Source: Aulosira sp. ZfuVER01 (lineage in GTDB: Bacteria; Cyanobacteriota; Cyanobacteriia; Cyanobacteriales; Nostocaceae). Taken from it: a stretch of DNA of 64,000 nucleotides. Of the stretch, positions 1 to 64,000 are shown one piece after another; within the stretch, counting starts at the first letter, position 1, and each line of letters opens with the position of its first letter. The notes under the pieces are model-generated. The model was given only the letters and a program-made list of their open reading frames with translations, searched no databases and was not told the origin of the DNA. The translations under genes were made by a program, and so were the position numbers. Where the stretch lies: assembly GCA_034530615.2 (NCBI GenBank), contig JAVRCV020000053.1, positions 81,048 to 145,047 on the forward strand. Direction: 5' to 3'.

Positions 1-148
1 CGGGTGCTAATAGCAACAATCCAAAAATAAACAGCAATGAATTCACTAACCAGCCCAAGCCTAAAGATGCCAGCAACCAAAAAACTGCTAACAACGTGAG
101 CCAAGGGCGAAAATTTTCAAGATAGGATGGAAAAGATTTAAGGCTCAT
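1..148 (-). CDS. Partial CDS (5' end), hydrophobic membrane protein, runs off the left edge
   Basis: Manual translation from ATG at 148: MSLKSFPSYLENFRPWLTLLAVFWLLASLGLGWLVNSLLFIFGLLLLAP..., open to the window edge. Confidence 0.7.
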   Translation of the reverse strand, partial: MSLKSFPSYLENFRPWLTLLAVFWLLASLGLGWLVNSLLFIFGLLLLAP

Positions 149-204
149 TTTTTAAATGTCGTGTTGCTCTCTTTCTAGGATAGCGAGTTTAGGGAAGAGT
201 CAAT

Positions 205-290
205 CAGGGGGATGAGGGAGTGTGGGGAGTGTGAGAAGTGTGGGGAAGAAGAGGGGGACAAGGGGGACAAATGACTATTGACTATTGACT
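205..290. repeat. Short tandem repeats (GGGGAGTGT-like, AGGGGGACA x2, TGACTAT x3)
   Basis: Directly visible 7-9-mer tandem units typical of Nostocales intergenic regions. Confidence 0.8.
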
Positions 291-1436
291 CTTCAGAGTA
301 ACTCTTGCAGCCGTTTTTGCAAAGCATCTATGCCGAAAAGTGCGATCGCTTGTTCTCGCAACCAATGCCCATCACAACGTTGATCTGTTCCTGTGAGTAT
401 TTCTATACAAGCTGCGGCTACAGCATTAACATCGCGGTGGGGAACTCGCCAGCCTAAGTTCCCATCTTGCAAGGGGTCTGCTGACCCATCATCGTCACCA
501 GATAACACTGGTATGCCACAAGCCATTGCTTCTAAATAAACAATGCCAAAGCCTTCTTGGGAAGGCATAATGTAGGCATCGGCAAGGCGATAGTGTGCCA
601 TTAATTCTTCTGTAGCAACAAAACCTGCAAAAATTACGCGATCGCTCACACCTAAATCTTTTGCGAGTTGAGCTAATCGGGGTTGGTCATCGCCGCGACC
701 AATGACTAAGTATTTTACTTCTGGGAAAACTTGCAGAATTTGCGGTAATGCTCGAATTGTGACATCCACACCTTTATAAATATCCCCTGACCATAACCGC
801 GCTACAGTCATCAAAACTCTGGCATTGCTTAAGCCGTACTTGGCTATGAGTTCAGGCTGCTTGGGTCCAGGGGTAAATTTATTCCCATCAATAGCACAGG
901 GTAGTATTTTTACTAGATTCGGGTCAATAAAATTAGCCGCACAGCTGCGATCGCGACTGTAGCGGCTAATTGTCCAAATCCCTGATGCCGATGTGAGTGC
1001 GTGACGTTCTCTGGTGTTCAGCGGTTCCCACACTTCTTTACCGTAAGTTAAGATTGTGTAAGGAATCCCCAATGGCTGGCAAAGAGTTTGTATGAGACTT
1101 GCTAAATTGATGTGACCGCAAAAAACGTGTTGGGGACGTTGTAGCAGCAAACACTTCAGCAGCGCCAAAGTCATTTTTAATCGGCCAATTTGGGGAGATT
1201 GATTTTTAAAACCATAAAATTTTAAATTTTCTGATTCCCACAGATGTGAAGAGTTTGGACTATCTCGCAGTACAAATACTTCTGCTTTATAGTCCGCACC
1301 CAATTTTTGATAGGCGCGAAAAATATCTTTAACATAAGACTGAATTCCACCTTCGTGTACAAAAACTTCTAAGAACACGAATACATGGTTAGTTTTGCAA
1401 TTAAGTTTATTAGCTAGACTGAGATTTTCGCTCACT

Positions 1437-1982
<546 letters not shown>

Positions 1983-2029
1983 TTAGGAGAAGAATTCTCA
2001 AATAACCTGCAAGTTGAGATATTCTTCCC

Positions 2030-2473
2030 CTAATGCTGTCCCTCTACAGCATATTTAACAATCAGCAAACAATTTCTACCATCCGAACCCCGTTGGTAGA
2101 CAACACGATCGGCCAAGCGTCTCAGTAGAAACCATCCATAGCCTCCTACTTGAAGAGTACCTGGTTTTGGCTCGGCGATCGCATCAGGATTAAAAGGTTG
2201 CCCATAATCCCAAATTCTCATTTCCAACCTATCAATCCATAAGCAAACCTCAATCTCTATCGTTGTTTCTGGCGGTAATGCCGAGTGAGCATGACGAACT
2301 GCGTTAGTAAAGCCTTCTGCTAATGCTAAGTTAAGCCGATAGAGTTGGGTTTGTGACCAGCCAAGTTGAGACAAATTTTGCCGACAAAATTGCTCAAACC
2401 ATTGTTGCACTTGGTTAAGGAGCTTTAATTCGCTCTTCACCGTCAGATGGTCGTGCTGCACTATGCTAAGCAT
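2030..2473 (-). CDS. Anti-sigma regulatory factor / RsbW-like HATPase
   Basis: LALAEGFTNAVRHAH N-box, IWDYG G1 box, GGYGWFL G2 box. Confidence 0.85.
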   Translation of the reverse strand: MLSIVQHDHLTVKSELKLLNQVQQWFEQFCRQNLSQLGWSQTQLYRLNLALAEGFTNAVRHAHSALPPETTIEIEVCLWIDRLEMRIWDYGQPFNPDAIAEPKPGTLQVGGYGWFLLRRLADRVVYQRGSDGRNCLLIVKYAVEGQH

Positions 2474-2766
2474 TGACCTTGACTTGAATATTTAATAAGT
2501 GATGAGTATATGACAAATATCTGTATTTTTGGTACTAGTGGGTTTTTAGATTTTGGAAGAGCTTGTGAATCCAAAACTAAATATCCAAAATGCAACCTGG
2601 ATCGTAAAAAATTGACGCCTGTTAATTTTTTTCACAAGCACATATTACCAGAAGTATGAGCGATGGCTTTCACCTGCGTCACCCAAAGGGCGAGTGTTTC
2701 ATCCATCATAAATTCGGTATATGCTATTGAAAATTACAGGCGTCAACGTGCTTTTTGGTGACTAAT

Positions 2767-3249
2767 TTAGAACAGTCCCAAAGTCAAAGATTTGTCTAAT
2801 GGTAAGGCAGCACCAATACCTAACCACAGAGTTACGAGTGTCCCAAATAGGAACACTGTGGTTGCAACGGGACGACGGAAGGGGTTTTGGAACTTGTTGA
2901 CGTTCTCAATAAAAGGAACGAGTATAAGTCCCAAAGGTACGGAAGCCATCGCTAACACTCCTAAGAGTTTGTTAGGAAGCGATCGCAAAATTTGGAATAC
3001 TGGGTACAAGTACCACTCTGGCAAAATTTCCAAAGGTGTGGCAAAAGGATTGGCTGGTTCGCCGTTCATTGCTGGGTCTAGCACTGCTAGAGCTACAATG
3101 CAAGCGAACGATCCCATAATTACGATGGGAAATACGTAAAGTAGGTCATTAGGCCAAGCTGGTTCGCCATAGTAGTTATGGCCCATACCTTTGGCTAATT
3201 TTTCTCTGAGGATAGGATCGCTCAGATCGGGTTTTTTCTGTGTTGACAT
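2767..3249 (-). CDS. petD: Cytochrome b6f subunit IV
   Basis: [26 protein letters not shown] and PEWY motifs; 160 aa. Confidence 0.99.
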
Positions 3250-3487
3250 TTTTAAATATGCTCTCCTGCTTAAGTTGAGTTAAAGCATTTGTGAAAGCCA
3301 TCAGCTATCAGGCAACCCTATCCTGCGGCCAGCCAAGCTGTACGTGTCTGTGGGTTAGCCGCTAGGAGGGTTTCTGGTGCTGTCAGCTTCAGATATCAAG
3401 TTTTGTTGTTCTCATTGTTCTTCAGTTTAAAACAAACAACTCGATCTTGAAACTGACTGCGGTTGCCTGTTCGCGCTCAGGCTGAAA

Positions 3488-4135
3488 TTACAAAGGACCA
3501 GAAATGCCTTGTTTGCGAATCATCAAGAAGTGGAACAGCATGAAGACCGCAATCAACCACGGCAGAACAAAGGTGTGGGCGCTGTAGTAGCGGGTTAGGG
3601 TCGCTTGACCGACGCTAGAACCACCACGTAGCAGGTCGGAGATCAGAACACCAACCACGGGAATTGCTTCTGGAACGCCGCTCACGATTTTCACAGCCCA
3701 GTAGCCAACTTGATCCCAAGGTAGTGAGTAACCTGTCACGCCAAAGGAAACGGTGATTACAGCCAGGATGACGCCACTTACCCAAGTCAATTCGCGGGGC
3801 TTTTTGAAACCACCTGTCAGGTAAACGCGAAAGACGTGCAAAATCATCATCAGCACCATCATGCTGGCAGACCAGCGGTGAATGGAGCGAATCAACCAGC
3901 CGAAGTTTACTTCTGTCATGATGTACTGCACTGAGGAGTAAGCTTCAGCGACAGTTGGCTTGTAGTAGAACGTCATGGCAAATCCAGTCGCAAACTGGAT
4001 TAGGAAGCAAACCAGGGTAATGCCACCTAGGCAGTAAAAGATGTTGACGTGGGGAGGAACGTACTTGCTAGTAACATCATCAGCGAGTGCTTGAATTTCC
4101 AAGCGCTCCTCAAACCAGTCGTAAACGTTGGCCAT
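3488..4135 (-). CDS. petB: Cytochrome b6
   Basis: [36 protein letters not shown]; 215 aa. Confidence 0.99.
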
Positions 4136-4503
4136 ACAATCTCAAGTTCCTAAAAATCAGTTGCGGTTGATCAATCTCCCAATTAGCAATTTTGGGATTT
4201 TAACAAAGAGGAGTTTGCTTGTTTGCTTTTGAAGCTTCAGAGTGATAAGACTTTTAATAAACTTAACACTCTGTAAACATATTATGTATTGCGTTTTCAG
4301 GGCAAACCAACACGATGAATATTGGTCACAAAGTAGATCTTATCGTTTGTTGAGTGGTATGCAACCCAATCAGCTGACTTAACAACTTGATTAAGACCAA
4401 TGCACCACTTCTATAAAAAAAGTAACATAGTCGAGAGATAGATTTCATCAAAAACAAAGCAACTGGGCAGTTCTAGGCAATTTGGGTTGAGGTGGAATTC
4501 AAG

Positions 4504-5760
4504 ATGGGCTTGTTCATGAACAAAAAGGTTTTTCGGCTGGGATTTTCATTGCTAATGGCAGTTTGGCTGGCACTGGGCACACTTATCCAACCAGCAGCGG
4601 CTTTGACAGATGAGCAAAAACTGATATCAGAGGTTTGGCGAATTGTCAATCGAACTTATCTAGATGAAACGTTTAATCATCAAAACTGGGCAACGGTGCG
4701 GCAAAAGGCTTTGGAGAAGCCAATCAAAAACCAGGAAGCCGCTTATGCAGCAATTCAGAATATGCTCAAAAGCTTGGACGACCCCTTTACCCGTTTTTTA
4801 GACCCAGAACAGTACCGTAGTTTACAGGTCAATACTTCTGGCGAACTAACAGGGGTGGGTTTACAAATTGCCCTTGACCCGGAAACTGGGAGGTTGGAAG
4901 TAGTCGCACCCATAGCAGGTTCACCAGCAGACAAAGCCGGAATTAGACCACGCGATCGCATTGTCAAAATTGAGGGTGTCTCTACAGAAAATCTGACATT
5001 AGACGAAGCTGCTGCTAAAATGCGCGGGCCAATTGGCAGTCTAGTGACGCTGTTAATCGCACGGGATGGCGAGGGAGAAAAGGAATTGAGGGTGATGCGC
5101 GATCGCATTGCTTTAAACCCTGTAGTCGCAGAAATGCGCGTTACCCCACAAGGTACACCCATTGGCTACCTGCGCCTGAATCAGTTTAATGCCAACGCCT
5201 CAATGGAAGTGGCACACGCCATTACTAGTCTAGAAAAAAAAGGTGCGGCTGCCTATATTTTAGATTTACGCAATAATCCTGGGGGGCTATTGCAAGCAGG
5301 CATTGAAATCGCTCGGTTGTGGTTAGACTCTGGCACCATAGTTTACACCGTCAATCGCCAGGGAATTCAAGGCAGTTTTGAGGCATCTGGCCCAGCACTG
5401 ACACCAGATCCATTAGTTATTTTAGTCAATCAAGGAACTGCCAGTGCCAGTGAAATTCTCGCGGGTGCATTACAAGATAATGGTCGTGCCCAGCTAGTAG
5501 GCGAAACTACTTTTGGTAAAGGTTTGATTCAGTCCTTGTTTGAATTATCAGATGGTTCTGGCTTGGCAGTAACAATTGCTAAGTATGAAACACCTCAACA
5601 TCGAGATATTAACAAGCTAGGTATCAAACCAGACAAAGTAATTTCTCAAGAGGCTATTACCCGCGAACAGATTGCTACAGAAGCAGATCAACAATATCAA
5701 GCAGCAGTGGAATTGTTAACGAAAAATTCAGTAGTAGCGGGATTGGGACATGGGGCATAA
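4504..5760 (+). CDS. ctpA: Carboxyl-terminal processing protease (S41, PDZ domain)
   Basis: DLRNNPGG, TASASEI and GKGLIQ motifs; signal peptide; divergent from petB as commonly seen in cyanobacteria. Confidence 0.9.
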   Translation: MGLFMNKKVFRLGFSLLMAVWLALGTLIQPAAALTDEQKLISEVWRIVNRTYLDETFNHQNWATVRQKALEKPIKNQEAAYAAIQNMLKSLDDPFTRFLDPEQYRSLQVNTSGELTGVGLQIALDPETGRLEVVAPIAGSPADKAGIRPRDRIVKIEGVSTENLTLDEAAAKMRGPIGSLVTLLIARDGEGEKELRVMRDRIALNPVVAEMRVTPQGTPIGYLRLNQFNANASMEVAHAITSLEKKGAAAYILDLRNNPGGLLQAGIEIARLWLDSGTIVYTVNRQGIQGSFEASGPALTPDPLVILVNQGTASASEILAGALQDNGRAQLVGETTFGKGLIQSLFELSDGSGLAVTIAKYETPQHRDINKLGIKPDKVISQEAITREQIATEADQQYQAAVELLTKNSVVAGLGHGA

Positions 5761-5806
5761 GGCAGAGGAATAGGGTCTAAATTTTATGTAGCATCAAAGA
5801 CGAATA

Positions 5807-6007
5807 ATGACTGAAGATAACGAGCCTGAGAGACGATCGGGGGAGGATTGGGACTGGCGAACGGAAACCAGGGATTGGTCAGCCGCAGCATCAGAGCTGG
5901 CTTGCTTTTCTCTGGCTAGGATGAAGGACAAGGATTTAATCGAAATCATTGACACTAAGCGAGGCTTACTTAGGTATATATGTATATTTAGGGTTAAAAA
6001 ATCATGA
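5807..6007 (+). CDS. Hypothetical protein, 66 aa
   Basis: ORF overlaps the next ORF by ATGA; protein-like composition. Confidence 0.6.
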   Translation: MTEDNEPERRSGEDWDWRTETRDWSAAASELACFSLARMKDKDLIEIIDTKRGLLRYICIFRVKKS

Positions 6008-6255
6008 CAGAAGCACAATTAACAGCTACTCAGATACCAATAAATGAACTAATAGATATGCTGGCAGCTATTGGTAACAAAGACTACGCTCAATTTCAAG
6101 AGCTAGAGCAAGCTTTTGTTTCCCAACATGGGGAGGAAGTTTGGGAGCAAGTTTTTAACTTTCGCGTTTTACCTGCGCTAGACGAGCCTGCTAATCAATG
6201 GCTATTAATGCAGTGGATGAGTCACGGTATCAACAGCATAAAAACAGTGGCTTAG
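6004..6255 (+). CDS. Hypothetical protein, 83 aa
   Basis: Translationally coupled to the previous ORF; predicted helical and acidic. Confidence 0.65.
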   Translation: MTEAQLTATQIPINELIDMLAAIGNKDYAQFQELEQAFVSQHGEEVWEQVFNFRVLPALDEPANQWLLMQWMSHGINSIKTVA

Positions 6256-6292
6256 GTGGGTAAAATCCCTGCTTCCTCATACCCCTCATCCT

Positions 6293-6979
6293 TCATAAAA
6301 GCGCTTGCATTTGACGCAAAGCTTGTAAATCTAAAGAGGCAAGATGCTGGTAAGCTTGAGCGATCGCACCTTTGCCTCTCAGATAACCTGTATTTGCACC
6401 GGGACAAATATACTCAAGAGTTTCTGGTGTAAAGCGTTCTAAGAGGTACTGAAGACTATTAATTTGTCGCGGCCAGTGAAAAGTTTTGGCTGTGCGTAAT
6501 GGAACTGGTTCACCCTGTTGCTTGGGAACTAAATGGCGTCCTGAAAATAACACACCTCCAAGTTGACTGTAGTATAGGCAAGATGAGCCAGGAGAATGAC
6601 CTGGTGTCCAAATTATTTTAATTTCTGAATCTAAAATGAGTTCTTGGGCAAAAGTAGTTACAGTTAATTCTGGTAATAAATAAGCTTCTTGCTCTTGAAT
6701 TACAACCTCGCAACCCAAGGTTGGCTGGAGTTCTGCTGTTTTGCCAATAGCACCGCGATGGGTAAGAAATAGCCAGCGCACACCGCCATGCGATCGCAAA
6801 AAATCCAGATTCGTTTGTTCTAAAGCAGGGCAATCTATCAGGATATTGCTTTCATTTCTTACAATAAAATAAGAGGTTCCCCCTAATGTGTCCCGATTGG
6901 GTGGAAAAGCATAAATACTATTCAGCACAGTCCGTGGTGGCTTAACTGTATGATTTGGCTGTTGGGGTGAGGGGCACAT
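6293..6979 (-). CDS. MBL-fold metallo-hydrolase
   Basis: LFLTHR, TPGHSPGS and LFSG motifs. Confidence 0.85.
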   Translation of the reverse strand: MCPSPQQPNHTVKPPRTVLNSIYAFPPNRDTLGGTSYFIVRNESNILIDCPALEQTNLDFLRSHGGVRWLFLTHRGAIGKTAELQPTLGCEVVIQEQEAYLLPELTVTTFAQELILDSEIKIIWTPGHSPGSSCLYYSQLGGVLFSGRHLVPKQQGEPVPLRTAKTFHWPRQINSLQYLLERFTPETLEYICPGANTGYLRGKGAIAQAYQHLASLDLQALRQMQALL

Positions 6980-7140
6980 GAGAAAAACACCGAAAATTAG
7001 GAGTTGCCGAGAATTTGGTTGCAGAGTTCAACTGCTGTTAACCGTTGTAGAAAAGATTGGGGTTTTATAGTCTGGCTGGTAGTGAAAGCTGTGGTGCTGA
7101 CTCTACGAGTAGGACATTTTTTCAAATTACCGAAGAACAA

Positions 7141-8619
7141 ATGACATTTTGGTTTCTCCTCCTACTGGGACTAGCTACTTATCTAATGGTGCAGCGTGTC
7201 GTCGCACATAGCACTCAGACACCTGTCTGGTTGTTGTGGCTAGTTTTAATGACACCAGCATTTTTGTTGACCGGATGGACGTTATTATATGGGGCGAAAC
7301 AACCGCCGCCTTCATCACTGATCCTCTGGTCGTCAATTATCTGCATTTTGTTATACTGGCTGTTATTTCAATGGGGACGGCGATCGCCCAGAGATAAACA
7401 GACTGAACCTCAAGCTATAGAATCACAATCGGTTATTAATCCTACCGCAGAACCAGTAAAAGTGCGTCCCATTGAGCCAACGGAAGAAACCCAGCTGCGA
7501 AATTGTTTTCCCTGGTCTACATACTACATTCAAAACATTGAGTATCGACCCCAGGCGGTAATTTGTCGCGGTCAGTTAAGAACTGCACCAAGTCAAGCCT
7601 ACCAACAAATTAAGTCTAATATCGAAGCACAATTTGGCGATCGCTTTTTGCTGATATTTCAAGAAGGTGCCAATAGTAAACCTTTCTTTGTGCTTGTTCC
7701 CAATCCTCAAGCTGCAAAACAGGTCAATTCCAGTAACCAAGAACAGTTAACACGCCCAGGATTAGCACTCTTGCTTTTAGTAGCTACTTTGGTAACTACT
7801 ACCATAGTGGGAACTAAACTTGCTGGTGTCGATCTCAAAGTATTAGAATCCCAACCCAATATTTTGCTTCAGGGATTGCCCTATGCTTTAGGACTCATGA
7901 CTATTTTGGGTATCCACGAACTTGGTCACTATTTGACAGCTAGGTACTACAAAATTCGTGCCACACTGCCCTATTTTATCCCCGTGCCTTTTTTCTTAGG
8001 AACATTTGGGGCATTTATTCAAATGCGCAGCCCTATTCCTAATCGCAAAGCTTTATTTGATGTTAGTATTGCCGGGCCAATTGCAGGTTTTATTGTTACT
8101 TTACCTTTATTAATCTGGGGTTTAGCTCACTCTGATGTAGTTGCTTTGAGTCCAAAAACCGGGCCGTTAAACCCCGATGCCCTCAATCCCAAATATTCCA
8201 TTTTGCTAGCACTACTCTCGAAATTAGCACTGGGAAATTCATTAACTTCAACATCAGCTATTGACTTACATCCAGTTGCAGTTGCAGGTTTTTTAGGGCT
8301 AATTGTGACTGCATTAAATTTGATGCCTGTGGGACAATTAGACGGGGGTCATATTGTCCACGCCATTTTTGGACAGAGAACCGCGATCGCAATTGGTCAA
8401 ATGGCACGCTTGCTGCTGCTATTACTTTCTTTTATCCAGGTAGAATATTTCGTTTGGGCAATCATCTTATTACTCATACCCTTGGTTGATGAACCTGCTC
8501 TCAACGATGTTACAGAACTGGACAATAAACGCGATATTTTGGGTTTGTTATCAATGGCTTTGTTGGTGATGATTGTACTGCCACTACCCCAGGCGATCGC
8601 TAACCTATTGCAGATTTAA
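7141..8619 (+). CDS. Site-2 protease (M50) family
   Basis: HELGH and NLMPVGQLDGG motifs; ATG at 7141 preferred over the upstream TTG. Confidence 0.92.
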   Translation: MTFWFLLLLGLATYLMVQRVVAHSTQTPVWLLWLVLMTPAFLLTGWTLLYGAKQPPPSSLILWSSIICILLYWLLFQWGRRSPRDKQTEPQAIESQSVINPTAEPVKVRPIEPTEETQLRNCFPWSTYYIQNIEYRPQAVICRGQLRTAPSQAYQQIKSNIEAQFGDRFLLIFQEGANSKPFFVLVPNPQAAKQVNSSNQEQLTRPGLALLLLVATLVTTTIVGTKLAGVDLKVLESQPNILLQGLPYALGLMTILGIHELGHYLTARYYKIRATLPYFIPVPFFLGTFGAFIQMRSPIPNRKALFDVSIAGPIAGFIVTLPLLIWGLAHSDVVALSPKTGPLNPDALNPKYSILLALLSKLALGNSLTSTSAIDLHPVAVAGFLGLIVTALNLMPVGQLDGGHIVHAIFGQRTAIAIGQMARLLLLLLSFIQVEYFVWAIILLLIPLVDEPALNDVTELDNKRDILGLLSMALLVMIVLPLPQAIANLLQI

Positions 8620-8831
8620 ATATTTGAGTCAGTCGGAAGATTCTAACCCCTGATGAGAAAACGCTTACGAGCAACAGCGACAACTGGATTATTTATCTGT
8701 AGACGCTTAATCTACAGAGTTGAGCAGTAAATATTGTTGGGGAAATGGGAGTAGCATTAGAGATAAATGCGATCGCTAATAATTATTTCCCCAATGTTTC
8801 GCTAGCAATGACTGTAAATATCTTCAGAAAT

Positions 8832-10355
8832 CTACTTATAACAATACGAACATTTTCTAACCTGGCTATTAGTTGTTTGGCTCTTTAACTGCTCAATCAC
8901 AGCAAAACGAATATCTCGTTTTTCGGCAATCAGCTTAATTCCCGGTTGTTGAAGATTTAAGAAATCTAATCCTTTTTCTTTGCCACTAATTAAGAAGTCA
9001 TTAATAGCAACTTTGTAAATTCTTTTCGGGTCAATTTTTCGGTCTTTAATCACCCAATCTCCTGAACTTGGTGCTTGACTAACATTAGCTGTTTGCAAAT
9101 AGCCACCAGTACCTTGATTGATTTGTCCTTGAGCCAATACTCTTTTCAACAACGTACCATTTATCTCTACCGCTACAACTTTGCCGCCGAAAGGTAATAT
9201 CCGAATTACATCATATTGGGTAATTGGGCCTGGTGGAATGACATCATCAACCCGAATTGAACCACCATTAAATATAGCTAAATCCGCATCTGGTACTTCC
9301 TTCAACATCGCCGCTGCAATTAACTCTGTGAGTTGGGTGGATTTGTTACGGACGCTAGATTCTAAACCATCTAAAGCAAAGGACAATTTTGCAACTTCTT
9401 GATTTGGCTCAAAACCATTGGCACGAAAGGCCTGATAACCTTTTTCTAGCCATTCCTTAACTATCATTGCAGTTTTGGGTTCGTCGGGAATTTTCTCAAT
9501 AATTGGTACTAGTCGAGAGTTAATCTGGAGGCTTTTTTTGATAGTGTCGTAGCTTAATTGGTGAACGTATACTGTACGCGCATTAGCATCTGCTTTAAAA
9601 ATTGGTGTAAAGTCTCGACCCCGCCATTGCTGGATATTTTCATGCTCGTGCCCACCAAGAATGATATCAATTTCTGGTATCGTTTCTGCGAGTATGCGAT
9701 CACTTCCAATTGGCAGGTGAGTGATAGCAACTACAATATCAACTTTACCCTTGAGTGCCTTCACCTGTTGTTTGGCTGTTTCAATGGGATCGGTATAACT
9801 AACATAACTAGGCTGATTACTATTGAGAGTCAGGCCAATTAACCCTACCCTGACCACAGCACCGCGATCGCCTTTGACATTAAATATTATCGATCGCGGC
9901 ACACCTTTGAAAGGCTGCCCTTTGCTATCTGATACATTACCCGAAACCCAGCGAAAGCGAGATTCTTGCAAGCGTTGATAGAAAAGGTTTTCCGGTAAGT
10001 CAAATTCATGATTGCCAAAAGTTGCGTAGTCAAAGCCTACAGCATTCATTACAGCTACCATTTGCTGTCCAGCTAGCGGTGTACCGTTAATTTTGGCAGT
10101 TCCTAAAGCCGAAGGACTAAAAGCATCCCCTGCTAATACCGTGTATGTACGAGGGTTTGCTTTGTAAAGTTGTTGTCGCAAGGTAGCGACACGCGCCAAA
10201 CCGCCGCGAGTTCCACCTTCCACTGGTGTAATTTCGTAAATGTCATTGAGTTGCAGCAAGTTAATATTCACGATTTCTGCCATTACAGGAGTAGCTAAAG
10301 CTACCGTTGCTAACACCTGTAAAACTAAGCCACAACTCTTCCAGATGAGTTTCAT
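8832..10355 (-). CDS. Secreted 5'-nucleotidase / metallophosphoesterase
   Basis: NDIYE, AGD, GNHEFD, GGHEH and NGGSIR motifs; signal peptide. Confidence 0.92.
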   Translation of the reverse strand: MKLIWKSCGLVLQVLATVALATPVMAEIVNINLLQLNDIYEITPVEGGTRGGLARVATLRQQLYKANPRTYTVLAGDAFSPSALGTAKINGTPLAGQQMVAVMNAVGFDYATFGNHEFDLPENLFYQRLQESRFRWVSGNVSDSKGQPFKGVPRSIIFNVKGDRGAVVRVGLIGLTLNSNQPSYVSYTDPIETAKQQVKALKGKVDIVVAITHLPIGSDRILAETIPEIDIILGGHEHENIQQWRGRDFTPIFKADANARTVYVHQLSYDTIKKSLQINSRLVPIIEKIPDEPKTAMIVKEWLEKGYQAFRANGFEPNQEVAKLSFALDGLESSVRNKSTQLTELIAAAMLKEVPDADLAIFNGGSIRVDDVIPPGPITQYDVIRILPFGGKVVAVEINGTLLKRVLAQGQINQGTGGYLQTANVSQAPSSGDWVIKDRKIDPKRIYKVAINDFLISGKEKGLDFLNLQQPGIKLIAEKRDIRFAVIEQLKSQTTNSQVRKCSYCYK

Positions 10356-10416
10356 TTTTAGCTGGGAATCCCTTATAATCTACGGAATTGATTTTAAGGG
10401 TTTTTATCGTTGTTAT

Positions 10417-11055
10417 ATGCACTCTAGCACTGAGCAAATAGAAACTAAAAAATCAACCATAGCCATTATGATTCTGGCTGCGGGTGCATCTACTCGTATG
10501 GGTACACCAAAACAGCTATTGCTCTACCAAGGACAGAGTTTGGTGCAACATATCACAGAAATTGCGATCGCTTCAGTTTGCAACCCTGTGGTAGTCGTAC
10601 TTGGAGCATATTTAGAACAGATTCGCCCCCAAATCAATCACCTTACCGTGAACATCGTTGAGAACTTAGATTGGGCTGGGGGAATGGGTGCTTCCATCAA
10701 CAGCGGTATGCAATTTTTGCAGAATCTACCACAAAACATTGACGCAGTAGTTATTTTAGTTTGCGACCAACCATTTCTTTCACCACAAATTATTAATCAA
10801 CTTGTCGAGGCATATCACTCAACAAAAAAATCTATTATTACTTGTGAATATGCAGGCACATTAGGCGTACCTGCTTTGTTTAGTAATATATTTTTTTCAG
10901 ATCTGGCTGAATTACCAGGAAATACAGGAGCAAAAACAATTATTAAGAACAACCTTGCTCAATTATTTTCCATACCTTTTGATCGGGGAGTCATTGATAT
11001 TGATACCCCACAAGATTATGAGCAATTGCTATCGATGAATAGCAACTCTATGTAA
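10417..11055 (+). CDS. MobA/MocA-like nucleotidyltransferase
   Basis: LAAGASTRMGTPKQLL, CDQP and DIDTPQDY motifs; ATG at 10417. Confidence 0.88.
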   Translation: MHSSTEQIETKKSTIAIMILAAGASTRMGTPKQLLLYQGQSLVQHITEIAIASVCNPVVVVLGAYLEQIRPQINHLTVNIVENLDWAGGMGASINSGMQFLQNLPQNIDAVVILVCDQPFLSPQIINQLVEAYHSTKKSIITCEYAGTLGVPALFSNIFFSDLAELPGNTGAKTIIKNNLAQLFSIPFDRGVIDIDTPQDYEQLLSMNSNSM

Positions 11056-11180
11056 TTTTAAATTCAGTTTCCTTTGTGTCTTAGTGTCTCTGTGGTTTTG
11101 TTGAACCGCCAAGACACTAAGCCAAATCATCAACAATTAAGACATGAAAGCAGATGTTGACCTCTTCTTGATAGGGCTAG

Positions 11181-11579
11181 TTACCATCTGTCATATCTGT
11201 CGTTTCTATAGTATCTGTCATCGTCTCTATCGTATCTGTCATCGTATCTGTCATTTCTGTTGAATCTATCGTTTCTGTTGAATCTATCATTTCTGTTGTT
11301 TCTGCGATCGCGAATTATAAACTGCGCTCGACAACCATTTCTCACCCAGATCCGATTTCCGTTATAGCCCCAATTGTCTTTACAACTGGAGCTAGATAAT
11401 TGCCTGATCAGGCGAACTCTACCTGTTGTAGATACTGAGCAAATATTCCGCCGATTATTATGGCTTTCACAAGTTATGACTTGTTGGGCTGAAGCTGGGC
11501 TAGCAATGCTCAAAACCATACCTAAACTGACACTGGCAACCATAAAGGTAGCAGCAATTGCGGGAAAGCGAGTAATCAT
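11181..11579 (-). CDS. Secreted DUF3011-like protein with an Arg/Asp/Asn repeat tail
   Basis: Signal peptide; ITCES..RQLSSSSC..WGY..IWVRNGCRAQF; tandem RNDRFN/RYDD repeats. Confidence 0.8.
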   Translation of the reverse strand: MITRFPAIAATFMVASVSLGMVLSIASPASAQQVITCESHNNRRNICSVSTTGRVRLIRQLSSSSCKDNWGYNGNRIWVRNGCRAQFIIRDRRNNRNDRFNRNDRFNRNDRYDDRYDRDDDRYYRNDRYDRW

Positions 11580-11840
11580 ATTAAGTGTTAGATGTCTTCA
11601 AAAAATATTTAGTTGATTACTATTTTAATCTATATTCCACAACCGTAAATCTACTTGAAGAAGATAATTTTAGGGAATTGTTTTTTGTTATTGAGAATTT
11701 ATTCAAGGAAGAGTACGCCATTGTACTGTCGGCTGGTATTAACAATAGCAATCCTATTTCAGTTGTGAAAAATATCAGTGGTGGCTGTCAACTATTAACA
11801 GTCATCGGTTAACAGTCTAATGCCCAATGCCCATTGATCT

Positions 11841-13733
11841 TTAGATATTAATACTCTGAGGAATTTTAGAAGGGAGCAGATACTCATAGGCTGGACGGTT
11901 CAAGTTGCGTTGATTAATAGTATGTTCAACTTGCTGGAGATTTTTTTGGAATGTCTGCAACAAGGGTTGTACACGCCGATCGCTAAAGTATCCCTGTGGA
12001 TATTCACCAAGTTTGTTGTAATATACAGAACCTAATAAACCGAGTAGATTATATTGCCGTTGTGCTTGATTCAAGGGTGGAAGTAAATTCAGGTAGTCTT
12101 GCTCAGTAACTTCTCCTTTGAGAATTGAAGCTGGCAAATAACCAGCCATTGGCAAGGCAGCAGCATAGCCCATCAAATCTTTTTGGGGAAAGTTAACCGC
12201 AGCATGTTGAGCGCTGGCTGTGAAAATAATTAATGTAGCCGCATCTACTAAGTATTCTCGCGTTTGGATACGTCCATCTTCACCAAAATCGCTGATGCGA
12301 CCACCATTGTAAGCTTGGACTTCAGTTGCCCACTTCTGAAGGGCTGCATCATTCTGAATGTCGTTATCTGTAGCGTAGTAAAGGTTCAGGTAGTCTGCAA
12401 CCCACTGATGAATGGTATCCCAGACTAACAGTGCATCGTCCCGGTAAGGATACACAGGCAACAAATTAGGATCGTCTACACCACGCTGCTGGAATTGCTT
12501 CCGTAACATGGCACTATTGAAGCCATAGCTTTGTAAGCCACGCACTGCTAAAACCCGAGAGTTATCAATCGTTGATGAGAGTAATCTATCGACCCCACCC
12601 CCAGGAGCGATTAAAATCCTTTGGGCTGCATCGTTAATTGCTAAAGTGCCTTCAAAATGGGAGCGCAGCAGTAAGCCAAGGGGATGAGTGGCTGGCAACT
12701 GGCGATGGGTAGCCATGACAAAAGCACCAACGAACAGGTGTGTTCTGGCTAGGTGGGTGACAGGTTCGTGGAAGTTAGCATCTGCTATCTGTACAATTGT
12801 TTTGGCAAATAGCCAAGCGTATTTACCTGAGTTAGGGGTGATAATCGGGTAATCGGGGCCGGGAGTTTGGCCGCATTGAATGGCGACTGGACGTAGTAAA
12901 CGAGAGAGTTTTGAGCCTTTGGGTACAGCAAATAGTGCTAGGGGCGCATAGACATATTTTTGGTCTTGTAGATATATACCGTCGATCGCACCCTCGAAAA
13001 TTCCATAATCCGCTAGGTAAAGTCTTCCTTCTTCTCCCGCTGCTTGTAATGAATCATCCGTTCCCATCACCGCCTGGTAATGTTCGTCGGTGACAGGGAA
13101 GTGATCGCTCAGGCTGGTTACTCGCTGAATCATTACGGGATTGTAGCCAGCTACTCGCATATAGGCAAAGACTTTATCTTCCTGGAAAGTTTTGCCAATC
13201 GCTGGCACTCCAATCATAGGGAACAACTTTTCATAATCATTTAGGTTGGTCACATGACCTGTAGGTTGTCCTTCACGCAACAGCGTAATAGCCCGATTCA
13301 AAGCATCTTTGAGAATTACAAGTCCGTTTTCCTTGAGAATAGAAAATAACAGATCGTCAAGTTCTCTAAAATCTTTGGATATTCCTTTGATTAAAAACTG
13401 AGGGAGAATTTGCAGAAGCCTAGCAATAATACTGATTTTGAACGGTATTGCCCCCTTAAATAAGGCTTCTAGGATAAACATTTTCACATCATCACGGATC
13501 GTCGACTTGGAACCACGATTGCCTCGGTTGGTAATCAAGGTATTGAGAAAAATATTGCGTAACTGCTGGGCTAGCAAAAAATACCAGTTCGCGGAGAAGC
13601 GTTCCGTAGCAGGAAGCTCATCTACCATCGCGATCGGTGGAATATGGGTGTAGTTATATTTATATTCTTGCCTAGCAACCTCTAGGCTCGCAGTAACGGG
13701 AATTATTGAATTGTTTTGTGATGAAGCAGTCAT
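11841..13733 (-). CDS. Lipoxygenase
   Basis: Iron-ligand motifs HEPVTHLARTH and QHAAVNF; C-terminal SINI. Confidence 0.95.
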   Translation of the reverse strand: MTASSQNNSIIPVTASLEVARQEYKYNYTHIPPIAMVDELPATERFSANWYFLLAQQLRNIFLNTLITNRGNRGSKSTIRDDVKMFILEALFKGAIPFKISIIARLLQILPQFLIKGISKDFRELDDLLFSILKENGLVILKDALNRAITLLREGQPTGHVTNLNDYEKLFPMIGVPAIGKTFQEDKVFAYMRVAGYNPVMIQRVTSLSDHFPVTDEHYQAVMGTDDSLQAAGEEGRLYLADYGIFEGAIDGIYLQDQKYVYAPLALFAVPKGSKLSRLLRPVAIQCGQTPGPDYPIITPNSGKYAWLFAKTIVQIADANFHEPVTHLARTHLFVGAFVMATHRQLPATHPLGLLLRSHFEGTLAINDAAQRILIAPGGGVDRLLSSTIDNSRVLAVRGLQSYGFNSAMLRKQFQQRGVDDPNLLPVYPYRDDALLVWDTIHQWVADYLNLYYATDNDIQNDAALQKWATEVQAYNGGRISDFGEDGRIQTREYLVDAATLIIFTASAQHAAVNFPQKDLMGYAAALPMAGYLPASILKGEVTEQDYLNLLPPLNQAQRQYNLLGLLGSVYYNKLGEYPQGYFSDRRVQPLLQTFQKNLQQVEHTINQRNLNRPAYEYLLPSKIPQSINI

Positions 13734-13917
13734 GGATTTTCTTGTATGTACTGTTAAAAGAGAACTTCAAATAATTTTTTCGTTTATGAGATGAGTTAGC
13801 ACTGTCTGGTAGAGCTTATCGAATTATTCTGTCCAAGTGGCGATTATTGAAAGGTTGTGTTGCAAAAATTTGTAGGAAATAAAATTGCTGTATAAATTCC
13901 GACTTATTATGCAGCCA

Positions 13918-13935
13918 TTGTCAAAATTTTGACAA
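13918..13935. promoter_or_regulatory. Perfect 18-bp palindrome TTGTCAAAATTTTGACAA, candidate operator
   Basis: Seen directly between the divergent LOX and cNMP-binding genes. Confidence 0.4.
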
Positions 13936-14111
13936 CAAACTTAAAATTCTGCTTTACCAAAGATTAACCCTCTGTTAACCTTGCTTGTTTTACCCTAGCG
14001 TGTACTCCGATCGTTGCATCTGAAATATAGAGCATCGCAGTTAACGGCGATAAATCATACGTGCTGATGCAAAACATAGGTGGAAAAACAACCAATTGCG
14101 GGGCAGTTTTT

Positions 14112-14495
14112 ATGTTAAGTGCTGTACAAACTCTCGGTATATTTCAAAAACAACCAGATCCGAAAATATTTTCAGCTGGACAAGTTATCTTTCAAGCAGG
14201 AGAACCTGGTGATTGTATGTATGGCATTCTAGAAGGAGAGGTTGATATATTAGTTGATGGCAAGGTCGTAGAAACAATTGAAGCTGGAGAAGTTTTTGCT
14301 ATAGGAGCTTTGGTAGGGGTAAAAAATAGAACTTATACAGCTATTGCCAAGACAGATTGTCAACTTGCTTTCCTGAATGAACAAAGGTTTCTGTTTGTAG
14401 TGCAAGAAACTCCTATGTTCGCCCTGCAAGTGATGAAAAATTACTCAGAACGTTTGACTCGTGTTGAGAAACAGCTATCCAGCCTTACAGTTTAA
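14112..14495 (+). CDS. Stand-alone cyclic nucleotide-binding domain protein
   Basis: IFQAGEPGDCMYGILEGEV..RTYTAIA; no HTH domain. Confidence 0.88.
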   Translation: MLSAVQTLGIFQKQPDPKIFSAGQVIFQAGEPGDCMYGILEGEVDILVDGKVVETIEAGEVFAIGALVGVKNRTYTAIAKTDCQLAFLNEQRFLFVVQETPMFALQVMKNYSERLTRVEKQLSSLTV

Positions 14496-14533
14496 TACCG
14501 GTTCAAAAAATCTTTGCAACACATCAAGAATCT

Positions 14534-14561
14534 GTAGGGGCGCAAAGTCTTGCGCCCCTAC
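14534..14561. repeat. GTAG-type REP palindrome GTAGGGGCGCAAAGTCTTGCGCCCCTAC
   Basis: Imperfect palindrome with GTAG/CTAC ends. Confidence 0.75.
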
Positions 14562-14577
14562 CCAATCTATCTGTCAA

Positions 14578-14610
14578 TCCACCCCCTTGTGGGTGGAGTT
14601 TTTTATTTTT
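14578..14610 (+). terminator. Hairpin TCCACCC-CCTTGT-GGGTGGA followed by a T-run
   Basis: Stem-loop plus poly-T between convergent genes. Confidence 0.5.
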
Positions 14611-14621
14611 TTGGTATTCCC

Positions 14622-16211
14622 TTAACTAACTACGGCTTCTGCTTTTTCCTGCACAGGTGGCACATAAGGTTTTTCTGCACCTTGGGCGAGATACTCTGCT
14701 AGCTGAGTTTCAATTTGATCGCGCACAATTTGGCGATATTCGAGAAAATGCTCGTTGTGGGCACAGGCTGAGAGGTAATGCTCGGCAACTCCTGGGTTAT
14801 GCTTGATGATGCTAAATAAGTGATGCCAGAATTTCCAGCGGGTTTCGCGTTTGATGCCTTGTCGCCAGATGACAATCAACAGCGCTTTAATGACTATCAA
14901 CTCTGGCCATTTAAATGGGGCTTTCCAAGTTGGCGCACCCATCATTAAAAAGCAGCGGTAAGTACGATCCAAATACTTCACTGGATCGTATAAAGCACAA
15001 AATGCTTCAATGTATTCTCTGGCAATATCTTCTAAGGGACGGGTAGCAATAAAGTTCATCAAAGTTGTCTGGTTGATGTTGCCATCTTTGTTTTCCCGCA
15101 ATCTGCCTTCTTTCTTCAGGCGATGCCACAAGGCTGTGTTGGGTAGCGCTTGCAACATAGCAAAGGTAGTAGAAGGAATTCCTGCTTGTTCGGCAAAACG
15201 GACAATGCGATCGCCTGCACCTGCTTTTTCGCCATCAAATCCGATAATAAACCCAGCCATTGGGCGCAATCCAGCTTTGATGATACTTTGCACAGCGTCG
15301 GTGAGAGAACTGCGGGTATTTTGAAACTTTTTCGTCAGTTGCAAGCTATCTTCATCTGGTGTTTCAATACCTAAAAATACCGCTGCAAAACCAGATTCAA
15401 CCATCAATTCCATCAATTCTGGATCTTGTGCTAAATCAATTGAAGCTTCGGTATCAAAGCGGAAGGGATATTGATGTTCTTGCATCCAAACTTTTAACTC
15501 TTTCAGCAACAATTTCACATTGCGTTTGTTGCCAATAAAGTTGTCATCAACCATGAACACACCCCGCCGCCAACCTAATTCATAAAGATAATCTAATTCT
15601 GCTAATAGTTGGGCTGGGGTTTTGGTACGTGGTTTGCGGCCATAGAGAACAATAATGTCACAGAATTCGCATTGGAAAGGACAACCCCGCGAAAACTGCA
15701 CCGACATCATATCGTAAGCATCAAATTCTAATAAATCAAAGCGGGGTACTGGTGTGCTTGTGACATCTGGTTTTTCACTCGTCCGGAAAGTACCAGAGGT
15801 TTCGCCTCTTTGAATCGCCTCAACGAACATAGGTAAGGTGATTTCCCCTTCATCCAAAATCAGAAAATCTGCGCCCACGTTTTGTACTTCATGGGGTGTA
15901 GAGGTGGGGTAGGGGCCGCCCACAGCGACTAACTTACCACGCCGTTTTGCTTCCTGGATTTGGTCTAGTAAGTCCTGTTTCTGGACAATCATGGCGGAGA
16001 AAATGACCACATCAGCCCAAGCCCATTCGGCTTCGGTAACTGGACGGATGTTGCGATCGACTAGCTTATATTCCCATTCTTGAGGGAGAATTGCCGCCAC
16101 TGTTACTAAACCCAAAGGTGGTAACAAAACCTTGCGATCGACTAACGCCAAAATTTTCTCGTATGACCAAAAGGTTTTCGGAAATATTGGATACACCAGT
16201 AGGACTCGCAT
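14622..16211 (-). CDS. B12-binding radical SAM protein (DUF4070 type)
   Basis: SRGCPFQCEFC CxxxCxxC motif; N-terminal PPLGL cobalamin-binding region. Confidence 0.92.
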   Translation of the reverse strand: MRVLLVYPIFPKTFWSYEKILALVDRKVLLPPLGLVTVAAILPQEWEYKLVDRNIRPVTEAEWAWADVVIFSAMIVQKQDLLDQIQEAKRRGKLVAVGGPYPTSTPHEVQNVGADFLILDEGEITLPMFVEAIQRGETSGTFRTSEKPDVTSTPVPRFDLLEFDAYDMMSVQFSRGCPFQCEFCDIIVLYGRKPRTKTPAQLLAELDYLYELGWRRGVFMVDDNFIGNKRNVKLLLKELKVWMQEHQYPFRFDTEASIDLAQDPELMELMVESGFAAVFLGIETPDEDSLQLTKKFQNTRSSLTDAVQSIIKAGLRPMAGFIIGFDGEKAGAGDRIVRFAEQAGIPSTTFAMLQALPNTALWHRLKKEGRLRENKDGNINQTTLMNFIATRPLEDIAREYIEAFCALYDPVKYLDRTYRCFLMMGAPTWKAPFKWPELIVIKALLIVIWRQGIKRETRWKFWHHLFSIIKHNPGVAEHYLSACAHNEHFLEYRQIVRDQIETQLAEYLAQGAEKPYVPPVQEKAEAVVS

Positions 16212-16331
16212 ACAGTATCAACCCTCACACTTTGATTGTTATCCCACTTTAACGAAAATTAAGACTTATTGACTTTTTATCTTAGCGGGTTCATCTGTTT
16301 CCTAAAATTTTTTCTTCCACATAAATGCGCT

Positions 16332-16573
16332 GTAGGGGTTTAGCAATGCTCATTGGTGTCAACTTAAGCTAAAAATAGCCTCTCCGGTAGCTTTGTCACT
16401 CGCCTGAGAATGAATTCTCAGGCTAATAGCCCAAGTCTACTAAAGTAGACTCAAGATTTTGAGGATATTTAGTCATCTTCAAATGACTTTTGCTATTAGC
16501 AAGGAACTTCAGTTCCTTGCGGGATGAGGGTTTCGCGTTAAGTTGACACGTATGAGCAATGCTAAACCTCTAC
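16332..16573. repeat. REP GTAGGGGTTTAGCAATGCTAAACCTCTAC, split by a MITE
   Basis: Left half 16332-16350 and right half 16555-16573 share the duplicated AGCAATGCT. Confidence 0.9.
16351..16554. mobile_element. 204-bp non-autonomous MITE of the neighbouring IS4 family
   Basis: Ends CATTGGTGTCAACTTAAG ... TTAAGTTGACACGTATG; 9-bp target duplication AGCAATGCT; no ORF. Confidence 0.92.
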
Positions 16574-16583
16574 GATATATCTA

Positions 16584-17150
16584 CTAACAAGGTAAATCTA
16601 ATAGCAATCCTTTATGCTCAGAAACATCACCAGGATTTTTAATATCGCGTTCCCATACTAAAGGATTATTAATAATGTATTCTCTAATTGCAGCTAAAGA
16701 TTGTTCATTTCTATTAATATGTTCATAAAAATTTCTTTGCCATACCGAAGATATACCTTTTTGATTGCAAATATAATTAATCTTTTTAGTAACGGCACTT
16801 TTATAAGATCTAACTACACAAGGTATTGAACCAGCTACCATTTTCCCGTATTTTCTTGGCTCGTCTTCTCTCTTGGTTGTGTTAATAATCCATAATATCC
16901 CATGAATATGATTGGGCATAATTACAAATACATCTAATTGTATATGCGGGAAATGTTGAGGAATTTCTCTCCAGGATTCACGGGCAATTGTACCGAGTAA
17001 ATTTAATTTCATTTGCCCTTGTTTTATATCACCAAAAATACATTGTCTGTCTTTTGTGCAAATGGTAATAAAATATGCACCCTCTTGGGTGTAATCGTGG
17101 TCTTTTAATCTGATGGAACGGCGATGATGAATTTGTGGATTATAGGACAC
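16584..17150 (-). CDS. REP-associated tyrosine transposase (RAYT, Y1 HUH)
   Basis: RRSIRL..YFITICT, MPNHIHGI (HUH), WQRNFYEH and YIINNP (catalytic Tyr); flanked by inverted REPs. Confidence 0.92.
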   Translation of the reverse strand: MSYNPQIHHRRSIRLKDHDYTQEGAYFITICTKDRQCIFGDIKQGQMKLNLLGTIARESWREIPQHFPHIQLDVFVIMPNHIHGILWIINTTKREDEPRKYGKMVAGSIPCVVRSYKSAVTKKINYICNQKGISSVWQRNFYEHINRNEQSLAAIREYIINNPLVWERDIKNPGDVSEHKGLLLDLPC

Positions 17151-17286
17151 TGTAATTCTGAGAGATTATCTTGACAAAAGTCTAAATAATTTTTTGTTAC
17201 GGTCATAATCACAATTATTTTATAATATTGTAATGCCGTAATTTTTTCATCTGGGAATATCCTATGGGTAGGGGTTTAGCATTGCT

Positions 17287-18698
17287 CATTGGTGTCAACT
17301 TAAGCTTGAAGTAACCATAAGATGTAATCTAAGAACATCAATTCAGGTGTTCTTAGTGATACATCATGAGTAGAAAACGACCAGCGCGAACCGGAAACCC
17401 AGATTTGCGGCAGCAAAAGCATGTACCAGCGCCACCAATCGAGGAAATCGAGAAAGAAATATTTTCATTGCTATCTCCTGTAAGCTTCAAACCCTTGAGA
17501 TTGTATGAAGACGAACAAAAGAAAAAATTCCGCGACAGAATCTTAACACTGCCGATGATGATGGCGATCGTGGTGAGTTTAGTATATCGGCAGATTCCTG
17601 GGTTAAGAGAAGTGCAAAGGGTATTGTCACAAGAGGGATTGTTATGGGTCGAGCGAATCGAAGTCAGTGCCCAAGCAGTGTCAAAAAGATTGCGAACATT
17701 ACCAATAGAATTATTTGCACAAATTTTTGCGCAAGTAATGGCAAGAATCAATAATCAACCACAAAATCAAGCAATTCCTGAGAATTGGCAACTAGTATCT
17801 CAGAAATTCACAGCCATCTGGATTGCGGACGGTTCAACCCTAGAAGCATTACGAAGGAAGTTAAAAGCCCTCAAAGAACAAGAAAAAACACTTGCAGGCA
17901 AAATGATGATGGTGGTGGAAGCCTTTAGCCATCGACCGGTGACAACCTGGTATACAACCAACAGCAAAGCTAATGATAAAACTTGGTGTGATCAATTACT
18001 TGAAAGCTTACCAGTTAGCGGATTACTGATTTTTGATTTAGGATTTTTCAAATTTCCTTGGTTTGATGCATTTACAAAAGCAAACAAGTTTTTTGTCACG
18101 CGACTGCGAGAAAAAACCTCTTACAAGGTCACTCGTTGTTTAGCTAATGCCCCATTCTACCGTGACGAAATTATAGATATGGGAGAATACCGCTCTAATC
18201 CTTGTCAGTACCCAGTACGTCTGGTTTCTGTATTGTGGGGTTCAAATTGGTACTATGATTTAACAAACGTACTAGATCCGCAAATCTTATCTGCACAGCA
18301 AGTTTGTGAATTATATCGAAGACGTTGGCGAGTTGAAGATGCTTTTTTGCTAACCAAGCGGCTTTTAGGTCTAGCTTATATCTGGGTTGGTGATAGTCAT
18401 GGTGTCGAAATTCAAATTTTTGCCACTTGGATTTTTTATGCTGTTCTCAATCAATTATGTCTTGATGTAGCGATCGCATTGAATCAACCTTTAGACCGAA
18501 TTTCTACAGAGATGGTTTTCCGCAGTTTATACCATTTCTCCCAAGCTGTTCTCCGTGGTGATGCTAGTGAGGCTGTTCCTTATCTTGTCGAACATCAAAA
18601 GCTCTTTGGATTAGTCAAAACCAGGCGTAAGCGTCATCGAGAGATTGACGCTTACACTCAACAAATTTGGGCTTGATCTTCTTAAGTTGACACCAATG
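17287..18698 (+). mobile_element. Complete IS4-family insertion sequence (1412 bp)
   Basis: Perfect 18-bp terminal inverted repeats CATTGGTGTCAACTTAAG / CTTAAGTTGACACCAATG; 9-bp target duplication; one transposase ORF. Confidence 0.95.
17366..18676 (+). CDS. IS4-family DDE transposase
   Basis: WIADGS, IFDLGF and YRRRWRVEDAF..K (YREK signature). Confidence 0.95.
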   Translation: MSRKRPARTGNPDLRQQKHVPAPPIEEIEKEIFSLLSPVSFKPLRLYEDEQKKKFRDRILTLPMMMAIVVSLVYRQIPGLREVQRVLSQEGLLWVERIEVSAQAVSKRLRTLPIELFAQIFAQVMARINNQPQNQAIPENWQLVSQKFTAIWIADGSTLEALRRKLKALKEQEKTLAGKMMMVVEAFSHRPVTTWYTTNSKANDKTWCDQLLESLPVSGLLIFDLGFFKFPWFDAFTKANKFFVTRLREKTSYKVTRCLANAPFYRDEIIDMGEYRSNPCQYPVRLVSVLWGSNWYYDLTNVLDPQILSAQQVCELYRRRWRVEDAFLLTKRLLGLAYIWVGDSHGVEIQIFATWIFYAVLNQLCLDVAIALNQPLDRISTEMVFRSLYHFSQAVLRGDASEAVPYLVEHQKLFGLVKTRRKRHREIDAYTQQIWA

Positions 18699-18713
18699 AG
18701 CATTGCTAAACCC

Positions 18714-19673
18714 CTACATTGATTTACTTTTGACACCGCTAATTTTCAAAACGTCACTCATAGTTGCACAGTAATTTGGTAAACCAAAACTGGCGGGATT
18801 GATGGCATTTTCGTAAGTAAAATGTCGATAGTTCATGCAGAATCTATCCCAAGCAGCCATTTGAATTCGGAAGACGGCAATAATGATGTTGGCTAATGTG
18901 ATAGATAATGGAATGCGAAAGTAAATCTTTTTACCTAGATAGGCGCAGACTTGTTCTATAGCTTGGTTAACAGTTAATTGCTGTTGACCTAAAACAAACT
19001 TGCGCGGCCCTGTTTCAATAGGAGGATGTTCAATTAAATATTTGACTGTAGTCGCAATGTCTTTTCCGTGAATAAAGTGGAAACTGCCATCGGCTTGCAA
19101 AAACCGAGCTAAATTAATATACTTTGCGACTTCGGGAATTCCAGATGTTACAGCAGAATAGGGCTTGTTGGCATCGCCGCCTAAAACTAATGTGGGAAAA
19201 ACTGTGGTAATTTTAGGTGCGATCGCCAATTTTGATATTTGCTGCAAACACTCATACTTAGAACTGACGTAATCTGTACCAATTTCTCCAGCTTCTTTGA
19301 GTGGTTGATTGTGGCGATTTAAAACGCTAGCTGTAGAAAAGTAAATTACCTGTTCGCATCTCTCTGGATCTAGCAGCTTCAGCAATTCTAGAGTTTTATT
19401 TACATTAATATTAAAGGTTCCATCGCCGCCCCAAGCTGTTGCTGTTAGTACCGCAATATCAATTGTTGATAGCAATTGGGCAAACTGGCTAATTTGTTGC
19501 ATATCACCTTGCAACACAGTGATACCTGGACGCGCCTGAGTATCAACTTGCAGTTTATTGGGGTTCCTAACTAGTAGATACAGTTCGTAATTTGTTTCTT
19601 GAATTAAGGCTTCAGCTAGGTAGTGACCGATACAGCCACTTGCACCAGTCACTAAAATCCGTTTCTGGCTCAT
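18714..19673 (-). CDS. NAD(P)-dependent epimerase/dehydratase family
   Basis: TGASGCIG Rossmann motif and YxxSK; stop codon lies inside the REP right half. Confidence 0.88.
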   Translation of the reverse strand: MSQKRILVTGASGCIGHYLAEALIQETNYELYLLVRNPNKLQVDTQARPGITVLQGDMQQISQFAQLLSTIDIAVLTATAWGGDGTFNINVNKTLELLKLLDPERCEQVIYFSTASVLNRHNQPLKEAGEIGTDYVSSKYECLQQISKLAIAPKITTVFPTLVLGGDANKPYSAVTSGIPEVAKYINLARFLQADGSFHFIHGKDIATTVKYLIEHPPIETGPRKFVLGQQQLTVNQAIEQVCAYLGKKIYFRIPLSITLANIIIAVFRIQMAAWDRFCMNYRHFTYENAINPASFGLPNYCATMSDVLKISGVKSKSM

Positions 19674-19822
19674 AGAGAATTGTAAGTTTTCTTTATTAGT
19701 TGCTTGGGATTAATTTTTAGTTCCCAGTGTAGCGGCTTTTCAAAGGTATTTTTAAACCGATCGCTTAATAAATCTGTCAATTGTCGGTTGTTAATCATTA
19801 ACTAACAACTGACAACTGACAA

Positions 19823-19851
19823 GTATGGGTTTAGCAATGCTAAACCCCCAC
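19823..19851. repeat. Uninterrupted REP copy GTATGGGTTTAGCAATGCTAAACCCCCAC
   Basis: Matches the reconstructed pre-insertion REPs that flank the RAYT. Confidence 0.88.
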
Positions 19852-19853
19852 AA

Positions 19854-20906
19854 CTAAACCAGTACATTCAGTTGTTTTGCAGTTTCAAAGAAGAAAGCGA
19901 CATTTTCTTCTGGAGTTTCTGGTAGTACACCATGACCGAGATTGAGAATATGACCCCAATTTCCAGCTTTGCGAACAGTATCGAGGATGCGATCGCGGAT
20001 AAACTGTTTGGAACCAAATAACACACCTGGGTCGAGATTTCCCTGAACTTTCACGTGCTTACCCAATCTAGCCCGTGCATCCGCCATGTCTACAGCCCAA
20101 TCTACAGTCACAACATCTGCACCAGATTGAGCCATTCTCTCTAACACGCCTGCACTACCGCTAACCAACAAAATTAAGGGTGTGTCAGGATGGGTTTGTT
20201 TGACTTGCTCAAAAACCCGTTGCTGATATGGCAGAGCAAAGGTGTCATAATCTTGAGGACTCAATTGACCCGCCCAGGAGTCAAACATTTGCACAACTTG
20301 GGCACCACAGTCAATTTGGTAGCGTGCGTAAACGGCGATCGCATCTGCTAATTTCCCTAAAAATTGATGCAGAATTGTCGGGTCAGAAAACGCCATGTTC
20401 TTGATGATGGAGTAGGTTTTAGAACCTTTTCCTTCTACTGCATAAGCAGCCAATGTCCACGGCGCACCGACAAACCCTAATACCGTTGATTGATTCCCTA
20501 CCTCTTGACGTAACGCCTGCAATATGGTTTTGATAAACGGCAGGGATGTTTCGGGATCGAAGGGACGCAGGTTATCAACTTGGTCTTGAGTGCGAATGGG
20601 CGAGTGAATAATTGGCCCTTTACCTTCCGCAATGTCCATGTCAATGCCCAAACCAGGCAATGGCGTAACAATGTCGGAAAATAGAATCACCCCGTCTGGT
20701 TGAAAAGCTCGCCAAGGCTGTAGGGAAACCTCTATCGCTACTTCGGGAATTTCTGAGCGATCGCGGAAAGAAGGATACTTCTCCCTTAAATCTCGATATG
20801 CTTTCATGTACCTTCCCGCTTGTCGCATCATCCATACAGGGGGACGGTCTACTACTTCACCACGAGCTGCCATGAGGAGTCTAGGAGCTGTTGAGGAAAC
20901 ACCCAT
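19854..20906 (-). CDS. hemE: Uroporphyrinogen decarboxylase
   Basis: [18 protein letters not shown] and NLGHGV motifs. Confidence 0.98.
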
Positions 20907-21018
20907 TTAACACTTCATCCTAAGTCACTTTTTTATGCCACTGTTTAGCTTATCATTCTGAGATTACGCTTTTTCAGGAGTCTGCTCTCACTCTCGTATC
21001 TGCTTAACTTAACTTTAT

Positions 21019-21774
21019 ATGCAAGCTGATTCCAACAGTTCTTCTCATGTTGCATCTACTCAGAACGCTCCCAAACTGGGAAAGTTTTTGATCCCGCGTT
21101 CTCAAACCAGAAGTTTCCTGATCAGATTTACTTTCATGACCTGTTTGGGATGGGTTGTTGGTGGCCTTGCCAGTATAGCTTTGGAAAATCTTCTCGATGG
21201 ACTCTCACCCGCTTTTTTTCCAAATCCCCAAACGTGGAACGGCTTTGCTAGCTTTCTGGGTAGTACTGTCTTTGCTGTGATTTTCGCTGCCGATCAAGCA
21301 CTGGTTCTGCGTCCATATATACCTGGTTGGTGGTGGTTGCTAGCTACTAGCATCGGTTGGTTAATTGCCAACAGCGTTTCTACAGCCTGGATTAACTATA
21401 TTTCCTCGATTGCCACATCCTTTAACGAAACTTTATCCCCTGAAGCAATGGTGATTTTGGGAGGCTTGTCTACTATTTCCTATATTATTTCCGGCATTTG
21501 GCTCGGACTTTGCCAATGGCTTGTGTTACGCCGCTACACAGCCAATGCTTGGTGGTGGAATTTTTTACCAGCAATTTGCTTCTTCTTCATCAGTACTTTA
21601 ATTTGGCTACTTTCTCTGTTGCAAAATTTTATTCCCGAAGCCAACCGGACTTCGATATTGTATTGGAATGGGCAAGGATTTACAGCTTTTATTCTGGGAT
21701 TTATCCCAGCAATTGGCTTGTGTACTTTAAAAAGAAAACAACACCACAAACCTGTAATTCCTGGCTCATCCTAA
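21019..21774 (+). CDS. Multi-pass membrane protein of unknown function
   Basis: About six hydrophobic segments; repeated Q.LVLR...WW motif. Confidence 0.8.
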   Translation: MQADSNSSSHVASTQNAPKLGKFLIPRSQTRSFLIRFTFMTCLGWVVGGLASIALENLLDGLSPAFFPNPQTWNGFASFLGSTVFAVIFAADQALVLRPYIPGWWWLLATSIGWLIANSVSTAWINYISSIATSFNETLSPEAMVILGGLSTISYIISGIWLGLCQWLVLRRYTANAWWWNFLPAICFFFISTLIWLLSLLQNFIPEANRTSILYWNGQGFTAFILGFIPAIGLCTLKRKQHHKPVIPGSS

Positions 21775-21804
21775 GATTACTAGGCAGCTAACTGCTGCTT
21801 TTTA

Positions 21805-23880
21805 TTGATGATGCATAAGGATAATCTTTTACAAAATATTACTAAACCACCAGTTGCCGAGAAACACCCAAAAGTTTTAGAGTTACACGGCGATCGCCGC
21901 ATCGACAACTACTTTTGGCTACGCGATATTGATAACCCCCAAGTTAATGCTTATTTAGAAGCTGAAAATACTTATACCGCAGCGATGATGGAACATACCC
22001 AAGCGCTGCAAACCAAACTCTACAATGAAATGCTGGCACGGATTAAAGAAACTGACTTATCAGTGCCATACCGCAAAGATGACTACTACTATTATTTACG
22101 TACTGAAGAAGGCAAAGACTATGGCATTTATTGCCGCAAAAAAGGTAGTTTAGAAGCACCAGAAGAAGTGCTTTTAGATGAAAATGAACTAGCAAAGGAA
22201 CACGAATTTTTTAGCTTAGGGGTATTTGATATTAGCCCCAATCATCAAATCTTAGCTTACTCAGTTGATACTAGCGGTTCTGAGCAATACACACTTTTTT
22301 TCTTAGACTTAACTACATTTAAACTATCCACTGAAAGTATCCCTGATACCTATTTTTCTGTCGCTTGGGCTAACGATAATAAAACGATATTTTATACCAA
22401 AATTGATGATGCTAATCGTCCTTACCAACTATTGCGTCATACACTAGGTACTTCTGTCGATGATGATGTTTTAATTTATGAAGAACTAGATGATATTTAC
22501 CATTTATATGTTGATAAAACCCGCAGTGAAGAATATATTTTGATGCTTTTGAGAAGCAGCATCACTACAGAAGTTCACTATTTAGATGCAAATCATCCTG
22601 AAGGAGATTGGAAATTAATTCACCCACGAACTACAGGGTTGGAATATGAAGTCGATCACCACAGCGATTATTTCTATATTGTTACTAATGATGAGGCGAC
22701 TAACTTTAAACTAGTCAAAACTTTGGTAGATTCCCCAGGTAAAAAAAATTGGCAGACGATAATTCCCCATCAAGAAGATGTATTGCTATCAGGAATTAGC
22801 CTTTTTGCTAATCATTTAGTGATTTATGAAAGAAAAGGTGGCTTAGAAACTGCCAGAGTAAAAAACCTAGCAACAGGTGAGGAAAGTAATATTAATTTTC
22901 CTGAGCCTACTTATGAATTTTACGAAGGCAATAACCCAGAATTTAATACTAGCATTCTGCGTTTTCATTACACTTCTTTTATTACTCCGCAATCAGTTTT
23001 CGATTATAACATGGAAACTAATCAGCGTGAGTTGAAAAAAGAAACAGAAGTGCTTGGTGGCTATGACAGAACTCAGTATCAAAGTGAGTGGCTGATGGCT
23101 ACCGCCGAAGATGGTACACAAATTCCTATATCGATTGTGTACAAACAAGGAATTAAAAAAGATAGCCAAAATCCCTTGTTACTTACAGGATATGGTGCTT
23201 ACGGTGCGTCTTCCTCTGCAACATTTTCCTCAAATCGCCTGACATTGCTAGATAGAGGAGTAGTGTTTGCCATTGCACATATTCGTGGCGGGGAAGAAAT
23301 GGGGCGAAAATGGTATGAACAAGGCAAATTTTTACAGAAAAAGAACACCTTTACAGATTTTATCGCCTGTGCAGAGTATTTGATGAATGAAAAATGGACA
23401 GCAAGCGATCGCCTCGTAATTACAGGCGGTAGTGCTGGCGGCTTATTGATGGGAGCAGTCATTAATTTGCGTCCCGAATTATTCAAAGCAGTAGTCGCTC
23501 ATGTCCCCTTTGTTGATATAGTAACTACTATCTTGGATACCTCATTACCCCTCTCAGCAATGGAATGGGAAGAATGGGGTAATCCCAACGATCCAGTGTA
23601 TTACGAATACATGAAATCTTACTCGCCCTACGATAATGTTGAGGCGAAAGATTATCCAGATATGCTAATTACTGCTGGCTTAAATGATTCTCGCGTCAAA
23701 TATTGGGAACCAGCTAAATGGACAGCCAAACTCCGAGAACTCAAAACAGATAACAACATTCTCCTGTTAAAAACCAATATGGGTGCAGGACATAGTGGCG
23801 CATCTGGACGTTATGAAAGCTTGCGAGAACTGGCTTTTGAGTATACTTTTATCTTAGAGCGTTTGGGCTTGAACAAATAA
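21805..23880 (+). CDS. ptrB: S9 peptidase, oligopeptidase B
   Basis: DNYFWLRD, GGSAGG nucleophile motif, DSRV and GAGH. Confidence 0.9.
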   Translation: MMMHKDNLLQNITKPPVAEKHPKVLELHGDRRIDNYFWLRDIDNPQVNAYLEAENTYTAAMMEHTQALQTKLYNEMLARIKETDLSVPYRKDDYYYYLRTEEGKDYGIYCRKKGSLEAPEEVLLDENELAKEHEFFSLGVFDISPNHQILAYSVDTSGSEQYTLFFLDLTTFKLSTESIPDTYFSVAWANDNKTIFYTKIDDANRPYQLLRHTLGTSVDDDVLIYEELDDIYHLYVDKTRSEEYILMLLRSSITTEVHYLDANHPEGDWKLIHPRTTGLEYEVDHHSDYFYIVTNDEATNFKLVKTLVDSPGKKNWQTIIPHQEDVLLSGISLFANHLVIYERKGGLETARVKNLATGEESNINFPEPTYEFYEGNNPEFNTSILRFHYTSFITPQSVFDYNMETNQRELKKETEVLGGYDRTQYQSEWLMATAEDGTQIPISIVYKQGIKKDSQNPLLLTGYGAYGASSSATFSSNRLTLLDRGVVFAIAHIRGGEEMGRKWYEQGKFLQKKNTFTDFIACAEYLMNEKWTASDRLVITGGSAGGLLMGAVINLRPELFKAVVAHVPFVDIVTTILDTSLPLSAMEWEEWGNPNDPVYYEYMKSYSPYDNVEAKDYPDMLITAGLNDSRVKYWEPAKWTAKLRELKTDNNILLLKTNMGAGHSGASGRYESLRELAFEYTFILERLGLNK

Positions 23881-23883
23881 TTT

Positions 23884-23910
23884 CTAATTCGTAATTCGTA
23901 ATTCGTAATT
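23884..23910. repeat. Heptamer tandem (TAATTCG)n
   Basis: Seen directly. Confidence 0.8.
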
Positions 23911-24073
23911 AAGAGAGACAGAGCAACTGCTGAATTGAAAATTTAACGTTTTTCAATTAGTAGTGTTTTCTTGCCTCTACTAATTACGAATTAGTTTGAC
24001 CAGTATCTAGTAAAATAAAGATTGCGTTGTCCTATCGCTAACGTCATCTACAAAACTGACTAGGGAATCAATA

Positions 24074-24844
24074 ATGAGTCGCAAAAAAATAGCTTTTCCA
24101 AATGATTTTGAATTTTATTATATTAGTAGCAAGGAAGAAACAGAATATATATATTCAGAAATATTTACTGAACAGCAATATCTTCAAAATGGCATTGTCA
24201 TCAATGAAGGTGACTATATATTTGATGTAGGGGCAAATATTGGATTGTTTTCTTTGTTTGTTAACAGAATTCAAAATAAAGTCAAAATTTATGCTTTTGA
24301 GCCGATCGAGCAAACCTTTCTAACACTAGAGGAAAATACTCGTCTGCATAACCTTGATAATATTCAATTATTTAATTATGGAATAAGTTCAGAAGATAAC
24401 CCTGAAAAAATATTTATTTTTTATCCAAACATGGCTGGTAACTCTACCACAAAGCCAGGTGACATAATAGCTGATGCAGATGATGTTAAGGAAGAAATAG
24501 ATTCAGAACATATAGAAGACTTATTTACCAGCTTTTTTGAAGAGGAGCAACAAGTTAAATGTCAGGTGAGAACCCTATCTTCTGTGATGAATGAATTAGG
24601 TATTAATTCCATAGATTTATTAAAAATTGATGTGGAAGGTGCAGAATATGAGGTTCTCCAGGGGATAGCCGACAAGGACTGGCCGAAAATCAAGCAAATA
24701 GTTGGCGAAGTTCATAATAAAAAAGGACGAGTAGAGAAAATTCAACAATTATTAATCTCTCATGGATTTAATATCAAGCTGGAAAAAAGAGAACAGTTGC
24801 CATCTACATACGTTGATACCTACAATTTGTATGCTGTGCGCTAA
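24074..24844 (+). CDS. FkbM-family methyltransferase
   Basis: FDVGANIG, AFEP and LLKIDVEGAE motifs; AT-rich, no HIP1 site. Confidence 0.92.
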   Translation: MSRKKIAFPNDFEFYYISSKEETEYIYSEIFTEQQYLQNGIVINEGDYIFDVGANIGLFSLFVNRIQNKVKIYAFEPIEQTFLTLEENTRLHNLDNIQLFNYGISSEDNPEKIFIFYPNMAGNSTTKPGDIIADADDVKEEIDSEHIEDLFTSFFEEEQQVKCQVRTLSSVMNELGINSIDLLKIDVEGAEYEVLQGIADKDWPKIKQIVGEVHNKKGRVEKIQQLLISHGFNIKLEKREQLPSTYVDTYNLYAVR

Positions 24845-24854
24845 ATCTGTTTAC

Positions 24855-25050
24855 TAGTACACATCGGCGGAAATCAACCACCAATTCCAAATCAATAGAC
24901 TTCTTGCAAAAATAGGGATAGGAAGAAAATGAACCACAGATAAACACCGATATTTATCTGTGGTTCGATATCCCAGAAATTAACTTATGCAAGAGGTCTA
25001 ATGAATGATGACACTGTATTGATTTGGAATTGTGAATTACGGCGTTACTA
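24855..25050. mobile_element. Nested MITE-like inverted-repeat elements
   Basis: Outer CAATTCCAAATCAATA/TATTGATTTGGAATTG; inner TAGACTTCTTGCA/TGCAAGAGGTCTA; innermost AACCACAGATAAA/TTTATCTGTGGTT. Confidence 0.7.
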
Positions 25051-26349
25051 GGAGTTTCCAGACCGCATTAAGTCTAGATATGCTTGAAATTTTTTCAGGG
25101 CTGTTTCTGGAGATGCACCTAACATTGTGGCTTCAATTGCTCTACCAAGACTTTCAGACACACGACTATAACCAGAAATAATTGGTCGAGAACCTGATAC
25201 AGACATCTGCTCAAGAAAAACTTTCAGAGCAGGTTTTTGCTTAAGAAATTCTTGGTAAGCTTGGCTTTGAGTAGATTTGATATTTACTGGCAAAAAACCT
25301 GAGCCAATACTCCATTCGGTTTGGAATTCTTCGCTAAGAACGTATTCTAAAAACTTCAAAGCGGCTTGTTCTCTTGTGGGTGTAGTTTTCATGACAAATA
25401 AATTGCCACTAGCAAGCACGGTTGCTGGCTGACGGTTAGCAGGAATGGGGAGTACATCAAAATCAACTTTACTTTGCATGATGAACGTCCAAGGCCCCGT
25501 TAACTGCATAGCAACACGACCGGCAATAAAATCATCTTCTTCATATCCCCGTTCGGGTGCAGAGAATTTAGTCGAGCCATCTTTAATCAAGTCTTGCCAA
25601 AATTGTAAAGCAGCGATCGCACTAGGATTAACCAAATTGGGATGGTTATTTTCAACCAGCGTTCCACCACTACTTAATAAAAAAGGAAACCATGTAAAGA
25701 CTGTCCATTCTCCTTTTCCCAAAGGCATTAACATCCCATACTGATCTGGTCTTTTGTCACCATTCCGGTCTATTGTCAGTTTTTTAGCAACTTGGCGTAA
25801 TTCTTCCCAAGTTTTGGGTAACTCAGTAATTCCCGCAGCTTTAAACAGATCCCTTCTGTAAAAAATGCCAACATTACCAGCAAATAGAGGAACTGACCAA
25901 ATATGCCCATCTAAAAGCATCTCACCAAAGCAATTCTGGATAATTTCTGATTTGATTGGTGATTTATTGAGCCAATCTTCTAGGGGGCGAATTGCTCCCA
26001 GTTCTACAAACTGACCTGTAATCTGGGGATTGAAGAATAAAATATCAGGTTGAGCTTTGCCAATAACGGCGGTTAAGACTTTGGGTATTTGTTGGTCGAG
26101 TTGACCTGCGTAAATAGAATCTACATAAATATCAGAATGATTCTGATTAAATTTGTCTACCAGTTTTTGAAATATATCTCGATTGGGAGGCGGATTAATC
26201 CCATGCCAAAGAGTGAGATGTACGATTTGATTGTTGGCTGGGTTAACAGTTTGACAACCGCCGACTGTGAGTAAAAATAGACCCAGTAAAATGACAAATA
26301 GCGATCGCCGCAACATCTGGCCAAGTTGATGACTGGATTGTAATAGCAT
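25048..26349 (-). CDS. ABC transporter sugar-type substrate-binding lipoprotein
   Basis: Lipobox-like VGGC; YRRDLFKAAG..PKTWEEL; F.AGRVAM..GPW. Confidence 0.9.
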   Translation of the reverse strand: MLLQSSHQLGQMLRRSLFVILLGLFLLTVGGCQTVNPANNQIVHLTLWHGINPPPNRDIFQKLVDKFNQNHSDIYVDSIYAGQLDQQIPKVLTAVIGKAQPDILFFNPQITGQFVELGAIRPLEDWLNKSPIKSEIIQNCFGEMLLDGHIWSVPLFAGNVGIFYRRDLFKAAGITELPKTWEELRQVAKKLTIDRNGDKRPDQYGMLMPLGKGEWTVFTWFPFLLSSGGTLVENNHPNLVNPSAIAALQFWQDLIKDGSTKFSAPERGYEEDDFIAGRVAMQLTGPWTFIMQSKVDFDVLPIPANRQPATVLASGNLFVMKTTPTREQAALKFLEYVLSEEFQTEWSIGSGFLPVNIKSTQSQAYQEFLKQKPALKVFLEQMSVSGSRPIISGYSRVSESLGRAIEATMLGASPETALKKFQAYLDLMRSGNS

Positions 26350-26357
26350 TTCGGATT

Positions 26358-27443
26358 TTAGAGTTTAGTTAACAATTGACTGAATTTTTGTGCGATCGCA
26401 GGTGCATCAAACTCAACAACTTTAGCACGGCCTGCTTTGCCTAACGCTAGGGCTTTTTCGGGCGATAAGAGTACCTCTGCTAAACAACGTGCTAAATCTT
26501 CCGGATCTAAAGGAGTTGCTAATAAACCTTGTACGCCATCTTCAATCAACTCTGGTGTAGACGACGAACGACTAGCCACAATTGGTTTACTGCTGGCCAT
26601 TGCTTCTGCAAAAACAATCCCAAAGCCTTCTTGCAGACTTGGTAAACAGAATACATGGCAACGGACATACTCGCGTACCAAATATTCATAGGGAACGTAA
26701 CCCAAGAACGTCACATTTTGATTTAAATCGAGTTCTTGGGTAAGACGGCGCAGGTTGTTCCACTCTGGCCCCTGACTAGCAATTCGCACTTCCACATCTG
26801 GTATTTGACGACGAAGAATTGCTGTGGCCCGGATTAAAGTAGCAACATTTTTGCGGGGATATTGTACGCCAACACATAATATAGTTGGGCGTGGATTAGT
26901 TATATTTTCTTCACTATCGGTTACAGATCCTAAAGCCCGATCCCACCCTTGCACATCAATGGGAGGTGGGACAATTTCAATCTCTCCCTTATAGTTATAA
27001 AGTTGGGCGAGCCTAGCGCTGGAATACTCACTAGTAGCGATCGCCATATTCGCACGATGGACGCTAACTTGCTCGGCTTTTGCCATTAATTCTAAAGAGG
27101 TACGTACCCAACCCCGCTCAAACTTGGCTTCGTCAGCGATAATACCGTGAATATAAGCAATAAAAGGTGCTTTGATGCGATCGCCAATGGTGTAGCCATC
27201 CATATCTAGACCAATTACTGCATCGTATTTGTCAAAATCCAGCGGATCGAGTCCCCAGTTCCAACGGAAGCGCTGCACCATATAACCCATAGGGCCGGAT
27301 GCTTTATTTGGCGCGAACACATCAACTTTATGACCCTGCGATCGCAATTGAGTAATCAAGTGGGCATTCCCGACAAAAGTACCGCTTCCTAGTTTGGCAT
27401 TTTGGGGAGTTGCTGTAATAAATGCTAGCTTCATCTTTTGCAA
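26358..27443 (-). CDS. Glycosyltransferase family 4
   Basis: RKN and PSLQEGFGIVFAEAMAS motifs. Confidence 0.92.
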   Translation of the reverse strand: MQKMKLAFITATPQNAKLGSGTFVGNAHLITQLRSQGHKVDVFAPNKASGPMGYMVQRFRWNWGLDPLDFDKYDAVIGLDMDGYTIGDRIKAPFIAYIHGIIADEAKFERGWVRTSLELMAKAEQVSVHRANMAIATSEYSSARLAQLYNYKGEIEIVPPPIDVQGWDRALGSVTDSEENITNPRPTILCVGVQYPRKNVATLIRATAILRRQIPDVEVRIASQGPEWNNLRRLTQELDLNQNVTFLGYVPYEYLVREYVRCHVFCLPSLQEGFGIVFAEAMASSKPIVASRSSSTPELIEDGVQGLLATPLDPEDLARCLAEVLLSPEKALALGKAGRAKVVEFDAPAIAQKFSQLLTKL

Positions 27444-27785
27444 TAGTTTAGTTGATTTTGTTTTACAAAGAGACTGATATTGAGTTTGAGATAAGTCTGC
27501 CTTTTGCCAATCCTAGGGAAATTGGTGGTATAAAAGTCAAGATCGAGGTTTATTTCCTGATTAGAGCAGCAGACTTGTTCAATCACAAGGGACTCGTATT
27601 ATTGCCAGAAATATTTAATTTAAATGAAATTTTTTCTAAAATAATTAGCTTTGTGTAGCTAACAGATTTGTTGCAATTAGTTACATAATCGTCAGCTTTC
27701 TATTGCAGTTTGTAACTATTTTGTGCAACCTCAAGGACTATTCCTTTAGACTGAATCTCAATAGAAAATATTGGGATCAAGACCA

Positions 27786-28106
27786 ATGCATTCGGTAAAC
27801 ATATTTTGTCACGAGTTTGTAGTTGCTGTTTCTTTTGTGGCTTGTATTGTTGGTCTATTGATACTTTGGGATAGCAAGCAGCAAAAAGATGAAATGGAAG
27901 AAACAGAGCAGATTCTGTTTAGAATGAGCTTTACTTACTGGCTAGTTTATTGTGTTGCTTTTGGCTTGGACAAAATACTTTTACCAAGCTGGGAACCGAT
28001 AGTAATGTCTTTAAAAATAACTACAGCTCTGTCATATTTTTTAACATTTTCTTGTATCCTCAGTTTACCACTCCACAGATTTGCAGTACATCAGATAGAA
28101 GAATAG
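27786..28106 (+). CDS. Small membrane protein (about 3 TM helices), unknown function
   Basis: ATG at 27786; hydrophobic helices. Confidence 0.65.
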   Translation: MHSVNIFCHEFVVAVSFVACIVGLLILWDSKQQKDEMEETEQILFRMSFTYWLVYCVAFGLDKILLPSWEPIVMSLKITTALSYFLTFSCILSLPLHRFAVHQIEE

Positions 28107-28161
28107 TTGAGAGTCAACAGTGCATAGTCGATGAACTATGGACTATTGACTATTGAGATGA

Positions 28162-28455
28162 TTAACTTTTCATAGCGATCGCGATCGCCTCTAAAAGACT
28201 ATCTCGATCTAAAGTCGTCAATATAAATACCTCCTGTACCGTCTTTCCTTGGCGAGCGATGACTTTATAACCCCCCCGAATCGGTACAGACACACGCAGT
28301 TGCATTTTGGGAGCATGACCTCTAACTCGTCCAATTACGCCTGGTGTCACGGTTTGAATGCCATGCTGCTGACACAAACGTTCTAATATGGGGATGAGAC
28401 CACTAATGTGGGTTGAGTGATTCCAGACTAATCTACCATCATTGGGTTTGCCCAT
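28162..28455 (-). CDS. DUF2103-like protein
   Basis: GRLVWNHSTH..TPG..ARQGKTVQEVF; commonly adjacent to cyanobacterial clpS. Confidence 0.8.
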   Translation of the reverse strand: MGKPNDGRLVWNHSTHISGLIPILERLCQQHGIQTVTPGVIGRVRGHAPKMQLRVSVPIRGGYKVIARQGKTVQEVFILTTLDRDSLLEAIAIAMKS

Positions 28456-28459
28456 TAAT

Positions 28460-28765
28460 TTAAGCTGCCTCTAGCGGAGCCATTGTCAAACCCGCACGCC
28501 GCAGTTGCTGGTGATATAGTTCTGCTGGTTCTTGGGGGCCTACCCAAACGATCGCTTGACCTTCAAAATGTATTTGGTTAGTCAAATCCCAAGCTTGGTC
28601 GCTTGTCATCCCCGGAATATACTTCATCAGACACTCAGCTACGTGCTGAAATGTATTAAAGTCGTCGTTTAAAACGATAACTTTGTAATTTGGATATAGC
28701 TTGCGGGTTACTTGATTAGACCGTTCAGGAGCTATAGTTGGTGATGTGGAAAGTCTGGTCACCAT
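28460..28765 (-). CDS. clpS: Clp protease adaptor ClpS
   Basis: YKVIVLNDDFNTFQHV..IHFEGQA motif. Confidence 0.95.
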   Translation of the reverse strand: MVTRLSTSPTIAPERSNQVTRKLYPNYKVIVLNDDFNTFQHVAECLMKYIPGMTSDQAWDLTNQIHFEGQAIVWVGPQEPAELYHQQLRRAGLTMAPLEAA

Positions 28766-28928
28766 AAAACAGTTAATCAACAGGACTTTATAACACTACA
28801 CTACAAATAACTAGTTTAGTCCATCCTCCAGAATCAAGAGTTGGTTCCCGGATTTTCCATCTCATCATGACATACTACTCATTAGGCATAAGTTGAAGAG
28901 GCGATCGCACAATTCACAAGCATGTCTT

Positions 28929-29029
28929 ATACCATTTTGGATTTTGGATTTTAGATTTTGGATTGTAAAAGATTGATTGAGCAAGCTTTTGGACGATCCA
29001 TCTGTCGCAATCATTTTTCAAATTGGTAT
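28929..29029. mobile_element. MITE-like element (ATACCA.TTT ... AAATTGGTAT) containing (ATTTTGG)n heptamers
   Basis: Terminal inverted repeat; its right end resembles the element end starting at 14495. Confidence 0.6.
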
Positions 29030-29183
29030 TATTAATCAATTTTCTCTTGATCTGCCAAGGTTAGAGGGATACTGACATTTCTTAATTGTCATATATTTAA
29101 CATTGCCACACTCTAGAAGGGTATCGCTACATAAACTCAGATCACCTGCGTGGGCTAGATGCAATAAGAAATAAGTGTTTGAG

Positions 29184-29211
29184 CTTAAGTTGACGCCAAT
29201 GTAGCCCCTAC
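29184..29211. mobile_element. Solo IS4/MITE end abutting a REP-like half (…GCCCCTAC)
   Basis: CTTAAGTTGACGCCAATG matches the IS terminal repeat at 17/18, followed by TAGCCCCTAC. Confidence 0.75.
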
Positions 29212-29536
29212 GAGTCAGGTAATTGTATGTAGTCACGACAATTTTTTAAATTGCATGAAAATAGCTAGAAATACTCTAGGCCTAAACAAATAAGCTGAGT
29301 TAGCTTATCACGTAGCAAGAGCCTCAAAACTCCTGCTTAACTTGTGGTATAGCCGAAATAATGGAGATAATTGCCAACAAAATCAGCTTTTGAGGAAAAT
29401 TTCTCCCACTAAGGATATTCTCATGATTATTGCAATAAAATTTAGTAATTTTCCGCAATTGTCACCAGGACGATTGTGTATAACATTGATTAATCTTTAA
29501 CTAGACGGCAACAAAGCTTCTATAGTATTTTTTCCT

Positions 29537-29716
29537 ATGGCTCCCAAACTTAAGAAATTTCAATTTCCACTTTGGCATTATCTCAACCAGCCCTTGTTTA
29601 GTAGCCACACTAAATTAATATGGAATCCTCGTACTTTTGCTTCTATATGGCGAATTCAACTTTTAGAACGTTGTTGGCATAGAGAATGTGATGCCAAAGG
29701 ACCTCAACAGCATTAA
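29537..29716 (+). CDS. Small hypothetical protein, 59 aa (not in ORF track)
   Basis: MAPKLKKFQFPLWHYLNQPLFSSHTKLIWNPRTFASIWRIQLLERCWHRECDAKGPQQH; fills an otherwise empty gap. Confidence 0.65.
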   Translation: MAPKLKKFQFPLWHYLNQPLFSSHTKLIWNPRTFASIWRIQLLERCWHRECDAKGPQQH

Positions 29717-29739
29717 ATGACTATTATTAAGGGTGCAAA

Positions 29740-31035
29740 TTAAGCCTCGTCTAAAGTACGAGGCTTTTTACCGTCTAGTAAAGCACTGACTGTCATATCT
29801 CCCATGACATTAATTGCAGTCCGGCAACGATCTAAAAACCAATCTACTGTCACCAACAAAGCAATATACTGTGTCGGCAAACCAACGGAAGTAAACACCA
29901 AAGTCATTGTTACTAATCCTGCATTGGGAATACCGGCTGCGCCCACAGATGCAAAAATCGATGTCAGGACAACGATTAACTGTTGTCCTAAACTCAGATG
30001 TTGCCCTAGTACTTGGGAAATATACAATGCAGACATCGCCTCATACAAGGCTGTCCCATCATTGTTAAAGTTTGCGCCGACTAATGCGCCTAAAGAAGCT
30101 GAAGATTCCCTTAAACCAATTTTTGTTTGCAAAATCTCAAAGGTAATCGGCATTGTTACCGTTGAGGAAGATGTGGAAAAAGCTGTCAAAAACGCATCGG
30201 AACCACCTGCGAGAAACTTTAATGGCTCAACCCAAGAACCGAATTGTACCCTAGTGAGATAGTAGCAAGCTTGTAATGCTAGAGCTACTAACACCGCCAC
30301 AATAAACGCCGCTAGAGATTGGAAGGGAGCAAAACCTTTTTCAGCAACAGTTTTAGCAACAATTCCAAATACAGCCAAAGGGACTAAAGCAATTACCCAA
30401 TTCAGGATACGAATTACCGCCTCAAATAAAATCCCAATCACATCTTCTATTGGTTGGTATGCTGTTTTGCCTTGGGTGATTTGTTCTGATTTTAATGCCC
30501 TTAGCACAATCCCAAAGGAAAGGGCAATAACTATTAGTTGGATAACATTATTATCGACTAGAGGCTTGAGGATTGCGTCGGGAACAGCATCTTTGAATAA
30601 ACCCCAAGGATCGAGACTTTCACCAGCTATTTCCGTACCTGTTGGCGTTACAGCTAAATTTCCCCAACTACCTGGATGTAGGACGTTGGCGACAAACAGC
30701 CCTACCAAAATAGCTACGGTAGTGTTTGTTAACAACAGTACTGCTAGCCGTCTGCCTGCTGTACCAGGAATATTGGTAGTCATGAAGGTGTGCAGGACTG
30801 CTACGAGAATTAAGGGCGTAGCTAGGGCGCGGAGAGCCTTTAGCACCAATTCCGCAGGTATGGCGAGGTTGGTAATCAAAGTAGCATTGTCTGGGCTAGG
30901 ATTTCCTGCACCGAGGGCAATTCCTAAGCTGACAGCCAGCACTAGGGCGATAATAATTTGTAATGTCAGAGGGATACGCAGCCACCAAGGACGGGTCTTG
31001 GTTTCAAGCGAAGTAATGGTCTCTGGTTCAGTCAT
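29740..31035 (-). CDS. Dicarboxylate/amino acid:cation symporter (DAACS)
   Basis: AFSTSSS, NFNNDGTALY and DRCRTAINVMGD motifs. Confidence 0.93.
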   Translation of the reverse strand: MTEPETITSLETKTRPWWLRIPLTLQIIIALVLAVSLGIALGAGNPSPDNATLITNLAIPAELVLKALRALATPLILVAVLHTFMTTNIPGTAGRRLAVLLLTNTTVAILVGLFVANVLHPGSWGNLAVTPTGTEIAGESLDPWGLFKDAVPDAILKPLVDNNVIQLIVIALSFGIVLRALKSEQITQGKTAYQPIEDVIGILFEAVIRILNWVIALVPLAVFGIVAKTVAEKGFAPFQSLAAFIVAVLVALALQACYYLTRVQFGSWVEPLKFLAGGSDAFLTAFSTSSSTVTMPITFEILQTKIGLRESSASLGALVGANFNNDGTALYEAMSALYISQVLGQHLSLGQQLIVVLTSIFASVGAAGIPNAGLVTMTLVFTSVGLPTQYIALLVTVDWFLDRCRTAINVMGDMTVSALLDGKKPRTLDEA

Positions 31036-31210
31036 TGCTAGATGCTCGGTAACTGGACTGCTGTAACTATTTAAACATCACTTGCGGAAGTGAAATTTCT
31101 GCAAAAGCGTTAATCTAAGATCCCGTTGCTTTCTTTGCAGAATTCTGCTCAAAGGGGTATGTCACTAGTATGCCCTGCGAGCTATCGTCAGCTTGTGGTT
31201 GGAGATTGAT

Positions 31211-33841
31211 ATGTCCTTTGTCCCTTTGCATATTCACAGTGACTACAGCTTACTTGATGGGGCCAGTCAGCTGCCAGAGTTGGTGGATCAGGCGATCGCA
31301 CTGGGGATGAAAGCGATCGCCCTCACCGATCACGGTGTGATGTACGGTGCGGTGGAACTGATCAAAATCTGCCGCAGTAAAAACATTAAGCCAATTCTTG
31401 GCAATGAAATGTATATCATTAATGGCGATATCGAAAAGCAAGAACGCCGTCCCCGTTATCATCAAGTTGTTTTAGCTAAAAATACTAAAGGTTATAAAAA
31501 TTTAGTCAAATTAACTACTATTTCCCACCTTAAAGGTGTACAGGGAAAAGGTATTTTTTCCCGTCCTTGTATCAACAAAGAATTATTAAAAGAATATCAT
31601 GAAGGGTTGATTGTCACCAGTGCTTGTTTAGGTGGAGAAATCCCCCAAGCAATTCTTAGCAATAGACCAGATGCAGCGCGGAAAGTTGCTAAATGGTATA
31701 AAGATGTATTTGGTGATGACTATTATTTAGAAATTCAAGACCACGGCTCCCAAGAAGACCGAATTGTTAACGTAGAAATTATTAAAATAGCTCGGGAATT
31801 AGATATTAAAGTTGTTGCTACTAATGACTCTCATTTTATTTCTTGTTATGACGTAGAAGCACATGACGCTTTGCTGTGCATTCAAACAGGCAAGCTAATT
31901 ATTGAAGAAAATCGGATGCGTTATAGCGGCACAGAATATCTCAAATCTGCCGAAGAAATGAAGCTGCTATTTCGCGATCATTTACCTGATGATGTGATTG
32001 CGTCAGCTGTAGCTACTACCGAAGAAGTTGCCGATAAAGTCGAGCCTTACCAGATTATGGGTGAGCCGCAAATTCCTACCCCTCCCATTCCCTCTGGTCA
32101 TACTGCTGATACTTATGCCGAAGAAGTTGCATGGAGCGGACTTTTAGAAAGATTAAATCGCAAATCCCGCAACGAAGTCGATCCAACCTACAAAGAAAGG
32201 TTGGAATACGAACTAAAAATGATTCAACAAATGGGATTTTCCAAATACTTTTTAGTTGTATGGGATTATATCAAATTTGCGAGAGATAATAATATCCCTG
32301 TAGGGCCTGGTCGCGGTTCGGCGGCTGGCTCATTAGTTGCTTATGCGATGCGCATTACCAACATCGATCCAGTACATCATGGTTTATTATTTGAGCGCTT
32401 TTTGAACCCAGAACGGAAATCCATGCCTGATATTGATACGGATTTCTGCATTGAACAAAGAGATAAAGTTATTGAATATGTAACTGAGAAATATGGTGCT
32501 GATAAGGTTGCCCAAATTATTACCTTTAACCGGCTAACTTCCAAATCAGTATTAAAAGATGTCGCCAGAGTATTAAATATTCCCTATGGGGAAGCCGACA
32601 AAATGGCGAAATTAATTCCTGTAGTGCGGGGTAAACCAACTAAACTCAAGGTGATGGTTTCTGATGATACCCCAGCACCAGAGTTTAAAGAAAAGTATGA
32701 TAATGAGCCTCATGTTCGCCATTGGCTTGATATGGCAATGCGCATTGAAGGAACTAACAAAACCTTTGGGGTTCATGCAGCAGGCGTGGTAATTTCTGCC
32801 GATCCCCTTGATGAAATCGTACCGCTACAGAGAAATAACGACGGTTCCGTGATTACTCAGTATTTCATGGAAGACTTAGAATCAATGGGATTGTTAAAGA
32901 TGGACTTTCTCGGTCTGCGGAACTTAACTCTGATTCAAAAGACTCTAGATTTAATTGAACAAACTAACGGTTATCGTGTCGATCCTGATGAAATTACAGG
33001 ACAAGAAAGAAAAGCGCAGAGGATATTAGCTAAAGGCGAACATAGTACTTTACCAAAAGATGTCCAAAAAGCTTACGCACTATTAGAAGCTGGAGAGTTA
33101 GAAGGAGTATTTCAGTTAGAATCTTCGGGGATGAAGCAGATAGTGCGAGATTTGAAGCCATCTAATATCGAAGATATCTCCTCAATTTTGGCACTTTATC
33201 GACCGGGTCCTTTAGATGCGGGACTAATTCCTAAGTTTATTAACCGTAAGCACGGACGAGAAAATATTGACTATGAAACTGCTATTTTAGAACCCATATT
33301 AAATGAGACATACGGAATTATGGTCTATCAAGAGCAAATTATGAAAATTGCTCAGGATATGGCTGGATATTCGCTAGGACAAGCTGATTTGCTGCGTCGG
33401 GCGATGGGTAAAAAGAAAGTTTCGGAGATGCAGAAACAGCAAGAAAAGTTTATTGATGGTGCAACTAAAAACGGCGTTAAAAAGCAAGTAGCTGAGAAGC
33501 TATTTGATGATATGTTGAAATTTGCTGAATATTGCTTAAGCTATGACACGGAAATTTTAACAGTCGAATACGGCTTAATTCCGATAGGTGAAATAGTTGA
33601 AAAACAATTGGAATGCAGGGTTTATAGTGTTGATGAAAATGGCAACGTTTATACTCAACCCATAGCACAATGGCATAATCGCGGCAAACAAGAAGTATTT
33701 GAGTATTATTTAGAAGATGGTTCGATTATTCGGGCGACAAAAGACCATAAATTTATGACTACTGATGGGCAAATGTTACCGATTAATGAAATATTTGAAC
33801 GGGGGTTGGATTTGCTACAGGTTCCGCGATTACCAAAATAA
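31211..33841 (+). CDS. dnaE: DNA polymerase III alpha subunit, N-terminal part, with split intein N-half
   Basis: PHP motif [22 protein letters not shown]; ends in ..KFAEY followed by the intein. Confidence 0.98.
33533..33838 (+). other. DnaE-n split intein (102 aa)
   Basis: [14 protein letters not shown].. block A and ATKDHKF block B; the C-half is not in this window. Confidence 0.97.
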
Positions 33842-33932
33842 GAACCCATAGCAATAATTAATACGGGATTGGATGCTCAGAGTAAGAAAACTTGTGCCAT
33901 AGTTTTTTACTTTTAGTTGCTACGATCTGTTA

Positions 33933-35429
33933 TCAATCTCGTGTATATTTACAAGCCAAGTATTGCTGAAAAGTAATATAAGAGAAAGAGTAAATACCCT
34001 TTGCCCTCTCAACCAGTAAACCATTTTGAGATTGAATACACTTTAGAAGTGATTCGCTATCAATTTCCAGTGCATCCAAATTTTTATTACCATCATGTAA
34101 GCTACGAATGTATTGGATAATATGCTTTTCAATAGATTCTTGATTGAAGAAATACTCACCTCGTTCCCAAGAATTTCGAGCAATTTTGCTCAATAACTCT
34201 TCTGTTTGCCGTCGAAAAATTTGTCGATAATTCTCATCTCGTTGAATATGATGCTGGTCATCCCATCGTTTAATCAATATATCTAATGCTTCTTGATAAA
34301 TTTCTGATTTAGAATCGGTAAAATCTACTATGTCTTCAAAAACTAAACATAGAAATGTCAGTAATAAGGGATTAGTTGCCAATTCTTGTAGCGATTGATT
34401 TTCTTTTAGCTTTTGTAAAAAATATTCTGCTTTGCTCGCTTCTGTTTCCTGAAACCACTTGGTAACAAATTCAGTAATCTGTTGGTCATCAAAATCGGCA
34501 ATTTCTACTTCTGTAAATTGTTCAAAAATATAATTCCGTGCCGCAACTCGGCAGGTGATGACAAAGGAATTGGCGTAAAATCGGATTGTAAAAGAGCGAA
34601 TCTCCTGCACAACTCGTTCAAAATTGGCATCTCTAACTTCATCTAACCCATCTAATAAAACAATTGTTTGCCCTTGAGTGAGAAGGTTTAGCGCTGCATT
34701 GGGTACAACCACCCCACAATCTTCAAACTGTTCTGTAATGTACTCTAGTAGAGTTGTTTGCTCTCTAGCCTCTGCAAAGTCTTTGAGATGAATAAAAATT
34801 GGCACGCGATCGCTTCGATACTCGCCCAAGTTACACTGAATAGCCAACCACTTTAAAAATATGGTCTTGCCTGTTCCTGGTTTCCCTAAAATTATCAATT
34901 TGTCGTAGTCTTCTACGGCTTCCAGGGCTAGTCGGCGCGGTTGTTGTAGAATACCCAAGTTAAAACAGTTCCACTTCTTAGGGTCAAAATCCCGCACTAT
35001 CTCTCCAATATTCAACCGCCTGCGTCCAGCCACCCGTTCCCAAATATTTACATGAGTGTAGATAGTATCCAGCCTTCTTGGCCGTTCCATATCTAGCACC
35101 CGCATCACGCCACAACGCCTTTGGATGCTGTCATGGACTTTTTCACGAACACTCTGCACCAAACTCTGAATTTGGCTAACGCTGGCTGACTGTTCCACGT
35201 CAGGGAAGGATGAAGGCTTAATAATCTCTTCCCAATTCAGGTTGAGCTTTTCGCAAATTGTGACGAAAATGTAGCGGTCAACTGGTTTGCCTTGAAAAAA
35301 CTTGGTCACAGGCTGACGACTAATGCCTAGTTCTCCGGCTAACCCTTGCTGTGTCAAGGAATTACGGATTAAGGCTGCTTCGGCTTTACTAATTCCCTTG
35401 GCCGATGCTTGAAGCGATCGCCTAGTCAT
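33933..35429 (-). CDS. XRE-HTH + NACHT (STAND) NTPase lacking a C-terminal sensor domain
   Basis: TQQGLAGELGISRQPVTKFF HTH; GKPGTGKT Walker A; LLDGLDE Walker B; NPLLL; ends just after YSFSYITFQQYLA. Confidence 0.9.
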   Translation of the reverse strand: MTRRSLQASAKGISKAEAALIRNSLTQQGLAGELGISRQPVTKFFQGKPVDRYIFVTICEKLNLNWEEIIKPSSFPDVEQSASVSQIQSLVQSVREKVHDSIQRRCGVMRVLDMERPRRLDTIYTHVNIWERVAGRRRLNIGEIVRDFDPKKWNCFNLGILQQPRRLALEAVEDYDKLIILGKPGTGKTIFLKWLAIQCNLGEYRSDRVPIFIHLKDFAEAREQTTLLEYITEQFEDCGVVVPNAALNLLTQGQTIVLLDGLDEVRDANFERVVQEIRSFTIRFYANSFVITCRVAARNYIFEQFTEVEIADFDDQQITEFVTKWFQETEASKAEYFLQKLKENQSLQELATNPLLLTFLCLVFEDIVDFTDSKSEIYQEALDILIKRWDDQHHIQRDENYRQIFRRQTEELLSKIARNSWERGEYFFNQESIEKHIIQYIRSLHDGNKNLDALEIDSESLLKCIQSQNGLLVERAKGIYSFSYITFQQYLACKYTRD

Positions 35430-35477
35430 TACCTCTATCTAAAATTATTTTGTTAATTAGATAACTACTTTAGCAAA

Positions 35478-35543
35478 AAGTCATACACATCTCATGCAGA
35501 AGTCATACATAAATCACTCCCAAGAATGATTGTAAAACATACA
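35478..35543. promoter_or_regulatory. 11-bp-phased direct repeats (AAGTCATACA-like), candidate operator array
   Basis: AAGTCATACA at 35478 and 35500, ATCTCATGCA at 35489, AAAACATACA at 35534. Confidence 0.5.
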
Positions 35544-35572
35544 TAAGAATGCGAATCTAGAGATCTAGATAT

Positions 35573-35602
35573 TTGACATCTCTTACATGAACTGAGTAAA
35601 TT
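35573..35602 (+). promoter_or_regulatory. Sigma70-type promoter TTGACA-N18-TAAATT
   Basis: Consensus -35 box; AGGAGG RBS before the ATG at 35634. Confidence 0.55.
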
Positions 35603-35633
35603 ATTATGTTAAGTGGTCGGTTTAGGAGGGATT

Positions 35634-36251
35634 ATGAGCGAAATTAACGTCTCGATTGATGCTCCTTCCGGAAAATATGTTATGAAACAAGCGCTAGAAC
35701 GAATCGCACTAGAATTTCAGGATTATCTCAATTCTCTACAACCTGAGGAGATTAAATGTTTAGCAGAACGATTGGCACCTACTCATACTAAGCCAAAGTA
35801 TTCCCAAGCTGAACTTGACTTTGCTGCCAAACTTGGTGCCAATCAAATCAGTGATGAAGAGCATAGTAAATTAGAACTTGCTGCCCTGACGAGAAATTTT
35901 AGGTGGAGACAAGAATTACTTAAATCTTCATTAACGGCACCACAAGTAGCCGATTTGTTGAATACAACCCGTCAGACGCCACACGATCGCTTAAAAAAGA
36001 ATAGCTTAATTGCTGTTCAAGATAACGGCGTCTGGAAATTTCCCACCTGGCAATTCGATCCTCAGGGGCCAGATGGTGTGATTGCTGGGCTACCAGATGT
36101 TTTAAAAGCTCTGAATGTTCCTGCTTTCTCCAAAATAAGTTGGCTGAATCGACCAAACAACGCTTTAAATGGGCTAACCCCCATAGAAGCCCTGAAGTTT
36201 GGGCAAATAGATGATGTAATTGCCGAAGCCAGGACTGTAGGAGTCTTGTAA
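35634..36251 (+). CDS. MbcA/ParS/Xre-like antitoxin (HTH plus toxin-binding C-terminal domain)
   Basis: LTAPQVADLLNTTRQ HTH; FPTWQF; W..RPN..LNGLTPIEAL; upstream of a RES gene. Confidence 0.8.
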   Translation: MSEINVSIDAPSGKYVMKQALERIALEFQDYLNSLQPEEIKCLAERLAPTHTKPKYSQAELDFAAKLGANQISDEEHSKLELAALTRNFRWRQELLKSSLTAPQVADLLNTTRQTPHDRLKKNSLIAVQDNGVWKFPTWQFDPQGPDGVIAGLPDVLKALNVPAFSKISWLNRPNNALNGLTPIEALKFGQIDDVIAEARTVGVL

Positions 36252-36559
36252 TAGTCTGTTAGTTAACAAATGATCGATAATAATCAACGCCAGGACGCGG
36301 AGAATGAAAATTTCCCCGCGTCCTCTTTTCCGTGTGTCTTTGTCTCTGTGTCTTCTTATAAGATCCTTGAGTATAAATTCTGGCAACAAATCAACTGGGT
36401 GACTGACAAAAGTTACAGGGACTACACTTGTATAGATAAAAATGTCCGGAAACACGTAGCTAACTCTTGAATTTTGCTGTAGATATAGTTTTAATGTACT
36501 AATTTACAGACGCCGTAAAAGTCTGTGCCTTACATAGTGCTGCGTATAACTCCATAACT

Positions 36560-36588
36560 GTAGGTATTTAGCAATGCTAATCACCTAT
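36560..36588. repeat. Degenerate copy of the RAYT-associated REP
   Basis: GTAGGTATTTAGCAATGCTAATCACCTAT. Confidence 0.75.
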
Positions 36589-36644
36589 GGGTATTAAACT
36601 GTTTAAATTAAGTATTCTTATATTGTCAGTCAACCAGATGAGGA

Positions 36645-37316
36645 GTGATAAAGGTGGTCAAACTGATTGTCCCGCCACCTCGCTTTGGCAGGCCAAAACC
36701 AAAATTTTATAGTTTGAAAAAGGGCACGGAACTTTTCAGAATTTTCCGGACAGATTTTGGTACTACTGCCCTGAGTTTTCGAGTGTGGGGTCCACTTTAT
36801 CGCTTCGATCATCATCGTGGCAACCTTCCCAGTTTTTCCTACGAGCCACAGGATTATCAACCAGCCAATGACCAAGAACGTGGTATATACTACCTTGCAC
36901 CAAAAGTTTCCAGTTGTCTAGTGGAAGTTTTTGGCGATATCGGTTGTATAGAAATTACCGACCAACAAATTGCGATCGTTACTGTCACCAGGGATTTAAA
37001 ATTATTGGATCTCCGGGGTACAGGCGCGATGCGAGCGGGTGCGAATGAAGCCACCCTAGCCAAGACAGAAAAGCGTTCCCTTAGCCAAGCTTGGTCGCGC
37101 TACTTTTATGAGCAGCCAGCAATTTACACCCAAATTCATGGATTAATTTATTGCAATGCTCATAATAATGAAGATGCGATCGCTATTTACGAGCGTGCGG
37201 AAAATTTCTTCACCTGTAGTCCAGAAAATGTATTACCCCTAAAACACGAATTGTTACGGGGTCTGATTTTAAAAGCGGCGGATGAGAATAATTTAGAAGT
37301 CATTCCCTATTGGTAA
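36645..37316 (+). CDS. RES-domain toxin (MbcT/ParT-like NAD+-consuming fold)
   Basis: YRFDHH, GIYY..CLVEVFGD, LLDLRG, SQAWSR and GLIY.NAHN..AIYER motifs. Confidence 0.85.
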   Translation: MIKVVKLIVPPPRFGRPKPKFYSLKKGTELFRIFRTDFGTTALSFRVWGPLYRFDHHRGNLPSFSYEPQDYQPANDQERGIYYLAPKVSSCLVEVFGDIGCIEITDQQIAIVTVTRDLKLLDLRGTGAMRAGANEATLAKTEKRSLSQAWSRYFYEQPAIYTQIHGLIYCNAHNNEDAIAIYERAENFFTCSPENVLPLKHELLRGLILKAADENNLEVIPYW

Positions 37317-37337
37317 TTCTGGTTAACACAAATGCTG

Positions 37338-37364
37338 GTAGGGGGTGGGTTTCCCCGCCCTTAC
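37338..37364. repeat. GTAG-type REP GTAGGGGGTGGGTTTCCCCGCCCTTAC
   Basis: Imperfect palindrome just downstream of the RES gene. Confidence 0.65.
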
Positions 37365-37404
37365 TTTACGAGAATTTATATATCGCTATTTTTAAATAAA
37401 AATT

Positions 37405-38322
37405 ATGATTAGCAAACCAAATCCAGAACCAGGTAGCAACCAAATTTCTAGAGAAGCAGTGGATTGGCTACTTAGACGAATCCTTCACATTCCCAAAAAC
37501 TGGTTAATAATTAGTAGTATTTTTATTCTTATCAGTACCTTTCAAATAACTGGTGGTGAAAAAATTACCTTTAAATTTGAAGTAACCAACACCACAGCCG
37601 TTTTTTTAGGGCTTATTTGGCTACCATCTCTACTGAAAATAATTGCCTTGACAGGAGGCGCAATCAAAACGCCAGTAGGGGAAATTACTGGCTCTAGTAT
37701 GATGCCGATGCTACAGTCATTAACGGGAGATACTCTAGGATTTTTGATTGAGCATACTAAGCTAGCAGAAGATATTGCACCACCACAACAGCAGCTAGAA
37801 ATGCGGCAAATGCGCCATGAATGGCAGAAAGCCTATGCATCCAGGATTCCTTCGTCGGAAGCACGAAAACAAATTGAAAGCTTAAGTCAACGCTACAAAG
37901 AACTCAGAAGTTCTCTACCATCAGGCGCAAAACGCACATTTGAGATGGAGTCTATTGCTGGGAGGATGCGTGCGCTGGCTTCAGAAGTGAATTTTTCTGA
38001 ATTAGAAGTAAACAACCTGCTCAAATCCAACGACCAAGGTAAGCGATTACTAGGACTTTCTGTAACAGAATGGTCTGGAGATCCGACTTATTTTTATGCA
38101 GTGTTGAATATCATTAATAATTCAGAAACAGCCTTTGAGCAGACCTGTGCATTGCGAGCAGCCGAAAAGATGGTAGCTAGGATCAATACTCAGCAGAAAC
38201 AAGACTTGCACTCAGTGCTGCTACATCAACGCAATTTTAATGAAGCAGAAAAGTGTTGGATTAGACCTAATTCTAATCGTTGGGCATTAAGCGATCGCAT
38301 TTTGACAGCCCTAGAAGAATAG
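37405..38322 (+). CDS. Hypothetical protein with two N-terminal TM helices and a helical cytoplasmic domain
   Basis: 305-aa ORF with two hydrophobic segments in the first ~80 aa. Confidence 0.8.
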   Translation: MISKPNPEPGSNQISREAVDWLLRRILHIPKNWLIISSIFILISTFQITGGEKITFKFEVTNTTAVFLGLIWLPSLLKIIALTGGAIKTPVGEITGSSMMPMLQSLTGDTLGFLIEHTKLAEDIAPPQQQLEMRQMRHEWQKAYASRIPSSEARKQIESLSQRYKELRSSLPSGAKRTFEMESIAGRMRALASEVNFSELEVNNLLKSNDQGKRLLGLSVTEWSGDPTYFYAVLNIINNSETAFEQTCALRAAEKMVARINTQQKQDLHSVLLHQRNFNEAEKCWIRPNSNRWALSDRILTALEE

Positions 38323-38335
38323 CGATCTACAGTTG

Positions 38336-40543
38336 CTACAACTTAGGTAAAATTTCTGGTAACATCTGACCGGGAACTTTTGATAAAGCCAGATTTTGCC
38401 CTTGTATTCCTAATTCATTGTGGAAAGCACGAATTGTTTTCACCACATAAGAAAAGGTTGTTTGATAAGCTTCTGGTTGTTTACTCAATCCATTTAATGC
38501 TTGCAAATGGTTATCTAATGCAGCTTCTAAATGTTGAGAACGTTGTGGTTTATCACCATTGAAATATTTATCTGTAGCAATCTGATAATGGGCTAGTCCT
38601 AAATTATTGTGAGTGGCTAGCAAATCAAAACTTAAAACAGAAGCATGAAGTGAGTGAGCGATCGCTAAAGCCTCGTTGTAAGCAGCAATGCACAATTGCA
38701 GATATTTATGCTTATCTTCTTTATTCGTCTGTGAGAGATTTGCTAAATGCCAGTAGGCTGTGCCCAGATTATTTTGAGTAGCAGCACAGCCGCTAGGAAC
38801 GGCCGCTGGTGTGCGATATTTGAGAGCATCACAATAAACATCAATAGCCATCTGAAGATGGTGCGCTGGTTGCTCGTACTGTGCAAGATTCCAATAGGCT
38901 GTGCCGATGTTGTTTTGAATCATGCCATACTTCAGCGGTTCATCGTCAGCGCTGTAGTGAGCAAGTGCTAGGTTATAAGCTGCGATCGCTTTCTTTAAAT
39001 TCACTACAGGTTGATTATATTGCCCTAGATGCCAGTAAGCAGTACCCAAATTATTCTGACAAGCTGCATACTTTAATGGCTCCATTGCCACTGTCCGGTA
39101 GCGCAACGCTTCGTTATAAGCTACAACAGCTTGCTGCCAACTCTCAGCTGGGTTAGAAAAACGAGCTAAATCTCCGTAAGCTGTGCCTAAATTATTTTGC
39201 ACGCGAGCGTAAGTTTCTGGATGCGTCTGTGGTGAGATCAGCTTTAAAGCCAACTTATAAAATTCAATTCCTTGTTCTATATAAGTTTGCCCTTCTTCAG
39301 AATTGGGTGGTGTGCGGTATAGCATCCAGTAAAGTGTACCCAAGTCATTTAAGATATCCGGCAGTTGTGGTGAGGTATCATCAAAGGATACTGCTTCCTG
39401 GTAAGCAATAATTGCTACCATCAAGTTTTCTAATGTTGCCTGCCCTTGTTCAATCCGCAGGCGATATAAGTTTCCTAAACGATGATAAGCAGCTGCTAGT
39501 ACTTCTCCTGAAGCATTCTGTGAGTGTAATCGCTCAATATCTACAAGTATGTGCTGCGCTTGCGAAATTTCATCGTCATCTTGAATAACTTTAGTATTAA
39601 TTGTTGCTAATACTAAATCAGTTAATTCCTTGCTAATATGAGCCAAAGATGGCAGTGGTGGAAGATTCTTGGCGCTGATTCTAATCGGAGCTTGTTCCTG
39701 CTTAGGCTCAACTTTTAATAGCTCCGTTGAAATAGAAACTTCCTGAGGTTGCTGCCCATTATTTACTGGTGTCTCTGGTTGAAAATCGAAATCATCCTCA
39801 AACTTCAGTTCGCTTTCCTCTGCTGCTTTTAACTCTGCCTGAGCGACTGCTTGTTCTAAAATAGATGGTTCAAAATTGTCAAAATCCAGACTTCTAGAGC
39901 CTACAAATCTTTCTGGATAGCCTGCATGGGTTGTTGGTGTCGGTTCGCCTGCAAAGAAAAACACACCAGTACGGTGATGCCAAAACTGTGGTGCTGACTG
40001 CTGAATTGCAGATAACCAAGGACGTGGTACCCATAAAAGCAAGCTAGATTCTAGGAAGCGGCTAGATTCTTGCGTAGATAAATACTCCTCACTTAAGCGG
40101 AGATAGTGTAAAAATAAACGCTGTACTGCGACTGGTTGCTTGGTTAGTAACTCTACACCAACAATTTGAAATGCAGGTATTGGTAAAGGTCGTCCTGGGG
40201 TGTCTTTTGATGCTCCCACAATTGGCGGTGGATAATTAGTTAGCCATTGATTTATCTGCGCGATAGGATTGGGGTCGCTTAAATTTAAACGCAAAGTTGC
40301 TAGGCGCGGATAGGCTGGGGTGCTACTTTCCAGGCTATCTTCTGGCTGATATAACACTTGCCCAACTGGATAAGCCAAGGTAGAATGCAAACGAGCTGCT
40401 ACTTGGTTTCTTAAGTGTAAATCATCACAAACTGCCAAAAAAAGTTGTCTTCGTAAATTTAGACTCAAGGCAAGTTTTAGGCGGTGATATACTTGCCGAT
40501 TCCAAGCAAAATTATCTGTGTGTGCAGTATCATTCACGCTCAT
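38336..40543 (-). CDS. Tetratricopeptide repeat protein
   Basis: Repeated QNNLGTAYW..A..AY..AL units. Confidence 0.92.
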   Translation of the reverse strand: MSVNDTAHTDNFAWNRQVYHRLKLALSLNLRRQLFLAVCDDLHLRNQVAARLHSTLAYPVGQVLYQPEDSLESSTPAYPRLATLRLNLSDPNPIAQINQWLTNYPPPIVGASKDTPGRPLPIPAFQIVGVELLTKQPVAVQRLFLHYLRLSEEYLSTQESSRFLESSLLLWVPRPWLSAIQQSAPQFWHHRTGVFFFAGEPTPTTHAGYPERFVGSRSLDFDNFEPSILEQAVAQAELKAAEESELKFEDDFDFQPETPVNNGQQPQEVSISTELLKVEPKQEQAPIRISAKNLPPLPSLAHISKELTDLVLATINTKVIQDDDEISQAQHILVDIERLHSQNASGEVLAAAYHRLGNLYRLRIEQGQATLENLMVAIIAYQEAVSFDDTSPQLPDILNDLGTLYWMLYRTPPNSEEGQTYIEQGIEFYKLALKLISPQTHPETYARVQNNLGTAYGDLARFSNPAESWQQAVVAYNEALRYRTVAMEPLKYAACQNNLGTAYWHLGQYNQPVVNLKKAIAAYNLALAHYSADDEPLKYGMIQNNIGTAYWNLAQYEQPAHHLQMAIDVYCDALKYRTPAAVPSGCAATQNNLGTAYWHLANLSQTNKEDKHKYLQLCIAAYNEALAIAHSLHASVLSFDLLATHNNLGLAHYQIATDKYFNGDKPQRSQHLEAALDNHLQALNGLSKQPEAYQTTFSYVVKTIRAFHNELGIQGQNLALSKVPGQMLPEILPKL

Positions 40544-40948
40544 AGTGGCTACAAAGCCAAAACACAGTGTACATTCTCTTCAGTGGCAGATTTAAGCAGT
40601 CAAAAATCGAACCATAACTATGGTCTTCATCTAAGTGCTTTGCTGCTCAGGATTAATTTGGCTTTATGGTCGGGAAGAACAATAAAGTGTATAATTATAC
40701 TTCAATAAACATCATTATTTTAACAAAAATTGATACTCTTTTGACTGGACAAGCTTCTATTGTCGAATATTTGACAGATGCCCAGCCAAAGAGGAGCCAA
40801 ATATATTTCCGCTGATAGAAGCTGAAGTTGGAATCTGGGCGATCGCTGGCAATGAAATTCGGCAAGCTACTTCTCCTGTTTTTCACTTCCACCAAGAGGA
40901 TCTGTCCGTTAAAAACTTTAAGATGAAAATAGTTTGGAATAGTCTGAC

Positions 40949-41158
40949 TGAGATGATTTCTGACCGCTGCTCAGAACGTGTCTGATACGAAGTTGCCTAG
41001 TGTAGCTTGGATAAAGCAGAACAGGATTTCGTCAGCAATTATTGAGTAATTTAAGCTAATCGGCAAGGTACGGTCTAACAACGCCCATGTACTCCGACCG
41101 TTGAAAGTTTATCTGTGAGAGTTCGAGAATATCAGATGCTTACAGAGAAATCATCTCA
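40949..41158 (+). ncRNA. Candidate structured RNA (~210 nt), family not identified
   Basis: 13-bp perfect terminal inverted repeat enclosing several nested stems with G-U pairs; no credible ORF. Confidence 0.4.
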
Positions 41159-41317
41159 ACATCCGCCACCTAAGTTTTTCTGATTTAATTCGCTACAAAC
41201 TTGTGAAATCCTGTACTGAATCCTCTTGCTTTCATAAAAAATCAGGCTCCTAGGAAATGGAAACCTGAAATTTGAGAAAAATTAAATTTTATTAAAAAAC
41301 TTTCCGTTCAGCTGAGG

Positions 41318-41488
41318 TTACGAAACAGAGAAGGCGACGAAAATCAAGCCACCAACCAAAACTGTAGCGGCGATTCCCAGGAAAATATAGGTTCGCTTTT
41401 GCCCTGCATTGGGAGGTTCTGCTGAATAGACCTTAGGTTCGCGAGCAAAATTGTTGAGAAGACCGCCTTCTTCAGTTGTATAGGGCAT
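41318..41488 (-). CDS. psb34: Photosystem II assembly protein Psb34 (Ssl1498 family), 56 aa (not in ORF track)
   Basis: MPYTTEEGGLLNNFAREPKVYSAEPP..QKRTYIFLGIAATVLVGGLIFVAFSVS. Confidence 0.9.
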   Translation of the reverse strand: MPYTTEEGGLLNNFAREPKVYSAEPPNAGQKRTYIFLGIAATVLVGGLIFVAFSVS

Positions 41489-41611
41489 GAACTAATTCCT
41501 TGTTCTTATCGTTTGTTTAATTGTTACATAAACTTTATATTACACCTTCACGAAAAGTAAAAAATCGTCACATTGGTCAAGAGTCAAAAAAGTTTGGACT
41601 GTGACTCTGGA

Positions 41612-41701
41612 ACGCCAGTCGCTTTAAGTCGGGAAACCCTTTCGGCAGTTCCTCCTGGGGGAGACCCCCAAGACCGGACTGCCTCACCACGTCGCTGGCT
41701 C
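41612..41701. repeat. Small dispersed structured repeat with a second related element nested inside
   Basis: ACGCCAGTCGCTTTAAGTCGGGAAACCC [TTTCGGCAGTTCC..GGGGGAGACCCCC..GGACTGCCTCA] CCACGTCGCTGGCTC; simple copy at 62025. Confidence 0.7.
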
Positions 41702-41715
41702 CTCTTGACAATTGA

Positions 41716-43713
41716 CTAATTAGTAATAGTGCCTGTAAGTGGTGAACTAGCACTGGCGTAGTCTTTGATGGGCATTCTGCCAGCCAAGTATGCCAAGCGA
41801 CCGGCGACTGTGGCTAGATTCATGGCTCGTGCCATTGCAGCTGGATCTTTTGCCAAAGCGATCGCACTATTAATTAATAAGGCATCTGCTCCTAATTCCA
41901 TCGCCTGGGCTGCTTCTGATGGCGCACCAATACCAGCATCTACAACCACTGGTATACCAGCGTTTTCAATGATTATCTGGATGTTAGCAGTTGTCTTCAA
42001 TCCTTGCCCCGAACCGATAGGCGATGCTAAAGGCATGACTGTAGCACAGCCTACTTCTTCTAAACGCTTGGCTAACATCGGGTCAGCGTTAATGTAGGGT
42101 AATACAGCAAAGCCTTCTTTTACCAATTGTTCTGCGGCTTGCAGCGTCCCAATCGGGTCTGGTAGTAAATATTTAGGATCGGGGATGACTTCTAGCTTGA
42201 CGAAATTATTATCTTCCTGTCCCAAGAGTTTTGCCATTTCTCGCCCTAAACGCGCCACCCGAATTGCTTCTTCTGCGTTTTGACAGCCTGCTGTATTGGG
42301 TAACATCCAAATTTTTTGCCAATCGAGTGCTTCGGCTAAACCTTCATGTCCCGCAGCTTTGGTTTGCACTCGCCGCACTGCTACAGTAACGATTTGACAC
42401 TCACTCGCGGCAATACTTTGCTGCATTTCTTCAATGCTGCGATATTTACCAGTACCAGTCATCAAACGAGATTGGAAGGTTTTGCCAGCAATAATCAGTG
42501 GTAAGTCCTGAGTGCTGAGTTGTGAGTTATCTAAAGCAACAAGGGAATGATGCCCATTAGAGAAATTCGCAGAGTGAGTGAGCATGGAGGTAGATGTTTT
42601 GGGGAGGAAGCGCGAATAGTGAAAATCAGAAAGTAAGGGGTCTGATTTTTGTTCGGAAATCAAATCAGCAATTAAGGCTGCGGTAATGGGTGCTAGCAGA
42701 ATGCCATTGCGATAATGACCAACAGCCAAACTTAAATTTTTACAGGGGCTAGTACCCAGAATCGGTAATTCATCAGGAGTAGCTGGACGAAATCCCCACC
42801 AAAATTCTTCTATGGGATAATCCTGTAATTGCGGATAGAGGCGGATAGCTTTTTGCAGTAGGCTTTGAATACCTGCGGGGGTGTTGTGAGGTGTAAAACC
42901 AACATCTTCGCTAGTTGCACCAATAATAATCGAGCGATTTCTTCTAGGGATAATATAAATTTCTTGCCCATACAAAACTCGTGTCAGAGGCAATTCTGGC
43001 AGAGATTCCGGTACTCGCACCCGCAGCATTTGTCCTTTGCGCGGATGCACGGGTAAAGGTAATAATTCATTTGACCAAGCACCTGTGGCTAAAACATAAT
43101 GGTCAGCGTGAATTACGCCTATACTGGTTTGCACGCCCAGCACTTTGCCTTGCTGCTGTAAAAATGCTTCAACGCTGACGCCATCTTTGAGTTCAACACC
43201 AAGGGACTCAGCCGCCATCCACAGGACACGTGCTAAGGCGCGATTATCTACTTGTCCGTCTTCGGGATACCACCAGCCACCTACTACTTCGGCTGATAAA
43301 CCTGGTTGATATTGCTCAATGGCTGCTCGATCTAACCAGTAAGCGGGTGATTCACGCGCAGAGGGGAAATTGAAGTTCTTGTCTCCCCTGCTCCTCTGCT
43401 CCTCTGCTCCTCTGCTCTCTTGATATACAGGTGCTAAGATGCCACAGGGCCAGTAATGTGCGGGTAAACCAGCGAGTTCTTCAAGTTTGTGCGTCCAGTC
43501 TGGATATAAAGCACGCGATCGCCAACACAAAGCATACATTGCCTCATTTGTCAGCTTTTCCGCATCTGGTGCCAACATCCCAGCCGCCGCATGGCTAGCA
43601 GCGGCGTTAAAATCACGGCAAAGCACGGTGACATTTGCCCCGCGCAGTTTCAGTTCTACGGCGATCGCCAAGCCAATAACGCCGCCGCCAATAATTAAAA
43701 TGTCACTAGTCAT
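41716..43713 (-). CDS. thiO-thiG: Fused glycine oxidase ThiO / thiazole synthase ThiG
   Basis: [24 protein letters not shown] (ThiO), then [30 protein letters not shown] (ThiG). Confidence 0.95.
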
Positions 43714-43714
43714 T

Positions 43715-43810
43715 AGTCATTAGTCATACATTATTAGCCATTTATCATTAGTACATAACTAACAACTCATAACTAATAACTCATCACTCATAACTTATAA
43801 CTTATAACTC
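43715..43810. repeat. Heptamer tandems (TCATTAG)n and (TCATAAC/TTATAAC)n
   Basis: Seen directly. Confidence 0.75.
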
Positions 43811-43831
43811 GCAACCAATGACGAGCAACCT

Positions 43832-44197
43832 CTACCACAAGGCGCGAATTGGTTGCGAGTTTTGATTGTCATCACTCGATTGGGTATCTGTAGATTGAGC
43901 CTCTGTGGATTGAGTATCTGTAGTGTTTGTGTCTGAAGAGCTTTCCGTATCTGAGGTTGAGTCGTTAGTCGAGGTATTATTTTGAGCAACGCTGCGCCTG
44001 CTTTCAGTTGTAGAATCGTTATTCCTGCCCGCAGCTGTACTATTAACATTAATATTAGCCGGGAGAACTTTTGAGGTTTTACCACCGGGAGGAACGCTGG
44101 CACTCTGTACGCCCATAGGAAAGTTAATGCCTAGCAATGTACCCAGCAATATCGCCAAGCCTCCAGCCATCAGAATTAGCGGTGTCCATCTACCCAT
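43832..44197 (-). CDS. Membrane-anchored Ser/Thr/Asp-rich low-complexity protein
   Basis: N-terminal TM helix, TDTQS repeats, C-terminal QPIRALW; GGAG RBS upstream. Confidence 0.7.
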   Translation of the reverse strand: MGRWTPLILMAGGLAILLGTLLGINFPMGVQSASVPPGGKTSKVLPANINVNSTAAGRNNDSTTESRRSVAQNNTSTNDSTSDTESSSDTNTTDTQSTEAQSTDTQSSDDNQNSQPIRALW

Positions 44198-44294
44198 GTT
44201 GTTTTGCTCCTTGTTAACCTTGTGTTGTCTACTTTATTCGAGAAATTGCCAAAATCGTTCAAATTTTGGTTTTCTGATGATTGATTGTCATAAA

Positions 44295-44555
44295 ACCTCA
44301 GTCAGTACGTCAGGCTAAACGCAGGTCTGTTGTAGGAGAATGGGGAGGAAGCGAACGCTGCGTTTAATTCCGCCAATTCGCTGCTGATACTTCGCCTTCT
44401 ACCTTAACTGCACAGCTACCACATCGCCAACCCAGCGATAGTTTATTAGATTAACACCGCCATTGTAGAGGTCAATACTATTTTGCAGCAAAGTTCTTCT
44501 TTAGTTAGCTCCGCAATGGACACTATTTTTTCTGAGTCTTTAGGTAACGTAACCG
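44295..44555 (-). pseudogene. Decayed [2Fe-2S] ferredoxin-like gene
   Basis: Manual translation GAN*RRTLLQNSIDLYNGGVNLINYR / frameshift / CGSCAVKVEGEVSAANWRN*..SLPPHSPTTDLRLA*. Confidence 0.8.
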
Positions 44556-44684
44556 ACTCTGGCGATCGCATCCACCATTGGCTTGATCTACAGCTAGTAG
44601 CTTGGGCATTGTTGAATTAGCAAACTGGCTTTTTGTTGTATATTGGCAGATTGCCTTGAAAGTTGTCTCGCAAGTTCCAGTCTT

Positions 44685-46382
44685 ATGACCACAAATTCTT
44701 CACCTCAACTTTGGCTCTATGACACGACGCTACGGGATGGTACTCAACGCGAAGGACTATCGGTGTCCATAGAAGATAAGTTACGTATTGCCAGGAGACT
44801 CGATCAACTAGGAATTCCCTTCATTGAAGGTGGTTGGCCTGGTGCCAATCCCAAGGATGTACAATTTTTCTGGCAATTACAGGAAGATCCGCTCAAAAAA
44901 TCCGAAATTGTGGCTTTTTGCTCAACACGCCGTCCTAACACCACTGCTGCATCAGAATCGATGCTCCAAGCCATTCTAGCGGCTGGTACGCGCTGGGTAA
45001 CAGTTTTTGGTAAGTCTTGGGATTTACACGTCACAACAGGTCTGAAAACGACTTTAGAAGAGAATTTGGCGATGATCCGCGATACGGTTGAGTACCTTTG
45101 TACCCAAGGGCGACGCGTAATCTACGATGCAGAACATTGGTTTGATGGCTACAAGCACAACCCAGATTATGCTTTACAGACATTAGATGCTGCGATCGCA
45201 TCTGGTGCAGAATGGCTAGTTCTGTGTGATACCAATGGCGGTACTTTACCCCATGAAGTTAGCCAAATTGTCGAAGCAGTCAATAGTCATTTGTCATTAG
45301 TCATTTGTCAAGAACCAATGACTAATGACAAAGGACAAAGGACAATCCCTCAAATTGGCATTCACACTCATAATGACTCCGACCTAGCAGTTGCTAATGC
45401 CTTAGCTGCTGTCATGGCTGGAGCGACGATGGTACAAGGTACAATCAACGGTTACGGTGAACGTTGTGGTAATGCTAACCTCTGTTCGTTAATTCCCAAT
45501 TTACAATTGAAGTTGGGTCATAGCTGTATCGGTGAAGACGAGCTAGCGCAACTTACAGAAGCTAGTCGCTTTGTCAGTGAGGTGGTAAACCTAGCTCCTG
45601 ATGAACACGCGCCCTTTGTTGGTAGGTCAGCATTTGCTCACAAAGGCGGTATTCATGTATCCGCCGTTGAACGCAATCCCCTCACCTACGAACATATTCA
45701 GCCAGAACAAGTAGGAAACCGTCGCCGCATTGTCATTTCCGAACAATCTGGTCTGAGTAATGTCTTAGCGAAAGCCCGGACTTTTGGGATTGAATTAGAT
45801 CAGCATCAACCAGAAGCACGGCAAATCCTCCAACGGATGAAAGACTTGGAGAGAGAAGGATATCAATTTGAAGCCGCCGAAGCCAGTTTCGCCTTGTTGA
45901 TGTACGAAGCTTTGGGGGGTCGCCAGCAGTTTTTTGAAGTTAAAGGTTTTCAAGTCCACTGCGATTTGATTGAAGACAAACAAGCAAGCAGCGCTTTAGC
46001 GACAATTAAAGTAGCTGTCAATGGTCAGAATATTTTGGAGGCTGCGGAAGGTAATGGCCCTGTAGCAGCTTTAGATGCTGCTTTACGCAAGGCTCTGTTA
46101 AACTTCTACCCCGAAATCGCAGAGTTTGAGTTAACAGATTATAAAGTCCGGATTCTCAATGGACACACAGGTACAGCAGCCAAAACACGGGCACTAGTAG
46201 AATCGGGTAACGGCCATCAACGCTGGACTACCGTAGGAGTTTCGACAAATATTTTGGAGGCTTCCTATCAAGCTGTGGTAGAAGGATTGGAGTATGGTTT
46301 GTTGCTGCACTCCCGAAAAGAAACTGTATTAATCCCTACCCAGAAGTCGAAAGCTGAGAACACTATCATTTCTGAATCGTAA
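44685..46382 (+). CDS. cimA: Citramalate synthase (LeuA/CimA family)
   Basis: DTTLRDGTQREG, FGKSWDLHV, HTHND, GERCGN, HKGGIHVSAV and GNGPV motifs. Confidence 0.9.
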   Translation: MTTNSSPQLWLYDTTLRDGTQREGLSVSIEDKLRIARRLDQLGIPFIEGGWPGANPKDVQFFWQLQEDPLKKSEIVAFCSTRRPNTTAASESMLQAILAAGTRWVTVFGKSWDLHVTTGLKTTLEENLAMIRDTVEYLCTQGRRVIYDAEHWFDGYKHNPDYALQTLDAAIASGAEWLVLCDTNGGTLPHEVSQIVEAVNSHLSLVICQEPMTNDKGQRTIPQIGIHTHNDSDLAVANALAAVMAGATMVQGTINGYGERCGNANLCSLIPNLQLKLGHSCIGEDELAQLTEASRFVSEVVNLAPDEHAPFVGRSAFAHKGGIHVSAVERNPLTYEHIQPEQVGNRRRIVISEQSGLSNVLAKARTFGIELDQHQPEARQILQRMKDLEREGYQFEAAEASFALLMYEALGGRQQFFEVKGFQVHCDLIEDKQASSALATIKVAVNGQNILEAAEGNGPVAALDAALRKALLNFYPEIAEFELTDYKVRILNGHTGTAAKTRALVESGNGHQRWTTVGVSTNILEASYQAVVEGLEYGLLLHSRKETVLIPTQKSKAENTIISES

Positions 46383-46522
46383 ATTTTACATTTTCTCAAA
46401 AGGGTGTTAACTGCCCAGAAACATTTCAATTAAAAACAGATCCATTGCCAATCTCAAACCTTGTTTCATGTTGCTTCCCACACCAAAATGTGATTGGCAA
46501 TCTGGGCAAACACCAACAGTTT

Positions 46523-46756
46523 TTATGAGAAACTTTCCCAGGCTTGAGCCACCAATTTACTGAGCCAGCGTCGCTGCTGTTTATCGAGCATGGCATCGTC
46601 GGCTAACACCTGGGCGGTTAACTCTTCTAAGGATTGACCCTGCGCCCGCACTATTTTAATAACTCCAGCGATCGCAGATGCAACCAGTTCTTCATCTACA
46701 GGTCTTTGTTGCAGGGCAACAATGTCTTGGGGGCTGTCTGGGATGGGATAATTCAT
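46523..46756 (-). CDS. Small hypothetical protein, 77 aa
   Basis: Plausible helical protein between convergent/divergent neighbours. Confidence 0.75.
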   Translation of the reverse strand: MNYPIPDSPQDIVALQQRPVDEELVASAIAGVIKIVRAQGQSLEELTAQVLADDAMLDKQQRRWLSKLVAQAWESFS

Positions 46757-46916
46757 GGCGTGGGTTTACAGAAATTCAGAATGAACAATATGTTTGACAA
46801 ATTATTAAAATTTCTTCACCAAATCTTTATGCAACTGATAGGGCGGAGTTTAGCGTATTTCATGCCTTCTTGAAATCTGTCTTAGTGAGTAGATTTAGCG
46901 GAGATGTCAGAAACCA

Positions 46917-49070
46917 ATGAAAGAAATACTTTATTTAGAAATTCCGACTCCAGATACGGTTGCTGTATGCGGTTGGCTGCAAGAAGAATTTCAACCGGGG
47001 ACTTGTGAAAAAATAATCACTCCAGACGGATTGCGCCTCAGAGTAACTGCTGAAACTACAAATGCTGAGGTTGCTATTTCCGAAAATTTACCGAGCGAAC
47101 TTTCTATATTTGTTTGGTCGGTGCAGCGAACTACTTATCTAAAAGTGTTCCGTTGGGCAGACAAACCCTTACCCCAAGAAGGACAAATTCTACACAGCCT
47201 GATTGCTGAAATTAGAAGCCGCTTTTCCCATAACTATCCTGAACCCCCAGCAATTGATTTATCCCAACAATCGATATTTGCAGCACTCGCACCTTATTAC
47301 CCCCTGACAGTCAAATATTTTCAGAAAATGCCCAATGGGGAATACGACTTGAAACGAGCCTATTGGTGGGAGCAACGATGGCGTGAGGGTGTACGGAATC
47401 CACAGCAGCCCCGTCAGGTGGTGTTTAGACAAGACAAGGAGAATGGGAGACGCAGGGACGCGGAGAATTTTGTCCCCGCGTCCCCGCGTCCATCTGTCCC
47501 CGTTTCCTCTTCTCCTACCTACGACATCATCTACATTGGCGGCGCGTTAGGTGCCATTCATGCGGCGGTAATGGCCAAATTGGGATATAAAGTCCTACTG
47601 ATAGAACGAATGCCTTTTGGGCGGATGAATCGAGAATGGAATATTTCTCGTGATGAACTACAAAGTTTAGTTAATTTAGGTTTGGTGACTAATAGCGAGC
47701 TAGAAACCGTCATTGCTCGCGAGTATAAAGACGGGTTTAATAAATTTTTTGATGCTAATAATCCGCCTAAATTGCGATCGCCTATTTTGCACACCCCCAC
47801 AGTATTAAATATCGCCCTTGACTCTGATAAATGGCTGCAAATGTGTGGTCAAAAGGTACGCGCCGCAGGTGGTGAAATTTGGGATGAAACAGAGTTCCTG
47901 CGTGCAGATATTGACAAATCTCAAGTTGCGATCACTGTCAAGCATTTACCTAGCCAAGAAGAGAAGCAAGTAAGCGGACGACTGCTAGTAGATGCAATGG
48001 GTACCGCCTCCCCAATTGCTTGGCAATTAAACGGTGGACGGGCTTTTGATAGCGTTTGTCCTACGGTGGGGGCGGTAATTGACAAGGGATTTGAACCGCA
48101 AGTTTGGGATTCTCAATATGGAGACGTTCTCTACAGCCACGGGGATATTTCTCGCGGGAGACAATTAATTTGGGAATTGTTTCCAGGTATTGGGGAAGAA
48201 CTCACAATTTATTTGTTTCATTACCACGAAGTCCATGCGCAAAATCCTGGTTCCTTGTTAGAGATGTACGAGGACTTTTTCACGATTTTGCCAGAGTATC
48301 GGCGGTGCGATGTAGACAAGCTGGTATGGAAAAAGCCCACCTTCGGCTATATACCAGGGCATTTTAGTGTGGGGAGTAGCGATCGCACAGTTGCTTTTGA
48401 TAGATTAATTGCCATTGGTGACGCTGCTTCACTCCAGTCTCCGCTTGTGTTTACTGGCTTTGGTTCCCTAGTCCGCAACTTAGAACGCCTGACAAAACTT
48501 TTGGATACTGCCCTCAAGCATAACCTGCTAAGTTTCCGTCACTTAAATAGAATTCGCGCTTACCAAAGTAACGTTTCTGTGACTTGGCTATTTTCCAAAG
48601 GCATGATGGTTCCCACAGGTAAATTCTTACCACCCCAAAGAATCAACGCCATGCTAAATACCTTCTTTGGATTGTTGGCAGATGAACCCCCAGAGGTAGC
48701 AGATAATTTCATTAAGGATCGGTGCGATTGGTTAACCTTTAACCGCCTAGCAATCAAAGCAGCACGCAAAAACCCTGCCCTGCTATTGTGGATTTGGGAA
48801 CTTGCTGGGCCTAGAGATTTAGTAAGGTGGCTGGGAAATTATTTTAACTTTAGTCGTCATGCCCTCCTCAGTGCTGTGCTTAGTGGCTGGTTTCCCCGCT
48901 TTCTAAATCAAATAGCACCTTGGCTAGAACCCCGCTACCCCTCACTGTGGTTGCAGCTATTAGCGATTAACTACGCGATCGCTACAGGTAAACCGCGATC
49001 GCCCAGTCAAGTAGCAAAAGTTAATCAAGCAGACACAATTCAAAAATCAGAAGTGAGGATTCTGAATTAG
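46917..49070 (+). CDS. Flavin-dependent oxidoreductase, probably a CruA-type lycopene cyclase
   Basis: YIGGALG FAD motif, MNREWNIS, VDAMGTASPI, CPTVG and IGDAASLQSPLVFTGFG; ~700 aa with an N-terminal extension. Confidence 0.7.
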   Translation: MKEILYLEIPTPDTVAVCGWLQEEFQPGTCEKIITPDGLRLRVTAETTNAEVAISENLPSELSIFVWSVQRTTYLKVFRWADKPLPQEGQILHSLIAEIRSRFSHNYPEPPAIDLSQQSIFAALAPYYPLTVKYFQKMPNGEYDLKRAYWWEQRWREGVRNPQQPRQVVFRQDKENGRRRDAENFVPASPRPSVPVSSSPTYDIIYIGGALGAIHAAVMAKLGYKVLLIERMPFGRMNREWNISRDELQSLVNLGLVTNSELETVIAREYKDGFNKFFDANNPPKLRSPILHTPTVLNIALDSDKWLQMCGQKVRAAGGEIWDETEFLRADIDKSQVAITVKHLPSQEEKQVSGRLLVDAMGTASPIAWQLNGGRAFDSVCPTVGAVIDKGFEPQVWDSQYGDVLYSHGDISRGRQLIWELFPGIGEELTIYLFHYHEVHAQNPGSLLEMYEDFFTILPEYRRCDVDKLVWKKPTFGYIPGHFSVGSSDRTVAFDRLIAIGDAASLQSPLVFTGFGSLVRNLERLTKLLDTALKHNLLSFRHLNRIRAYQSNVSVTWLFSKGMMVPTGKFLPPQRINAMLNTFFGLLADEPPEVADNFIKDRCDWLTFNRLAIKAARKNPALLLWIWELAGPRDLVRWLGNYFNFSRHALLSAVLSGWFPRFLNQIAPWLEPRYPSLWLQLLAINYAIATGKPRSPSQVAKVNQADTIQKSEVRILN

Positions 49071-49074
49071 TCGT

Positions 49075-49210
49075 TGGGGATTGGGCACTGGGCATTGGGC
49101 AAGAGTCATAAGTTATTTCTCCCTCATCCCCCTTATCTCCCTTGTCCCCTTTGCCTTATTTGTCTCCCCCTGCTCCCTGCTCCTCTGCTCCTCTGCTTCC
49201 CTTGACCCTT
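49075..49210. repeat. Mixed short tandem repeats (TTGGGCA, CCCCTTxTC, CTCCTCTG)
   Basis: Seen directly. Confidence 0.8.
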
Positions 49211-49211
49211 T

Positions 49212-50810
49212 CTACTGATTTTTCTGGCGAAAATTGGGTAACTCTACAGATGCCAAAGACTTACGTCCCTGGGGTGGACGTTTGGGATAAACCACTGGTG
49301 AGGGTGATTTCTCGTCAGTGGTAGAGTTATTTGATAAATCTTGACCGACATCCGGCAAAGGCAAATCAACCTGACTCAATTGAGAAATTTCTGACCAATA
49401 GTCTTCATTTTCTTGTGTATCTGTTGTTTGAGCGATCGTGGAAGCAGGGGATACTGGTGAGTTTTTAGCTGGTTTAGAGGCGTTATTTACTACCCAACTG
49501 ATAGGAGAGTTACTGTCTTTGCTAAAGTGCTGTTCTATCAAAGTTTCTGGTTCTTCATCATCCGTAACTGTGGTTGCCAAAGTTTCCCAGACAGATACAT
49601 CATCAGCTTGATTGCTGACTACATCTGTTTCAATAGTAGAGAATGAAGCTGTAGATGTAGGTGGTGGAGCAAAAAACATTTGGATGAGGCTATCAATTTG
49701 CTCATCAATGGTAGATGACCCCAAGGACGAAACTACTTCTGGCTGAGTGGGAGAATCGTCCATAATCCGAGATGCCTCCAACAGCGGAACTGTTTCTGCC
49801 GAAGTATCTGGTTGTGCTGGTGTTGGCTGGTCTTGGTCTGACCAATCCCAAGGAGAGGATGAAGTGGTAAGAGGTTCAGTTTTGTGAGGTGGAGGTGTTG
49901 CGGAAGATTCTCTCCAGGAAGTATCTAAATTATCAGTTAAAGATTCTGGTTCTGCTGACCAAGGTTTAATTGGCTGCGCATTGGGAAACAAAGACCGAGC
50001 TTTTTTCGCAAATCTTGATTGCTTAGTATTTTTCTCCCGGGGTTGAGTTGCAGTATCTTCTAGGGAATCATCACCTGGAACCGTTGTGTCCAAACATTTT
50101 TCCAGAGCCGCTTTAAATTGTAGGGTCTGGCGTTGTTGACGCATTAGCCTAGTGCGTAACTCTCGACAAGAATTTTCTGACTGCAATAACTGCTGAGACT
50201 GTTCGCCATAGTTAGTTTGGAGCAGCGAACATTCCCGTTCTAATTGTGCAAGGCGTTGTTGGCTAATTTGTAACTGGGCTTTATAAGTTTCAATGAAAAT
50301 TTCTTGACGCTGAACGTTTTGTACAGCAGTTTCTAATTGTTCAAATAAAGATTTAATTTGTTCTTGAGCTGCGGCTAGTTCCTGAGTTTGTTGGTTGAGC
50401 ATTGACTCAGTGACGCTATGGCGTTTTTTCTGCCACTGCACAGCCTTTTCTGAGTGAGCTAAATCATCTTTGAGTTTTGCTACCTGCTCATACAAGCCAT
50501 CGTTAGCAGAACGTAATTCTTCATTCAATGTCAGTAGTTTTTGAAATTCAGAATCGATCAAGGCTTGTTTTTTAATGTCAGGTTCAGCAACCCAGTCTTG
50601 CTTGGTTACTTCAACTGGAACATCCGGAATTTGAGTTTCGCATTGTTCGTCTTTTGCTGGCTGAAGAAGTGGCAATTTTGGAATTGCTATATTTTCAGTA
50701 GGCACAACAGAATAAAATGGACAACTCGCCGGCTCGATTTGTGGCGAATTAGCAGAATTTAAGGATTCACTAAAAGCCCCATGATTTGAGGGTTCAGCTT
50801 CATTCATCAC
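49212..50810 (-). CDS. Coiled-coil / low-complexity hypothetical protein
   Basis: Long Q/E/L heptad region (..LRTRLMRQQRQTLQFKAALEKCL) and a disordered C-terminus ending VELPNF. Confidence 0.85.
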   Translation of the reverse strand: MMNEAEPSNHGAFSESLNSANSPQIEPASCPFYSVVPTENIAIPKLPLLQPAKDEQCETQIPDVPVEVTKQDWVAEPDIKKQALIDSEFQKLLTLNEELRSANDGLYEQVAKLKDDLAHSEKAVQWQKKRHSVTESMLNQQTQELAAAQEQIKSLFEQLETAVQNVQRQEIFIETYKAQLQISQQRLAQLERECSLLQTNYGEQSQQLLQSENSCRELRTRLMRQQRQTLQFKAALEKCLDTTVPGDDSLEDTATQPREKNTKQSRFAKKARSLFPNAQPIKPWSAEPESLTDNLDTSWRESSATPPPHKTEPLTTSSSPWDWSDQDQPTPAQPDTSAETVPLLEASRIMDDSPTQPEVVSSLGSSTIDEQIDSLIQMFFAPPPTSTASFSTIETDVVSNQADDVSVWETLATTVTDDEEPETLIEQHFSKDSNSPISWVVNNASKPAKNSPVSPASTIAQTTDTQENEDYWSEISQLSQVDLPLPDVGQDLSNNSTTDEKSPSPVVYPKRPPQGRKSLASVELPNFRQKNQ

Positions 50811-50902
50811 TCTTGACCCACCTGCTTAAAATTGTTCAGCAGTGCTGGCGTTAGCATTGCTTATCGATTGTGTCCGAATCGGGGTTGACGCAAGTAGCTG
50901 GG

Positions 50903-50944
50903 GGAACCTGAGAAGCCCCTGGCTGTAGCCGTGGGGAGAGTTAC
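50903..50944 (+). mobile_element. Possible IS200/IS605 right-end remnant
   Basis: GAGAAGCCCCTGGCTGTAGCCGTGGGGAGAGTTAC hairpin resembles IS605-family subterminal palindromes; no tnpA or tnpB nearby. Confidence 0.45.
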
Positions 50945-51325
50945 TCTAGAAGCCAAGTGTAGCCCTCCTCCAGCATAAGTAATTAATCATTGATTCAGTG
51001 TTCCCCATTTTGCATCTATAACTGATGACGTTATAACATTACAAAGTTATTTCCCGCCAACGTAAGAATGACAGGAAAGTCTGTTCAGACGCTAATTACA
51101 GATGCGATCTTGCTTGATCTTAATCAGCAGTTATTTGGTAATAACTTGCTGGCACAAATTCATCACTAGGGAAGCGTTAGCACTGTATCTAATTTAGCAA
51201 ACAGCCTGCCCTCTGCTGCAATTAATCTGAGAAATGGCGTATTGGGCATTGGTCAGTTTTCATTTCTCCGCGTCCCCGCGTCCCTTTATCTTCCTCATCT
51301 CCCTCGTACCCCTCATCCCTATTCA

Positions 51326-52819
51326 TCACGGTAGCCAATGAGGTGCGAATCCATCTAGGGGAAGCTTCTCTGGCTTGATTTCGGCAGTAGTGGTATCAGC
51401 GATGGGCATTAGAGGCATTAACCATAGGCTACTAGTAGCGATCGCTTCTCCATCATCAGTTTTTAAACTACTTGCAGATGGTGCAGTAGCTTGCTGTGCT
51501 ACTACTTGGTCAAATAATAAGCCTAAACCATCTGGTGATAGGCTCATTTGCACGTTCCGCTGCGCGATTGGCAGCACCAGCAGTGGTTTTTGTTGTGCGG
51601 TTTTCAGATCAATTGCCACTAAATAAGGCTGTTCTATGTATTGTTCCTTTGATACTAACTGTGTTAGCAAACAGTAAAGGGTGGGAGAAGCTGGATCGAA
51701 TTGGCAATTGAGAATTTCACCTGTTGTTTTTAACAAGGGTTTTTGAATCCCTTGGTTAGTCACCAAAAATAAATCTCGCGTGTAATCTGTATTAAATTTG
51801 ACCATCGCTGCTTGCGAGCCATCTTTAGAGAAAGCTTGGACTAACCCAAACTGCGGCAGGAAGTCTAAAGGTTTGCTAGCATCCCCCTGTAAAGGTAAAA
51901 TTGCTGCTCCCTGGCCTTGGGCAACTGCTACAGCTTTACTATCAGGTGTAATCATAAAGTCTCCCCCTGGCTGGCTTTTTAGGGGTTTAGCAGTGGGTTT
52001 TTCTCCAGATTTATCGCTAGCTGTTGGCATTACCCACAGCCCAAAATCGCCAGGATTAGACTTGTTTCCTCGCTGGATGACAATTGTTTGCCCATCTGGC
52101 GATAAGTCAAATTTCAGGTTTTGGTAGTCTTTACTATCTAAAATTAGGTCAACTCTACCTGGCGCTTGTGCTTGTTGACCAACTTTGCTAGAAATACCCG
52201 TTGTAACTGTGTATAGTTGAGCCGAAAGTAAGTCTGAATTTTTACTAGTACGAGCCGAAAATAAAATTTTCTCTCCATCTGGAAATGGCTCAAAGTCCAT
52301 GACAATCAAATCTTTGGGTGTAAGAACCTTTTTTTGCTCCTGGGTTAAGTTGTAGACAATTAACTGTCCCTGTTCTTCTGGATTAACGCCTATATAAAGA
52401 ATCGCGCGATCGCGCGTGCGAAAGTTACCCGTAAAAGGCTGAACTCCCCTATTTGTCCCTGCTTTCTGGGCAAATTGATCTTTGGCTCCCTGCAACTGGA
52501 CTTTATAGTTAGTACCGTAGGGTGCGGGTGTCAAAAGTGTATAAACCATCCGCCGCCCTGCCCAACTTACTTTACCAGCTAGAGGCGGTTCAATTTTCAA
52601 GTTCTCCTCTACACTTTTAGTGTCCATTGGGCGGCTAAAAGTCAGAGTGAAGGATACATCTTCTGACCCAATTTGCTGATTTTGCCAGGTGAAGTTTCGC
52701 ACCTTCGGCTTTACTGCATCACCTTGCCAGATCACCAACCCAATCAGCAAACTCAGCAGCAGCATTAATGCGATCGCCACGCGATCTAGTGGTTGGATAA
52801 ATGCTTTAGATTTAGTCAT
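51326..52819 (-). CDS. Periplasmic Ig-like plus TolB-like beta-propeller protein
   Basis: N-terminal TM, LTFSRPMD, repeated SPDG/FSKDG motifs; third gene of the permease cluster. Confidence 0.8.
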   Translation of the reverse strand: MTKSKAFIQPLDRVAIALMLLLSLLIGLVIWQGDAVKPKVRNFTWQNQQIGSEDVSFTLTFSRPMDTKSVEENLKIEPPLAGKVSWAGRRMVYTLLTPAPYGTNYKVQLQGAKDQFAQKAGTNRGVQPFTGNFRTRDRAILYIGVNPEEQGQLIVYNLTQEQKKVLTPKDLIVMDFEPFPDGEKILFSARTSKNSDLLSAQLYTVTTGISSKVGQQAQAPGRVDLILDSKDYQNLKFDLSPDGQTIVIQRGNKSNPGDFGLWVMPTASDKSGEKPTAKPLKSQPGGDFMITPDSKAVAVAQGQGAAILPLQGDASKPLDFLPQFGLVQAFSKDGSQAAMVKFNTDYTRDLFLVTNQGIQKPLLKTTGEILNCQFDPASPTLYCLLTQLVSKEQYIEQPYLVAIDLKTAQQKPLLVLPIAQRNVQMSLSPDGLGLLFDQVVAQQATAPSASSLKTDDGEAIATSSLWLMPLMPIADTTTAEIKPEKLPLDGFAPHWLP

Positions 52820-52858
52820 TGGTCATTTGTCATTTGTCATTGGACTGTGGACTGTTGA

Positions 52859-53653
52859 CTAATAAACATAAGGATTTTTAGGTTGGGGAATGCTCTTAAG
52901 GGAATTAGCGGCGATGGTGAGTTGGCGTTTGCCTGAGAGCGTTTCTGTGATCATTTGTCCTTCTACTTCCAGCCAAGTATCAGCTGGGTACTGATGAAGA
53001 GTGTCTGTAAGTTTTACGGGTAATCCTGCGGGATAGGCATCTGCGGCACAGCAAGTGATGACAAACCTGGCCAAGAACAAATATTCTTTCCCTAGTTCTG
53101 GTGGGTGAATCACAAACCCCTGCACTTTGACTTTTTGCCCAGTATATGCGTCTGGTTCTGGATAGACATTAAGCGTGCGTACCCAATCTACGAGCGATCG
53201 CTCCTCTGGGCGAATGGTAGCGCGAAATGCTTGGGGTTGGGCGCGGGTTGCCGCAACTAACTCAGTTACACCGCGATCGAGGGCGGTTTGGCTGGCAAAG
53301 ACACGGGGGGTAATGATTAATCCTAAAATGGCTGCGGTTAACAGCAAAGCACTACCCCAACCAGGAGGAAATAATGTTAAATGCTGGGGGTTGGGTACCT
53401 CATCTCGAGGTCGTCGCTGCCAAAGTTGCCCAGCTTTGAAAAAACCGACAATTAGCAAACCAACAGCACCCAAAATTGCTAACCAAAAATAATCGGGGTG
53501 AATCAATAAGTTCAGTTTGCCACTCACCCAGTATTTTAAGATTAAAATTCCCCAAGCTATAATTGCCAAAACATCCAGCCAAGACATTAACAGATTGCGG
53601 AGTTTAGATTTAGGATTTGGTTTGGAATTCAGGGGTAAAGAGTCATTTGTCAT
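52859..53653 (-). CDS. TIGR03943-type putative permease subunit
   Basis: LLIHP and ARFVITCCAADA motifs. Confidence 0.88.
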   Translation of the reverse strand: MTNDSLPLNSKPNPKSKLRNLLMSWLDVLAIIAWGILILKYWVSGKLNLLIHPDYFWLAILGAVGLLIVGFFKAGQLWQRRPRDEVPNPQHLTLFPPGWGSALLLTAAILGLIITPRVFASQTALDRGVTELVAATRAQPQAFRATIRPEERSLVDWVRTLNVYPEPDAYTGQKVKVQGFVIHPPELGKEYLFLARFVITCCAADAYPAGLPVKLTDTLHQYPADTWLEVEGQMITETLSGKRQLTIAANSLKSIPQPKNPYVY

Positions 53654-53697
53654 TTGTCATGTGTCCTTTATCATTGGACTCTTGCCTATTGCCTTTT

Positions 53698-53757
53698 GTA
53701 CGAGCGGGTTTAACCCACATATCTGCCAAATGAACATTTCACAAAACCCGCCCCTAC
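53698..53757. repeat. Long-loop REP-like element GTACGAGCGGGTTT..AAACCCGCCCCTAC
   Basis: Inverted arms with GTA./CTAC ends. Confidence 0.6.
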
Positions 53758-53775
53758 AACTCTTGACTAATTGAT

Positions 53776-54846
53776 TTACAGAACGTGCAAATTCAAGAAT
53801 AAGGTGAATAGAAATGTGAGTAACCCTGCTAAAGCAAATAGATAAAATAAAGCCTTGGCTTTGAAAATTGATAACATCAAACCAATACCTTTGATGTCAA
53901 TCATGGGGCCAAAGACCAGAAAAGCTAAGAGAGAACCGCTGGTAAAGGTCGAGGCGAAAGAAAGCGCAAAGAAAGAATCAACAGTAGAACAAATTGACAC
54001 TGCTGCTGCTAATATCAGCATGGCCACAATTGAACTAATCGGGCCAGCACCCAGACTAAGAATTACTTCCCTTGGTGCTAGTACTTGAATGGTAGCTGCG
54101 ATCGCACTTCCGAGAACCATTACTCCGCCCAATTCCCGTAGTTCTTGGACGATATTATCTACTACCAAACGCAGTTTATCTGAGAGGGGTTTACTGTTAG
54201 GAGATGATGGAGTCGTTCCTGGGATTAAATTATTATCTATTCGTGTAGTTAAGCTGGATTTTCCTCCTAGTATATAAGTTCCAGATTTCAACAAAGTAGA
54301 ACCTGTCGTATCCTGTTGTGTTTGATAACGTCGCCCCCGGCGTGTCGGTTCAGGTTGCGCTGGGGGATTAAACTTGAGGTAACGAGCGATCGCTGGTTGG
54401 ACAATTGGACTCAAGTCTTTTTGAAAACTGAAAACATAACCAACAATTGTCGCGATTACTAAAGAAAATACGATGCGTAAGACGACTATTTCTGGTTGAT
54501 CTCGAAACGCCGTCCAAGTTGCCCAAATCACAATGGGGTTAATTGTTGGCGCTGCTAGTAAAAAACCTATTGCTACTGGTGTGGGTACTCCCTGCATCAG
54601 CAAGCGCCGCGCTACCGGCACATTACCGCACTCACACACCGGAAACAAAAAGCCGATTGTGCTACCAAATAAAGCTCCCAGTAGTGGGTTTTTGGGCATT
54701 TTTTCTACCAGTTTGCGCTCATCTACAAAAAATAGCAGCACACTGGAGAATAAAACTCCCAGAAGCAAAAAAGGCATCGCCTCGACTAGCAGACTCAGAA
54801 ATAGGGTGAAACCATTGTTCAGTTGATTCATGGGTGTCGCAGTCAA
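53776..54846 (-). CDS. DUF318/ArsP-like permease
   Basis: FPVCECGNVPV, ICSTVD and GPMID motifs. Confidence 0.9.
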   Translation of the reverse strand: MTATPMNQLNNGFTLFLSLLVEAMPFLLLGVLFSSVLLFFVDERKLVEKMPKNPLLGALFGSTIGFLFPVCECGNVPVARRLLMQGVPTPVAIGFLLAAPTINPIVIWATWTAFRDQPEIVVLRIVFSLVIATIVGYVFSFQKDLSPIVQPAIARYLKFNPPAQPEPTRRGRRYQTQQDTTGSTLLKSGTYILGGKSSLTTRIDNNLIPGTTPSSPNSKPLSDKLRLVVDNIVQELRELGGVMVLGSAIAATIQVLAPREVILSLGAGPISSIVAMLILAAAVSICSTVDSFFALSFASTFTSGSLLAFLVFGPMIDIKGIGLMLSIFKAKALFYLFALAGLLTFLFTLFLNLHVL

Positions 54847-55380
54847 AAGCGGTTTGGAGTTTTTAGGTTATGCCTTGTCATTTTATCGGAATGGGGATCA
54901 AAAGCAGATGAGGACGATTTAAGCTCATTTCAGCCAAAAGTTGATCTGGGGTTTATACTAACGCTTTAGCATTACAAAGCCATAGCTACTCAACGTTAAT
55001 TGTGTTTGCTTGGGTGGATTTACTGACCATTACCATTCTGAAGAATATCTATCTTTATAAATGGTTCCAATTATATAGGGTAATCACTTAATGTACTATA
55101 TTTAATTCCCTATGTTTATACTTACTGCAATTTTCCTAGTAAGCGTGTTAGCTTCCACGGATTTTTATAAAGGGTTTACAGTTTTTAAACATTTGGGGAG
55201 AAATATTATTTAATTTTTGGCAACATTTCATACTAGAGTTAGCTGCCAGACAAAGATTTAACATCATACGTTCCGTAGTGTTGAATGGCAATAACTCAAG
55301 CTAAGGATTGAACAAAGACGGGCAGAGGCTAGAATGTTAGCTTATTGATTGCTAGTTTTTATACAAAGTAAGAGTCTCCA

Positions 55381-56739
55381 GTGCCACAAGATTTCAGTTC
55401 CCAAATATCACCACCATTTTTATCTCAGGGTAGCGATCGCGATCTCAGTTTAGAGTCAACTCTCCAGGAACTGTCAATGTACAACTTCCAAGTGGAACTT
55501 AGCTGTACCGCCATAGAAGTTGCACGAATTTTTGAAAAATACCCTTTGCTACCAGGCGCAATCTTACGAGAACAGGGAAAGTTCATCGGGATGATTTCGC
55601 GGCGACGACTGCTGGAATTTTGGGTTCGTCCCTACGGAAAAGAGCTGTTTTTCCGGGAACCGCTGAGTATGCTCTATAGCTATGCACGAATATCGATTTT
55701 GCAACTTCCAGAGACGACACCAATTTTGACGGCGATGCAACTTACCTTGAGGCGATCGCCTGAACTTGTGGCAGAGCCGATGGTGGTACAAACTGCACCT
55801 GATACTTATAAGTTATTAGATGTATATGAACTGAATTTGGCTTCCTGGCAAATTCGTGGCATAGAAACTCAAGTGCGCTATGAACGCAGCCAAACCCAAA
55901 TGATTCAAAATGATAAAATGGCGAGTTTGGGACGTTTGGTAGATGGGGTGGCACACGAAATTTTAGACCCCGTGAGTTTTATCTGGGGTAACTTAACTTA
56001 TGTCTCTACCTATAGCCAGGACTTGCTCAAACTTATTGCAGCTTATGACCAAGAAGCACCTGGTGTTTCCAATTATATTAATAATCTCAAAGAAGAGATT
56101 GAATTTGATTTTTTAGAAGAAGATTTATCAAAAGCACTAGCTAGTATCCGCACTGGAGCAGAAAGATTAAAAAAACTCGTCACTAGTTTACAAAATTTTT
56201 GCCATATCGATGATGTTTATCCCAAGCCAGGAGATTTACACGCTTGTTTAGATAGTATTGTCTTATTAATTAATAGCCGGATTCAAGGAGAAATTGAGAT
56301 AGTTAAAAACTATGGACACTTGCCACCAGTCTATTGCTTTATGGGGCAATTAAGTCAAGTATTAATGAATATTTTTACTGAATCAATAGATAGCTTGCTG
56401 AATGAAATTGTGCGCTATCAATTTCAGCCAGAGAATACAAATACTATTGAAAAACCGCGAATTGAAATTACTACAAAAATCATTCCTCGGGAAGCGACCA
56501 AACCAGGAGCGCCCGATTCTCGCTGGGTCTCTATTTGCATTGCTGACAATGGGCCTGGTATGTCTTTGCAGTTACAACAGCAAATTATTGAATCTTTCTC
56601 AATGGAGAAACGGTCTGAGAAAATAACTAGTTTAGCTGTCAGTTATCGAATTATTACTGCTAAACATGGAGGTAAATTGAATTTGCGATCGCAACTAGGT
56701 CAAGGTACAGAATTTGAAATTTTATTACCCTTGCTGTGA
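55381..56739 (+). CDS. Sensor histidine kinase with an N-terminal CBS-like domain
   Basis: KMASLGRLVDGVAHEI H-box; QVLMN; IADNGPG; GQGTEF. Confidence 0.9.
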   Translation: MPQDFSSQISPPFLSQGSDRDLSLESTLQELSMYNFQVELSCTAIEVARIFEKYPLLPGAILREQGKFIGMISRRRLLEFWVRPYGKELFFREPLSMLYSYARISILQLPETTPILTAMQLTLRRSPELVAEPMVVQTAPDTYKLLDVYELNLASWQIRGIETQVRYERSQTQMIQNDKMASLGRLVDGVAHEILDPVSFIWGNLTYVSTYSQDLLKLIAAYDQEAPGVSNYINNLKEEIEFDFLEEDLSKALASIRTGAERLKKLVTSLQNFCHIDDVYPKPGDLHACLDSIVLLINSRIQGEIEIVKNYGHLPPVYCFMGQLSQVLMNIFTESIDSLLNEIVRYQFQPENTNTIEKPRIEITTKIIPREATKPGAPDSRWVSICIADNGPGMSLQLQQQIIESFSMEKRSEKITSLAVSYRIITAKHGGKLNLRSQLGQGTEFEILLPLL

Positions 56740-56913
56740 TGAAATTGGTGAAAATACTGCTTGATAAAGATAAGATTAGCGATCGCACCCTAGACTAACT
56801 ATAAGTTCGCTATCACAGGCTTTCTTGATACACTATGGGCGAGGCGATCGCTTGAGTTTGCTCAGGTTACATTTTTAGCAACTTTTGGCGCAAGCTGCGA
56901 AAACTCATCAAAT

Positions 56914-57021
56914 TTATCTGCTTAAACCATCATATCTATTTGGGTCTTTTTTCTCCTTTTTTTTATCAGGATCTTTTTTGGGTTTCTTGACTTCTCTGTT
57001 TCCCTTTTTTTCCTTAGACAT
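56914..57021 (-). CDS. 35-aa lysine-rich peptide (not in ORF track)
   Basis: MSKEKKGNREVKKPKKDPDKKKEKKDPNRYDGLSR with a GGAGAG RBS. Confidence 0.6.
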   Translation of the reverse strand: MSKEKKGNREVKKPKKDPDKKKEKKDPNRYDGLSR

Positions 57022-57088
57022 TATTTCTCTCCCAATATAGTAATCAGTAAAATTTAGCTATAGAGCTAATCAACAGCTAATCAACAAA

Positions 57089-57265
57089 CTACAGAATATT
57101 CCAGAAGTGCAGAAAGCCGTGACCGGAAAATGCTTCAATCATTATGACGGCTACAAAGCCTATCATTGCTAGACGACCGTTCAAAATTTCCGATTGAGTA
57201 GTAAAACCCCCAAACCAAGCATTGCGTTGATTTGAACTCACTTTATCTTGTGTCGTGTTTGGCAT
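57089..57265 (-). CDS. High-light-inducible protein (HLIP/SCP), 58 aa (not in ORF track)
   Basis: GFTTQSEILNGRLAMIGF chlorophyll-binding ExxNxR motif. Confidence 0.92.
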   Translation of the reverse strand: MPNTTQDKVSSNQRNAWFGGFTTQSEILNGRLAMIGFVAVIMIEAFSGHGFLHFWNIL

Positions 57266-57399
57266 AAATATGGCTCTAAATTTTTCAATTTCTTGTAGGA
57301 TTTAGTCTCGAATAAATCCACGATTTTGCGAAGCTAGTAACAGAAAGTTCTAGCTACAAAAAATCATTACCCTACTGCACACCAAGTTTTTCCCAACTG

Positions 57400-57600
57400 G
57401 CGATTAAGCCTGCTGATATTTTTTCTCTCAGGTTTATCCAACTTAAATTGGCAGTACCTGAATTTGAATTTTTCAAATTTGCTCCAGTAAAATATACTTC
57501 CCTGAAATTGGCTTGAAATTAGGCTGATTTCTCTCAGATTTGCCTGCCTAAAATTTCTTCTTTCACTGGCTGCATATAGGTTTAAACTTCCTTGGCATCC
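57400..57600 (-). pseudogene. Pentapeptide-repeat protein remnant
   Basis: ERRNFRQANLREISL in one frame, GANLKNSNSGTANLSWINLRE in another. Confidence 0.55.
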
Positions 57601-57864
57601 ATATTGGTTGCCTCGCAATGTGTAGCGTTATCGCTTTTTATCTATTTTTAATTGTATGACATAATCTGCAATTTTGCTCAAATTGCAGATTTATATAAAC
57701 TGGCTGCTAGAATCTACCTCTATCTTTCTATTCTAGAAGACCACGGAATTTTTTAGCTGAACAGGTTGCTTATACATATTCAAAAAATATTTTTAGGATA
57801 TCAAGCTCAAAAACTTGTTAGCTATACTTCTGGCAGTCTTCTAATTTCATCAAAATTACATTAT

Positions 57865-59364
57865 TTACAATGTCGCTTGCAGTAAATTTTCTCCACGTTG
57901 GTAAATTTCTCTGGCATAATCAGTCCAAGTGCCATGTCCCCAATAACGAAAACAGCTAGTTTGTAGCAATAAATTATGTAGGAGAAGATTGCGGTAACTA
58001 GATTGCTTAGTTATAGATTCTGCTGTTGAATCAACTAATAATTTATCCACCTTTTCATGGAACGAACTGCTTAATTGATACATGGGAGATAGAACATTTT
58101 CATATCCCTTCACCCAACTTATATGATTAGTCCATGAAGCTCCATCTAGATGAAAATTGGGGTTGGTTTGCTTTAATTCTAGGATGGCATTTTCTACAGC
58201 TTCAGGTTGACAATTCTCAGGTGAAACTCGCTCCCAAATATAATGTTGCCCTGTTGGTTGGCAAGTAGGATAATCTTCAGGTTTGCACCCAGCCGCTTCT
58301 ATTAATTCTAAATATTCTGTACCACACATTCCAACTACGCCTGCTTTTCCGCCACCATGATTTACCATGTCCCACCAAGCTTGTTTGAAAGCGCTGGGAA
58401 ACTCATTCATCATCACACCCCCATTTTCGCCATCTCCTATTTGGCTAACGATAGGTGGTACTAACACAGTGCCAACTTGTTGTTTAGATAGGGTTTTGGC
58501 TTCATAGTAAGGTTGCATCTGAGCAACTAATTTAGTGTCAGAACCTTGGGTTTTAATTAAAGCGGTGATACTAATTGTTTCGCCTAGAGAATTGCGGGCA
58601 ATTAAACGGTGTGGTAAATGTTTGTAGCTCAGAGGTTGTCCGCTAATTGTTTCTACAGAATGTTCTTGAACGAGTAGCCAACGATATCCACATTCTTTGA
58701 GTGCTTTGACAAATTCAAATAGAGTATCAGGATGATTTGGCAGGTGCATTTCTGGTGGGGAGAATCCTTTAACTCGTGCTAGGGCTTCCCAACCAAAAAT
58801 TGCGGCGAAATGATGTTGCCATGCCACAATTTGCAATTTAATGTCTGCTATGGGGGTGGAAGGAATCACTGCATGGCTCCACATTGTACCCAACCACTCT
58901 ACATAAGGTTGATAGGTTGGATCGCAAGTTATCCGTTTGAGGTTATCTATAATATCACTGCGTCCCATCTGCGTGAGTCCCCAGAAAAGATTACCAGAGT
59001 AATCCAACATGACGCGGGGATTGCAACCTTGACTGACGAGTTCGGGAATAAAATCGCCCATGCGGCTGTAACAATAGGCAAAAGGCCCAGCATTATGGTT
59101 ATCACCTTCGCCTTGATGTTCAAACATATATTGCAGATTGCTAATCAGTCCTCCATCATACCCAGCAGGTATGGTTGGCTGGTGCATGTGTAAGGCGATC
59201 GCAAATCCTGCGTTAATATCTTCTAAACGAAGATTTGTACTTTGTAAAAATACGGGTGCATCATGGTTTACTACCGAGAGAACCTCTGTTTCCCAACCAG
59301 AAATATTCGGTAAGCCATCGATAATTTCGGGCAAAGCAGGGAGAGTGTGAGGTAATGTCAGCAT
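57865..59364 (-). CDS. Glycoside hydrolase family 57
   Basis: LHMHQP, GFSPPEM, DGENGG and TSCFRYWG motifs. Confidence 0.9.
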   Translation of the reverse strand: MLTLPHTLPALPEIIDGLPNISGWETEVLSVVNHDAPVFLQSTNLRLEDINAGFAIALHMHQPTIPAGYDGGLISNLQYMFEHQGEGDNHNAGPFAYCYSRMGDFIPELVSQGCNPRVMLDYSGNLFWGLTQMGRSDIIDNLKRITCDPTYQPYVEWLGTMWSHAVIPSTPIADIKLQIVAWQHHFAAIFGWEALARVKGFSPPEMHLPNHPDTLFEFVKALKECGYRWLLVQEHSVETISGQPLSYKHLPHRLIARNSLGETISITALIKTQGSDTKLVAQMQPYYEAKTLSKQQVGTVLVPPIVSQIGDGENGGVMMNEFPSAFKQAWWDMVNHGGGKAGVVGMCGTEYLELIEAAGCKPEDYPTCQPTGQHYIWERVSPENCQPEAVENAILELKQTNPNFHLDGASWTNHISWVKGYENVLSPMYQLSSSFHEKVDKLLVDSTAESITKQSSYRNLLLHNLLLQTSCFRYWGHGTWTDYAREIYQRGENLLQATL

Positions 59365-59411
59365 TTCTGGTTGCTCCGAAGGGCACAAAGTTGTTGTGCC
59401 CCTAGTGTATG

Positions 59412-60293
59412 TTACTTACGTGCAGATACGAAAGAAACCATGTTTCTGGATAAGAGCAAATCGCGTGTGAACAGGCTGAGTTTTTGGGTAAGTGCGCTTA
59501 GTAGATTAGGCTGTTTGTGTTTGAAAGCTAGCGGAGTTGCCATTTGTAAAATCGGCTCTAGCAACCAAGGTGTAAGACGTTGACACCAAACGGCTAAATG
59601 ACTTTGCCATCCCACTAAAATTTCTGGTGCATCTCTTTGCAAGCCAGCGACAAACGTTTGGGCGACTTGCTGGGGAGTCATTGGTATTACCCAGCGAAAT
59701 AATTGGAAGCCACGCACCATGTCTGTGTCTGTGAGGGAAGGTAGTAATGCTTGCACCTGAATATTGTATGGTGCAAGTTCCTGGCGTAAGGCTTGAGTAA
59801 ATCCTAAAATTGCAAACTTGGTAGCTGAATAAGTCGCCATTGTGGGTGCAGCTATTTTCCCCATCAAGCTGGACACATTCACAATTGTCCCTTGTCTGTG
59901 GTTAGCCATGCGTCGAGCCACCAGACTAGTTAGGTTGTACATCCCCAATAAATTTAGGGAGATTTCTTCTTGAACCTGGGGCAGTTTACATTGCAAAAAC
60001 GAATTTTGGTATGCGACTCCCGCACAATTAACCAATAGATGAATCGGGCCATGATTGCGCCAAAGTTGAGCAACGGCAATATTCACTTCAATTGTTTGAG
60101 TTAAATCTATCGGTACGATGGTGGCAGCGGTGCCCAGTGCTTCGATTTCTTGGGCTACTTGGGCTAACTTTTGGCGATCGCGTGCCAATAATATCACACG
60201 CTTGATACGTTGCTGTGCTAATTCGAGAGCGATCGCACGCCCAATTCCACGAGAAGCCCCAGTAATTAGGGCAACCTTACCTTGAATCTTCAT
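59412..60293 (-). CDS. SDR family oxidoreductase
   Basis: TGASRGIG, NCAG and YSATK motifs. Confidence 0.93.
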   Translation of the reverse strand: MKIQGKVALITGASRGIGRAIALELAQQRIKRVILLARDRQKLAQVAQEIEALGTAATIVPIDLTQTIEVNIAVAQLWRNHGPIHLLVNCAGVAYQNSFLQCKLPQVQEEISLNLLGMYNLTSLVARRMANHRQGTIVNVSSLMGKIAAPTMATYSATKFAILGFTQALRQELAPYNIQVQALLPSLTDTDMVRGFQLFRWVIPMTPQQVAQTFVAGLQRDAPEILVGWQSHLAVWCQRLTPWLLEPILQMATPLAFKHKQPNLLSALTQKLSLFTRDLLLSRNMVSFVSARK

Positions 60294-60852
60294 GAGTTTT
60301 TACCTCCAAAATCTTCAGTCTTACCGCGTTCTCGCATCCGGAGGGTAAGACAAATTAGCAATCGTCATTCAAATCAAAACTAAGCCTGTAACCAAGGAGA
60401 TATTTCTGAGTTAAATTGCAATCCCTCATAGCTTATAAACAGCAGAAATTTCTCACTTTCTTTTCAAGAATCTACACTTCCTTCAATTGGCTGATTGGAT
60501 ATAGCTCATAGGTTTTTACATCTCCTTTATCAGAGCGTTAACCAGCTAGTTGTCATACACACGTTAACAATTTAATCAAGTTATGGCAACAATTTTTAAT
60601 AAGCATTTCTTAACACTTATTTACAACTAGTATATATATGAGCAAATTTTTAGGGATAAGTTTTTATAAATACTGCTCAAGCAATATATACATTTCTTGA
60701 CAATTACGGCAATTTGCTGGCATAAATTCCATAAAATCAACATTTGAGCTAACCTGTGACAGCTTTCGTCATCACTTAGACATTAACCGTACATATACTT
60801 TTGGAAACATCGCAGTAGCGATCGCCGTCAGCAAATTTACGAAATACAGTTG

Positions 60853-61440
60853 ATGAATACTCCTAGCCATGCGATTCTCAATCTGGTTGTTTTTAACGAA
60901 CAAACGCGAAATCAAGCAAGTCATGCGATTTTTATTGGTGCAATCTTGCCGGATGTGCCTATATTTGTGTTCTACTTCTTGATGAAGTTTGTTTATCGTC
61001 TACCATCACATCAGATTTGGTCAGAAGTTTATTATCAACCCTTTTGGCAAGCCATTATCAGTACTTTTCACTCCATTCCACTAGCACTGATTGGGGTAAT
61101 AATTGCCCATTTTTTCAATTGGAAAGTAATAGAAGTAGGGTTTATCAGTATGGTGCTGCACTCACTTTTAGATTTACCAGTGCATCACAACGATGCTCAC
61201 CGACACTTTTTTCCCTTTAGCGATTACCGTTTTATTAGCCCCATTTCTTACTGGGATCGCAACTATTACGGCGGGATCGTCGCTTTCGTAGAGATATCGT
61301 TGGTGTTAATCGCAAGTATTTATCTGTTTCCCACCATGCGCTCATACTGGAGTAAAGGACTATTATTGGCAGTCAATATATTTTACTGGAGTGCATATTT
61401 TAGGTTTTATCTGATTAAAAAAATATTCAATTTGTTGTAA
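60853..61440 (+). CDS. Membrane-bound metal-dependent hydrolase-like protein
   Basis: TPSH, LPD, FHS and LHSLLDLPVHHNDAH motifs. Confidence 0.8.
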   Translation: MNTPSHAILNLVVFNEQTRNQASHAIFIGAILPDVPIFVFYFLMKFVYRLPSHQIWSEVYYQPFWQAIISTFHSIPLALIGVIIAHFFNWKVIEVGFISMVLHSLLDLPVHHNDAHRHFFPFSDYRFISPISYWDRNYYGGIVAFVEISLVLIASIYLFPTMRSYWSKGLLLAVNIFYWSAYFRFYLIKKIFNLL

Positions 61441-61465
61441 TGTAGAGTCAATTCGCGGTACGTTA

Positions 61466-61747
61466 TTAGACTTCATCATGCGTACCTACATCAACTAAGA
61501 CGATTGCCTCTTCTTCCATATCCTCAAACTTCTGAAAATAGAAGACAATCCGAAAGTCATATTCCACAGAGCAAGACCAGAGATCTTGAAGTTCGCCTTG
61601 CAGCTTGTGGGTTTTGAGGGTAGGGGAAAATGGATCAATCTCAAGCAGACTTAGGGTTGTTAAAACTTTGGCTTGAAGTTGAGGACGATTTTTACAACGG
61701 CGTTTAAGGGCACGGCGAAAACTTTCATCGAAAATTAACACCCTCAT
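61466..61747 (-). CDS. RelE/YafQ-family toxin
   Basis: LKTHKLQGEL..WSCSVEYDFRIVF..VGTHDEV. Confidence 0.9.
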   Translation of the reverse strand: MRVLIFDESFRRALKRRCKNRPQLQAKVLTTLSLLEIDPFSPTLKTHKLQGELQDLWSCSVEYDFRIVFYFQKFEDMEEEAIVLVDVGTHDEV

Positions 61748-61968
61748 TCCTCATCCCCAAAAACACTAGCCATTAGTTCAGTGGCGTTACCTCTCTGAGC
61801 AGTACCATTGCTGACGGCTTGCATTGTTACCTTAGCGTTATGAGCAATTTCTTGGCGGCGTTTAGCAATGCGGCGTTTGTAAATCAAGTCAAATAGCACA
61901 TCTTGCTCGTCTTCTGAGAGAGCTTCCACGGACTCAATAATTGCTTGCAAAGTAGGGAGTTGAGACAT
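61744..61968 (-). CDS. Cognate antitoxin
   Basis: ATGA overlap with the toxin; IESVEALSEDEQ..RRQEIA. Confidence 0.8.
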   Translation of the reverse strand: MSQLPTLQAIIESVEALSEDEQDVLFDLIYKRRIAKRRQEIAHNAKVTMQAVSNGTAQRGNATELMASVFGDEE

Positions 61969-62024
61969 AGATAAATAACATAGTCTAAATCTCATTATAA
62001 AGAATAGCTTTCAACTTCCTTGTC

Positions 62025-62069
62025 ACGCCACTTGCTTTAAGCCGGGAAACCCGTCCAACGCAGTGGCTC
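62025..62069. repeat. Small dispersed structured repeat (GGGAAACCC core)
   Basis: ACGCCACTTGCTTTAAGCCGGGAAACCCGTCCAACGCAGTGGCTC; relative of the element at 41612. Confidence 0.7.
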
Positions 62070-62091
62070 CCCCTTGTCTCCCTCATCCCCC

Positions 62092-63792
62092 TCACGGTGA
62101 CGGAGTAGGGGTTGGCTGTGGTTTTGGTGCTGGTACTGTTGGTTGGGGATCTAAGCCATTCAATGCTTGTTTCAACTGCTCTGTTGTCAAGGACTGTAAA
62201 ACACTGAGATTGAGAGGAGCCTGACTAATATATTGAGCGTAAGCAGGCTGCAAATAAGAACGGTATTCAGAACGATTTAAAAGATGGGTGTCTAAGAAAG
62301 CTAGGCTTAAGGCTTTGAGATAGGAATAAGCAGGCGCACGATTTGGCCCTAGTAAAGCTTCTGGTACAGGTAAGACATTATTGTTAGCAGTTGGTTCTGC
62401 GATCGCACTAAAGTGTGTAGCTTTTTCGATTAAAACTAAGTATTTATTGGGATTAGGTAGCCAAGTAAAAGGATAAATTTGTTCAGCTACTGGTGGGGCG
62501 AAAATATCTTCACTACCGGCTACTAGCATTGTCGGTACTTGAATTTGACTCACACCGCTTTCACCCAAGACCGAACTATCAATCGGATTTACCGCAATCA
62601 CAGCCTTAATGCGATTGTCTTGCAGTGGATAATTTGCTACTGGCAACTCATAAGCACGACATTGCAAAAATACTGACACATTCAAGGTTCTATTAGGATT
62701 GCAATCGCGGCGCAGTTTGTCAAAGTTAATTTTCGCTCCAGCCAAAGCCATAACAGTATAACCACCGAAGGAATGACCGATCGCTGCAATTTGTTGGAAA
62801 TTTAGTTTCCCTCTGAGGTTGGGATCGGTTTTATCTAACTGCTGGAGTTGATCGAGTACAAACTTAACATCTAAAGGTCGGTTGAGAAATTCTTTTGCTT
62901 CTGGGGGCCCAGCCAAGCCGGAAAAATATAGTTGAAAGCGTTCAGCATTACTACCAGGGTGTTCTAAGACAGCAACAGCAAAACCGTGAGATGCTAAATG
63001 TTCGGCAAGGTAGACGAAGGCATAGCGATCTGAAGCCACACCATGAGAAATTACAACTAGCGGAAAGGGCGGTTTTAGTGCATCTCCTGTGGTTGACGAT
63101 GATGTTTGCGGCACATAGACATCCACAGGTAGACTGCGATTCCGGGAATTGTCGTTAAGTTTGAGGCTAGCGATTTGCCATTTGTAATTTCCAGGCGATC
63201 GCAAATCTGGCTGTTGCGAGAAGTCAACCTTGCCATTAGGAGCTTCTGCGATCGTCTGTTGTTTGATAAATGCAACAATTTGATCCTTGGCTTTGCCCAA
63301 CTCTAACAAGCTATTAACGATCTGTAGACCCTCAGAAAAATTTAATCGCAAACTGTCGCTAGGATACTTACGCAACAAATTTACAACTGTTAAACCTTCT
63401 GGATCGGCCGCAGATAAAATCAAAGCCCCACGTATCGCATAAAAACCATTCTGGCGAGACTCAGTAAGCAGTAATTCCCCTAAACGTCGTAATACCGCCT
63501 CACCTAAAGGTGAGTAGGTAAATTGAGAAACTAAAACCGGAGGAATATCAAATTTTTGTTGCAGTAGTTGCCGTAATTGAGCAAGTTGTTCAGGAGTAGC
63601 ACGTTTAGCATAAAATGCTAATTCACTGTTGATTTTACCTTCCTTAGCAAATTTTTCGAGGGATTCAGCAGATAAAGAAAACTCCCCAAAGGGAGGGTAA
63701 AAAAAACTAATGCGTTCAGCTCCCAGTCCAGGCGTTGCAGCGATCATCGTAGAAAATATACCTAAACTGAGATATTTCAGAAATTTTTTCAT
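62092..63792 (-). CDS. Alpha/beta hydrolase with a DUF1400-like N-terminus
   Basis: AERI.. N-terminal domain; ISHG; GHSFGG nucleophile motif; THFS. Confidence 0.9.
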   Translation of the reverse strand: MKKFLKYLSLGIFSTMIAATPGLGAERISFFYPPFGEFSLSAESLEKFAKEGKINSELAFYAKRATPEQLAQLRQLLQQKFDIPPVLVSQFTYSPLGEAVLRRLGELLLTESRQNGFYAIRGALILSAADPEGLTVVNLLRKYPSDSLRLNFSEGLQIVNSLLELGKAKDQIVAFIKQQTIAEAPNGKVDFSQQPDLRSPGNYKWQIASLKLNDNSRNRSLPVDVYVPQTSSSTTGDALKPPFPLVVISHGVASDRYAFVYLAEHLASHGFAVAVLEHPGSNAERFQLYFSGLAGPPEAKEFLNRPLDVKFVLDQLQQLDKTDPNLRGKLNFQQIAAIGHSFGGYTVMALAGAKINFDKLRRDCNPNRTLNVSVFLQCRAYELPVANYPLQDNRIKAVIAVNPIDSSVLGESGVSQIQVPTMLVAGSEDIFAPPVAEQIYPFTWLPNPNKYLVLIEKATHFSAIAEPTANNNVLPVPEALLGPNRAPAYSYLKALSLAFLDTHLLNRSEYRSYLQPAYAQYISQAPLNLSVLQSLTTEQLKQALNGLDPQPTVPAPKPQPTPTPSP

Positions 63793-63867
63793 TTCTCTAC
63801 CTGTTGTGAATCAAGCTTTGGTGGGCAGGCTTTGTTCATATAGCGATACCCTTAAGAGTATGGAATA

Positions 63868-64000
63868 TTGATTAACGAGTATCTAAGCTTCATTAACGAG
63901 TATCTAAGCCTGATTAACCAGTATCTAAGGACTGATTAACCAATATTTGCGCTTGATTAACCAGTATTTGAGCTTGATTAACGAGTATCTGAGCTTGGTT
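63868..64000. repeat. 21-bp tandem repeat array (6+ units, runs off the right edge)
   Basis: Consensus TTGATTAACSAGTATCTRAGC; no spacers. Confidence 0.9.

Follow-up and report, generated by a model that had tools for sequence, protein, structure and literature searches.

Insertion of an IS4-family element and its TIR-sharing MITEs at a fixed distance from a half-site in RAYT-associated REPs

In the cyanobacterium Aulosira sp. ZfuVER01 (Nostocaceae), an IS4-family element and MITEs that share its TIRs sit at a fixed distance from the sequence GTAGGGG in REPs that are associated with a RAYT gene, an arrangement that probably arises through direct reading of the target by the transposase. The insertion point is fixed relative to the GTAGGGG half-site, which lies 10 nt outside the duplication, whether that duplication is 8, 9 or 10 bp long.

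Results

The window, a stretch of 64,000 nucleotides of contig JAVRCV020000053.1, holds a RAYT gene between two split REPs. Its features (positions within the window) are the following.

16332..16350, plus strand: left half-REP on the downstream side of the RAYT gene, with the first copy of the 9-bp duplication at 16342-16350
16351..16554, no strand: 204-bp MITE of family B with 17-bp TIRs at 16351-16367 and 16538-16554
16399..16527, no strand: MITE core, a palindromic repeat also found in the genome as TIR-less copies
16555..16573, plus strand: right half of the REP interrupted by the MITE, with the second copy of the duplication at 16555-16563
16584..17150, minus strand: RAYT (TnpA-REP), 188 aa, unbroken frame, with N80-H81-I82-H83, W137-Q138 and Y158-I-I-N-N-P
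17268..17286, plus strand: left half-REP on the upstream side of the RAYT gene, with the first copy of its duplication at 17278-17286
17287..18698, plus strand: 1412-bp IS4-family element, ISNpu8-like, with perfect 17-bp TIRs
17366..18676, plus strand: DDE transposase, 436 aa, with D155, D224, E324 and Y317-R320-E324-K331
18699..18717, plus strand: right half of the REP interrupted by the IS4 element
19823..19851, plus strand: uninterrupted REP copy with degenerate feet
36560..36588, plus strand: uninterrupted degenerate REP copy

Excision of 16351-16554 and of 17287-18698, each with one 9-bp copy, restores two 29-bp GTAG...CTAC palindromes, as a preliminary description of this DNA had proposed. 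The duplications around the MITE and the IS4 element are both exact and both 9 bp long, and the unbroken REP copies reported at 19823 and 36560 are indeed there, slightly degenerate in sequence. The end said to be common to the two inserts is an exact 17-mer at three of the four ends, the right end of the MITE carrying two mismatches. An inverted orientation of the two REPs is signalled only by the central base and one mismatch, because the REPs are nearly perfect palindromes. The minus-strand GTAG in the right half of the upstream REP provides the TAG stop (18714-18716) of an epimerase-like gene (18714-19673, minus strand). Contigs of three public runs (X1-X3), which match the window at every letter and from which it probably derives, span all four junctions by 10-16 nt only; no joint skipping either insert was present in public runs X1-X4, X4 having no coverage of the RAYT. 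An Rfam search returned only two chance matches to microRNA hairpins, far below their cut-offs, and a PDB search by sequence gave no match.

The reading frame and catalytic motifs of the RAYT are intact. Its NHIH, WQ and YIINNP motifs match the subclass 2.4 pattern (NH[IFV]H, WQ, YIxNNP), and GT[AG]G REPs both flank the gene, once rebuilt, and are dispersed genome-wide, with 55-72 intact copies of the target REP. With these copies remaining, the RAYT frame unbroken and the left REP still predicted to pair its halves across the MITE, the loss of REPtron function that the preliminary description thought might follow from the splitting of both REPs is not supported. By its motifs the protein fits TnpA-REP subclass 2.4, with a score of 67 bits against NF047646 (cut-off 80) and no match in a Pfam search. 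The RAYT motifs and the GTAG...CTAC REP agree with subclass 2.4 REPtrons with double-foot REPs (PMC6006769) and with cyanobacterial GTAG families (PMC3733652); the portions of these two accounts that we covered contain no IS or MITE insertion in these REPs.

Assignment of the larger insert to the IS4 family, made in the preliminary description, was borne out by a match to NF033592 (200.6 bits, cut-off 115). Members of the family are defined, in the part of PMC2266710 covered, by a transposase that is encoded in a single ORF and carries both D(60-110)D(100-150)E and Y(2)R(3)E(6)K, by short TIRs and a duplication of ~8-13 bp. The element has one ORF, leaving non-coding ends of only ~80 and 20 nt; D155-D224 and D224-E324 are spaced by ~68 and ~100 residues, Y317-R320-E324-K331 fits the IS4 signature, and 17-bp TIRs accompany a 9-bp duplication (8-10 bp across the lineage). 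The TIR matches the IS231 signature at 8/8 positions and also the looser ISH8 and IS4Sa signatures; the 1412-bp size and the 9-bp duplication fit IS4Sa, not IS231. With a transposase 86% identical to that of ISNpu8 from Nostoc punctiforme (a name taken from NCBI annotation), the element belongs to the ISNpu8 lineage, for which a literature search by name found no paper. Beyond ISNpu8, the nearest named elements are ISRel1 and IS4Bsu1, at ~25% identity.

The transposase fold is predicted to be Tn5-like: the top six Foldseek matches of the model (pLDDT 82) are Tn5 transposase or its inhibitor, the best with E 1e-7 and TM ~0.5. The copy in the window may be inactive, as Asp replaces a nearly invariant Tyr at residue 298, despite the unbroken frame; it is also 3 aa shorter than its close homologues. 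Multi-copy identical relatives in two other genomes (G126 and G406) imply recent activity of the lineage.

That REPs are insertion sites for the IS4 element and the MITEs, as had been suggested from this one locus, holds genome-wide: for 27 of 30 paired elements, an end lies 19-20 nt from a REP half-site. GTAGGGG (at most one mismatch) occurs exactly 19 nt outside 42 of 80 strict ends and 20 nt outside 7, and at none of them at 14-18 or 21-25 nt. Neither the two ends of an element nor related genomes supply independent counts. Against a background of 8.4e-4 per position, this register is far above chance. A REP test was passed by 17 of 22 rebuilt sites, compared with only 113 intact places in 8 Mb and with 36 and 40 in two shuffles. 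The half-site is missing at 19-20 nt in 3/30 pairs and 5/13 interior unpaired ends, and among metagenome loci, a set of mixed clades, it lies at 18-21 nt for only 71 of 148 ends. Insertion sites outside REPs include L050, L066 and several copies of a cousin clade (L467-L469, L488, L494). Overall, most copies lie inside REPs, at a fixed position, and the REP can be rebuilt, which is type 1 REP association in the sense of Tobes and Pareja. About 35-39% of the target REP family is occupied in this genome, and the chance that both RAYT-flanking REPs are hit at that occupancy is ~12-15%; the double hit at the RAYT is therefore unremarkable and needs no special cause.

The 9-bp palindromic core alone was rejected as the target. 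None of 22 insertions was core-only; the half-site is present at 12/12 core-matching insertions compared with 68 of 1590 core sites genome-wide, and eight more insertions have the half-site without the 9-bp core. We also rejected, for this genome, the idea that any GTAG hairpin will serve, because a TIR follows 27 of 81 strand matches of the target REP family and 0 of 153 in five other GTAG-led families. Across the 81 distinct targets rebuilt, the end of GTAG and the duplication are 6 nt apart on 5/6 GTAG-bearing sides with 8-bp, 64/74 with 9-bp and 13/14 with 10-bp duplications. Given this fixed register, centring likely follows from geometry: both REPs at the RAYT are split at the axis, as first described, and the exact centring on which that description dwelt looks like a by-product of the distance to the half-site.

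It is unlikely, though worth weighing, that sequence acts through structure only, with the transposase recognising a suitably sized structure, be it an extruded hairpin or cruciform or a bendable symmetric site, and cutting across its axis. Such recognition would equally predict that the axis is struck in good palindromes, as it is in 53 of 61, and duplication length does track arm spacing; one insertion (L181) is in a GTAG palindrome whose arms differ and lack GGG, and ISRm22, another IS4-family element, likewise inserts at the axis. The five untouched GTAG hairpin families count against it, although their sizes differ, as do the 20 of 81 targets that are poor palindromes, 17 of which have GGG in register, 3 nt out on at least one side. 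Six of eight off-axis insertions, a small set, hold the GTAG register from one foot, and the inner arms of one target with a 10-bp duplication (C38) are non-complementary.

Judged by where their copies lie, sub-lineages appear to have been re-tuned to different REP families. The element in G126 (55% identity) has 10/10 copies in another GTAGGGG REP variant, with 10-bp duplications. The cousin clade (50-55% identity) has a GTGG-footed REP, which flanks a different RAYT, at 36 of 67 ends and the GTAGGGG type at 1 of 67; these copies rule out a single REP target for everything above 53% identity. In G406, 5/5 full copies are in the GTGG type, with intact REPs at 23 versus 17 (p ~0.03), a weak within-genome test of which REP family is chosen, for which G472 was uninformative. 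A sister clade (36-41% identity) has a REP at 1/77 ends, and at 0/22 in nine genomes holding 8-79 strict REPs; we ran this test with REP counts, since G212, G094 and G033 have few REPs by the pattern used and make an unfair control.

Tethering of the transposase to REPs by a bound protein, either the RAYT or a host REP-binding factor, without a sequence read-out of its own, seems quite improbable. RAYT-family matches were found in 5/5 genomes checked and, at the loci examined, REPs of two of the three target families border RAYT genes, both of which speak for it, but the REP of the genome's second RAYT is hit at 0/16. For IS1397 and ISKpn1, moreover, it is reportedly the transposases that determine REP specificity. 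IS4-type strand transfer uses duplex DNA targets. RAYTs, by contrast, act on folded single strands according to the part of PMC8266576 covered, which also has them contacting GT[AG]G, the motif on which the register is anchored, a point in favour of tethering.

The MITEs are short and non-coding and share their TIRs and target duplication with the autonomous IS; there are 26 paired copies in three families, plus others. Family B has 8 paired copies in this genome, 79-99% alike, and MITEs number 2-123 copies in 14/14 same-genus genomes. The preliminary description had called the MITE at the RAYT the element's own, which is right for the ends and not for the interior. A blastn comparison of the IS interior with MITE families A-C gave no similarity, and an origin as internal deletions of the IS was rejected on this basis; true deletion derivatives of the IS occur separately (C33 and C16). 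The core repeat (16399..16527) has nine free, TIR-less genomic matches, and in its first half it is similar to the inverted repeats around a gene of TnpA-Y1 subclass-1.2 type in G001 (L457). The cores of the MITE families are repeats that in other places enclose Y1-transposase or DUF559 genes.

The left split REP and its MITE form a single predicted hairpin with the REP halves paired at the base (-61.5 kcal/mol, z -10.3). This fold, the diversity of the MITE copies (79-100% alike) and the common flanks beyond the REP in several of them would suit a mobile unit that includes the REP halves: a small number of true IS4 insertions, then copying of entire REP-plus-MITE composites, with the RAYT as one possible agent. 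We find this very improbable, as each MITE family and the IS are found in several REP variants with differing duplications, and the flanks differ between identical full IS copies in G126 and in G406. The REP halves did not prove to travel with the element, in keeping with the preliminary description: close RAYT homologues (70-78%) have the same REP unsplit downstream in 12/12 and upstream in 11/12, and it is also unsplit at the orthologous right-hand site in G003. The latter is the one true orthologous empty site and covers one junction only; among 12 orthologous intervals of the focal locus the RAYT is present in none and a REP at the same position only in G003. At other MITE sites (3 of 10 fetched), eight orthologous intervals from five species hold neither REP nor MITE and are therefore uninformative on empty sites. 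Some REP-plus-MITE composites may have spread secondarily.

Near-random insertion, with selection sparing only copies in harmless intergenic repeats, is almost certainly not the explanation, even though a long open frame encloses just one of the 30 rebuilt sites, as selection cannot yield a one-base register, REPs are a tiny fraction of intergenic DNA and, in genomes rich in REPs, the sister clade survives outside them.

Discussion

In the direct reading that we favour, a Tn5-like transposase would recognise the G-rich half-site in double-stranded target DNA and join the element 10 nt from GTAGGGG. With the usual 9-bp stagger a 29-bp REP (10+9+10) would be split at its axis, and other REP spacings would give 8- or 10-bp duplications in the same register. 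Mobilisation of the MITEs would occur in trans, through this transposase or a sister one. Since REPs offer numerous, mostly intergenic sites, which the RAYT probably keeps renewing, they likely serve the lineage as a safe harbour, from which it would presumably benefit, and the double hit at the RAYT would reflect two insertions that struck a heavily used target family independently.

The preliminary description knew REP-targeting ISs mainly from the IS110 and IS3 families; IS4 targeting of REPs has a precedent in ISRm22, which inserts into Sinorhizobium REPs (PMC1525189). In the sections of PMC1525189 and PMC2266710 covered, all copies of this Sinorhizobium meliloti element (IS4 family, IS4Sa subgroup) are in REPs, at the palindrome axis. 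It resembles the window's element in its IS4-family DDE transposase, axis insertion and conserved target arms on both sides; it differs in its reported 6-bp repeats (PMC1525189), compared with 8-10 bp here, and those sections of its description mention neither a link to RAYTs nor MITEs, a half-site register or a change of target between sub-lineages. What goes beyond ISRm22 is the fixed half-site register, the sub-lineages on different REPs and the MITEs that are not IS deletions. REP targeting by a Tn5-type DDE transposase has this one genomic precedent and no mechanism in the literature covered. The text covered by our literature search holds no description of REP targeting by the ISNpu8-like lineage, and an earlier one is possible.

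Several other elements are described, in the parts of their literature covered, as inserting into REPs: IS1397 and ISKpn1 (IS3 family), and IS621, ISPpu9, ISPpu10 and, in Anabaena, IS1594 (IS110 family). Their transposases belong to families other than IS4, the IS110 members being RNA-guided; IS1397 and ISKpn1 are relatives on two different REP types, in parallel to the sub-lineages here. Within the IS4 family, IS231A has the target GGGNNNNNCCC and an 11-bp duplication (PMC2577343, in the part covered). It shares the TIR signature and a symmetric GGG...CCC target with the window's element, but its GGG-CCC spacing is 5 nt rather than 15 nt, and here the motif lies outside the duplication, in a host repeat family. 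Earlier Anabaena and Nostoc MITEs, namely Nezha and those of Wolk 2010 (~224 bp) and Fewer 2011 (127-204 bp), have similar hosts and sizes and TIRs common to an IS, in a comparison made by their tabulated description in PMC3184786.

Close relatives on three REP types and a non-targeting sister clade form a natural series, so that the gain of a long, specific target by a Tn5-fold transposase can be tested by domain swaps. More tentatively, a protein module of the lineage might read REP half-sites 10 nt outside the cut and have been re-tuned at least three times to follow RAYT/REP families, a clade-specific motif in the insertion domain (residues ~272-280) and a basic C-terminal helix (418-435) being its swappable specificity parts. 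The ~200-bp MITEs would then be shared vehicles that land in the REPs of one system with repeat units from further enzyme-repeat systems (Y1 TIRtrons, DUF559) as cargo, in a three-tier nest of DNA parasites. With over a third of one REP family occupied, these elements shape REP turnover in Nostocaceae, and population studies of REPs and RAYTs must allow for them. A transposase that inserts into dispersed intergenic repeats could also serve as a safe-harbour integration tool for cyanobacteria. The MITE cores connect several orphan cyanobacterial repeats with candidate enzymes.

Two elements split the REPs around a RAYT gene

The preliminary description placed an IS4 element and a MITE inside the palindromes on either side of a RAYT (TnpA-REP) gene, and we saw the terminal inverted repeats (TIRs), the exact duplications and the rebuilt palindromes as described. 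Excision of either element with one duplication copy restores a 29-bp GTAG...CTAC palindrome (REP).

16351-16554: 204-bp element (MITE), 17-bp TIRs, exact 9-bp duplication
16584-17150, minus strand: RAYT ORF, 188 aa, between both elements (NF047646, 67 bits, below the cut-off of 80)
17287-18698: 1412-bp element (IS4), 17-bp TIRs, exact 9-bp duplication

The RAYT aligns unbroken to its homologues and contains NHIH, WQ and YIINNP, the motifs given for TnpA-REP subclass 2.4 in Table 1 of PMC6006769. The 1412-bp element encodes a 436-aa IS4 transposase (NF033592, 200.6 bits) that shares 86% identity with a protein annotated as ISNpu8 family and whose predicted fold best matches Tn5 transposase; given Asp298, the enzyme may be impaired. 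By its named relatives, the host belongs to the Nostocaceae. The split left REP and its MITE are predicted to form one long hairpin with the two REP halves as its base (-61.5 kcal/mol, z -10.3). The REP loop is replaced in this extended hairpin and loop bases matter in two of the three RAYT/REP pairs tested in PMC8266576, so that activity may plausibly be lost at both split sites. The RAYT still has dozens of intact REPs as substrates.

The REP predates the inserts

The palindrome is a real REP that is older than the elements within it. An identical, unsplit 29-mer accompanies 12 RAYT homologues from other genera (70-78% identity), downstream in 12/12 and upstream in 11/12, and arm variants lie beside more distant RAYTs; no IS end was found at any of the 16 RAYT-homologue loci examined. 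At the orthologous site in the related genome G003, a single unsplit REP is followed by sequence matching the window at 105 of 120 nt, with neither IS nor RAYT. Empty REPs thus exist both there and around close RAYT homologues, against the possibility, raised in the preliminary description, that the REP halves travel with the element. In the window genome and G003 the epimerase-like gene takes its stop codon from the GTAG foot of the REP (window 18714-18716); the gene ends differently in other relatives. The REP is absent from the focal position in the other 11 orthologous intervals, and neither REP nor MITE occurs in eight intervals orthologous to three other MITE sites, which indicates that REP turnover outpaces the divergence of these species.

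Many RAYT homologues (L091-L098, L420-L422) carry an in-frame REP within the gene, as already published for subclass 2.4 (PMC6006769); the window RAYT and its closest homologues lack one.

Insertions target one REP family genome-wide

The genome holds 88 end-like matches, 30 of them pairs. The half-site GTAGGGG (at most one mismatch; background frequency 8.4e-4) lies exactly 19 nt outside 42 of 80 strict ends and 20 nt outside 7, with no match at any other offset from 14 to 25. It flanks at least one side of 27/30 pairs, so most copies do not sit outside REPs, and 8/13 interior unpaired ends. Ten contig-edge ends, representing about five unassembled sister copies, have REP-like flanks in eight cases. 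Of the 22 sites rebuilt from pairs whose 9-bp duplications agree within one mismatch, 17 passed our REP test, as do 113 intact places in the genome but only 36 and 40 in two shuffled versions. With about 40 REP loci occupied and 62-75 still intact, occupancy is 35-39%, at which chance alone would put insertions in both flanks of a RAYT in 12-15% of cases. Insertions were absent from five other GTAG-led families, among them the repeat of a second RAYT-like gene (0/153 strand hits, versus 27/81 for the target family). This second, distant gene (G000:C22:72628-73014, L002) has inverted GTAG repeats of its own on its flanks, and IS4 elements do not hit that family.

Insertion keeps a register to the half-site

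The insertion rule looks like a register rather than the palindrome centre. We combined 81 distinct rebuilt targets, drawn from the genome and from the loci retrieved up to that stage; pairs lacking a duplication of 7-11 bp (within one mismatch) had been removed beforehand, uncounted. Duplications measured 7 bp (n = 1), 8 bp (n = 5), 9 bp (n = 63) or 10 bp (n = 12), and the GTAG end stood 6 nt from the duplication on 5/6, 64/74 and 13/14 GTAG-bearing sides for 8, 9 and 10 bp, respectively. Insertion was on the axis in 53 of 61 good palindromes, cases that a hairpin model of target recognition fits equally well. The GTAG register was kept on one side in six of the eight off-axis good palindromes, and in 17 of 20 poor ones at least one side kept GGG 3 nt out. 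From this small set we infer that the transpososome takes its distance, on each side, from a G-rich half-site, one of which may suffice. Direct reading of the half-site by the transposase is the mechanism that we propose and somewhat favour. The 9-bp core was ruled out as the cause of targeting: all 12 core-matching insertions have the half-site, versus 68/1590 core sites, and 8 further insertions have the half-site without the core.

Sub-lineages differ in their targets

In G126, the ten copies of a 55%-identical element all have 10-bp duplications and lie in a variant REP with GTAGGGG feet. A cousin clade (50-55% identity, one TIR base changed), which a quick tree groups with the targeting side, has 36/67 ends in a GTGG-footed REP and 1/67 in the GTAGGGG type, with certain copies in no REP. 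The GTGG-footed REP occurs on both sides of another RAYT, in G002, with motifs resembling subclass 2.7. All five full copies in G406 lie in the GTGG type (intact REPs, 23 GTAG-type and 17 GTGG-type; p about 0.03 under equal preference); the same comparison in G472, 80 versus 9, is uninformative on family preference. The sister clade (36-41%), which splits off with full tree support, has 1/77 ends in register, and 0/22 in nine genomes with 8-79 strict REPs, not every end in either count being tied to a transposase. Targeting-side transposases share a motif, conserved at about 272-280, and a basic helix at the C terminus; the sister clade has neither, and these are candidate specificity parts only. 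Among metagenome loci, a set that mixes clades, the GTAGGGG half-site stands 18-21 nt from 71/148 ends. On a metagenome-bin contig labelled Rhizobium, a 64%-identical element (L057) occupies a REP and has an 8-bp duplication; since it clusters with cyanobacterial elements, the Rhizobium label could reflect a binning error.

MITEs carry distinct cores

Three MITE families (A-C; the window copy is B) have 15, 8 and 3 paired copies and share only their ends with the IS. Each has its own palindromic core, which also occurs free (28, 9 and 1 hits); G-rich cores may be targets themselves. We found no shell lacking a core. The 67 distinct short elements from all loci form 17 clusters, although 55 of the elements are 184-213 bp, and such MITEs occur in 14/14 same-genus genomes (2-123 copies). 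Because several REP variants host each family, independent insertions are favoured over duplication of whole REP-plus-MITE units. Cores A, C and E adjoin 7/9 DUF559 genes of full length, six of which have them on both sides. One subclass-1.2-type Y1 transposase gene (1/29 Y1 loci examined) lies between halves resembling the window MITE core, the same arrangement as the TIRtron, a Y1 gene framed by inverted repeats, in PMC3733652.

TIR positions 3-5 show a few variants that recur at either end and across MITE families, genome-wide and in relatives, and nearly all MITEs pair one GC[TC]-type with one CG[TC]-type inner end, which suggests end exchange or a shared shell. In G013 (L043:1218-1440), insertions are nested, with MITE ends inside another family-C MITE beside a full IS. 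A one-ended family-A MITE (L429, G000:C3:70320-71240) lies immediately upstream of a DUF559 gene flanked on both sides by core-A repeats. REPs often lie within a longer repeat with ATACCAATT-like ends (L031, L033, G000:C3:70270-71240), which can add a further layer to the nest.

Relation to known systems

This class of behaviour is already known and the lineage already named, as the ISNpu8 annotation and three precedents show. Like the window lineage, ISRm22 is an IS4-family element found in REPs at the axis, with every copy so placed in S. meliloti (PMC1525189); it was assigned to IS4Sa, with conserved target arms noted (PMC2266710). IS1594 of Anabaena inserts into REP-like sequences (PMC3184786), and IS231A prefers GGGNNNNNCCC (table in PMC2577343). 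The REP targeting reported in the preliminary description is therefore real, robust and, being genome-wide, broader than first seen, but as a phenomenon it was known from ISRm22. PMC3542288, PMC2779907 and PMC6199540 contributed nothing on targets. As far as the literature searched goes, that is, outside the main cyanobacterial MITE papers and ISfinder, we found no account of REP targeting by the ISNpu8-like lineage, the register rule, the sub-lineage target differences or the MITE cores.

Genomic neighbourhood

The interval from a radical-SAM gene to the epimerase-like gene (window 16175-18726; orthologues L023-L034) is a hot spot, whose length in 12 relatives ranges from 63 bp to 2.8 kb. It holds the RAYT in the window, a lone REP in G003 and, from direct reading of the DNA, putative small toxin-antitoxin-like gene pairs in several relatives. 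A 630-aa ORF at 11841-13733 (minus strand) is, we presume from its motifs, lipoxygenase-like.
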